This document shows, piece after piece, positions 1 to 64,000 of a DNA stretch of 64,000 nucleotides; the first letter of the stretch is position 1, and the number at the start of each line of letters is the position of its first letter. Both the position numbers and the translations under genes were made by a program. The notes beneath the pieces were generated by a model. It was not told the origin of the DNA. It worked only from the letters and a program-made list of their open reading frames with translations, and made no database searches. Source of the stretch: Dimorphilus gyrociliatus (lineage: Eukaryota; Animalia; Annelida). Where the stretch lies: NCBI GenBank assembly GCA_904063045.1, contig CAJFCJ010000006.1:2284946-2348945 (forward strand). The letters run 5' to 3'.

Positions 1-128
1 AGTTTTAAAAGAGAGAAGTTTTCCACCAGTTTTCTCTTCAACACACAACTTGTAAAATTCATTTTCCGGTCTTACTATTTACCGAACAATTAAATATCGC
101 TCTGAAGTAAAATTTATATAAAAATATA

Positions 129-3100
129 ATGAATAACGAGCCTCGAATCAAACCTGAGGTCTATCAAGCTATTCAAAATGTTAATTGTGAAATAATAAAT
201 AGGACAGATAGAAAGCATCTTCGGCAACTATTGCCATGTATAGTACGGATGACTGTATGCCATCCCTTAGATTCATCTCCCTCTTGGGCAGAAAAAATTC
301 AAGATTTTTGGCAGATTATTTACCATGATGAAAACGTTGGTGGCATTATTAGCATACTGGATATCAATTATCTAAACCTAGAAAAGGATACTGAAGCAGA
401 GAGAAACCTATTGTAAGTTTTAGGAAAAGTTTTCACAATGTTCAATTCAATAATAGGATCTTTTGTAGTAATCACTTTAACACCCGATCATCTATTAATT
501 CTCAAATTAAATGATACTATGACCATAAAGGTTTAAGCAGTTTGTTTATCTTGTAGGACTGGCTTATTATATTTCATAACTTGTTAACCCATACATATAT
601 TTTTTTCATCTTTTAGCAAAAAAAATCAAGCAATACCGGATGAAAGTATTCTTCTACCATCATCGGAAGATCCCTTAATCGACTTTGATAGTGCAGACCA
701 CGATTCAAAGGCCAGACAAATTTTAAGAGAGCTATTGAAAATTGTCTTCATTGTACAAAATAAGGTAAATACAATTCAAGAAATCTTTTTAAATCATAAT
801 AGTTAAATGATAATGTTACAAAAAAACTAAATATTCTACAGAGCAAATCGGCCTTAACCATGTGCAAGTCTGATTTACTTGATGAAGTCAATTTCTTGCC
901 TGATATTTTTGATATAACCGCTTGCTTGGCAACAGAACTACGGACAATTATCTCAATTCAAGACTTATGCGATATATCTATACATACTAATTATGGACCA
1001 TCGCTACTATGTAATGTACTAGCTAATCAACCTATGGCTTTTTATGAAGGTTAATCTTTGTTTTTAAAAGTATTTATAAAATGAAAAGTTATTTTTATAG
1101 CTGTTGAATTATTGATTAAAACTTGCACTTATACGCAAGATGAAACGTCCGTATTGGCAAGGAGAAGATCTCAATTAATCTTTGAATTGTGTCAGATAAA
1201 TACAAGATTAATACCAAACGTTAAAGCTCTTTGTGTAAGTATTTAAACTTCGATTTTTCTTTCAGTAAAATGATTATTACATTCGATTTTTTCAGCTATC
1301 TTTAAATAAGCTACCTTCTTTAGCTGTTAGTTGCGTCATCCATTTAGATAGTGGCCTATTCCCTTTTCTATGTTCTGTTCTCCTGTCAGAACATATTCAA
1401 ACGAAACATCTATTCAAAGAGTTTATAAAACAAGGTCTAAAGGTAAGTTATACAGCATATGCTGTATTATACTACATACAGTATATAAAAAATAACTTGA
1501 ATCATCTTTCACAGCGTCGAATGGATAATGAAAGAACAAATATGACGGGTGTATTAAGTTGTTTAAAAAGCGAGTTAGATAATATTTTAGATCAGTGTAC
1601 ACCAACGGCTATCCCTGAAAATGTTGCAATGAATGCATGTAATTTTCTAAGAGTATTTTGTATTCTAAGGGGAATAGCATCGCTAAAGTAAGCTATTCTA
1701 ATAAATATTACATTCCCCCATAAGTTCTATTCTCACTTTACTTTAGGTTAAATGACGTTGATCAACAAGCAATACTTCAGCTAATTTGTAAAAGGCAACC
1801 ATATACATTTCAAGGAAATAGATTAGCATCTGTTGGGATTTGCACACTAATGGTTTGTCCAACATTAATCAAGTAAGTAATTGAATAATTTTGTTTAAAT
1901 GATCAATTTATTCATTAATATAATTTTAATGTTCTATTATAATCTTTACAGTCAAAAAGCTCAAGAAAAATTAGTTATAGATTGGATTAAATGGCTTACA
2001 TCTCACCAATCTCAATTTCATGCGTAAGATATTTTATCTCTTTCTGGCTTGTCCTCTCTCTTTTATATTAAAGTGTTTACGTTATATAACAGAGTTGGTA
2101 GTGGAGAAACATCTTACGGAGAAATTCTTCTCCTTACAGCTATTCATTTCCACTCAAATCAAATGAGTGAAGTTGCAGAATTGGCTAATGACATTATTGG
2201 AATAAAAGTATAAAAAAAGATACTTTTTTATAAAATCTAATAAAAAATATATAATATTCATATTAATTATAGAATATCGTCAAAACCTCTACACTCCTAC
2301 GTCTTCGAATGTTATTTACCAACGAGCTTTTTCCAGAACAAGTAATTCTCTTTTCCTTTTTAAATTAATTATCAAATTTAATTAATATGTGTACTATATT
2401 CTGTTAATATTTAATACCTTTTTTTAATTATTTTTCCATTAGGTTGTTGCTAAGCACGCTGTTAAGGTTAAACCAACTAAGAATCTTAATAATAATATGC
2501 ATGGATACTTGCCAATTCATTGTGTTACCCAATTGCTTAAAAGTCAATCGTTTGCTAAACATAAAATACCAATTAAAGATTGGCTGTTATCTCAAATTAG
2601 ACAATCGAAAGCTCCTTTACATAGCGAATTACCGATTGTTATTACGGAATTTGTTAATTCTTGCTTAAACTTAAAATCCAAATTGGAAAATAGAAATGAA
2701 CCTTTTGCCGAAGATGAAATTAGAAGTGTCTTTCAAGTAAAAATTGCTTCTAAGGAGAAAAAACAGAAAGTTGACAATAATCAAGATATTCTATTAGAAG
2801 AACATTTATATGAAAGAAATATACTGTTTCATAGTTTAGACGATTTCGAAAAGCAATTTGATGATATTTGTAAATATGAAAATGAAATTGGAGACCCTTC
2901 CGATTCAAAGGATAAAACTCCTCAAGTGTTATTGCTATATTATCTATTACACTATCAGAATGTGTTTTCGACAAATTTACCACTACTGAATCAAATAGGA
3001 AATGAAGGAAAGCGTCAATTGGAATATTCTCAATCCTTTTTTGATCAATTACCTATTAGAGCACTAGTACATCACGCCCAAACTCAACAAGAGCACTTTT

Positions 3101-5067
3101 CCAGTATTATTCCCACACTTCAAAGGTACCATTGTATTTTTTTTTTGACAAATTTTAAAAGATCAACCTATAAACTGTTTTATTTTAGGCTCTTAGTGCA
3201 ACACTTTCCTCATTTATGCCTTGTTGAAGAATGGTTAGAAGATGAAGTATCTTATCGAACTGAACACATATCCAAAGACCTTACAGAGGAATCATTAACA
3301 AAAGGTAAACGCAACATTTTTGATATAAGATCTAATTTAATCTTTTACTTTTTCCTTAGCATTTGAAAAGACATCTCAAAGCAACTCCAGTCTTCTTCAT
3401 CTAAGATTACAAGAGTTGTTATTACTTGATGAAAATGATTTGCAAAAATTTGCTGATGTCTTTACGAAGAATTTGAATAGACTATTAGATGAAAATGTTC
3501 CTAGGATGGTAATTAATTTAGCTTGTAAAGTCTGGGAAAGATTACATAGAGTAATGCCGAGAAAGTAATTAAAATAATAATACTATTAATTGAAGTGAGC
3601 TAGTTATTTTTAATTATTATTTTTAAACAAAAAGGTTACGAGTATTAACGGTTAATGCTTTTATGACTGATTTTGGATATTATTCATCGAAGATAACTCA
3701 AGAGCATTTAACAATAGAACCAGTGCTAATTTTAAAGTGTGACCCAAGAATATACAGGTATACAAAACAAAGATAAATATAATTTCCCAAATGTAACTAT
3801 TTCTTATTTTGCTATTATTACAGATGCGCACCTCTCCTCTCAATCCTTCTAAGAATATTAGAGTCATTCGTACTTGCTTCAAAGTTATTTTTTAGAGATA
3901 GGAGTCAGGTTTGTGTGTTAATTTGATTTATTTAATCAATATGAAAATATTGAAAACTTTTTTTAGCGACTTGGCGTACAAGAGAAGAAACAAAGACCTA
4001 ATTTTGAGATTTTAACAACTAACGAAAAGGATGAATTGAGTAACGCCATACTTATGACTCAAGATGCGGCTGTTATTCAAATATTACTAAATATATGCCG
4101 ACCTCAAGCAGAGGATGAGGAAAAATTAACTTGGAGAAAGGAGATGAGATGTATAGTTTTCGCATACATTCACAAAGCATTTATAGCTAGTACTGCTTTA
4201 TGCAAATTAGTTCACTTTCAAGTAAATTATATAAAATAAAATTAACATCTATTAGAATCTACGTTAATTGCAAATTATCCTTTCAATAGGGTTATCCGTC
4301 ATCTCTTATCCCTTTGACTGTATCAGGAATACCTTCAATGCATATTTGTTTGGATTTTATACCAGAATTACTTTCTCAACCTCAAAATGAAAAAAAGGTC
4401 TGTTACTTATTGGAATATGAATTGATATCACGTTATTTATTATCTTGTACTTTTCCTTCTTACAGATATTTGCTATAGATTTATTATCGCATATTTGTCT
4501 TCATTATGCTCTTCCTAAGACACTTGCTCTAGCAAGATTGGCAATAAACATTTTATCAACTATGTTACCAAGTAAGTACAAAGTATTTTTTTATGTTTTT
4601 AAACGAATTTTTCTTGTAAATTTAATTTTTTTCTTTAAATATTTTCTAGTATTAAATTGTGACGATCGTGCAAGCTTTTATTCTTTATGTTTGAGACCGT
4701 TGAGCCGAATATCAAAAGCTTTTCCACCGACTCGAGATGATATAATTTCTATATTGATTCAATTAGCTCAGATGGCTCTGGGAGATTGTGCAGTTTTAGG
4801 TTTATCACCAAGAGCCGGTTGGTACAATTGTATTTCTTTTTTTTTTGCCATAACGACTCCAATCGTTTAATTTCATTTTTTATTTTTGTTTCAGTTCAAG
4901 CTTTGGACAATCTAGTCAAAGATACTGAATGCAAACTTCAGCCTAGAGACTATCCTAAAGTTAAAAATGGAAACAAAAGGATAAAGAACAAACACATTGA
5001 CCTATGCTTTGAAATTAGTGATTGTTATAATTGTATTATGAAACAAACTGTTATGATATCGAAGTGA
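129..5067 (+). CDS. INTS2: Integrator complex subunit 2 (multi-exon)
   Basis: N-terminus ...LRQLLPCIVRMTVCHPLDSSPSWAE... matches the INTS2 LRLLLPCLVRMALCAP motif. C-terminal exons (DAAVIQILLNIC, IVFAYIHKAFIASTALCKLVHFQGYP, FAIDLLSHICLHYALPKTL) also fit INTS2. Many short GT-AG introns (first donor 413). Stop TGA 5065-5067. Confidence 0.93.
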
Positions 5068-5450
5068 CCAACCATTTATGCTCAAATTCTTGTATATATT
5101 TATATAATGTAAAAAAATTCTTACAACTTGATGTTTTGCTTATTTCCTTCCTGTGTAGTGTTTTGTTTTATATAAACATAAAGAAAATGAATTTCATCCT
5201 ACATGAGGACTACAATTATAACTTGAAAATATCGTTTTTACTAATATCAAAGTGTTTTTCGTTTATACAAATTTATTGAAATTTTTTGTCATATTTAATC
5301 TTATGGTACTGATTTAGTTGGCTTTTCTACTTATTAAAAGATTAGAAAATTTTTAAAAGATCAATCGGAAACGGAAACACTGTTGATGACCTTGTCTCTT
5401 GCTCATTTTCGCTCTGTTCTTAGAATCGCGAAAAGAAGTGCGACTTGACA

Positions 5451-5470
5451 ATATATATATATATATATAT
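5451..5470. repeat. (AT)10 microsatellite just upstream of the FMC1 ATG
   Basis: atatatatatatatatatat at 5451-5470, followed by actATG. Confidence 0.95.
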
Positions 5471-5473
5471 ACT

Positions 5474-5913
5474 ATGGCAAGTTCTAAGGCAAGAGTAGCT
5501 GTATTAAAATCCCTTTTTAGAGAACTGCAATTGTCAAATAAGGTAAACAATTTAAGGATTGTAAAAACTGTACTACTATATATAATCTTGATTAGAAACC
5601 TTTGAAAGAAAATCCTGTATATATATACGCGATGGAGCAGACGAGGAAACATCAAGTTACGGGAATGAAATTTTGTAGAGAAAGAGATGAACTCTTTCAT
5701 GTTACTGATACATACAGATGTCTTTTGCATAGTGTTCGAAAACACGAAGTAAGTTTTACTCAGGTTTTTAAAGAGAAAAGCTTTCAATAATACTACAATT
5801 TTGTCGAACAGGAATTAATTGAAAGATATAAGGGAGCTGGTGAAAGGACAATAGAAGAAAGTGCCAATATAGTTGGTCTAGGTTTACCACAAGTTGGTGA
5901 ACCATTAAAATGA
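5474..5913 (+). CDS. FMC1: Mitochondrial complex V assembly factor FMC1 (C7orf55 homolog), 107 aa
   Basis: Exons 5474-5542, 5596-5748 and 5812-5913 give MASSKARVAVLKSLFRELQLSNK-KPLKENPVYIYAMEQTRKHQVTGMKFCRERDELFHVTDTYRCLLHSVRKHE-ELIERYKGAGERTIEESANIVGLGLP, which matches the FMC1 motifs TYLCLLRSIRKH and GKGERSVEESAGLVGLKLP. Confidence 0.93.
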
Positions 5914-6033
5914 AATAGTTACTTTAATTGAAAAATCTAATCATCTCAATGACACTACATTGTATATAGCAGCATATATAAACAAATATAGCCAAAAGAA
6001 AATGAAATAAAGTGGCTAACAGAATAAAACTCT

Positions 6034-7340
6034 TTAAACATTCGCTATGGGCATATCGCTTTGCTTTGCCGAGTTGAAAACCAATTTTTTTATTGGAAAA
6101 TCTTTAGGAGTATCATCTATAAAGATGAATTTTCTTTTTCCTTTCTTTAATTTTTCAGGTAACATTGTCCCATCGTCTTCCATTCTTTTAATTATTAGAT
6201 CATTCTTCTCTTTTGCAACTTTTATATTACCTGCCATAGTTGGCATTGTAATACGATCAGAATCTTTTTTAATAGACCTAACCCACAACCTACTTGGCGG
6301 GAATATGAATCTTTTACGATGATATAAATATCTTAATCTTGCTCTAACCTCTCTATCTAAAATTGCAAGAAAAAGAATAGGACAATCGTTATAAATGCTA
6401 CATAAGCATTTTAGACATTCTAGTCTTTCCGAATGGTTAACGACAGCTTTCAAATATTCCGCTTCTCTTAAGGAAAAAGCAATCACTATACAAGTCAAAA
6501 AGAGAATGTCTTTTGAAACTTGAATTTCCGGTAGATTTGGTAAAGGAACGTATCGTTTAATCTGGTCCTTTTTTAGAGATATTAATAAAAAGCTTATAAT
6601 CGGGTGATTAAGCTTTAAAATCTTTTCTTTAGAACTATACTAGTCCATACTAAGAAATTTATATAGTTTTATCGGTTTACAGCTTATTCACCCTGTTATC
6701 TCTCGCTTGTTCGTTAAGATTAAATCGAAAACCTCTTCGACTCGTCTCTGAAGATAAGACAATCCATCCTTATTTATTAAACTTTTCTCCTGAAATATTT
6801 TTAATATCCTAGTTGGATAGGATATTTTATGCGATGATAGATCGTGCAATTTCATGATCCTTAAACATATTTCATAATAGACTTCTTCTTTATAAAGTAG
6901 CTATGAAAGATAAAAAACACAGTAGGCGTTTATAATTTAAAAAACAAACAAAAACTCTAAAATTAAAACTTTACACTAAAATATTTATGTCTTCTATTCT
7001 TTTGCTTCAAGGTTAAATCTTTATTATCAATGTTCCTTTGCATAAAATCCAAAAGTGTGAGTATTATCGTGTGAAAACCGTTGTGAAAATGTCTCCAGAC
7101 ATTAATGCCTTCTTTGATTAGTAATTGTTCGTAATCTTCTATATACGATATGCATCTTAGCTTTATGTCAATGTTTAATCCAAATTCATCACATACTGCT
7201 AGAGCATAACTGTTGATATTATCCTTTGATTTTGGAAATAATAACATGTAATAGCAGCTTTTAAGATCGGAGTAATCGGGATAATTTTTGGCGAATTTTC
7301 TCAAATATGACAAATTCTCTTTCCATAGAGTTTTATCCAT
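6034..7340 (-). CDS. Uncharacterised ~390-aa protein (3 exons), no family recognised
   Basis: ORFs 6963-7340 and 6034-6498 join through a middle exon (~6900-6691, LLYKEEVYYEICLRIMKLHDL...KREITG) with phase-compatible GT-AG introns, giving one continuous frame. Confidence 0.7.
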
Positions 7341-7575
7341 TTTTTAAACGTTATACAGAAAATGAAACTTTCGAACCCTTGACGTAAAGCTTTCTTTTAA
7401 AAATTATTAAACTGGATCAGCTTACCAATTACATTAGTCATATATATAAATTATAAAGGAGCTCGAACCTCACTACGCATGTTACTCCCTCCAAAAGAAA
7501 CTGGTGCTCTCTACAACTCGAAAAAAAAATTTTCAATATAGAAGGCTTATAGACAGAGAAATAACGATCTATGAT

Positions 7576-8583
7576 ATGAAGAATATGGAAAAAGTTCACA
7601 TTCCATTATCTTTCTATTTGGATGACTTTGATGAAAGCTTTGCCTTAATTTTTTTAAATACCCCCATAGAAAAAAACGATAATGTGGTAAAACAATTGTT
7701 TAAGAAAGCATCATTTAAAGTTTTAGTTGACGGTGGTGCAAACAGGATGTTTGATGTAGACTCAGAGACAGGACATTTTCACATTCCCGACATGATAACT
7801 GGAGATCTAGATTCGGCAAGATCCGATGTCTTAAAATTTTACAGGGAAAAGGTGAGTTTTTAATTATGATTATTCTATTATCTTGTTTAATTTTTCTTCC
7901 TTTCTTCCAGGGAGTAGAAATTATCGAGACGTATGATCAGAATTTTACTGATTTTACTAAATGTTTAAAGATAGTTCTTGAAAAAATTGAAAAAAAGGAG
8001 CTAAATGTGTGTAAATTGAAATTTTGATATGAAATTTCCTTTGTATTTCATGAGAAGTTTTTCAATCTATTAGGTCAAATATATTTTAGTTCATGTTGGA
8101 ATAAGGGGAAGATTTGACCAAGTAATGGGAAATATTCAAACTTTATATCATATGGTTCCAAAGACAAACATTCCTATTTATCTTATATCTAGGGAAAATA
8201 TCATTTTCCTTCTCCTAAAGGTGACTTAATTTTTCGGTATTAATAATATAATTAGATGATAACTTTGGAATTAATGCAGGGCTCTCATAGAATAATGCTC
8301 AATCAAAAGTTTAATGAAGGCTATTGTGGACTTTTACCAATTGGTCGTTCTTGTGATAATGTCACGACTACCGGACTTAAATGGAATTTAAGTGAGTGTA
8401 GAAAGTTTTTGAAACGTTTCTTTCCTCTTTCTATTCAATAGTTCCCTTAATTTTCTAGCTCACGATAAACTAGAATTTGGAAAACTAGTTAGCACATCGA
8501 ACAAATGGATTCCCGAAAGTGATGATATTAGTATAGTGACCGATGAGCCTTTAATATTTACTATGTCTTTCAATGAAAATTAA
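7576..8583 (+). CDS. TPK1: Thiamine pyrophosphokinase 1
   Basis: Motifs VDGGANR, PDMITGDLDS, DQNFTDFTKCL, GRFDQVMGNIQTL, CGLLPIG, TTTGLKWNL and LVSTSN. Start is 7576 or 7585; stop TAA 8581-8583. Confidence 0.95.
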
Positions 8584-8922
8584 AGCAAACAAAACTAAAC
8601 AAACCAAAACTGATTCAAATGCTTGATGGAATTTATCAGAAAAAATTAAATGCAAAAATAATTTCCTTTTTTTGTTTGATTGTCTTTATGATTTTTATGT
8701 TACGTTAAGTTTGAAATGATTTTAATTGAGTAATATTAATAATAAATATTATAGAAAAGTATTTGCATTACATTTTATTAACTTATCTTTTGAATTAGAA
8801 AAAAAATGAAGTCACATTCGGGAAGGACATCTATAAAAAATCGATCAGACGGAATGACTTTCTTATGTTTAGAAATGTACTATTACAGAATATCGTAGTT
8901 TATTTAGTTGACTTGTGGTACA

Positions 8923-11900
8923 TTACATCCAACTTTCCATCTCCTAAAAGCATAAAAATTGATAGTTTATTTAATTTTTTTGAATAATAATTTTTTACCT
9001 CTTGAAAACGATTTTCGTCGATGAAAGGCTTATCAATCGCTTCGATCATAACAGAGCCACAAAGAAAGCAGTCTCTAGCTATTATATCATCAATTTCATT
9101 CTGAATTCCACCTATTTTTGACACAGATCTTTGAAAGTGACGGCCATTAGGGGCTGTGGCAGCGTCCAACTTTCTCCTCAGAGTCTCTAGCTTCTCTCTT
9201 TCATTTGATGATAGGCAAGGCAAGAGACAAATGACTAGACAATCTGTATGGAAGCGATGGGAGCAGGGAAAAACATGGAAAGGTCTTGTTAAAAGGCTTT
9301 GTGAGCAGCTGTGACATTTGTCGGAGGCTGATATACAAGCATATTTGTTTCTTAATGCTTGCATTTGTGCTCTGATCTCTTTTGAACTATCTGTGGCTTG
9401 TTGCATCTCTTGTTTCAAATTGTTAATATGCTCATTATATTGTTCCAGAGATGAACAGATAGCATCCTTAAAGTGGTCTATTGTAACAAAATCAGGGAAG
9501 AATGGTAAAACGTCTTCAATATTAATCAAATCGCATCCTTCCAATAATTTCATTGTTTTTTCAACATCTTTCTCAGTTTGAACAACATGTTTGGCAATGA
9601 GCAGCCATAGTTTCTTTTTAGTCTCTTCGTCTTTAGCTTTCGATGCGTTTTTCTTTGCCAAATCCACATCAACTTTTAAAGCTAATTTTACAGCTTCTTC
9701 ATACAATTTCATTGTGGAATAAATGTGTATACAAGCTCTTTCTAAATGCAAATCACTACAAACTCTTAAAGCGTATTTTACGTCGTAGCACACTGAATCT
9801 TCATCCTTTGAAAAAATATTAATTAATTGTTACAACTTAGGAAAATATCAAAAGAAACTAACTTCTCCTTGCAATTCCAAATAAGTGATTAAGTCATTCG
9901 GTTTTAATTTAGCATACAAAGATATTAAGTAATTATGGATAGCTTTCTCTTTGTTCCTTAATTCTTTTGTACAATATTCCACATATCTTATTGCTTCATT
10001 CTCCGAGTCTCCGATATTTTGTTCAATTGAACGATCGTATCTAACAAGAGCAGGAATAAGACGAGATGGATCTAATGCTCTCTTCTGAGAAATCCATGCA
10101 TTAACGGTTTCTTTAGGTAAATGTTGCATAAGTAATGGTGAAAACTTGTAGAAAAGAGAAGCGTCCTCGTTTAAATCACTCTGTTTAAATTTTAAAAACA
10201 AATGCTCTATTCATTATACAGCATTTAGAATTAAGAAAGAAATTACGTGTTTAATTAGATATTCTAAGGCTTTTGGATAATCCTCTGATTGAACATAATG
10301 AGAAATAACTTTCTCATAATCTTTCATTAGGACAGCAAAGAACATCATATCATCTTCAGCACCGTGGCTGGCTATTAAATTGTATACAATATCTCTATGA
10401 GAGTATACGCAATCCTGTCAAGAAAAATTATATGAATAAATTAACGATTGGGTAAACATGTTAATAAAATATTACTTTAACAACTGAGTCATTTATGAAA
10501 TTCCTAAAAACTGATTGCAATTGTAAATACTCCGGATCATTAGGATCCAGGATTTTTTCCCTTAATTTTCCTAATTCATCCAGATATATTTCTACTAGCC
10601 ATGTAGTTATCAAAGCACTCTGAGTTTTATCATTAGGAGAAAGGCTTTTAAGTTTTTTTCTTAAATATACTTGAAGTGGTTCGGTTTGTTCCAGACCAAT
10701 GAAACGGAGCGCTACTTCTTCAAACGATGCCGAAGTTTGAGCATATAGTTTAGCGCTCTTTGAATAGCTGGTAAATAATGCTTATATTATATATTAAAGC
10801 AATAAATGTTATAAAAACTTACTCTCTATTCATAAAATGATATTCTGCTTCTTTCGTTAAAACAAGATCCAAATGCTTAGGGTTATCTTTTGCGTGTTGT
10901 TTAGCTAATCCGTACGCTCTTTTATCCAAGTAACATCTCCAAACATTTCTTTTTAGGCAAATGCTTAAGTTTATGGTAAACGACTAGCAAAAGAAACAAT
11001 ATTACCTTTCCTCTCTGTCAATTTTATATTTATAAATTGCTTTTTCAGCATACACATAGATTATCTTTTTAGCTTCATCTTTCCAAGCTCCTAGTACGTT
11101 TCCAAATTTCTATTTGTCAAGAAAAAAAAGAACATATATCTGCTATAAATCATTAAAAAAATTGAATTCTAACTTCTTGGAAACTATCTTCATGAACAAT
11201 TTTCTCGTCAAGAATATTTATAGCACGTAGACTATAAGTGTTTGACATTTCATTATATAATTAGTAAATTATAGTAAATAAAATATAAGCTAACCTATTA
11301 GAATAAATAAGCACTGTATGGAACTCTGTCATTATAATATCAATAGGAAAATTAGGGCATTTTCTTGGATAAGGTATCAGTTCAGAATCAATAGCAACAA
11401 TATCCGGCCTCATTAGACCTGTTGTATCTATTTTGCCACAATAAATACCAGCACCTAAAAAAACCATTATTGATATGTTTTAAGTGTTATTCGTTAACTC
11501 TTTTGTAAACTTACCACACATCCATGAAAATTTAGTCGAAACTGATCTCAAATCTGGTCGAAATAGGTCTAATTTGCTTCTTTCACATTCTCCTTGTAAA
11601 TTAATTGATCCCTCTAGTTGGAAGCAAAATATAAAGAATTATATAAATTTAAGATTCAAGTAATATTAAAATTTAATTACTTGGAACATCTTTGTATGCT
11701 GAAAATACGTGTTGAAAGATTGGGGCTTCAGTTGAAGCAGGTATCGATGATACAAACTGGTAGAATTGTCTGATAAAGTTATAAAAGAGAAGATAGTAGT
11801 TAATAATTGAGAAAAAAACACAAAATTAATTTAAAAGTATAATTATACGAACGTTTTTGTTGTTACAAGGAAAAAATATCTATAATCACTAGTTGTTTCA

Positions 11901-12852
11901 GAAGGAATCTATTAACATTAATGAAATTGAAAATAAGGAAGAGTAAAGAAGTATATGACATACTCTTTCAATCTTTATATTTGTAATTTCAGTTTGTTTT
12001 TGTACTTCATCAGGAACGATTGACCAGACTTGTTTCAAGTATTGTTCTCTTTTGGGCTTTACCCTTATACCTTCATCTCCAGCCATTATTTGAGTTTCCA
12101 AGAGTAAACCATTACTCGTTCCAATTAATATTTCACCTGTTGACGATTCTGACGAAGCTCGTATATTCCACCCAACTGCCGTAATGACATAATCCTAAAA
12201 AGAGTTAATTTAAAAGCTTCAAATTCTAAAAAATAAGAATATTGCTACTTTTAGGCGAGACAAAATGTGTATTTTTTTGGACCCTCTATTTAAATAGAAA
12301 CTTTCTCCAGACTCCATACATAATATTGTATGATATCCAGATGGATCCAAAAGGAGAGACGTCAACTTATCATCAGGACGACCGAAAGGAATTTCTGTGG
12401 AAAGATATTTTTATGCCTTAATGTAGCTTATTAAAATAAATAATTGTACCATCAAAATTGTCTTGTTGATAATCCAAGTTTTTACAAAGTAAAACTTTTG
12501 TATCCAATGCAATGATTAAATAGGAATTAGCACAACAGAAATGAGTGATTGAAGAAGGAGGCCTTTAAGAAAACAATCCACATTGTATTGAATAAATATA
12601 TCAATTTAACAAAATCATCTTACGTATAGCTAACTCTACTTTTAGCAAAAACGGGTGATTCGTCGTCTTGCCTTGTTCTTAAAGCCTGTAGAAATTTTAA
12701 ACAGTAAAGAGGCGTAAACGATTGGTCGATATTGTTTATATTCTATTGTTATGCAATCGTATCTCTTAGGCTAAAACATGTCCCAATGTTTTATGAGCAA
12801 AAGATAGAAGGGTTGATTTTTATTATAAACGAAATATTAACTAATTTACCAT
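8923..12852 (-). CDS. VPS18: Vacuolar protein sorting 18 (HOPS/CORVET subunit)
   Basis: Contains YDVKYALRVC, KKLWLLIAKHVV, IEDVLPFFPDFVTIDHFKDAICSSL and the C-terminal RING (CHSC...FPCSHRFHTDCL...CFLCG). Last exon is EMESWM*. The probable first coding exon is only ATG (12852-12850). Confidence 0.95.
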
Positions 12853-13294
12853 TTCTAAACGTTTCCCTCTTGAACCGAAATTAAGAATACGCCAAAATTA
12901 AGAATATAGAAAGAGCAAGTAAATAATAAACTAAGATTTGTTATTTATGATGCATGAATGAATTACATTAAATGAGCGCCATCTTGCGTTTGGAGTGCTA
13001 TATTCACTAGATCATACAAAGGTTTACGCAATCCAATACGAATATACAGACATCATATATTTTGTCCATTGAATAATAAAATGAATTAGTTTTAATTAAA
13101 TGCGATTTCAATTTACTTAGAAAATTTGTTGAATTCAATGCTATATATAGTATAAACTAGATGGCAACACAGTAAATATTTTCACAGGTTCAATTCAATA
13201 GAAATGGAAAGTATCAATGCTCAATTCTAATAGAAAGTCCGCGGAAAATTGTAAAAAAACTAAAGGTCAAGGTTGAACATATGGGCTAATAGTC

Positions 13295-14526
13295 ATGGAG
13301 CAAGAAAACAGAATAAAAGCTTCTCTTTATAGATTTTTAAAGCGCTTGTCGCATGCAATAGCATCTAGATACGCTTTCATTCATCTTATATTAATTCTTA
13401 TGGTCCTAGATGAAAATAGTAAATCAGAGAGGTTTGTTTTTCTTTTTTTTTTACAAGTTGCTTTTAAGACGTCTAACCGGCTTTAAGTATTGAATTATAA
13501 TTATTTTATGGCTATTGAATTTACAATGTAAATATATATAGTATATACAAATGGATAAATTTGATTATGAACCTGTTATATCTCAATTAATTTCCTTGAA
13601 GGAGGTTAATCACAATTACTTAACTAAAAAATAAGCTTTCAGTTGACAATTGTGAAATTATCATCACTTTTAGCGACCATAAAATTATCAATTAGTCAAA
13701 AATCAGAAGAAATCTGGCTAAATATAATTAGAAATATTTTTATTTAAAAAATTTACTTTCAATCTGTCACGATGAGAAAGATCGTGATTGAAATACGATA
13801 GTACACTTGAATATATTATCTATTAGTCTATAATATACATTTATTCATTATTAAGATAAATATATATTTACTTTCAGACCGGATCCCTACCCAAAACCTT
13901 ACATATATGGTTACTTAGGAGTTCTTTTGTTGGCTGGTTTCACTAATAGTGCCCACATGTTCAAATTGCAGTCCTCTATTTTGACCGGTGCATCTTTTCT
14001 TGTATCGTTGGTTTATGCATCCAGAGAAGGAAAATTAAATTATAAAGATTACAGCTTAATAAGATTCTGTTCTTGCCATATTGGAATTTCTGGTGTCATG
14101 TTCATTTATACTTACTTTAGTAACAATCGTAAATCGCGTACACTCTTGCGTATAGGAGAAGCACTCTTAGGTACACACGTACTATGCTTGTGTTACTTAT
14201 TTATGCAAAGTCAAGCTGATATTGGTACTTTATTGAAATTTACTTATGGAGGTCAAATTCTACATTATATTTTATTAATGATTTTGGGACTATCAATGTT
14301 ATGTCTACTGCCTGGTTTCTTCGTTAGAGATATCCTACATTTCTTACTCGTTGCCGAGATTTTATTGATAATATTTGTTTATGGAAATCTTAGATATTGG
14401 AACGTTAAACACAAAATTTTCTATTGGAATCAAGTTAGAGTTATTGCCGACTTATCTTTTGTTTGTTTTGGTATCATAATGTATATTTCGGATACAAAAC
14501 GAAAAGACTATTCTAAGATGGAGTAG
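13295..14526 (+). CDS. TMEM101: Transmembrane protein 101-like (2 exons)
   Basis: RKSRTLLRIGEALLGTHVLCLCY and GNLRYWNVKHKIFYWNQVRVIAD align with TMEM101 RSRSLQSTGQVFLGIYLICVAY and GNVAYWHNTRRVEFWNQMKLLGE. Exon 1 is 13295-~13431 and exon 2 starts at ~13878. Confidence 0.8.
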
Positions 14527-15098
14527 CTCTTAACTAGAACATATTTTGTCTTACAATCAGAAAAGTTCAATGGTTATTTATGATTTAAAAAAACATCCTA
14601 TTTTCTGTATAAATAATGGAAAAACTAGGACAAAAAATGTTTAAAAAAATTCTTGTTTCGTTTCGAATATACCGTTTGTCTCTATAGCTTTGTTCTGTTT
14701 TAGCAATTTCTAAATTTGTTTGTCATATACAAGAGATATTTTCCAGACGGGAAAAAAGATGTAATAAAAAAATGTTACAGAGATTGTTTCTGCAATGTCT
14801 TTCAAATGCTTCAGTGTGGATAATAAATATTTTACTAAACCTAATAAAGCATATCTATAATCGTGAGAAAAGAATTAAATATCCACAAGGTAGTCATGAC
14901 AACACACATATTTTTTTCGTATATCATTAAATGTATACAGTGTTATATGTTAAAGTATATACAGGATTGACATTTAAAAGTTTATTTCTTTTTCCAAGAA
15001 CATCGTTGAAATGCACTTCTTTCACATATCAATTGTCTTTGCGTTTTCAATTATTATCCACAAGATAATCTTTATCACTTCAAGTGCATGATGTCGTG

Positions 15099-16475
15099 TC
15101 ACATTTCATCGACGAGAACTTTTGCCCCTCTATTTATTCGATGAATTTCTAATACGGTATTCTCTGTTACGTCCATATTTTCTATTTTCATTTTTATTCC
15201 AGAGAATTTCTCTTCAGGCATATTCTTATTACCGATAACTGGCATATTCGAAGGTATTGATTCTTTTTCACTCTCGGTTGTTAGAGGATTTTCTTCGATT
15301 TTAACGTTATCAGTGGTTGAATTCTCATTAGAGAAATCATCATTGGCCAATGTATTAGCCTTTGCTGGGACGGATTTAACATCATCATCCGTATGCAGTA
15401 ATTGTCTTCCGGATCCGCCATAAATACCAGAATTATCAACTCTTGCAAAATTTTTCTGTACATCTTTCAGCATATTCTTTGTTTCTTCTGATAAACTGTT
15501 TCCACTTTGATTACCACCAAATGGATATGACGGCATAAGAATAAGAGCAAATGATAAAAGTAAAACTGCCAAACAAGTGTTAGTTTGAGCCGGACGTGAA
15601 GCGGATGAAGTTAACATCGATTGTAAACGTTTCAATTGATCTGTTAACGAGGAATTCTCCCTTTGTAGGGAGGTCACTTTCTTTTGAAGTTGTGAATTTT
15701 GAGCTGTGCATATTTTGACTCTCTTTTCTAAGCCGTCAACATATTCTTGTTTACGTTTTCTTGATTCTTTGGCTGAGATTTTATTACGAATTTTGCGACG
15801 GATTCCTTTTAGTTGCCTTTCCTCTTCCTTAGTTAAAGGCAGGTGAGTAGGCAACTGAATACCTTCACGGGCTAACAAGACTTGTTCTTCTTCAGTTAGC
15901 GAAAGATGATCTCCATTTTGTTTCTCTTCTCCCTCTTCATCAGTAATAGGACTGAGCTGAACGTCCTGGACAGTGTATGGGATATTAGATTCATTATTAT
16001 CTATAGCAGAGAGATCAACATAGGAATATAAATCATTTGTTTTCTGATCTGTAGTGCCTACAAAAGCGTCAGCATTGATTGTATTGTCTGGAAATATATC
16101 ATCTATGTTATATCTTTCTGGACTTGCGTCTGATGTGTATGGGGACGATACACCGCTATCACTGTTGTTTCGTTTGTGTTGTACTCTAACTGAACAGTAT
16201 GGGTGATCATTTTCTATCACTGTAGCACTATTTTCTTCAGTAACTGTATCTTCAAAATTGGTGAAAAACGCAAAATCGGATTCTTCAAAATCTTTCAAAA
16301 CATCATCCTTTAGTAGAAATTGTTTAGTATTAGTAATGCTGGATATAGGGGATTGTTTAGACCTTACCGTTTTGCTAGAAACGTCTTTTAGAATACCAAA
16401 GTCCTTATCGAATAGGATGTCCAATATATCTGAACCACCGGCAGGATCTGACATTTGAACGATTGTATCGTCCAT
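15099..16475 (-). CDS. CREB3: CREB3/Luman-family membrane-tethered bZIP transcription factor, single exon, 458 aa
   Basis: bZIP ([28 protein letters not shown]), TM segment [16 protein letters not shown], luminal S1P-type site RQLL, and C-terminal DEM. The exact paralog (CREB3 vs CREB3L3/L4) is not resolvable. Confidence 0.9.
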
Positions 16476-16581
16476 TATTTCTTATAACTGACACGTTGGG
16501 AGGAGGTTCTCGCGGTGAAAGCTACGTATACCGAAATGATCAAGCAGTTGTGTTGTATCTGAGTCATCAAAATTCCGCGTC

Positions 16582-16589
16582 TGACGTGG
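16582..16589 (+). promoter_or_regulatory. UPRE/CRE-like element TGACGTGG upstream of CREB3
   Basis: Exact TGACGTGG about 107 bp upstream of the CREB3 ATG, with AP-1 TGAGTCA (16560-16566) and ETS CCGGAAGT nearby. Confidence 0.4.
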
Positions 16590-17195
16590 CCAGCTGGCCG
16601 GAAGTTGCAACATATGTAGTCTGGCGACCTGTTGTTACACGTTCTGACAGATTAAGTTTAAAGAAAAAACTAAATACATGACTAGAATCCCAGAAGAGGA
16701 AGTTCATTGAAAATTTTCTTTTTCAGAAATTTTTTGTTTTGAGTAGTTAAAAAAACCACATTAAGACTGTTTTTACAATAAAAAGTGAGCAAGAAAAAAC
16801 AATTTAAAACAATGTGACAATAGATGGCGTAGGATTATTACTGTATTATTTTTGATAGATAAAATTAAATAAGACTAGAAAATAAATCATTTGACATAAT
16901 TTAATTACCTAATCAATTAACTGATGTAGGTGTAAAACGCCACCTATATAGTTTTTAACGTACTAAATGCAATATTATCTGTGGAATGGTAAAACACTCT
17001 GATATTAGCTTAAAATATAGAATTCTGCTGGTGCAAGCTTAATCAATATTTCCTTCGATTACGCAAAACATAGCTACACTACCCTTCAATTTTATCCCAT
17101 CTACTGCAATTGATTGAAAGGGTGTATTTTGGTGTATTTGCATTTGACCTTAAAGTTTATTAGATAACTAATTTACATATTCCTGATCTATCCAA

Positions 17196-18798
17196 ATGGC
17201 TCTTCAAGAAGATGATGAAAAGAAGCTTTCGGAAATCTTTGATATTGTATATAAGAACTATATTTTTTGTGAAACCACAAATGAATCCAGTTCCAGTGTA
17301 ATTGTTCAGGTTAATTAAATTTTATTCAATAAGATTTTAAATATTACATTGCTCTATCTTCTATCTTTTTAGAAAAAAGTCAAAGAATCATTTGAAATAT
17401 GTGAAAAATTAGTCGCTATGGTAAATTCTTTGGAATTATTTAGCAAAAATGAACGTCTTGAAGAGATTTCAACTTCTGATATCAAGTTTGTCATTTTTTG
17501 AAATTAGTAATAGTATTGAAAAGATTTAAATATTGAAATAATTTATTCTTTAGAATGATGATGTTACCGGCTTTTATGGGCTATTATAGAGGAAAAGTAA
17601 CAAAAGATGACCGAATGAGCGTTTTGAAAGAATCTCAGGTTTTTAAATTTTCTTCTCTTTTACTTGATATCACTTTTTTCAATTTTAGATTTTCTTTATT
17701 GATTTTCTCAAATTGGCAAAACTTTATGGAATTGCAAGCATTGATTTGCCAAATGTTGGAGAGGAAAACGTTAGGTATGAAAAACAATACTCCACATGCA
17801 AAAAACTAAAACTACTAATAAATTCTGTATTCAATCTTTCAGTGAATTAGAAAATTCTAAAACACAAACGGAAAATTTGGTAGAAATGTCAAATATAAGA
17901 GCAAAAAAGATTGAAAGGCATAGGGAGAAAGTTAAGTTAAAAGAAAAACTTAACGAGTTACGATCAGCCATTGATAAGCCCAGCGCTGATGAAGAAATTG
18001 TTGTACGTAGCAATGACAATTTGAAACATACTAATAGATTGAATATTATACGAATATCATTTTTCTTTCAATTCTGACTTTAGAGAGATTTTTATATAAC
18101 TCAATTAAAAGAATGGGTTTCTTTATCATATGAAGAATTAGATAATATTGATAGTAAGTATTTTGTTTGAATTATCTTATACAGAATTATTATCATCCCT
18201 TATTCGATTAACAGGAGAGTTAGAAATTTTTAACTTCATGAAGAATAGATCAGCCTCCGACTCCTCCGAAGTGGGAACGAAGCCAAAAGAGCAACCAGTA
18301 AATTACATTATCACTATTCATATACAATAGCTTTCATTTGTACTTTTGTCTGCTTTTAGAAAAAACCTTTGAGACCCTTTATATTAACCAAATCTGCCGT
18401 TCAAGCAGCTGTTTTTGGAGCAGGATATCCTAGTTTACCTACTTACACCTTAGAAGAGTTTTATGAAGAGCAATTTGCAAATGGCAACGTTCCTCCTGCT
18501 AAGTATATATGTTATAAGCAGCTTTCATAGGTTCTTCTAATTCTCTTTCATTTAAAGTCCGACTCTGCTAAAAATGTCTGCTGAGGAAAGGGAAGCTTTG
18601 GAACAAGAAGAGCGAGATAAATCCGAAGTTGAGAAAGAGCAAAAACTTGAAAAAGACGATGAAGAGGCTGTACAACATTCCAGAGAGTGGGACGATTATA
18701 AAGATGGTTTGTTTGAAAAATTTTATTTTCATTTTCGTAACCAACTGCTTCTTTTAGAACACCGAACCGGATGGGGAAATACCCAGAACAGGGGATAA
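17196..18798 (+). CDS. IGBP1: Immunoglobulin-binding protein 1 / alpha4 / TAP42 (PP2A regulator)
   Basis: LELFSKNERLEEISTSDIK, IRAKKIERHREK, VFGAGYPSLPTYTLEEFYE and the C-terminal REWDDYKDEHRTGWGNTQNRG. Confidence 0.95.
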
Positions 18799-19089
18799 GA
18801 AATCATTTGTCTGATAAACTTTTGTTTACTTGTAAACTCTTTAAGATACATTTTACGTTTAATTACAATAAAACACGACTTATGCTAAATATAAAAGATA
18901 CTTTTTCATGTAAATTCAAGTTCATGTCATCTTGAAAATATACAAGCAAATAAACATACAATCCCGCTCAAATATATGGTTTAAAATTTATATTCAATTT
19001 ACAAAATGTAAGAAACAAGATATATTCCATGATGATACCTGAACCGTTTGAAATATCATTTATTAACAAAGTATCTATTAACCAATGAA

Positions 19090-20527
19090 TTAATTCCAAT
19101 TTGGGGGAGGAGGAGGAGGGCGATTAGATGGAGGAGGTGGAGGTGGAGGAGCCCCACTAGGCGGCGGCGGCGGCGGTGGCCCAGGAGTTGGTGGTCCCAT
19201 TGGAGGCATATTTTGTGGAATTCCTGGTCTTGGAGGACCTGAAACAGAATGTATATACAGCAACAGTACAAGTGTATAAATTAATGTCTTACCTGGTGGG
19301 GGATATGGTGACATCCCGTGGGGAGGTGGTCCAGGAGGAGGCATAGAGGGAGGAATAGGTGGTGGTGGTGGCCTCTGAAAGTGTCCTTGTTGCCGAACGA
19401 AATTTGATGGGGGAACTGGAGGAGGAGGGGGACGATGCATGTTTCCACCTCCTGGCATTGGAGGTGGAGGTGGTTGGAAATTTGCTGGTGGCATTGGAGG
19501 AGGGGGAGGTGTGTTCATAGGCATCATTGGAGGCATTGGGCTTGGGGGTATTGGTGGAGCATCAGCGAACAGTTGATGAGGTCTATCAGCTTGTGACAGT
19601 GGGTTTTGAGCTGCCAATAGACGTTCAGCCGCTGATCCGTGTCTTTCTCCCTTTGAATCCTTCTTGAAAGCGTACGAAATAGTAATCGCTCTGAAACAGA
19701 ATAATAATTACATTTTTTCTGAAGTGATCTACAGATTACTAGTGTACCTGTTGCATAGATATTGTCCATTCATTGCCTCAATAGCAGCATCAGAGGCATC
19801 AAAGTTAGCATAATTTATAAAAGCGAAACCTTTTGAGTTCCCTGTGTCTGGATCTCTCATAATTTTCGGAGTTTGTAATATCACTCCAAAAGCACTGAAT
19901 GTATCGTATAACAACTTTTCATCAACTTCTGGATCAAGATTTCCAATAAATATATTTGCTCCAACATCTAAATTCTTTTGATGGGCTGAAGCCTATTCAG
20001 TAGACATAAATATAAGATAATACTGAACATATTACGATTTTTTTACACTAACCTTATTTACACGTATAGGCTTCCCATACAACTTTATCATGTTCATAAT
20101 TTTTATAGCATAATCTGCATCTTCTTCACCCAAAAACTCTACAAAGCCATAACCTTGATGGTTCATGGATATGCGATCCTTAGGCATGTGAACGTTCACT
20201 GTAAATGTAAACTATTTAGTGGAGGAATATAAATTTGGTTGTCAACTTACCAACGGGACCTCCTTGCAGGAAAAGTTCCCATAAAATTGACTCTGACACT
20301 TTCTCATCAAGACCACCGACATAGACGGTTGCGTCTGAAATACGTAAAATTTACCAAATATCACTCAATCAAATAATTTTCAAATAGATTTCTCAGAGTT
20401 CGACATATTACAATGCAATAGATAGGCTACTTTTTGTAAAATAATTTAATGATACTGCTAACTAAAAATTACAGCTTGAGTATGTCTATTTACCTTGATT
20501 TCTCTCGGCTATCGGACCGGCAGCCAT
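19090..20527 (-). CDS. SF3B4: Splicing factor 3B subunit 4 (SAP49)
   Basis: [48 protein letters not shown], two RRMs, and a proline-rich C-terminus. Confidence 0.97.
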
Positions 20528-21132
20528 TTTATGTCGATCTGAAAGCGATAGCTGAAGCCGACAACTATACTATATACGAGCACGAAACTATTACCCAATT
20601 TTTTGCGATGTCCATAAATCACTTTGAGAACCAATTACGGGGCTTTTTCTTAAAGTAAAGTTATCATATTTATCAGTTAGCTCCTTGAATAAGTTAAACA
20701 TTTTTTACAACAGTAATCTAATTTTTAATTCAAATTAAATTTATAAGAAGCTATTTGATATCTCTCAAGATTAGCTTTTTACATAAACTTTATTAATGAA
20801 TAATTTGATCCCTTACTAAATAAAGTGGCTTTTTCAATCGTTATGAGAAAATAGACTTGCAATATAATCCAAGATAACAATGTAATTTTAATTCTTTTTC
20901 TGTCGATGTTACAAAATAATTTTAAAAACACCAACAAAAATGTAATTTTTCAAGACAAACAAACTACTGTGAGTAGTTTGAAAATATCATTGATAACAAA
21001 CTAATAAAGTCTATTAATAATTAGGGTTTAAAAAATTTCAACTCTTATTATACTATTTCTCTGCAAAACAGTCAAGGACAAGGACGATAACGAAATAAGA
21101 ACATTTCTTGGATATTGAAAAAAAACTAAATA

Positions 21133-21950
21133 ATGGGAAGCTCTAATAGTTCACAGACTAAATCCGTAACACTTAATAAGGAGGATACTGTTGTGAGAGT
21201 AAGTGTTTGGACATTTAATTACGGTGTTTTTAGAATATTTGGCTAATGTTGAGCGATATTAAGAAGATTTGACATCTAACTTGGTTGTGTTTTTGTTTCA
21301 TTAGGTTTCTGAAAATGTTGCTAGAAGATTAACTGGAAAGCCTGAATTAGAAGGTATGATAAAAATATGATTTCATCATAGAGTGAAACATTTTTATTGC
21401 AGAACCGGAATATTCCAGTTCGGAAACTTTAACTCCTGATGAAAAAGATAAAATTAGCCAACTTAAATCTCTTTATGAAGCAGAAATAGCTAAGATTGAA
21501 GAGAAAGTAAGATAATTTAATGTAAAAACAGAAATACTGATTATTTTTAAATAAATACATTATACTTTTTAGAAAGAAGCACTTACTTTAATGGGAGTTG
21601 GAGAATTTGAAAAAGCAATTCAAGAAGTAGAGCATAAATTTATGTAAGAAAAACTATATAATAAAAAAATGGCTTTACTCTAAAATTACTATTTTTTCCA
21701 TATTTTTCTTGTTCAGGACTGTAACTCGTCCTGCCGTCTGCGAGGATTTACAGAAACAAATAATGGAATGCTATTCTGCTAATAAAGATAGAAGTTTACA
21801 GTGTTCATCTGTAGCAAAAGCTTTTAGTGAATGTGTTAGGAAAACCAGAGAGGTAAACAGACAAATATTAATTTAATTTCTTTTCTCAACTCTTAAAAAT
21901 AATTGCTTTGTTTTCTCTTTTTCCAGAAAACTATAATTGAGACTCAATAG
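21133..21950 (+). CDS. CHCHD3: MICOS subunit MIC19/MIC25 family (CHCH domain)
   Basis: MGSSNS myristoylation start, VVRVSENVARRL, and twin CX9C (CEDLQKQIMEC...CSSVAKAFSEC). Stop TAG 21948-21950. Confidence 0.85.
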
Positions 21951-22040
21951 TCATAATATATATAGCTACAAATGCATAACAAAACTTTTTCAAAGATTAA
22001 ATTTTAAAGATCAAATTAGAAACATCTAATGATATATTTG

Positions 22041-24673
22041 TTAGGATTCTTCATCTTCACTTTCACTATCTCCAAAGACGTCATTTTGAACTTGTCTTTG
22101 GCTTTGAGCTATTAGAGTAGCTTGACTTGCAAGTAACTTGGTTATATTGCCTGCTGAGCTTTCCATTTCATGAAATGATGGTGGAACAAACACAGAATTA
22201 TCAGTTTTCTCATGTTCAGCTAGACTTTCTTTAAAATTTTCGCTTTCGTCTTCAATCTCTGCATCTGGATTCTTTCGAAGAATTGCCCGTTTTTCCCTTT
22301 CTTTCATATCATCAGCTCGGGAGGATATCACATTTTTGAGTTCAGATAGCATTTTTATAGCATGTTTTTTCTGATCTTTACAAGTTTCTCTTGTATCGGT
22401 ATCGCTATTGTAATCTTCTTCTTGTTTAAGTTCGGAAACACCTTCGAAAACTTCATCTTCTACTTGTAAATCATCTTCAGCGGAAATTTCTATAACATTT
22501 CTTCCAGGTAAATCGTTTGAGGGAGAATCCTCCTCAGGCTCGACATCTTAATGATAATTTCGAAATAGAAGTAAAATTAGAGCATCTGGGATGTAGAAAA
22601 AAGGTACCTCTAGACTGATTCACTTTATCATCTTCTGATGAGATAATTCTAAGTCCTTCATCTATACATTCGCAGCAAGAATTTACTATTGACTTAAGTA
22701 CACTTAATTCATCGTGTATATTATCTTCAAATGAGTTATCCATTTGAGACTCCAGTTCCTGAGATCTATGAAAGTACCTTAATTATAAGAAGTCAGGATA
22801 ATTATACATAAGACAAAAATAACCGTTTAAAAGCAGAATGTAAGTGAATTATTAAGCTATGCACTATATCAGAAACCTCTTCTGTCTTAGTATGTTTTTC
22901 CAAACTCTCACAATTGTTCTGTTGCTTTGTATTCTCAACAGCTTCTTCGAGTTTGCACAATTTATAGTATTTTTCTATATCTGACATATGACTATCGACA
23001 ATTACCAGTAATTCGTTTAGAGAAGATTGAATAAATGAGCAATCTAATTTGAGAAAGAATTGAATATAAATTAAATATGGAATACTACAGAAAGAAGAAG
23101 CAATTTTATACCTATATCCCATTGTACGTATGTTGTGTTTATAATAATAAGAATTCTTCGAATATACTGAGAAGCGTATAATTGGAATATGTAAGATTGG
23201 TGTTTCAGTTGGGATAAAGTAATGCCCTGGTCAAAATTGACAGATATCAATTCTTTTTTAGACAAGTAATATCCTTCATCGTCCAAAGGTTCATATAAAT
23301 TTATTCTACAACGAAAATATTTTTATTTATTGATATACAAACTTTTCGAAATATTACCCGTCTAATAAACTGATTGTGCTCTTCCTCGTATTATCAACCA
23401 GACTGTTGTATTTTTCTTTTATTACTTTTCTTAAATTCTCAAATTGAAGAGATTTTCTTGCTCTTTCCTCATTTACCAATGAATTGTTTACTCTGGTAAT
23501 ACTACATAAATAAAATTTTGACTAAAAGGTTAAGCTTTCAGTAGAGAAACTAATTAGATTATACAAACAAAGTATATCCTCTAAAAGCCAATTCCATCTC
23601 TAATAGAAACCGAAGACAGGTTTTGTTAAGTTGTTTTAATTTCTTAATTCTTTGAGTAAATGTAATAACCAAATCTAGCATAGTATTTAAATCCGATAGA
23701 GAATCCTTCTTATCTGATATTTTTATGGTTTGTGCTGTTTATTTTTAATATCAAATTAGTTATTAAACTTACAGAAAACCCATTTAAATGATATGAAGGC
23801 TAAAAGAAATAAGAAAGTATAATATCTGAAGGTTGGGTACAGTGCAATTATTCCAAAAAGAATTCCAGTAATATATCCAGTTGACGGAATTCTGTAATGA
23901 TCAATTATTGAACTTTCACATATTTATTCATTCCAAGAGGTTTTACTTAGTGTCTGCTCTTTTCAAGTACTCTTGTGGTTGGGATTTGCTTCCAAAACCA
24001 TGCTTTCTTTGTTCTTCTACCATTATTGATGAATACGTACGAATAAACGATTCATCTTCTTCTTCAAGAACAGCAGCTTCCAAAATTTCATTTGTTTTTT
24101 TTATAACAATATCTCTTTTCTATTTTTAATCACAAAATAAGATAAGGTATTTTTTTCTTACTGAGATGCTGATAATGGTTATTTTACCTGTTGGTCCAAA
24201 CCGAAAGTCCACCATTCGTCAAATTTATTAAGTAGATTTGAAAAAATATTCTCACTGGCAGTTGACAAAGACTTTCTCTTATTATCTTTACCTTGAGTCT
24301 ATAAAATGTATAGAAATTGAACACTCACTCGTGGAAACAAATTGATTAGGATTAACTTACGATATCGCTTTTTTCCAATAATAAATCAGTATCGTCTAAT
24401 CCAGCTTCTTTAAAATATTGATGAAATACGGAATTCTGGTAAAACGTCAAATGAAAAATGTATACTTTTTCGTAAAATGAAAGATTGAAGTTTTTATTAT
24501 TATATTATCGCTCAAATAAAAAATATTTTTCATGAAATGGTGATTTTTTAATGACTGGAAATCATAATTTGAATACTCAAACAAATATCAGTTAATATTC
24601 ATGCAATACTTTAAATAAAAGAGATCAATAGTATTACCTCATAGACAACATTTTCATCCTCAAGATCATCCAT
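22041..24673 (-). CDS. VEZT: Vezatin
   Basis: MDDLEDENVVYENSVFHQYF resembles vezatin EEVVFENSPLYQYL. A TM exon (YITGILFGIIALYPTFRYYTFLFLLAFISF) is followed by LLEMELAFRGYTL, resembling IQETEVISRGFTL. Acidic C-terminus. Confidence 0.8.
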
Positions 24674-24910
24674 TCTGAACGTCTAGTAAACAGTAACCTG
24701 AAAAAGCGCCAAATACAAAAAAGCAAAAAAAAACAAAACTACTTTAATGATCTTTTACTATAGCAATTAGATTGTTTATTGTTATTATTTTGTTTATTTT
24801 TTTTGTCTTCATAAAATTTTTATATGTAAATAAGAAAGAAGAGAGATAAATTGATTTGCATATTTTAGTTTAATAAAATACATTTGTATTTGTCAGCTGA
24901 ATAAAAAAAT

Positions 24911-25974
24911 TTAACTTGGATAAATATTTTGAATCCATTCATGTAAATTCTTCATTTCAGTATTGGTAATTTCATGAAAACAATTATGTCTATGAAATTG
25001 AGATTGTACATTTTTGGAAGTTAATTTTTGATTTGTTAACTCTCCCCATTCAAAGGGAACTACAAAGTCTTTAGTTCCATGAGCTTGATAAACTGCAGGT
25101 AGTGAAGATTCGTCTGCACCATCTAAAGACTGTAAGGAATGACATTTTAAAACAAAACATTTATTAGTCTGATAAATTGTGGTAAACAAGGTATTCTGGT
25201 AATTTGAGCTGACCTTATAAACTGTTGAACTTTTATTTAAAAATGAAGATAGGCAAAATACGGCTTTAAATTCTCTTCTATGTTTCAATGTATAATAAAG
25301 AGATAAAGCTCCGCCCATGGAAAAACCTCCTATAAAATAAAAACGTATAATATTTCCATGTGAAAATTGTAGTGTGTCTCCTTTAAGTACAAACCAATTA
25401 AAATTCTATCTGTTGGTATGCCATTTTCTATTTCGTTGTTAACTATGTCGTCCAGGTGTTTGCAAGCAGTATCTAAAGACGGCACGTTTTCATCTGCGTA
25501 GAGGGATATCTTGTCTCTATCGAACCAAACATTCCATGGTTTTCCTAAGGAAAAATGAAATTCAAGATAAATAGTCCCTCAAGATGTTGTTCTTTGTGGA
25601 AAGATGGTTCAATGCTTTGTAATACTAGACTGCAGATTTTATATTGTTCTTTTGAAAGTTAATACTTGTTTGTCTGCACAAATGTCATACTTACCCTGAA
25701 CTGGAGAATATGGTTGACATGGCGCCGAAGGATATAATATTTTAATATTGGGGAACACAAATTTGCTGCCAAAGACCTTTCTTATCCAATCTTTTGCGCC
25801 TTGGCCGCTGTCACCTTTTAGACGTGTAAATTTTAGAGCATTAAACAATTTTGAGCGTTAATAGAGGAATTTAGATTTAATTTTACCAGATCCGTGTAAA
25901 AATATTAAAGAAGCAGTTTGTTTTCGAGTTGCCTCAGTAACTAGAATTGGAGCGAGTATTTTCAATCCATTCAT
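24911..25974 (-). CDS. LYPLAL1: Lysophospholipase-like 1 (alpha/beta hydrolase)
   Basis: ASLIFLHGSGDSGQG, PWNVWFDRDKIS, catalytic GGFSMGG, HGTKDFVVPFEWG and FHEI give an intact Ser-Asp-His triad. Confidence 0.92.
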
Positions 25975-26063
25975 TATTAGAAAAATTAATTATATCTGCT
26001 AAAGATAACAATTCAAGGTTCGCAGGTCGCCACCTGACAAGAAAAAAACTAGTCTAGCAGACG

Positions 26064-26969
26064 ATGTCTTCCGGCAAGGACAAACCGTATGTTATCCTAC
26101 TAAAATCACCGAAAGATACCAAAAAGGATCCATTTCAGGACCTTTTAACAGAAAATAATATTGAATCTGTTTGTATACCAGTTTTAAAATATGCCTTTGA
26201 TATAGATAAACTGTCTACCAGTCTGAAAAATCCAAATTATTTTTCGGCTTTAGTTCTTACCAGTCAAAGATCATGCGAAGCTTTAAAACTCTGCACGGAG
26301 AACATTAAAGTAACTTTGAAGTTCTAATTATAAAATTATGTATCCCAAGAGTAATTTAAGTTCATACATTATTATAAACTAATTAGAATGGTTCCCCTCT
26401 GATAAAAACAAAACTTCTTTGTTACTTTAAAGAATGATTGGAATAAATTACCGTGTTACGCGATCGGAGAGGCAACAAAAGATGAAGCGATAAAGCTGGG
26501 ATTATTTGTGATAGATAATGCAAAAAATGCTTCACTGTTGGCCGAAAAGATTATAGAATCCAAGGATCGTTTTAAAAAACCTTTACTGTTTCCATGTAGT
26601 TCAATTAAAAGGGATGAACTAATAATTAAATTGAAAAGTGAAAACATTGCTCTCGAATGTATTACTTGCTACAATACTATTCCTGATACCGAATGGCCAG
26701 TTCATTTGAACAGGATTACCGAGAAGGTTTTACTGTGTTCGGTGCTATTTTTGATATTTTTCAGTCCGTCGGGTGTTAAGTCGTTTATCAATCAAAATGA
26801 TAACGATATAGTCAACAAATTAATAAATGTGAAGAATAAGCGAATTGTGTCTATAGGAGTCACCACGGCAACAGCACTTAGAGAATCTGGATTCAAAGTT
26901 GACGGAATCTGTGAGAACCCTAATGCTCAAAGTTGCGTTGAAGCTATACAAATAATTCTATCTAATTAA
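26064..26969 (+). CDS. UROS: Uroporphyrinogen-III synthase (2 exons)
   Basis: Motifs LVLTSQRSCEA, YAIGEAT, NASLLAEKI, PLLFPCSSIKRDEL, FFSPSGV and VSIGVTTATAL. Confidence 0.92.
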
Positions 26970-27121
26970 TTTACGTATAAATGATTGTAGTATATTGAAT
27001 TCTTTAATTAATGAAATGCAATGCGATCGTTTTATGCTAAATTTCTATTCTTTGTCAATAACAAACAAACTATGAACTAATTAAAAAAATACCGAAGCAC
27101 CAAAAAGAAAGCATTTTTTCT

Positions 27122-29210
27122 TTAGTTCATCTTTTGTCTTTTGCTTAAATTTTCATCTTCATTTGTGTCATTGTCTTTATCAATTTCCTTTTTTACATCA
27201 TTTGAAGGTATGCTAAGCATATTTGGGAAGACATTCTGCCCTGGGAATACATTTGGTGTGAAAGCAGCTAGTCTTGAAAAGTTCAAAATAGGAGAATTGA
27301 CTAGGAGAGGAGTATTGATTACGCTATTAACTGCTTCATTAATCATTGAGGTATCATTGTTCTCCGAATTCTTATTCGCTCTTTCTCCAGACCAAAGAAC
27401 CCCTTTGTCTATATAGTCCTTATGGCACCAAGAGAAATGCTGTTTCAGGTATTGTTCGTTGTTAAATTTTTTATTACAAACAAAGCAAACATGATCCATA
27501 GGAATCTGTTGAGATATTTTTGTTGTACATTAGAATAAGGCCTGATAATAGTAATTAAATCTGAAATTTTGAAATATTAACCTCCCGGGCGTGTACGCGA
27601 CGAACATGGGAGCAAAGGGAAGCCAAGTGAAGGAAGGTTAAATCGCAATACTTGCAAGCATGCGGTCTTTTTCCAGTGTGTGTATTTACCTAGTTTTCAT
27701 GAATAATGGATAATGGTAAATAAAGGTTGATTTTATGATAATATGAGCTTTATTTAAAAACTTTGCCCCCTGATTTTTAGTATGATAAGATAAAAATTAT
27801 TTACCAAGCAAAGAAAGTATTTTTGTTACTTTTATAAAAAAAAAAGAGAAATATCATCATTGAATTAAAAAAAAAAGGAAACGGAAGCAGTAACTCTGCA
27901 GTTAAAAGATGAAAAGAACAATTTAACCTACTTATAGCAGGTTCAATTGGTAGTATAAATATTATTCAAAATTAATAAATAAATAAATATATATATATAT
28001 ATTAGTATATATATTACATATTTATTAATGAATAATAAAGAAGGGCACTTAAAGTCTTAGCATAATTTGTTTGTAGGGAATAAATACCTTAATCTGTATA
28101 AGATTTAAATTATAATTGAAAAATAGATTGTTTATGAAAACTAGGTGAATATACATGATCTTTTAATGTATGTTTGAAGCTGTAATGAAAAAAAGAAACA
28201 ATAATCAATTAATTTATCCTAATTCATTCGCTAATAATATATATTTATACATATAAGGGATAGGAATAGAGAGGAGCAAGATAAAAATTATAAATATGCA
28301 CGCATTTGTACTCAATACGTAAAAAAAAAAAAAGTACTTCCAGCCACTGGTACATACTAATATTGTCTGAGTATGCCATAGACAAATAGGTTTTAATTAA
28401 CAGTTGATTAAGACTATTATGTGTCATTACTAGATAGCATAGTAATTACTTCTCATATGCACGCCTGTTAGTCATTGCGGGCTCGTTATTATTCCATTGC
28501 CAACCTATTACAAAGTTCTTCCAATACTAGTAGAACACAACGATATTAATCTATTTGTATTCTCAATATATTTCAACATTTTACTCTCAATTTTTTTACA
28601 CTGCCTTTAGTTGTTTCTTTTTTAAATCTATTTTAATACTAATAGTAAAAAATTTCCGGTCGGACTTGAATAAAAAGCGTCAATTTCCGGTCAAGCGTAA
28701 AAATGTTCGAATAAAAAAAGTTTTACAAAAGAATACGAATAGTTGTAACTTACCTGTAAGATTTTGGGCACATTGGGCATTGAAACCGACCTTCGTCGTT
28801 TTTTGTTAAAGTTTCTTCCTCTACATTTACGAGAGATGCTTGAGAAGGCGCTTCATTCGCTGTTTCCTGTTTATCAGGCCTAACTACCGGCGTCTCCTGA
28901 TAAGACGAATTCTGAGGTAATCTATCATCTTCTTCTTCATTCTTTTCTCCTTTTTCTCCAATTGTTTCACTTATTTGAGTAATGAGGACGGAGGTTCTGT
29001 CGGAAGTAACGCAAAGCGTTCCTTCAACTTTCAATTCGTCAACGTAGAATTGTTGCTTTCGACATATTTCAACGATAGCATTAACTATTCGACTTTTTAG
29101 GTCCGTATTCATCATATTGTTATCGAAAATGCTCAAAATGGCGTTGCCGTCTGCAAGTGCGGTTGTTGTAATGAGGTTTTTATTATTATCATTATCAACA
29201 GAGTCTCCAC
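27122..29210 (-). CDS. C2H2 zinc-finger protein (3 fingers) with an unnamed N-terminal domain; 5' end uncertain
   Basis: Exons 29210-28754, 28179-28155 (25 nt), ~27690-27584 and ~27508-27122 give CPMCPKSYSFKHTLKDHVNTH-TGKRPH-ACKYCDLTFLHLASLCSHVRRVH...CFVCNKKFNNEQYLKQHFSWCH, with a canonical HTGKRP linker. The first in-exon ATG is at 29115. Confidence 0.85.
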
Positions 29211-31047
29211 CTAGAGAGAACAGAATTTTCCGCGAGATGTCGCTTTCAAACTCTTTTCTCAATGAATAAAGTATGAACAAGGCATATATTCTTCAATTAA
29301 AGTCGTAATTAAACTTCAAAAGCATATTAATTAAACAAATATAAAGAAACTGCTCAATTAGCTTTGAAATATAGATGTCCAAAAACAAGTTTCCCAACGA
29401 CATTACACTTAAAATTTTATTTTTAGATGCTTTATCTATAAAAACATTATTATCGAGATTCTATAGAGCAAATCTAATAATCAATTATTAAGATATAGCT
29501 GACATGAAGAGGACCGCCAAAAATAAAGGAAAAAGTCTACTTTTATAGAGGATAAAAAGTATATTTTATGTCTTCTATATACAGAACTAGTCATTGTACA
29601 ATGAAAAAAAAAACATCAAGGCACAATAGAGCATTTTCATCTTTAGAATATATTGAAGATATACGGTGATATTCATCTTCTACGATTAGATGATATGTTT
29701 TATGACATTCAACGACATAAGTATATTCAGATTGACTGACAATAACAAAATAATGATACTATAAGCCTATCATATATATAATAATAATAAAAAAGAACAA
29801 ATTATATTTAATCTGATTGGTTAAGATTTCAAAGTAAATATCTTTAGAATAAATAAATTGGATAATAAGTAAATAGTCTATTTATCAAAACTATAAAATT
29901 GCTTCTCAACCCTTCAATTGCTATCTCTTTTGTATTAAAGATAATGATATTATTGAGCAAAATTATAGCTTAATGTATTAAACACCATTATTAAGATAAA
30001 ATGTACAAAACATCGATGCAAACAGTCATATTGATGCTAAATTCGTAAAATCAATAGTGTATATGGCAATTAGTACATAAAAAAAATACTTACGATGACA
30101 AGTGCAGTAAAGCACACGTTACGTTTTTGACAATTGAATTAATCAACGTGATTAGGGATTATGAGTCCAATCTGCCTATATAATGTATTTATTTGTATAC
30201 GAATCATCCTACTATATTAATAATTTTTTTAACAAATACATAAATCTTATTGGTATAATATTTCATTTGAGTAATCTGTTCAGTTTATAGATGAAATCTA
30301 TCCCATCTCCAACCTCTTTTCGCTCTCCTATGTAATTTTATATATACAACACAATGTAAAGAAGTCGTAGACTGTTTCTTTTCTTGGATTAGTAGAGCGG
30401 TAAACTTTTCAAAGTGTTTCTTTGGAATAATCCTTTTACACAATCATCGTTTTTTAGTCTACTTTTACGACTCAGTAGAAATGTATTCACTAAAAGTAAT
30501 TTTTGATTTGATTTTACACCAATAGATGGCATTACTATCTCTATATAATATTTCAATGGAAAGTTACGTTTTAAACAATCTTACATCGTTAAATATTGTA
30601 TGAAATTTCTTTTACCAGCTCTTTTGAGCACAATAGAATAGTACTATAAATATTTTAAAATAATAATGCGACGTAGAGTAAATTAAGAAACTATAAAATG
30701 TAGTTTTTTTAAGGAGACACATTTGTAAACAAGTATGTGACCCAATTTGGCGCCAAAAATTATACACAAAATAACTATAGACTTTTTGCACTATATACCT
30801 AATAAACGAGATGAAACTTTAAAAATATTCCATAGCAAAATCAAATTCAATTTTAACAACCAAGAGAAATTTAACATATTTGTACAAGAACTATTTTATA
30901 TATGTATAAAATGGGCGTAGGAATATCAGAGCCTTTCGCACGTGAGCGACATCAAAGTGAGAGATTCTATAGTCATCAGTGTTGAAATTTGAAATCAACG
31001 TTATCTCATTCTTATCAGTCATCAGCCGTATTATTATCCGTAGAGAG

Positions 31048-32408
31048 ATGGGAAACGAAGGAAACAAAACTGTGAAATATAGTTTAATTACCCTAAATGT
31101 TTTTCTAATAGTAAGTTAAATGAATTACTTAAAATTATTGTTTTTCTATTATGGTTATAAGTTTAAATGATTAGAAAACATAATATTTCTGTAATTGTAC
31201 AGAGTAATGAAAATCTTATTAAAAAATCTTGGATGATTTATGTGCTAAATATTAGGAATTTTGTTCAATTATAACGATGACTCATTTCCATTTTTCTACG
31301 AAATTCCCTTTTTTTAAAGCATTATGTTGATGTTCCTTTTTTGAATAAGCACTGAAAAAATACCTGATTATTCATTTATGAAAAGGATATACAACTATAT
31401 AACTTCATTGTTAATATAGACTGTTAAATTTAAGCTTTCTAATTAAATTCTTTATACAGTTTTTTGGTATTGGCTTGTTGATTGCCACACCTTTTGTAAA
31501 ATATAAAATAGATGATCTTAAGATTGCTTTTGATGATGACTTTGAGGCATGCTATCTTACATCCCTTATTGTTGGAAGTGTTCTATTCCTTCTTGGTACC
31601 TTTGGATTTTTAAGTATCTATAAAGAAAATTGTTGCCTAATGACTATAGTAAGTATTTTGTTTTTGTAAAGTGATTCAATATTTAACCTATACATTGTCA
31701 ACCTTATTTTAATTTCAGTATTGTATACTACTATTTATCATTTGTGGCGGAATGATTACTCTCTGTTCAATTGCGATATACCTTGATAACACTATATATA
31801 ACGATATGGAAAGAAATCTGCATAATTCAATGCTTGCTTACTCAAGGAATAACGAAACAAGGGAATCTTTTGATAAATATCAAAAGGAAGTAAGTAAACT
31901 GTAATTACACAATTTCTTATTTAATAAATAATATATTTCCTTATAGTTTCAATGCTGTGAGTTTGGTTCTAAGAAATGGTTCGATACAGAAAATGGAACT
32001 GTTTTTATTCCAACCTCTTGTGATTGTCCTAAAGAAGATGTAAATGATGGAAATATATGTATCAATTATAAAGGAAAGTCTATTTTCAAAATATCATGTC
32101 TCACTTACCTTAAAGATAAGGTGGACTATATTAGGATAGGACTTATTGCATTTGGGTACTTTGTGGCATTATTACAAGTATAAAAAAAATATTAATATAA
32201 CTTCTGTTCTGTCAATGTTAAATTTTATGAAATTTCCAGGCAATATCTTTCATTGTCACCTGTGTCTATTCTTACCTAGCCAACAAGGTAAACAAAATTT
32301 ATTTTCATTCCTTAAACATCATTTACATTCTAATTGGATTCGTCGTGTTAACTGTTTTACTTTCAGTGCTTTTGCTGTCGAAGAAACCATATGACACTAA
32401 AAATGTAA
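31048..32408 (+). CDS. Divergent tetraspanin A (CD63-derived; CCE instead of CCG)
   Basis: Four TM segments and 6 EC2 cysteines (FQCCEFG...PTSCDCP...IC...SC). Coding exon 1 (63 nt) and exon 2 (189 nt) have the same lengths as in CD63. An extra last exon gives CFCCRRNHMTLKM*. Confidence 0.8.
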
Positions 32409-32783
32409 GAGGGATTATCTCTGGAAAGAAGTCATACTCATTCCAGGTTTTGAGTGCTCAATTTTTTAAACTTTTGTCTAAATATTCAATTTTCTTTTTT
32501 TAAATTACATTTTACAAATAAATTCAATGTTAACTTAACAACTTCTTCTCACATATTATTTGCCAATTGAATTAAAAGCGATAAGTGTTATAGGTTTTCG
32601 AAATATTTTATCTTTTGTTATCATTCAAGTAGGAAAAGAGATGAATGGAATATTAGAGTTGGCTTCTGTTAAAGTAGTTTGTAAAGACCTTGATATAAAT
32701 TCAGAGTATACAATTGTCATTATCACTCAATGAAAGAACAACTTTAAGATCTTTATCTTGAAATATGAACATTATTCAGGACA

Positions 32784-34063
32784 TTAGTCCTGGGAGAAAA
32801 GCGTTTCATCCCGCTTTTCCAGAGACGTTAATTCCTCACTCACTAAATTTCCTCGGATTTTGATACGACAGCAACAACACTGAATCAAAGATAATATAGC
32901 AAAATTTTAGTTAGATACACAATTGTTTCCAAATTTGGTAGCTTACATACCTTTTTAACTAAACAACCAAAGACAATGGTGGTTATGAAACATATTAGCT
33001 GCCATTTAATGGATAAATGAATATACGCATTATTATTGAAATAATACAAGATTTAAATATTTTTAATACCTCTAATCCAGATATGACACAGACATAAAGA
33101 AAGAAGATAATCATGTAATTTGATTTTTGTGGAAAGAAAAGTTCTGCACACTCTCTTCTGTAATAAGTAACTCCTTTGAATATTTCACATTTATTTCGAT
33201 CATTTTCCATTTCTTTGGGACACAAACAAGATCTTGCAACTGATTTGTTATGTTCAATTTTGTATTTATAATCAAACTGACAGCATTCATACTAAAAAGA
33301 AGTTGTTGGACATTTTGAAATGTGTTAACTGTCTATATTATTCTTTACTTACATTCTTTTGTATTTTATCTAGGCTTTCTTTTATTTCCTTGTCTGTAAA
33401 ATAATCAGCGTTACGTAGATTCTCTTTAACCGATAATTCCAAATTGTAACTGAAATGTGATGAAAAAAGACTACAAAAGAGTTGAGCACAGCATGCCAAG
33501 ATTATAAATGTAGAAAACTGGTAAATTGAATATAATTTTCCATAAACACTAATGATTTATTAAAATAATATACTAACTATTGTTATCAGGCAACAATTTT
33601 CTTTATAAATACAAACAAAACCAAAAATACCAATGAATAAGAAAATGACTCCATGACTGAGGTACCAATTGAGAACTCTATTAACATTTTCAGTGGTAAA
33701 CGCTACTTTATACTTGTGCATTCCAACTCTTATCAGAGGAGTGGCAATTAAAAATCCAATTCCGGATATCTACACAGATAATAAGTATTTCATTTAAGTT
33801 TTTCTTTCTTTACTTCATTTTTAAATGAGTAATTTTTCGTTTATTTGTTCTATTTTGGGAATTAAATTTCCATGAAAAGTTCACTGACTCGGTAATAAAG
33901 GTATAGTAAAGATTTTCAAAGATTATTCAAATAGAGAAATTTAAGTATAGTATGTCATTCTTTTAAAAAACTCAGGAATAAAGTTGTATAGTTTACTTAC
34001 AATAAACAATAGACATAAGGCTTGTGAAGTATATTTGACGCTTTTTTTCCCTCTATCTATCAT
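32784..34063 (-). CDS. Divergent tetraspanin B (CD63-derived; CCQ instead of CCG)
   Basis: MIDRGKKSVKYTSQALCLLFI (63 nt) | ISGIGFLIATP...GFVCIYKENCCLITI (192 nt) | ... | YECCQFD...RSCLCPK...KC...EC | ... | CCCCRIKIRG...FSQD*. Intron positions match tetraspanin A. Confidence 0.78.
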
Positions 34064-36089
34064 CTTTCCAGATAATTAATTGACGAAAATGTTAACTGTT
34101 CCTTATAAATAAAGCCCTTTCGAGAGTTATATATACTGTATATATGTTGGTTTTACGTAACAAGATACTGAAACTATTTTACACTTATTCCTACGCAAAT
34201 ATTAATAAAATATAGTTCTGTTTCAAAATATGTTGCCCAATCTACACTTTTTTTATTATATAAATCCAAAAACGTACTAGGATTTGTTCTATTTTTCAAT
34301 AAAAACATTCAGTAAGTTTTCCAGTAAAAGTACTGCAAAATTTGAATATATCTTGAAAAAAGAGGAAAGAATAAGTTATTCGAGAATTCTTAAATTTATC
34401 CTAGTAATGTGAAATATAATAAAAATCAATAAAACAACTGCGAAATAGAAAAAGAAATGATTTCTCAGACTTCAAATTTTCTATATCAAAGTTCAAAACA
34501 TAATGATATAACCTTAATCATAAATTTCTTCTGAATGTAAAAATCATCAGTAAAACAGTATCTTAGTATTGTCATAATTATTAAATATACAGTGTGTCAA
34601 TAATTTCCGGTCTTTTTTCAATTATCCAATCGTACAAGTCGATTAATTGAAAATGTGATAATACAAAAGAATATTTACCTTCCCCTTTTGTTTTTGGTGG
34701 TTTTTATAGAATTATGAAGGCAAACCATTCTCTTCTATTTCTGACAACAAAAGTATCTATCTATATTTTGGAAAAATTGCAGTATTAATTTATCGTCTGA
34801 GTGAGAAATTCCTGTAATTACACGAATATATCAAATTTCAGTTTAATACTGCAAAAATTTTACGATAAATTAGATGAAAGAATAAGTTCTGAGTTAATCA
34901 AAGGTAATAGAAAATGATACATTTCGAGTGTTGTCATCCCTCCTAAAATATCGAGAATTACGAATTAATACTATAATAGCATGGCTATTAAGATAACGAA
35001 GTGGCAAACATTAATGCAAACAGTCATAGTGATGCTAATCTCGTAAAGTCAATAATTTATCAAGTATATATATTGATACATTAGCCATGCTTATGGTAAT
35101 ATTCCTTATAAAAACGTATGTTACAATCTAATCAATTGAAGAACTAATAAGATTAGAGATTAGGAAGAATAATCTTTTTATTTTTACTATTTGTTTGTAT
35201 ATGAAATTATCAAATTACTTAGAGTAGAATTATGAATAAGGATATAGATTTTATAAATAGTATAACATGAATAAAACACACTCCATTTAAAGAATCTCTA
35301 TGATTATATAGCTTCAGTCTTCTTAATCTGCTTCTGTTTTTAATTTATTGTCCTACTATGCAATTTTATCTAAAGGTCAATAGACTTTGTTACGTAACAA
35401 AGGCGTAACTTTTCCCTATTATTTTCTTTACAATAATCCCGTTATAGAAAACTATCACTTTTACAGTTAAGTTTAAATTTATGTAATAACGTCTACAATT
35501 TAATTAGTTATTAAAATCATACGATAGATGGCGTCACAGTCAAATATTTACTAACAATTAAGGGTTAATATTACTTTGGCATAGACTGCAGAAAATTATC
35601 GTCAAAACCATTCTCTACTCTTTTTACAAGCGAAATATGGTCAAAACTTGTATACAAATGCTTTTGAAGAATGTCTTTTTAGACAAATAATAGCAGCATC
35701 TACATAGGTCTTGGAGACCTATTCCGCCCTCGGTCTATTTATATTAACAAAAAAAACTCTTTGCCGCCAACGGCATAAATCTTCGAAATTTCTCTATCAT
35801 AGTAATTCAAAAACAGTAACAAACTGATTAAAACTTATTCCCCACTTAGACAGCTTGTTAATATCAAAGTCATATTGAAAATATGAATACCCCTATGAGT
35901 AAAAAACGAATCCGTCGAGCGGACTATATTTTTGCAGAGAAGCGTATGAATATCTAAAATAGGCAAAGCCTCGTTCCAGAACCATACTTACTAAAGCGGC
36001 ATCGACGGAGCAAACGTCTGTTGTAAGCTGTTCAAATTCTTTCATTTCAACGTTATCTCTTGGTATCAGCTGATCAAAAATAAGCAAAC

Positions 36090-39000
36090 ATGGTAGAAGG
36101 AGGAATGAAATGTGTCAAATATCTCTTATTTACCTTCAACTTACTTTTTTTCGTAAGTATAAAAATGATAATCGACCAGTATATGTCGAGTAGTTTGCCT
36201 GACCTATTTTGTTTTCCAATGTAGTTCTATGTTTTATATAAAGTCTTAATACGTTTTCTATTATAATTTATATTTAGATAATTTGATGAAATAGGATCTA
36301 TTATATAGAAGGAAAATGATGAAATTATTTAGCATTGTTTTCCGCAACATATTGTTGGTTGGACTAGTGTGTATTCTGAATACACTAACGGTCATATGAT
36401 AGTATGCAATTTGAAACCCATATTAACCAATGGCTGACGGGTACGCACTACAACACCATGCATGTACCAGTGTAGCTATACGCTGTTCATGATATAAATA
36501 GAATTTTTTTTCGTACATGTACATAAAATATTTTTGTCTATTATATTCAAACCACTATGGTTAAAAATAACCAAATATAACAGGTTATCCAAAAGCAGTG
36601 AATTGAACATTGAATTCCGGTTTGTCAATAAATTTATCCGTTGCAGATGTTAAATTGAATTAACTTCAATTTTTAAATAAAAGTTGGATTATAGGGTGTG
36701 AAAAAAAAAAAACTGCAAAAAGGCCAAACATAACCTAACTATGTCATCATATTTTTTTATCTTTATGTTGAGTGTTTTTTTTAATAATAAGAAAAAGAAA
36801 CGTGCTAAACTACAAATATACGTAAAGAGGAAGATAGAGCAAGAGAGAGAGAGAGAGGGAGAGAAATATATACATGAATAGATTTAATAACAATCGTGTT
36901 TTATGGATAAAGGACAAGATACATTATACATTTAGAACTTGGAACGGAAAATGTTTTTTATATCATTGTTGTATTAACAAACAGCGTCTTTAGTTGTTTC
37001 TTGACGTCATGTCCGCCTAAATGGCAGGCACTCACCCCCTTTCCACACCAACTAGTCTGAACCCCCTGGACATATTTAGTCTACAGTATAATAGTGTCTG
37101 GTGTGGTTTTTTTTTCTCACCCCTGCTCTTCTCTATCTATCAATCTTTTCTTTTTTGACTTATCTATAGTTAGCTCGTGTATCTTTGAAAAAAAGCGATT
37201 GTTACCGAGGAATTAAATTTAATATTTGGCTTAGTTTAGTTTAAAATTTCACATACATATTCTATACAAGACGATAAGGATCATCGAACCATGACTATTA
37301 ATAATAATTTCCATATTGTATTCTATTTTTAAACTGCATTAACATTTTCGTCAAATATTCTTTAAATCGCTTTTGAACATTGTCTAAAGAAAACAAAAAT
37401 CACGAACGTATGACTATTGGGGTAAAATAATCTAAAAGTTGGAATTTATGATGAATCACGAAGATTAATCAATTTAATACTTGTTGTCTGCGCTAAACAC
37501 TTCAGTGAACGAAAGGAAACTGGTTCGGTTAGCCTCATAAAGAACATAACATTTCATATATTGATAGTCTCTTTCCGTTGATTTTTAGGTTATATAGGCT
37601 GCACATGGTCTTTTTTTAGACTACTCCCGTCTTTTTCTCTCAACACACACGCATGTAGATAAACATATTTTTACATATAGTATATATACACACTTACATA
37701 CTTGCTCTGAAATGGTTGGCATGGATTAAGGATAAGATAGATGGATTTCTTCACTCTATCATACAGCTTCTATTATATGGATAGATAGATAGGAGCAAAA
37801 GGGTGTGGAGAGTGTATCATATGTGTAAGTTTGGAGAGAGAGAGCGAGAGAAAGGAAGAAGGAAGCAGAAAAAAAAACAAACAAAACAAATAACCAATTG
37901 AAAATAGAAAGGAAGAAAAATCTGTTAAAATTAAAAAACAGCATTTTTACTTCTCTTTTTATTCTAATTTTTTTTTCAGTAATTTATTGATTAAAACAAT
38001 TTTTTTCCGGATGTGATAAAAAATAAACGACATATGGGGATTTTTAGTTTATCCATATTCATCATGTTTGTAATTAATTATAATTACAAAAGAATTGGAA
38101 AAATTTCGCCAATAAAGCAGATTTAACTACATAATTATTTAATTAATAAGCTGCTTGTTGTTTGATAAAATTTCATTAATTATATAATATTTCATTATTT
38201 ATAACAGCACCATTTGGTTAGTTTTACTCGAGTAAAACGTATCGATTTTCGTTTAGGTTTCAAATATTTTTTTATTCGAAGAGAAATGATAGTGGCACCA
38301 TCTAGCTTTAACTTTTTTTTGCTATACGTTGTTTATAGGCTGAGAGAAGCTAACTTTAGTTAGCAATCTTAAAATAACATATCCCATAGGAAAATACTTT
38401 TAAAATGTTTGTAAATTTGATAAATGGTTATTGATATGTTTTGTAAATAAACAAAACAACAATTTGGAGAAAAATTATATTAATATTAATATTCAATAAG
38501 GGAAGAGAACTAAATGAATTATAGATAAACAATTCTTTTTTCGAAGATAAATTATGAAAGTAGATGCGATCTAAAGAACAAAAGCTATATTGATTTCGTT
38601 CTCTGTACGCTTACACCATGTTTTTGCAAGTGCTGTATGTTTTCTTTATCCAGTCCTAGGGTTTATTCTCTTCCAAAGAAATTCCAATTAAGATTACAGA
38701 ATGTGTTGAAAAATTCAGAGTACGTCTGTATTACTAAGGGAATACATCGTGTAGTATGAAAGTTGTTGAAATACCGCTAAGCCAACGAGCTTTTTTCTGT
38801 GTGAGACATGATTTTATTCTTCATAATTATCTTTTTGACCAAGTATATTTGCATAACCACCATATTGAATACAATCATATCAATTTTTATCCCTCATTCT
38901 TTTCTTTTCAGTTTGCCGGACTTGCTCTCATAATTGCAGGAGCCGTTGTACAAACCAGATTTCGTGAATATATCGCATTTTTTGGTAATAATTTCTCTGC

Positions 39001-41033
39001 GGCCGCAATTGTTTTAATAGTTGTTGGAGGCATCATCCTCCTCATCGGCTTTTTCGGATGTTGCGGTGCCTACAAAGAAAGCTACTGCATGACAATGACA
39101 GTAAATATATTTAAAATTTCTTTCCATTTAATAGAAAGAATAAATGATGACTTTTTTTTTCTAGTTTGCTGTTATACTCGGACTTATTTTCGTCTTGGAA
39201 ATTGCTGTTGGAATTGGCGCTGCTGTGATGAAAAATAAGGTTCGAAAGATTATTGAAGATAAAATGACCGAGTCAATGAAGAACTATAATGATGATCACG
39301 AGGGTGTTAAGAAAGCTTGGGATAGTATGCAAGAGAAGGTTAGTAAATTATTGGATTAATTACAATTTTAAAACAAACTGATTACGTTTAGTTCGAATGT
39401 TGCGGTGTGAAAAATTCTACTGATTGGAACACAACTGTTCCCGATTCTTGTGACTGTCCTGCGGATAAGAAGACGGATGAAAAAATATGTCATAAGGAGG
39501 ATGGCAAAGATATCTTCAAAAGAGGATGTATCGATGGAATTTCGGAATGGGTTGAAAAGAACGTCGTAGTTGTTGTTGGAGTTGGTATCGGATTTGCTTT
39601 CTTGCAGGTACGCATTAGAATCTTTTTTATCTTTTCTTCGTTTCAAAATCTCTTTTCTCTTTTCTTTTTTACCTTTTCAATTAATCAATCAAAAAAAAAA
39701 AACACCATTTCGAAATATTCAAATAACTTTGTAAAACGAGCAGCTTTTCGGAATCTATGCTGCCAAAAAATTGGCTGATGCAATTTTGAAGGGTTATCAC
39801 AGTGTTTGAAGGTAGAGAAAACGCTTTTCAACCCCCTCCTTTCCCTATTCAATATATTTTTCAAACTTTAAGTTGATTAAACAATGATGTATTGTATTAA
39901 TACTCTCTATATAAAAAAAACAAAGAATTAGTCATTATACCTATAGATGCAAAAGAATTTTTGGGTGCATATATTTTGTGTTAATAATGGCTTGGGATAG
40001 GAGAAGAGGTGTGCTTTAAACTGTTGCTTAACCTGTTCTCGTATATAACAATTGGTTTCATTCTAAACATAAAAGCTTTTAGCATTCAAAAAAAAAAACA
40101 AAATGAATAGAAACGAAAAGGTAAAAGTTTTTAGAGAGTTTTTCTGTAAACCCAAATTTTATATACATTTACAATGCTATTTACAATACTATTAAGCCTC
40201 ATTTTCTGATTTCTCTTGAATGATACCAAATTACAGACAGTACAATAAAAACGCATAAAAAAAATTCCTATCCTATTTCAATTTTCGATCGTCTTTTCAT
40301 TCGTGTTTTCAATCGAATATCAATATCTTAACTTTCATTGTCCTGCGAATATTTTTTTGGATAAAAAAGAAAATGAATCTTATATATTTTAATAAATTTT
40401 TCCATACAAAAAAAGACTTTTGCCTTTATTATCCTTCTTTTCTTTCAATTATAATCTAACCCCTTTACAACAGATTATTGGAATATTTATTACGTGCTGT
40501 TTATTGAGAGAATACGATATGTAAAATAGCAAAAACTAAATTTAAAAAAAAAATAAACAAATAATTGAATCCAACATTAAAAAGAAACAAATATGGTAAT
40601 AAATAAATTGATTATAATAATTAAGGAATGGAGAAAAGATGCTATAGATAGATATAGTTGTATCTATTTATAGTTTTTTTTTATTTTTTTATTTTTTTCT
40701 AGAAAAAAAAAGAGCAATAGAAGAGTTTCTCTCAAATATTCCTTTTCTTTTTATCTGTTTGCTAAAAAGTCTATTCTTTTCTTTTTATTGTTTTGAAAAG
40801 GGTTCGCACAAAAATTTATAGGAAGATAACTGTATATATATATATATATATATACATATATATATACACAGTTTGTCCATATTTGGTGGAGCTAAATTTT
40901 TAATGAATTATCATTAATTGAATTGAACTAATTAATTTATTTTTTGTTGTTTTTTTCTTTTACACAGTTGATTGGTATCGCTTTCGCTTGCTGCTTAGCC
41001 AGGACCATTAAAAAGGAATACGAAGTCGTCTAA
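36090..41033 (+). CDS. CD63: CD63-like tetraspanin with two alternative terminal exons
   Basis: Exons 36090-36152, 38912-39100, 39165-39338 and 39392-39607, then either 39744-39809 or 40968-41033. Contains MVEGGMKCVKYLLFTFN, GFFGCCGAYKESYC, FECCG, PDSC and C-terminal YxxPhi tails. Confidence 0.9.
36842..36864. repeat. GA-rich simple repeat in CD63 intron 1
   Basis: agagagagagagagagggagaga; a second GA-rich tract lies at ~37833-37862. Confidence 0.85.
37002..37009. promoter_or_regulatory. Perfect CRE palindrome TGACGTCA in CD63 intron 1
   Basis: Exact 8-mer within a locally GC-richer patch. Confidence 0.35.
40833..40866. repeat. (TA)n microsatellite in the intron before the distal CD63 terminal exon
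   Basis: tatatata... run with one interruption, about 100 nt before the acceptor at 40967. Confidence 0.9.
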
Positions 41034-42556
41034 ATATTTAAATATAACGCCTTATTTAAAAAAAGCGTTTAAAAGTTTATATATTTATATATATATACAA
41101 AAAAAAGTTATACTAAAAGAAAAAAGTATATTGTATGTTTAATTGTCATAAAAATTTAGCTAAAACTATGTTTTAAATCTTTCATACAAAAGCTAAATTT
41201 TTAAACGGAAAAAGTAAGAAAGTATCTCTAATACTTGATTAGTTTTTCAGTCTAATATATAACTAATATAACCCTCTGCCCTTTTTTTTTGTCAATTAGG
41301 TAGCTCTATTACATATATAAGTAGACATATGTTTTATGCTTTAGGAACAAACTATAGAAAAACTATGAACAGCGCACACGTATAATAAAATATATTATGT
41401 ACGTCGGTTTAAAAAGATTGTTAATATGATTTTAAAATGGAGAATTAATTGGAAAAGGATAATTTCGCATTTTTTTCTTAAACTTCTCTTTTAAGCCGTA
41501 AAAATATGACATAAATAGGAAAAAATATAACGAAACAGAAAAAAATTGTTTGCAAATCCTATGCATGATTTAAAAAACGAAAACTTGATCCCCATAATTG
41601 AAAACAAAAAACTATAGTCATTAACAAAAATCTGCATTGTACTCGTTTAAGTGTTCGATTTTTTGTGTGTGTTTTATTATATATCTGTAAATACTCTGTT
41701 GATTTGCAGACTAAAAAAAAAACGCGCATTTAGAGCTTACTTCGGTAATTCATATTATTTTGTTCTCTAAAATATGCTTAAGAAATTTTGGATGTCGTAA
41801 AACAAAGCATTAAACAGTTATTTTCCTTATAACATTCGGTGAAAGTCCACTTAATAAAAATCAATAGAATTGTATATGTTTTATTTTTTATCTTATCAAA
41901 TAGTTTTCATCATAATTAGATTTTATAGCATCCTTATTTCCTAGTAGGGAATATTTAGTTATTATTTCTATTTATTCAGTATTATACTATCACTTGAGAG
42001 AAGAAGGAAAAGAGAGATAAAAAGCGAAAAGACAGAGAGATAGGGAGGTGCAGCAAGAAGGGATGCTGGATATTTTCATAGTAGAGTAATCCTTGTCTAA
42101 CATATACATCACTAGCTTCCCTCTTTTCTTACGCTATTTTTTTATTGATCCATTAAATCTTAGTCCAGAATCTCTACGATAAGCAAACAAACAAACAAGC
42201 TCGTACCGCAATACTAATTTGCTTGGTAAGTTTTCCATTGATCCTCAAGTCATCTGGCCATAAAAATTCATTATTTTATTGAAAATGTTAATAGAGTAAA
42301 TTAAATAAATAAGCTTTTTTTTCCCTTTTATGACTTTATTCTAGCTTTCAAAAGGCAATTTATATATCTTTATTTTAATTTATTTATGAACAACGATAGC
42401 CTTGTCGTCACCAAATATTAATTATAGTATCAATTTCATCTATAAGTAAATAAGGCCAAGGTTAATGATCCGATGTAAAAGTTAAAAATATAAAAGAAGC
42501 AGAAAAGTTGTGTGCTTAAATGAAGAATGTAATTAGTCTAACAAAACAGACTTTTC

Positions 42557-43382
42557 TTAGGCTTCGGTCAGATCATCGTTAAAATATAAATGGATTGCTT
42601 GCAGGAAAGTATCATCATTCATCCCTAACTCGTAGAAATCACCATCTTCATCAATGATATTATTTTCGGCCAGGGTCTTATCCATTTCTAAATTTAGGCA
42701 ATCGTATTTCCAAGTGTAGCTGGAAGCGTGAGCATTGAATTTAAGATAACGTTGTAAAATCTCTTCCATAGTTTCCTCGGAACAAACCTAAAAATAGAAT
42801 AAATCAAACAAATTATTTATCAAATTTTTCATTCCTTCTCTTATTTACTTCGATTATCTCATCTTGGGAAGTAAGCGTATTTATGATTTTAATATTTCGA
42901 GTTTTAATCGATAATAGACCAATGCAGTAACTTTCATCCCTCCACCATGGACGACCAAAATCATTAGCCCAATTTGAGTCTGGAAATGGTGGTGGGACAT
43001 GAACAAAACGACCGTGTGGTGTATAAGGAATTCTACATCCTGTCAATGGGTCAATATGGCTTCTTATCTGTAACATTTGTATTCATAATAAAGATATTAC
43101 AACGACTAATCAAATCTTACGTTCTTTGTTTTTGGATCAAACCAATGTGATATATCTGTGCCTCCAGCCTGTACAATTGGTTTCAACAAAATTTCACCTA
43201 GTTGAACCATCTATTAAATATTGGCTAAGATCTTGAAAAATTTGAAACAAACCCTTATATTTTTCGCATAATGGGGTTAAGTTAAAAACTTTTCCTAAGA
43301 ATGATACCCATAAGTCCTCTGGCGTATTATGTACACTAACTTCTTTTGGAGTATAGAACTTCGGTCGAACGATGCCCGGCAT
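42557..43382 (-). CDS. CYB5D1: Cytochrome b5 domain-containing protein 1
   Basis: [74 protein letters not shown]-like segment and [13 protein letters not shown]. Confidence 0.95.
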
Positions 43383-44777
43383 TTTTGTTGTTATAACAAC
43401 CGCACGATATCTTCGTACTTTACTACAGCATTTTTTTCAAATAATATTATCATTATACGCTAAAATTATAAATATAAGGAAAAATTTAGTAAATGAAAAA
43501 TTTTACGAAAATGACTATTCTGTATAATTCATATACCTTTTCAAACGTACGAATATCAATAAATTATTCTGCTTAACCAATAACCTCCACTAAACAAACT
43601 TACAAATTTTATATAATGTTCTAACTCTATTTCTTTATCCGATAGTGTCTTTCCCCTTAGAAACAAAAGAGGAATATTTTCTATGAACTTAAAAAAACTC
43701 ACCAACCGTGCTATTTTAATAAAAACACGCAACCTAATAAATGTTATATCTAGTTAAATGTTACTATGTTTATAATGGATTAATTTAAACAATGTAGTTT
43801 AAATTGATAGGCTTTTTTTTACCGACTTGTCTTCTTCTTTAAATTTAACATTTATCCTTAGTTAATAATTTCAATGTCTATGAAAGAAATTATTACAATA
43901 TGGTCCTTACAGATATATACATGAATTCATTTAAAAGCCTTTATAAAGAATTACTTTCCCACGAATTAGTGAAAAGAAAACCCGTTGCATGATAATGTAT
44001 ATACCTGATTATTTTTGTAATCATGACTTTTAATAATTAATGGCTTTTTGTTCTAAAAACGAATATGCTCTCTCCGCGTGACTGGTTAGGAGTTGAAATG
44101 TTCTAGTTACTAATTTGTGATACCTTTATAAATAGTTATTCCAATAGTTATCGACTTGATAACATAGTAAATAATATAATCTATACAAAATTAATTAACC
44201 TGAGAAATTCCTAGAAAATATCGTTATAGAACTGATTTATGCCTACGAAAATTAAGAATTTGGAAGATATATCATATTCACTACAATTTTATTAAACTAG
44301 TCATAAATCTATCCTAATTATTAGAACTTAGGAAATGGAATGGAAGATTTTCTTCTCCTTTTAATCGATTTTTGTTAATAAAGTAAAATGTAAAGTTGAG
44401 TTGTTTTAAAACGTTGATCAATAATTAATCATTTTGAAAATAATATATTTAGCGTTCTTATATGTTAAAAAATTCTTATTTATTATTCTCGGAACTCGAA
44501 TGGTATTAATTTTTTGTATCAGTTTGTCAACTTTTCCTCAATTATTGTATTAGAATTACAGCAGGAGAATATGTAATTTCTATCATTTTTCTTCTGTAAA
44601 AACACAGTTTTTAATGCATAGTATATGATGTCTTTACGATTTTTAATCATGACTTTACAAAATCCAATCCAATGCATTCCTTAATGATATATGCTGAATT
44701 TTTTCTTGTTTAGATAACTAAAAATAATTATATTTCATGCTGGTCAGCTGTTTTACATTTGTACGAAACTATCTAAT

Positions 44778-45972
44778 ATGTCTGCCGCTATACTATTGCT
44801 TCAATCATGTAAACATGCCTCTCGAAAAACTTCACGGTCTCTATATAGGGAATTGTCCAGTATAACTGGTAATAGAAAAACAGATATAGTAATCGATACG
44901 TTAACATTGGGTAGAGCAGAAAGATGGCTGAAGAAATATGAGGATTTCATAGGTCTTACAGAAGTTCGTGAAGCCCAGAGAAATGTCATAGAGGTTAGCC
45001 GGCTCTCTATTGTAGAGTAACTATAATATAAATTATGAAGTAACAATAGTATTGTAAAGTAGAGTAAACTAATTATTCAATATTCTAAATTTGTTAATAA
45101 GGTTTATTACTATCATTTAATTTTAGTTCGAAAAAGATTTTCTTGAATCGCAAACCGTTCGCAGAGAGCGCCAAGCAGAATTATCAAAAGTTCAATCCCA
45201 ATTGAGAGATATAGGATCAAAATTGGATAAAGTTCAGAGAGGAGATGAAAGATATTTACAACTATTAACGGAAGAGCATAAAATTATCAAAGCTGAAAAC
45301 GACTTAACTAAAAGATTAGAAGCAGATGAAAAGCTTGAGCGTCACTTGTTTGCAAACCTTTCTTCCGCTGTGAGAGAATCTCATGAAAAGGAACGAACAA
45401 GAACGGAAAGAACAAAGTATTGGTCTATTATTGGGTCTTGTGTAGGAGCTCTGATTGGTATTTTAGGCACAACAATAAATAATTATCTAAGAATGCGGCA
45501 GCTCAGAGAGTTGATTAGTGATTCCACTCAAGATGGTGCAGAACTTAGAAAGGTCGTTTCATCACTGTCAACGGCCATAAATACAGAGCATGAGAATATG
45601 AATAAATTTGTAGGCGATTTAAAAGAAGCAATAGGCTCGGAGGATAAACCGGCATTACTATTATCCAACCAATTCGATTTCAAAGATAGAGAGAAGCTTG
45701 AAGCGCAAACTCAACGAATACTTAGTGCTGTGAAAATGGAAGAAGATGAATTAAAGAGGCATATGGAAGAGATTAAGTCAGCATTAGCTATAGGACATAA
45801 AGGTGAAGGCTCTGTTGTTTACGTTGGACCAGACTTGCAGGAAATACTTGATGAGAACGAAAAAAAAATAGAAGTACAAATGAAAGTGAATGCTTTATGG
45901 ACTGTAACGGCTATATATGGTGCTGTAATGTTAACAGCTCCTCTCCTATTTTACTTCCTAAAGAACTCATAG
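44778..45972 (+). CDS. CCDC51: CCDC51 / mitochondrial potassium channel pore subunit (2 exons)
   Basis: KYEDFIGLTEVREAQRNV, RGDERYLQLLTEEH, LSSAVRESHEKERTRTERTKYWSIIGSCVGALIG, and a C-terminal TM segment. Confidence 0.93.
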
Positions 45973-46862
45973 GCAAATTAGCTTAATAAAACTTTATAAA
46001 CCTAACGGTCTTTAATAAGACCAGAACGGACAAAAAATTGCATGTTATAAAAATACACAACCTTCATTGAGGAAAGTTATAGAAAATACATTAAGAGTAT
46101 TAATATATCTATCAGTTTTGGATTACAAAGAAATTAAATAAATTCTATCCAAGAAATAAGCTTTATATAGGATCGTAGTGACTTAGATCGCTTATCAGAG
46201 TTATCTATATTCTTTTAGTCAGCCTGTTGTTAATTTCAAAGCATATTTGTATTCAAGTATTTTTTTCCACGAAAAAAATTTTACTAACAATTCAGAACAT
46301 AAGAGGAACAAAATGCATAGGCTTAATCATAGCCATATTAGAAGTTCAGACTAAAAAATTGAGTTGTACAATGCAAAACACACGTACAGTCAAAATCTCT
46401 ATTCAGTTATAAACAAACTATCGATAATTACTCCGAAGCTAACTTGAAAGGTTCAGCTAAATAGATGCAGAAAATAATTAAACTTTTATCTTAATCGGTT
46501 TTTTTACTCGGAAATTACTGCAATACTAAATTGTTAATCTTTCACCAGCTGTCAGCAGAAATTTGTAATGAATGTTATAGGCCTAAGATTTTTCGTTAAA
46601 AAATAAAGAAAATATACCTCCTTACAGTATCTGGAATTGTCTTATTGTAAAAACAAAAAAAAAGAAAAAGCTGAATATCAATGTCAACCAAAAAGTTATG
46701 AAAACTTGTATATTTAACGGTAATTATGGTTTCAGTGAGGTCCTTATTAATATTCAACGCGTGTTTCGTCCATGTTTGAATTTATAATAAATATGGTTAA
46801 CAGAAAAATTTTCTTTCAAATATGCAGTGGAAAAAAATTAAAAAAAAAAAACAAAACAAAAT

Positions 46863-50266
<3,404 letters not shown>

Positions 50267-50819
50267 CTTTCCTGAGGAAAACAAGACTATTGAAGAGAAT
50301 TTGCATCATAATTAGTACGATTTGTAAGACCAATTTATTAGGCTGAAGGTTTTCTTAAACTTTGTCACGTTATTCATATACAAAGAGAAGATGTTGCATA
50401 ACACTACTCAAAACTTATTTTCAATATCTAACGGTAAAGTACTCAATCTTTCCTGGATTTAATTTATATGATTGCTATGTGTTCACTACAATTTCTACTA
50501 TAAATTGAAGTTGTCGCCTCCTTATTCTTGATCAAGAAACAATAGGATTTATCCTGTCAACTTATCAAAGCTACAATTGACCAAGACCAAATCAGTTTTA
50601 GTACTTTATAGATTTTATGGTCATATTTACTTCACTAGAATCGTTTTATATCTTACAGTACAAATTGAAAATTAACGTATTTGAGCCTTGATTGATGAAA
50701 ACGTCTATCAAGGATTCATTCCAACAAAATCACTTACCGAGTAGCTTCGCTTCGGGAATACGGTCAGGAGCGGATATAGTTATATCTTGACAGAGCTCAA
50801 ACAAATTAGGAATAACAAA

Positions 50820-50856
50820 ATGGCGGTCACATATAAAAGTGTCTTAAGACCGCCAT
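50820..50856. promoter_or_regulatory. Inverted pair of YY1-like motifs flanking TATAAAA
   Basis: ATGGCGGTC (50820-50828) and its exact reverse complement GACCGCCAT (50848-50856) lie in the divergent gap. Confidence 0.45.
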
Positions 50857-51485
50857 GTTTAAAACCGTTTTATTTTTTAACGTACGAACTTTTCCAAAAT
50901 ATTCTTTGGTATTGCTAAAAATGAGACGTATCGCAAATGTAAAATTATCACCAATTTTATAATTTCTTTATCGTTTAGTTCATCCTAATGCTTTTTATCT
51001 GTAAATAAGTTTTAAAATTTTACAATACAGACACTTATATTAAAGTTTACCTTTACATTTATAACTTTTATGTACAAATTTAAATTTAAGTAAAGTCCAT
51101 TTTTCTTAGTTGACATTCTATGTACTTATTTTCCAGATTGAACTATTTTATAATAAACAAGGTGTTTGGGCTAAACTTTAGTATAACCTCTTAAGAAGCA
51201 GTTGTCTTAGAATTTCTTCAATGAAAGCTGTGTCTTATAAAAAATTTTATCATTGATAAAAATTCGTAGAAATTATGAATTTTAAAAATGGTTTCATTTA
51301 TTTATAAAATTTTTAGAAAATTAAATTAATATTAAGGAAAAAGTTAATGTATAATAAGATTTTTAGTTTTTATCGAAGGTTTAATCATTGACGTTATTAC
51401 GCGCTATTCCTTCCAGTATTTAGTAATTTCCTTTTTTAAAAATACGAAAAGTATTGAAGTGGATAATTATTTAAACTTCGTTATT

Positions 51486-52393
51486 ATGGAAGAATTATTG
51501 AACGAAATTGTCGAAAAAACAGTTGAAATTGTACAAAAGAATAGCGGAAGTATGAAAATTGATCTTCAATCTTTAAAATCCGTAAGTAAATTCATTAATC
51601 ATTAACTTATGTTAAAACCCTTAAAAAACCTTATAATTCTCTCAGTGCTGGTATTTAAACCATAAATTATTTAGGAATAAATGTAGACTACTGCTTTGTA
51701 ATGTAAGTTATCACGATCGCGTGTAATTGCGTAAAAATCAGTCTTTTGTTGGCAATAAGTTAAAAAGATCTCATCACCAAGTAACGAACTACTAACCAAT
51801 CGTAACCGAAATCGTAAACGTTAACGCAATTTCAAAAAACACATTATTTTTAGCCGAAACATAAACAAGGCATGTTTAATTTTAGATACAAGGCGATATA
51901 CCAAAATCTCTCTCTGTATTTGCACCCTTTTCATTTATTTATCCAACAGACACTAAAACAGTCAGCTTTGAAGGAATTAAATGATAAAAGGAATGAAGAC
52001 TTAGCAGCAGTTAATTTTCAGAAGGAACTGATTCTAAGGCAAGAACGAGAGCACAGGGCGAGAATTGCAGTAGAGGATCGAATATACTACGGTAAAAAAT
52101 GTGGAAAATTGATGAGAGAAATATGCAAGTTGGATGTAAAAAGATGCTCAGAAGCAATAGTTAAATTAGATGAAAGCACCGACACTTCAGTTTTCGCACC
52201 AACATTACAACATACCGAATTGAGAGATATAGAAAATCGGATTTCAGAAATCAATAGGAATTTAACGGTAAAATTATTTTTAAATAGTATATCATAAGAA
52301 TTCAAAAACTCTAATTTACTTTCGTTTAAAAAGATGGCAGAGAGAGATAATAAAACGATGAAGAAAGTGTCAACAATGGAAAAGTTACTTTGA
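51486..52393 (+). CDS. Uncharacterised ~157-aa helical/coiled-coil protein (3 exons)
   Basis: Exons 51486-51581, 51950-52267 and 52334-52393 are all phase 0, with GTAAGT/CAG and GTAAAA/AAG junctions, and give one continuous frame. Confidence 0.6.
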
Positions 52394-53173
52394 TATAGGT
52401 TACATTAGTTTTATTTGCTAACATATATAAAATATATATATATATATATATTTATATATACGTAGATATGAAAAGTTTTCATACTTGTGTCTAATACTTT
52501 TATTCTTTCCAGTTTTTTTGTTTTTGTCAAATTATCCATATATGGTATAATTACTTCAAAAAAAGCTCTTAATAAGATCGTTGTTTTTAGAAAACAAAAA
52601 TATTATTTATTTACAATATTGCGTCGTATATAATAAAACAACTTTGACAGATATTTTAATCCTAACTTTTCATATATCTATTATTAATAATAATTGTCTT
52701 CCATTAATTATTTTTCATGTTAACATATTCTAGAATCCTTCTTTTTTTTTTTGCAAAACGAAAAAACAAATATATTTATTAAGTTAATAATGTAAGGTAG
52801 AATCTTGTTATATGCCACATAATGTATAATAAATCGGAAATCTCCTAGTGATGCAGTGTGAATGAAAAAAAAGAAAGCAACGAAATATAACCAGCTAAGC
52901 ACCGATACTGTTTTTTTTCTCTTCTAATGGTTCATATTTGAAATATATAGAATTTCATTTAATATTAAATATATATATATTTATATATATACTGTATATG
53001 TTAGTATACATATATATATATAAATGTAAACGTCTTCTTTTTTATTTTGTGCACATGTTGTATGCATATGTTACAAAAAGGCCATTGACTCCACATATAC
53101 ATATACAATTTACATGCAGTTAATTTGTTTTAGTATTGTCTCTGCAGATGAATATTCACCACATTGTTTTATG

Positions 53174-56100
53174 TTAGACGGGGTGGAGCATCTGGAACAT
53201 TCGAAGATTTTCCTGATGTTAAATAACCAACAGTTCCAGGGGTTCCTTAAAAATAAAATAGAAATAATTAACTATTAATTAGATAATTTCAATAAGCAGA
53301 TGGCAACTAACCAGTTAAATAGCCACTGACGGTTTTGTCTGTAATGAACAAATCGTGCTTCTGATCCCTGTATTCTCTCCATACTGGGAATTTCTCTAAA
53401 ATATTTGCGACTTGTTCACCATATTTTAGACTGTTTTGCATTGCCTTTAAAGCCTTTACAACTTGAGCTTTCGTTGCAGCCGGATTTTCGCATTGTTCCA
53501 ATCTTGATTCTAATAATTTAACGAGAAATTGTACCATTTCCGTGTCGAGGGCCTGCTGTACCAATTCATCATAAACACTTTGAAAGAGAAGATGAAGGGC
53601 ATCACAGGCTAAACCTGTTTAATCATACGTTATGTTAAAAATAGTATATACTTTTAAGAATGATCCTATATTTTACCTATTATGTCAGGTCGTTTCATCA
53701 TGGCTTCTTTAATGGCTCCAATACATTCGATTTGCGACATACTTTGCACACAAACTGTACTCGATGTTACCTTTTGCACAACAACAATGGAATGTTTAAT
53801 AACTGCGGTGTCCTTTGAACGCATTGCTCTAAAGAACTTGGGCATAACTCCTAGCTGAGGTAAAACATCTAGCATAGTTGGTTGAGCACTAAATAGAGCA
53901 TTCAAAGCGTCGGTAATTGTTTCTAACATTTCTCCATGATTCGTACTATTATCAACCAGAGACGACCATTTTTCTAAGAGCTCTGTTAAAAACTCTCGAG
54001 GTTTTCTTAAAACCCATCCAGGATTTGCTACGAATAGTCGGAGGAATACACCCCCTATCACTACTTCTCCCTGACTTTGAGAATAAACTACTGCAAAATC
54101 TTCTGGCAAATTCCATTTAGTATCTGGATTTTCTCGTTGAGATCTATAATGTTTTAAGCACATCCTCTCTACAACACCACATACTTTTTCTCTTCCTTCG
54201 TCATTCCATATGAGTTCTGGGTTTTCGTGAACGCTTTCGAACATATGAACAGCAGCTTCAGAATTGTCTCTCATTGCATCTAGGAATATAGGCGGGAGAA
54301 ATTTTGCTAAAAGTAATCGAAGTCTTGGTCCGACCAATTTATCTGAGAGAACTTTAGCAAATAGTCCTGCCGTTTGAATTCTGACATCAGCGTTAGCAGC
54401 AGAGCAGAATAGATGTAGCAAGTAAATTAATGCTCCTTTGTTCATAGCTTCTTTCAGTAACTTCGTTGAAGATGTTAATGGAAACAACACTTCTAAACTT
54501 AAACTTCTGGCATTTTCGATTGAAATGAGCGTCATCAAAAGGTAAGAAATGACATTTGAAGCCGCGATATCAGCCACGCATTCTTGGCAGCCTGAGACGC
54601 AACACATTACCTCTAGGGCAAGTCTTTGCAAATTTTCACAGCCCTCACAGCGTAATAAAGAAAATAAAAGTTTAAAATGGCCAATGCATTGAATCTCAAC
54701 TCCAGGATTAGCTCTTAAAACGTTCCTAAGCGCCTCGAGAGCCATTTCGCAATGCTTTGTTCTTGTAACATTAATTCTTGCATGACGTTCTTGAGGATTT
54801 AATGTCATTAAACTATGAATGTATTGCGCATGAGAACCAATAAAACCCAGAGTATCCAGCGTAAAGCCTTTCGGATTCTGAAAGTGAATAGAATTGACTT
54901 TGTAATTTGAAAAATTAACTATTTGCAGTTTAACCTCTAGTGGGAAATTCGGTTGTTCATTGTATACTCGGACGAAAATATCTCCAATTATCAACTCTTT
55001 CTCGTGTGCAGTAAATACGAATGTTCCACCGAAATCTGGATCACTTTCGCCCTATAATACAAGGAAAAATATACTAAACTACATTTTGCAAAATTCCTTC
55101 AATGAAGTTATAAACAAACAAAAATGAAGTTATAAACAAACAACAGGACTAATTGTTAAAGATACCAACTCTTCTAATATGGTTTGTTTGTTGCTCTTCC
55201 AAATAAGCGTTTAATTCAATTCTTGTACTATTATCCCAAATTAGATAAGGATTTTCAGAATTGCAATTTAACATCTTCAAGACATCGTTTACTTCATCTT
55301 TCTTAGCTAATTGTTTAGCAACATATGGAGTTAGTAGCGCTATCAAAGATTTTCTGACTCCCGGATTTTCTGGCGTCTCCTCTTCTTCCGTTTTCAAATA
55401 TCCTCCTAATCTCGCGCACGCATACAATGATAATCTAGCAAGGCGGTTAGATATTTCTTGTTGGTTTGATTCACCAGATTTTTCAACACCACCTTCATCC
55501 AATGTAAAGTCGTAGTTAAAGAGATTCAGTAGAAGGTGCCATAAAACCCCAGATTGATGCAGATGTGTTTGAAGCCATAAATCACAAGAAAATGCTGCTA
55601 CACATTCTGTAGCAGTAATAGATAATCTTGGAATTTGCTTGTAATATAAACACCTTATTGAAGAAAAAAATTGACATTAACAATTAACATATATCAAGGT
55701 GTATTGTTAAACTATACTCTACCTGCAAATGTCTCTGACGACATCAGTAAGTTCCTGTAATCTCTCTCTACAATGTTCAAATTGACTAGCAACCGAATAA
55801 CATTGCATGACATGGCCACAAACTTGAACGCCCATATCCTCCTCTTTTGAACTTTTTGAAAGAACTCCAGCGCATCTTGAAAAAGCTAATTGTAAAGTTT
55901 CTAATCCTTTTTCTCTTCGTAATTCTTCTGCATTCAAAGCAGAACAAGCAACAGTATGATGGCACAATTCAGCAGCAGCGGCCAAAAGAGGAGCAGCCTT
56001 AGAGAAGAGACCATCGTCATCTGTTTCCATTTGTACAGTTTTAATAAGCATCGGATAACCAGCGTACTTATAAGGCTGTAAGACGGCTTTATAGCGACTG

Positions 56101-59100
56101 AATAAAATACTCTGAGCTTTAAGAATGAGAACTAGATTCTGAGGATCAGGTCCGTCACAAATTTTGTTCTTTGAACATACAAATTCATACGCTGAGTTAA
56201 CTTTTTCGAACATATCTCTTCCGTCAGGATTCTTATCTGGATGGTATTTTTGAGCTAACTTGAAGTATGCTTTTCTAACAGCAGACTCTTCATGGCTTTG
56301 TCCAGTGGGCAAATTCAAAACTCTATAAGCATCGTCAATCGACATTGTTGGTGGTTTCTTTTCAACTTCCGTTTTCCATGCTTCCAAAATGTCTTTTAAT
56401 AACTTGACTGGATTCTTAATTGGCCAATCAGCAAATTTGCTTATATCACATAAATGCCTCAAGTAATATATATTGCAGAATAATTCGCTTTCTAATTGTG
56501 GGAATGTAATAACTGGAATTGGACAATATTGATAAAGTGCGCGCGTGTTGCTTTGTAGTCTGGGGGTGAAATCGGCTAAATGGGAGGCAATTTTCTCTAT
56601 CATCAATCGGCGCATCTCATTAGACCATATAGCCTCTGGAGTATCAAATTCTCCAAGGAAAATTTCTGCAAATTTTTCAGGTTCGTAGTTCTCTAAATAG
56701 CAAACCATTGCCTCAGGAAGTAGGTGACCCATAACAGACCTTTGCATAATATCCGATGATTTTGAATCATCAGATCGAAGTGCCTGGCGTAGATGAGTGT
56801 ATTTAAGAAATTTAGCCACTGGTAAAACGTTACTGCCAGTATACATCATAATAAAGAAGAAAACACCTGTAAGTTAAGTCAAAGCTTCGGTGATGGAAAG
56901 AAATAGGGGAAAGTATAGGCAACAAACCAGTTAGATATAATCTAGAAATTGTCGGGTTATCCTGAATAACATCGTATAATAGAGTAGAAACTTTTTCTAC
57001 CAAAACAGGATCAAAAGTTAGCAGCAGTTGAACGATATGAGGTAAGCAGGTAGGTTCAGAAAGAATTTTCTTAACTTTAGGAATTGGTCTAACAACAGAA
57101 TCATCTGAATCTCTACTGGGGTAAAATTCGCACATTCTGATTAGCATGTTCAGAACTAATGTCGATAAATCTGTTTCATTTAGTACTGCTTGTCCCGTAG
57201 CAAGTAGTCCCCATTTTAATTGAGGAATCGAATGTAGGGGCCGCCAACCGTCCATACCTTGAGCCCAGCATCGAGTTTTAGCAACTAGGTGGCCCTCCTT
57301 ATAGAATTTTTGCATCTATGGAAATTATATTTTTAAAAATAAAAACTGATCATTACAAATATATGTATGAAGAAATGTACCTCTTCATAACTATAAGGAC
57401 CTAAACGCTCTTTATCTTTATTACCATAATACCATTCCTTAGCAGATTCCCTTTTCATATCGCCACTTTCAATAACATTCGATTGAGCAGGAACAGTTGC
57501 GCGAGAAGTATGCAAATGAGCTAAAGTTAATAAGTCCACGAGAATTTTAATACCATTGGCGTCGATTATTTCTTTCACGTTTGTCTAGTTGATAAAATAA
57601 AGAAATTATATATAAATATATATAAGTATATATGAATATGTGTATATTACTTATATATAAATATATATTTACATATATGTTAAATATACCTTATTATATA
57701 TAAGCCTATTGAGAAATTGTAAAATCCTATCTCTTTCCATTCTATCAACGCACTATTAAAAGCAAAGAAAAATATTACCATTACTTCTATTTGAAAGTTC
57801 AAATATTTACTCTATCTAGCATTGCTACGATGTATTTTGTATCGTTGAACGCTCCAATTTCCTCATAGCAACGACCGTAAACGACGGTTAACGCTTGCAA
57901 GCACAAACATTTCATTGCAGTTTTTGGGGTGAGTAAAAATCGATGATACAGATCGTTAAAAAATTCATTACTGTGATATATGATAAATTATAAAAAACAT
58001 TGCTATTTAGTTATTTTACTTACGATTTCTTTATTGCACTATATTGTTCAGTTTCCTCATCCTCAAGCAATAATCTTAGGTAATAATCGCCAATTTTTAT
58101 TTCTTCATTCAATGATGAATAGTGTACTTCAAATTCTTGATGATTCCACGATATAGTTATATTAGCGGACAGATCCCTATCAGTCGTGAAGGCTCTTAGT
58201 TCATCCTCTAGGGCTGTTCTTAATTCTTCTCGTGTCTTAAAATTCCATATTAAATTTGGTTTTGCATGATCCTTGGAGAATTGATAATAAAACATTTTCC
58301 AATTTGCCTCTGATTTGATTCTTTGCCGCCTGTTGATGTTTTTTGACTAGTCAAAATATATTGATTATAATGTTTTTTTTAAATAGTACCTTCTCCTTAA
58401 CACAATTGGCTTGTCTTCCTTTGAAGGAGTTTGTTTGCTTTCGAAGCCTATTCTTGCTCTCCAATGTTGTAAAACATTTTCAATTTGTTTTTCAATTTTT
58501 CGCCATTGTACTTTGCGTTTACGTTGATTTTCTTCTTCTTCAGCCTGCTTCAAATTATCTCGAACGTGTAATCTATCAATATCATCATCTTCAGGAACCT
58601 CGTCCTCACTATCTAAATATAGCATTAATCCTGCAGGCTATAAAAAGAACCGTTTTAGTAACTCATTCAATCTACTGTGCTTTTAAATGAAAAATATTTG
58701 TTGATACTTACTAAAATTCGAGATAGTAAAGCCATTGCTGTAGGATTTCCTGTCACCCATAAACCAACTAGATGTCGGCTTAATTGCCTTTAATTGAAAA
58801 AGGATAAATTATTAATTATGTCTTTATACTAAAAAATCATATTCCGACTAAAGATAAAAAGAAATTATTTATTCGGACCTAACGGTTAGCATTCTCGAAT
58901 CAGCACTTTGAGTAAACATGGACGAATGTAGATGACGTGGAAGAGCACCTTCAGCTAAAGCCAAATCTTGCATTTTAGCGGCTATTTCGGCTTCACCTAA
59001 TTATATTTTTTAAAGAGCTTATTTCTCTACTAATATTATCTATATTGAAAATATTAACCTTCTTCGATAAGAGCTTTCATAACCAAGCCGGCGCCTTTTA

Positions 59101-61648
59101 CAACCGCCATACTTGGATGCTAAAAGAGTATGACGTTAGTTAATTAGTACTAATAGGATGTTCAAGATTTACTTGAAACAATCGGAAAATAGTTCGTCCC
59201 TGAGCAGCTACCATTTCTAACAAACTATCAAAATATGCTCCATCAGTTGTCTCTGAATAAGGTGCGCATAGTGCAAACGTTAGAAAATCTAACATTGCAG
59301 CGATAACTAGAGCGCCAGTTCCTTTCATCTAATGAGAACAACAAAAAGAGAAAAATCACATATATTTAAAACTGAACACAACTAAACTCTAAAGAGATAT
59401 GAATCATACTTACAATGTGATTAGTGAACATTTCTAGTAAATTTTCAAGAAACATTTTAGATGACATAAGAGAAGCTTTATTTAGCTGCTCTTGCTTGAG
59501 ATCAAAATCATCGTGCATGGGCTAAAAATTAAGGTGATTATTAGTCTCTTGAATATTCATAATAAAATAAGTTTTAGTTCAAATAGAAATTTTAATAGAA
59601 AAATATAAACCTGCATTAATGCAGTCATCATATCTAAAGCAGCATGACTAACACCCTCGTTATTTCGTTTCAACGCCTTGACTACTTTCATTCCTACTCT
59701 TTCCCTCATTCTAAGATATTTAAACAAATAGTTAGTGTCGTTCTACAAAATACAATTTAAACAGACTTTGGCAAATGTGTAAAAGCAAAAAATCCAGCTT
59801 TTGAGGCTACTAAACGACGTAAGGCATGAAATTGCGCCTCCAGTTGTGAATTAGTTATCACATTCTGATCCCCTTCCTTATCTAATAAAGCACTCAAGGC
59901 TCCGTTTATAAGTCGTTCTTTATTTTCGGCAAATAGACCATCGGCTGTGACCGCATGTAATAAACCCGAATATGACACATTGGCGTTAAACCTAAGTAAT
60001 AAGGAAGGTAAGTGATACAATATACAAAATATTAAAAGTTTAGTGACACTAACCTATCCACAGCTGATGAAAATGTCATACCACCGGGAAGAGTTTGAAT
60101 AAATTTCATATGTTGGCTCTCAACTTCTTCATCAACGGGAACTGTGAATGGTCCCAATCGCAATCCTCTCAGAGTTGAAGTCATTCGAACGCAAATATCT
60201 CGATTGCCTGATGCTCTAACGCCATCCATCAAACTTGCTATCAAAGAATCCCGATCGGTTGACGTATACGTTCTGACAGATCCTGTACAGTGTTTTTGGA
60301 GGAATACATAAAGTTTAATATGTAATTTTCTTAACATAATATTTTAATACAGTACCTCGAACATATTCAATTGAAAATTTTTGTGGGTCTTCCGGATTCC
60401 TAATAATAGCAAAGATTTCCAAAAGTGGCTTAACTGTGCATACTATATAAGATGCAGGGTCTCTTTCTACTAGGCACGTTTCAGTAATACATAGATTTCT
60501 TCTCACCGGTTCTTGATGTCTAACAGAATGTTTATAAACCATAAACTCGGAACATGAAGTTAGTGCTTCATCAGTTCCGTATTTTCCTAATCTATGAGTT
60601 TGAAATTGATCAAGGGTAATTGGATCTTTGCGAAGTTTTATAGAAATTCCTATGCAAGACGTTGCTGCTTCTTGAATTGATCGTATCAAATCTTCTCGCT
60701 CAGACAGAGCAAAGAGATGAAGTCTGCTCCATCCTTCGTGTATTATCGCCAAACCACCGGGAAAATCAGACAGCTGAGTTAAGCCTTCCATGTCTTTATA
60801 GTTATAAGAACCAATAACTTTACCATTGGGATGAATTTGATCCAAACTAGCTTGGTTTACTTCCAATAGAACATTAACTCTTTTTTCACTCCAATGAAAC
60901 TTATAAGCATTAAATCTCTTAATCGAATGATTTTTTTCAGCAAATTTGTTCCTGAATTTCAAAGCATCAGTAAGTAGATCTGAACGATGATCAGTGGAAA
61001 ATTTCATGGTATCAGTCTTTTTTACTCCCTTTTTCATTGTAATTACGAATTCGGAATGATTAGCACATTTTGGATTTGGTACAATACTGATAAACTCTTC
61101 GTATGGCCACTGTTTAAATTTGTAAGAGATAAAGTTAAATGTTAAACTACTAAAACCAAATGTTACATACTTGGTTAGTAATTTCCATAGAATTTGGATT
61201 GTAAGTTGTGATTCCATGTGTACCAACAGAAAATATTCTTTTATACCTAAAAATGCAAAATTGTTTTACAAAATTCTTGACAAGTTGAAAATATTATAGA
61301 ACACATCTCTTATTCATTTTTGATTGAATATAACAAAAGAAAATAAGGAGTTGTTAATATGACTCAGACTCAGCTGGGACGCTTTGACCTACTACTGAAA
61401 TTTACTCGTCCATCAATTAAAATTATGAATAAAACGCTTATTTGCATTTTAACCATGTCAATATATATATATATACTTGGAAACTACAAATCAATTGCAC
61501 ACTTTACTTATTTTGTATAATACAGTTGTGATTCTCATTTAAGTAGTGCAGTAAAAGTATAAGAGAACAAAAATAAGAAACTACCTTCCTTTCCAAGAAT
61601 GTTTTGTAATAAAATAACAACTGATATCTTTGTTTTCTTTCATATCCA
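53174..61648 (-). CDS. DNAJC13: DnaJ homolog subfamily C member 13 (RME-8)
   Basis: [12 protein letters not shown]-terminus, IWN repeats ([36 protein letters not shown]), GYF-like [18 protein letters not shown]-domain [10 protein letters not shown], and a GYLT-containing C-terminus. Confidence 0.97.
55101..55143. repeat. 22-bp direct tandem duplication in a DNAJC13 intron
   Basis: aatgaagttataaacaaacaaa followed by aatgaagttataaacaaacaa. Confidence 0.9.
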
Positions 61649-62128
61649 TATTTTAAATAATTCTTCTAATGACCTGATTGTATCCAATTTCTAATTTTTG
61701 TCGGAACAGTGAACTAAACAGATAGCAAGTTTTCAAGAAGATTTTATGACGAAAGTACGCTTTGAATACAAGCTTTAACTACAGTAAGAGTCAGTGTAAA
61801 TGATTTCTAAGTATTTATCTGCACTACACTTTATAGAAAATTTTTCAACTAAAGATAATCGTCTAGTTTTTGTTTATAGTTTTCCATCAGCTTCCGACAT
61901 TGCAATATATGGTACGCATGCGCGTAACTCCTACTTCCTTTAGACTGGCGCCTTGATAAACACCTTTTCTATTAACATTGTTACATGAATTTACTAACAT
62001 TCCCAGCTATTCTATTACAAAACTGGTTCGTATAGTGATGATTTATTTGTACGATAATAAATAGAATAGACTAGTAAACCATACTTCTTGTGGGGTCTCG
62101 TAAATCGAACATCTCTCTATTTAAAACA

Positions 62129-62998
62129 ATGGATAGCGGAATATCTCAACACGACGAGGATGTTTTAAACCGAATATTTAATCCTAATCTGCCGTATAAT
62201 AATGATGAAGAGGCCAAAGAAGTAATTCAATCAGGTTTTTTAGGAAAAAATTCAAGGTTAATTAAAATTTACTATGGCACATTTTTAACAGAAATTGAAA
62301 CTGAAGATGACCTTCGAGCAAAACCATATGAAGTGGAAGCGATAAAATTAGCTGAGAAAGGAGAAATGGATCAAGCTTTTGCGAAACTTAATGAAGCTAT
62401 TAAACTTGCTCCAAATAGAGCATCTTGCTTCAACAATCGGGCTCAAGTGTATAGATTAATAGGAGACTTGAATAGTAGGTTCTGTTACATATACTGAATA
62501 TAGTATAGTGAAAACGCTAGATAGCATCATTCTTTTTATTGATTCATTAGAACTATCTAGATCATAAATCTTAGCCAGCTATCGCAAATTAGATTTAAAA
62601 ATCTATTAAAGTCGGAATAAATGCTAAATTCATCTGATAAAATAACTAAGCTTAAATATTATTATTACTCATAGATGCCCTAAAGGATCTGGACACCGCC
62701 ATAGATCTAAGCAAAAGTAAAGGAAAGGCTGCTTGCCAAGCTTTCACTCAAAGAGCTTTAATTCGAAAATTGCAGGGTAATTATTAGAAAATCAAACGTT
62801 GCATAGTTGCTGGCAGGGGTAACATCAGGCTATTTTACAGGTAATGATGACGGAGCGATTTGCGACTTTAAAAGCGCTGCTGGTTTAGGAAGTGACTTTG
62901 CAAAAAGTCAGGTAATTGCTATGAATCCTTATGCTGCTCTCTGTAATCAAATGCTTGGAGAAATGATCAGTAAACTGAAAAAGGGTGAAACAGATTAG
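62129..62998 (+). CDS. TTC36: Tetratricopeptide repeat protein 36
   Basis: HDEDVLNRIFNPNLP, RASCFNNRAQVYRL, QAFTQRALI, GSDFAKSQVIAMNPYAALCNQML. Confidence 0.95.
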
Positions 62999-63361
62999 AC
63001 ATTTTTCGAAAAGTATATACGGTGGTGCTAGGGGAATAATTTACTGCTAAGGAAAAACACTTCGTTATCATTCTCTTCATTAGCATAAAATATATCATAT
63101 TTAAACTTGAATGTTTAAAAAAAAACAGTTTATTTTACTTCAAAATAAAATCTATTCAAAAGATATTGAAAATTTGATGAATGAATAAAGTAAACAGTTA
63201 GAAAAACTTTAAAATTTGATTAAAAAATTTAATTATCCAACTTCAAAGTTTTAACTGTAATTCTCGAACACTCAATGTGCTTTTAATCATAAAGTGAGAT
63301 ATTAACAACTGAAAGAACAGTTTAATTCACTTTTATTAGATGATGTCTGTTGCAAATTGCT

Positions 63362-64000
63362 TCAACCAGATTTTAGATATTGCAAAAAAGCTAAGGCAGC
63401 TGAGACTAATAATCCGAAAAACGATATTATTACTAAGCCGTAGGAGAAGTGTAATCCAGTTTTAATCTTTGCACCGTAAACTACGAATCCAATGAAGATG
63501 AATAGACCTATGAGGAATTAAATCATTAAAATTTATTTAAAATAATCGACTTTTTGTTTCAACTTACAAGATACACCAAGTAGAATAATTAAAGCTAAAA
63601 GAACCAGCCTCTTATCAAACGTATGAATAAAGGCATAAACGCACAGGCATGCCGAGCTGGCAAATAAGGTAATTAATCCTATCGTAGTCATTGCTTGAAC
63701 GGTCCTATGGAAGCCTGATTAATTTTAAAAGGAAAAGTGGTATAGAATAAAGGATATCCCTGTTTCTTTGATATAAGGAAAAAAAGATAAATCATACTTA
63801 CCCATATCTTTCTGTATTCGACCTGGAACATTATCAAAATCTCTAGAACAAACGCACCATTGCCATAAACCCTCTTGATAAGTGCCTTTCAACAGTTCAT
63901 AGTCATATGAACCTATTCTCCATCCATTTGAAGCATAGCTGGCCACATAAACTACCATTGATATTGAAAAGACTAAACAAATGAGACCAAATAATCCTCC
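63362..64000 (-). CDS. PMP22/EMP/claudin-superfamily four-TM protein (5' end outside window)
   Basis: TM1 followed by W...EGLWQWC (the W-GLW-C-C signature), TVQAMTTIGL TM2, two further TM segments with FSYGL, and stop TGA at 63362-63364. Confidence 0.75.

What the first reader, a model, noticed from the sequence alone, without database searches (positions are those of the whole stretch)
39744..41033. CD63 has two duplicated 66-nt alternative last exons that switch palmitoylation and the sorting signal
After exon 4 (…FAFLQ|gtacgc at 39608) there are two phase-0 exons of identical length, each with its own stop. Exon A (39744-39809) encodes LFGIYAAKKLADAILKGYHSV*; exon B (40968-41033) encodes LIGIAFACCLARTIKKEYEVV*. 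B keeps the juxtamembrane CC palmitoylation site but has E before Y. A replaces CC with KK but has the GYxxPhi form typical of lysosomal/AP-3 sorting (human CD63 GYEVM). A has a weak proximal acceptor with a distant pyrimidine tract (~39620-39680), as regulated exons often do. One gene could thus make differently trafficked CD63 isoforms (lysosome/exosome vs surface microdomain). I know of no described tail-swap of this kind for CD63.
Basis: partly seen in the sequence, partly recalled or inferred. Interest (0 to 1): 0.78.

Follow-up and report, generated by a model that had tools for sequence, protein, structure and literature searches.

The report
Alternative tail exons in annelid CD63
A CD63-like membrane-organiser gene of the tiny marine worm Dimorphilus gyrociliatus has three tandem copies of its last coding exon. 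Two of them are already in the public annotation as isoforms that differ only in the last 21 residues, so this is a real but only moderately new case of a known splicing trick.

Summary
Downstream of exon 4 (donor at 39608) lie exon A (39744-39809) and exon B (40968-41033). Both are 21 codons plus a stop, phase 0, and homologous far beyond chance.

- **Species and annotation:** the window is Dimorphilus gyrociliatus. Both products are already public: CAD5115797.1 carries tail B and CAD5115798.1 carries tail A. That annotation builds its splice variants from PASA transcript assemblies.
- **Tail B:** it is the near-invariant protostome CD63-like tail (ACCLARxIKKEYEVV).
- **Tail A:** it is a strongly diverged copy (KK for CC, GYHSV). 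No other protein in the searched collection has a tail like it.
- **Third copy:** It is not annotated.
- **Other species:** the Capitella and Owenia orthologues also carry two copies of this exon. Lottia, Crassostrea, Lineus and Limulus carry one.
- **Mechanism hint:** in an unidentified species, transcripts show the extra copy used as a 95-nt stop-containing cassette, as with KRAS 4A/4B. Exon A is followed by a donor-like AAG|GTAGAG and may work the same way.

The proposed differences in palmitoylation and sorting are untested, and both tails end in YxxPhi. I found no paper describing this.

The parts
36090..36152 (+). Exon 1 (ATG, MVEGGMKCVKYLLFTFNLLFF), donor gtaagt at 36153
   Evidence: Read. 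Identical to residues 1-21 of P0141/P0205.
38912..39100 (+). Exon 2 (TM1 end, small loop, TM2), phase 0
   Evidence: Pfam Tetraspanin 47.6 bits.
39165..39338 (+). Exon 3 (TM3 and the start of the large extracellular loop), phase 0
   Evidence: Pfam Tetraspanin 34 bits.
39392..39607 (+). Exon 4 (CCG motif, rest of the large loop, first half of TM4, ends ...GFAFLQ). Its donor gtacgc at 39608 is the only donor that feeds the alternative exons.
   Evidence: Pfam Tetraspanin 56.6 bits.
39620..39680 (+). Pyrimidine-rich stretch in the 136-nt intron before exon A, about 65-125 nt upstream of its acceptor
   Evidence: Read. The acceptor-proximal 20 nt of A are only 7/20 pyrimidines.
39744..39809 (+). 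Exon A: second half of TM4 plus tail LFGIYAAKKLADAILKGYHSV*. It has no juxtamembrane Cys and ends in GYHSV. It is annotated as isoform DgyrCDS4739 / CAD5115798.1.
39812..39817 (+). Donor-like GTAGAG, 2 nt after the stop of A (context AAG|GTAGAG). If it is used, A is a 68-nt stop-containing cassette (39744-39811) rather than a last exon.
   Evidence: by analogy with the cassette shown. Use of this site is not shown.
40474..40524 (+). It keeps CC, has a 5-residue deletion relative to B, and ends Y-D-M, so it lacks a full YxxPhi. It is not in the public annotation.
   Evidence: Acceptor 12/20 pyrimidines.
40968..41033 (+). Exon B: canonical tail LIGIAFACCLARTIKKEYEVV*. It is annotated as isoform DgyrCDS4740 / CAD5115797.1 and has the strongest acceptor (16/20 pyrimidines).
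39876..39881 (+). ATTAAA, 67 nt after the stop of A. It is a possible poly(A) signal if A is a true last exon. Further AATAAA sites lie at 40552 (28 nt after the stop of C) and 41384 (about 350 nt after the stop of B).
   Evidence: Such hexamers occur about 2 per kb in this AT-rich window, so this is weak evidence.

Best explanation
The CD63-like tetraspanin gene of Dimorphilus gyrociliatus (36090-41033, + strand) carries three tandem, homologous copies of its final coding exon, which encodes the second half of TM4 plus the cytoplasmic tail. All three lie behind a single exon-4 donor. Alternative splicing joins exon 4 either to the distal copy B or to the proximal copy A. B gives the canonical, conserved tail with two juxtamembrane cysteines and ...KEYEVV. 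A gives a 235-aa protein with the same 214-residue body and a diverged tail with KK instead of CC and ...GYHSV. Each copy carries its own stop. Whichever copy is spliced directly to exon 4 sets the C-terminus, and anything downstream becomes 3' UTR. This is the KRAS 4A/4B type of homologous terminal-exon substitution. Shown: the copies, their homology, both isoforms in the public annotation, and the same duplication in two other annelids. Also shown: cassette-type use of such a copy in transcripts of one other, unidentified species. Inferred: that A and B are both truly spliced in vivo in Dimorphilus (annotation-based); whether A is a cassette or a true last exon; that C is used at all; and that the swap changes palmitoylation and trafficking.
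For: Searches give the exon structure, with all exons in phase 0. Searches show that the homology of A and C to B is far above the window's background. Searches show that P0141 (CAD5115797.1, tail B) and P0205 (CAD5115798.1, tail A) are both D. gyrociliatus entries, identical over residues 1-214 and matching the window exon by exon. [quoted passage not shown] A precisely spliced 39607^39744 model therefore most likely rests on an assembled transcript. One search shows two copies of the last exon in the orthologous loci: Capitella L002 at 20012-20077 and 20693-20758, and Owenia L003 at 30564-30629 and 33461-33526. Searches compare transcript contig L012 with L013/L015 in another species. They are nucleotide-identical except for a 95-nt insert exactly at the exon-4 junction. 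The insert encodes a homologous 21-aa tail plus a stop and is followed by the canonical last exon. One search shows donor-like sites directly after the stops of Dgyr A (AAG|GTAGAG) and the Capitella proximal copy (AAG|GTAATT). A keeps exact length, phase, stop position, a hydrophobic TM half and a C-terminal YxxPhi, although it is only 44% identical to B in nucleotides. That pattern argues for constraint.
Against: Junction use, isoform ratios and 3' ends in Dimorphilus are therefore unverified. The closest relatives' assembled transcripts all carry a B-type tail (P0133 at 89% identity, P0145 and P0151 at 81-82%). A search scored on the A tail found no A-like tail in any other protein of the 5.8-billion collection. 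A may therefore be lineage-specific and minor. A has the weakest acceptor. Exon C has no annotation support.
Confidence: 0.72

Rival explanations
1. Exon A is a decaying or neutrally drifting duplicate. It is spliced only at noise level, or entered the annotation through one rare assembled transcript, and B is the only functional tail.
For: Only B-type tails appear in the transcript contigs of close relatives. No A-like tail was found elsewhere. A has the weakest acceptor. A has lost the two cysteines that are almost invariant in more than 100 orthologues.
Against: A keeps an open frame of exactly 21 codons, the stop at the homologous position, the phase-0 AG, the LxGI start of the TM half and Y-x-x-V at the very end, despite near-saturated nucleotide divergence. 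It is a distinct CDS in an annotation whose variants derive from PASA transcripts. Tail-swapped transcripts exist in another species.
Confidence: 0.2
2. A, and possibly C, are true alternative last exons. Each would have its own cleavage and polyadenylation site, and the choice would be made by competition between splicing and polyadenylation.
For: ATTAAA lies 67 nt after the stop of A, and AATAAA lies 28 nt after the stop of C. The donor-like site after A (GTAGAG) departs from consensus at positions +4 to +6.
Against: Such hexamers occur about 2 per kb by chance in this window. In the one case where transcripts could be read (L012 against L013/L015), the extra copy is an internal cassette followed by the canonical last exon. 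The Capitella proximal copy is followed by a near-consensus donor.
Confidence: 0.4
3. The similarity of A and C to B is coincidental ORF noise in AT-rich intron DNA.
For: The exons are short (16-21 codons), and A is only 44% identical to B in nucleotides.
Against: A and C are clear outliers among all AG-preceded short terminal ORFs of the window: 28 against 8, and 35 against 19. Both lie on the correct strand in the 1.36-kb interval after exon 4. A is an annotated isoform.
Confidence: 0.02

Closest known systems
KRAS exons 4A/4B (homologous alternative terminal coding exons)
   Same: Two homologous copies of the last coding exon sit behind one donor, each with its own stop. The isoforms share the whole body and differ only in the membrane-proximal C-terminal targeting segment. 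One version carries a palmitoylatable cysteine and the other relies on lysines (PMC9882654). From my own knowledge, 4A behaves as a stop-containing exon upstream of 4B, which matches the cassette seen.
   Different: It is a different protein family: a peripheral lipid-anchored GTPase rather than a four-pass membrane protein. Here the swapped exon also encodes half of a transmembrane helix. Use and function in Dimorphilus are not experimentally shown.
Tandem duplicated exon substitution events (mutually exclusive homologous exons)
   Same: Tandem exon duplication with equal length and phase, producing isoforms identical except for a homologous segment (PMC8373072 and PMC9741552, listed).
   Different: Classic cases are internal exons that need a mechanism to enforce exclusivity. 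Here each copy ends in a stop, so the protein products are exclusive even if two copies sit in one mRNA.
Vertebrate CD63 (TSPAN30) C-terminal GYEVM signal
   Same: It has the same overall architecture: a CCG tetraspanin, juxtamembrane CC in TM4, and YxxPhi at the extreme C-terminus. Vertebrate CD63 sequences ending ...ACCLVKSIRSGYEVM were among the hits to exon 4. Tail A shares the Gly before the Tyr.
   Different: The human tetraspanin isoforms surveyed in PMC6773723 are deletion or truncation variants, and no homologous tail swap is listed for CD63. Strict orthology of the worm gene to CD63 was not tested by phylogeny.
CD63-like orthologues of Capitella teleta and Owenia fusiformis
   Same: Each locus has two tandem copies of the same 21-codon terminal exon after the ...GLAFVQ exon.
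   Different: In those species both copies keep the canonical features (CC or VC, KEY[EQ]VV). Only the Dimorphilus copy A has lost both cysteines and changed the residues around the Tyr. No second isoform of these two species is in the protein collection, since each falls in a single-member cluster.

Membership tests
Tetraspanin family (Pfam PF00335) | Profile match above the curated threshold | tested here: met
   Exons 2, 3 and 4 were searched separately and score 47.6, 34.0 and 56.6 bits against a cut-off of 32.1.
Tetraspanin family (Pfam PF00335) | CCG motif and further conserved cysteines in the large extracellular loop; four hydrophobic segments | tested here: met
   FECCGV and PDSCDC are in exon 4, and hydrophobic stretches are in exons 1-2, 2, 3 and 4 plus the tail exon. 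CCG, P-x-S-C and G-C columns are invariant in alignment A2.
CD63-like subgroup | Closest named relatives are CD63 or CD63-like; juxtamembrane CC and C-terminal YxxPhi | tested here: met
   Most named hits are 'CD63 antigen(-like)'. Tail B matches the consensus ACCLARxIKKEYEVV. The names are source annotations, not tests.
CD63-like subgroup | Orthology to vertebrate CD63 shown by phylogeny | not tested
   No tree was built. Fly relatives of the same cluster are variously named CD63, CD151, Tsp47F and 23 kDa integral membrane protein.
Homologous alternative terminal exons (KRAS 4A/4B type) | Tandem copies of equal length and phase, homologous beyond chance, each with its own stop | tested here: met
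   A and B are each 66 nt and phase 0, with stops at the same codon. Their homology is an outlier against the window background. C is a shorter third copy.
Homologous alternative terminal exons (KRAS 4A/4B type) | Both versions present in mature mRNA of the same organism | tested here: inconclusive
   Both isoforms are public CDS entries, and the annotation derives variants from PASA transcripts. This was shown directly only for another species.
Homologous alternative terminal exons (KRAS 4A/4B type) | Conservation of the duplicated arrangement across species | tested here: met
   Capitella and Owenia have two copies. Lottia, Crassostrea virginica, Lineus and Limulus have one. The A-type sequence itself was found nowhere else.
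YxxPhi adaptor-binding sorting signal | Tyr, two residues, then a bulky hydrophobic residue in a short cytosolic tail | tested here: met
   A ends YHSV and B ends YEVV, both at the extreme C-terminus. C ends YDM, which is one residue short. This is a sequence pattern only.
YxxPhi adaptor-binding sorting signal | Binding to AP-2 or AP-3 mu subunits, and the resulting localisation | not testable with these tools
   Needs binding and localisation experiments.
Juxtamembrane S-palmitoylation of tetraspanins | Cysteines at the cytosolic end of TM4 | tested here: met
   CC is present in B and C and replaced by KK in A. Actual acylation is not testable here.

The most novel reading that the evidence does not exclude
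Annelid CD63-like genes carry an old, conserved tail-switch built from tandem copies of the last coding exon, used as stop-containing cassettes. In Dimorphilus it has grown into a three-way switch. B would be palmitoylatable with a full YxxPhi. C would be palmitoylatable with a truncated signal. A would be non-palmitoylatable, basic, and carry a GYxxPhi signal. One tetraspanin would then be sent to different membrane domains or vesicle populations. This would be an undescribed way of regulating a core exosome and lysosome tetraspanin.
Probability: 0.2. Interest if true: 0.65.

Novelty: new member of a known kind. Interest (0 to 1): 0.45.

Why it matters
CD63-type tetraspanins organise endosomal, lysosomal and exosomal membranes. 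Their short C-terminal tail and juxtamembrane cysteines are the parts thought to control trafficking and microdomain assembly.

A natural isoform pair that keeps the whole protein constant and changes only those 21 residues is a ready-made experiment on what the tail does. It could be tested in a small, culturable annelid with a compact genome. The same exon is duplicated in Capitella and Owenia, and a tail-swapped transcript pair exists in another species, so this may be a recurrent feature of lophotrochozoan CD63-like genes that has not been described.

It is not a new mechanism: homologous alternative terminal exons are well known from KRAS 4A/4B. The two Dimorphilus isoforms are also already in public databases.

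Tried and rejected
- **RNA reads:** No junction or 3'-end evidence could be obtained.
- **Word search with exon 4 alone:** nothing found, because the length filter excludes full-length proteins.
- **Exhaustive HMMER search with exon 4:** only relatives at 50% identity or less, but it supplied full-length homologues for the next step.
- **Search scored on the A tail (P0205 residues 190-235):** it returned only the four B-type dinophilid proteins, so no A-like tail exists elsewhere in that collection.
- **Degenerate DNA pattern for the end of exon 4 in metagenome contigs:** no match. I did not use the second scan, because the contig of P0145, which should match, is evidently not in that collection.
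- **The look-up of encoding contigs for P0205:** not on record, as expected when only one product per gene is stored.
- **Bacterial promoter/terminator scan:** irrelevant to a eukaryotic gene.
- **Supplementary files of the genome paper:** nothing on CD63, tetraspanins or their isoforms.
- **Literature searches:** no description of a tetraspanin or CD63 tail swap by duplicated last exons.
- **Orthology among the copies:** an identity matrix of the 21-residue tails gives only hints. The proximal Capitella copy resembles the cassette of the unidentified species (14/21), and the distal copies resemble each other (18/21). The sequences are too short for a tree, so I make no claim.
- **Joined exons:** Exons were searched one by one by reference. 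Full-length comparisons used only database proteins returned by the tools (P0141, P0205).

Full report
**What is there.** The region is a five-exon, all-phase-0 tetraspanin gene on the + strand.
- Exon 1 is 36090-36152, exon 2 is 38912-39100, exon 3 is 39165-39338 and exon 4 is 39392-39607.
- Exons 2-4 were searched one by one by reference. Each matches Pfam Tetraspanin above the curated cut-off.
- Exon 4 ends ...GFAFLQ in the middle of TM4 and is followed by gtacgc.
Exon C (40474-40524) reads IIGIFITCCLLREYDM* and sits behind a pyrimidine-rich acceptor ending in cag.

**More than chance.**
- I listed every AG-preceded ORF of 12-30 codons that ends in a stop, on both strands of the 64-kb window. 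There are 2129.
- Scored on the first 11 residues against B, C reaches 35 and the next candidate 19.
- Among the 115 candidates of exactly 21 codons, A scores 28 against B and the next scores 8.
- A is also the best match to B in an unrestricted six-frame scan, with 10/21 identities.
- At the nucleotide level A and B are only 29/66 identical. The duplication is therefore old or fast-evolving.
- Even so, A has kept its length, phase, stop position, the L-x-G-I start of the helix half and Y-x-x-V at the very end.

**Identity and public status.**
- The exhaustive search with exon 4 gave only distant relatives, but it supplied full-length CD63-like proteins.
- A profile of six of those proteins (A1) found DgyrCDS4740 of Dimorphilus gyrociliatus (P0141, CAD5115797.1, 235 aa). 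It equals the window's exons 1-4 plus B.
- Its 90% cluster holds one more member: DgyrCDS4739 (P0205, CAD5115798.1, 235 aa). It is identical for 214 residues and ends with tail A.
- The window is therefore D. gyrociliatus, as an earlier scan note had said, and both isoforms are already in the public annotation.
- The genome paper states that PASA transcript assemblies were weighted 10 against 1 for ab initio models. [quoted passage not shown]
- From this I infer that both the 39607^39744 and the 39607^40968 junctions were seen in assembled transcripts.
- Exon C is not represented in the cluster.
Full-length work used only P0141 and P0205 as returned by the tools.

**What the tails are.**
- Tail B is the canonical one. 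More than a hundred protostome CD63-like proteins from annelids, molluscs, nemerteans and horseshoe crabs end in ...ACCLAR.I[KR]KEYEVV with very little variation.
- 'E before Y' is therefore the ancestral state and not a peculiarity of B.
- Both A (YHSV) and B (YEVV) end in a YxxPhi pattern at the same position.
- A really differs in three ways: it has lost both juxtamembrane cysteines (KK), it has a different and more basic linker (KKLADAILKG), and it has Gly at Y-1 as in vertebrate CD63 (GYEVM).
- C keeps CC but has a five-residue deletion and ends Y-D-M, one residue short of YxxPhi.
- A search scored only on the C-terminal 46 residues of P0205 returned just the four B-type dinophilid proteins.
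- The assembled transcripts of the closest relatives all carry B-type tails (P0133 at 89% identity, P0145 and P0151 at 81-82%).
- B is therefore the major, conserved form, and A is a lineage-specific, probably minor one.

**Other species.**
- I fetched orthologous loci and scanned them with tblastn and with a pattern for AG-preceded terminal exons.
- Capitella teleta has two copies. L002 20012-20077 reads VLGVIISCCLGKSIRKEYEVV* and is the annotated one. L002 20693-20758 reads ILGIILAVCLGRSIKKEYEVV*.
- Owenia fusiformis also has two. L003 30564-30629 reads LIGVVLACCLAKTIKKEYQVV*. L003 33461-33526 reads VLGIILACCLGRTIKKEYEVV* and is the annotated one.
- Lottia, Crassostrea virginica, Lineus longissimus and Limulus each have one copy.
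- The duplication is therefore shared by three distant annelids among the loci sampled. In Capitella and Owenia both copies remain canonical.

**How such a copy is used.**
- One 90% cluster from an unidentified animal (55% identical to the worm protein) holds two proteins. They are identical over the 218 residues before the tail and differ in 10 of the last 21 (P0124 against P0215).
- Their transcript contigs (L012 against L013/L015) are nucleotide-identical except for a 95-nt insert exactly at the exon-4 junction.
- The insert does not begin with GT, so it is not a retained intron. It encodes IFGVIITCCFGQAIRKEYETV plus a stop.
- It is followed by the complete canonical last exon, which thereby becomes 3' UTR.
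- In that species the duplicated tail exon is therefore a stop-containing cassette, not a last exon with its own poly(A) site.
- In Dimorphilus the stop of A is followed after 2 nt by AAG|GTAGAG. In Capitella the stop of the proximal copy is followed after 6 nt by AAG|GTAATT. Both fit the cassette mode.
- Poly(A)-signal-like hexamers also follow A and C, but at a density no higher than the window's background.
- I put cassette against true last exon for A at roughly 55:40.
- The acceptor of A is the weakest (7/20 pyrimidines, against 12/20 for C and 16/20 for B). It is close to that of constitutive exon 4 (9/20) behind a 53-nt intron, so weakness alone does not mark it as regulated.

**Mechanism.** Exon 4's single donor is joined to one of the tandem copies, and the first copy included sets the C-terminus because it carries a stop.
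- Shown: the copies, their homology, the two annotated isoforms, the duplication in other annelids, and cassette use in one other species.
- Inferred: real use of A in vivo (about 0.8), any use of C (about 0.3), and a functional consequence.
- The most defensible functional prediction is loss of TM4 juxtamembrane palmitoylation in A. That should weaken tetraspanin-web association.
- A shift in adaptor preference because of the Gly at Y-1 and the longer spacer is possible but speculative.

**Comparison with the known.**
- The closest analogue is KRAS 4A/4B. There, homologous alternative terminal coding exons exchange a palmitoylated cysteine for a lysine-based membrane signal (PMC9882654).
- More generally this belongs with tandem duplicated exon substitutions (PMC8373072 and PMC9741552, listed).
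- The survey of human and mouse tetraspanin isoforms reports deletions and truncations, not a homologous tail swap (PMC6773723).
- The tetraspanin intron study does not mention duplicated terminal exons (PMC2650405).
- None of my searches found a description of this for CD63 or any tetraspanin.
- Earlier notes of this scan report a second tetraspanin with duplicated last exons and a three-way alternative exon in another tetraspanin, both in this genome. They also report three alternative last exons in AP-1 sigma just beyond this window. I did not test those.

**Verdict.** This is a new, undescribed member of a known kind of alternative splicing. Its two products are already database entries and its function is untested, so interest is moderate.

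Noticed in passing
L002:18532-19106 (Capitella teleta KB294061.1): The Capitella CD63-like orthologue has three tandem homologous copies of the exon that encodes the first helices of the large extracellular loop (18532-18633, 18764-18907, 19002-19106). They look like mutually exclusive exons, and only one is in the annotated protein.
   Followed up: no
L007:28753-28830 and L007:29754-29804 (Limulus polyphemus KI894264.1): The TM3 exon of the Limulus CD63-like gene has a second, partial homologous copy about 1 kb downstream.
   Followed up: no
P0181 vs P0253 (marine metatranscriptome ERR1712038): Two 258-aa CD63-like proteins from one sample are identical except for two blocks: the TM3 segment (residues about 115-133) and four tail residues. 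This is the pattern expected from alternative homologous exons at two positions.
   Followed up: partly
window:31460-32400 (+) and window:34063-33140 (-): Two diverged tetraspanin paralogues (CCE and CCQ instead of CCG) lie tail to tail inside intron 1 of the CD63-like gene. The + copy splits its TM4/tail region with an extra intron and ends ...CFCCRRNHMTLKM*. Neither shows duplicated tail exons.
   Followed up: partly
L002:22421-26694 (-) and L005:24369-30317 (-): In both Capitella and Crassostrea virginica an ARMC5-like armadillo-repeat gene follows the CD63-like gene on the opposite strand, which suggests conserved synteny. I did not check whether the gene at about 42.5-43.1 kb (-) of the window is its counterpart.
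   Followed up: no
window:40810-40870: An (AT)n/(TA)n microsatellite lies in the intron between exon C and exon B.
   Followed up: no
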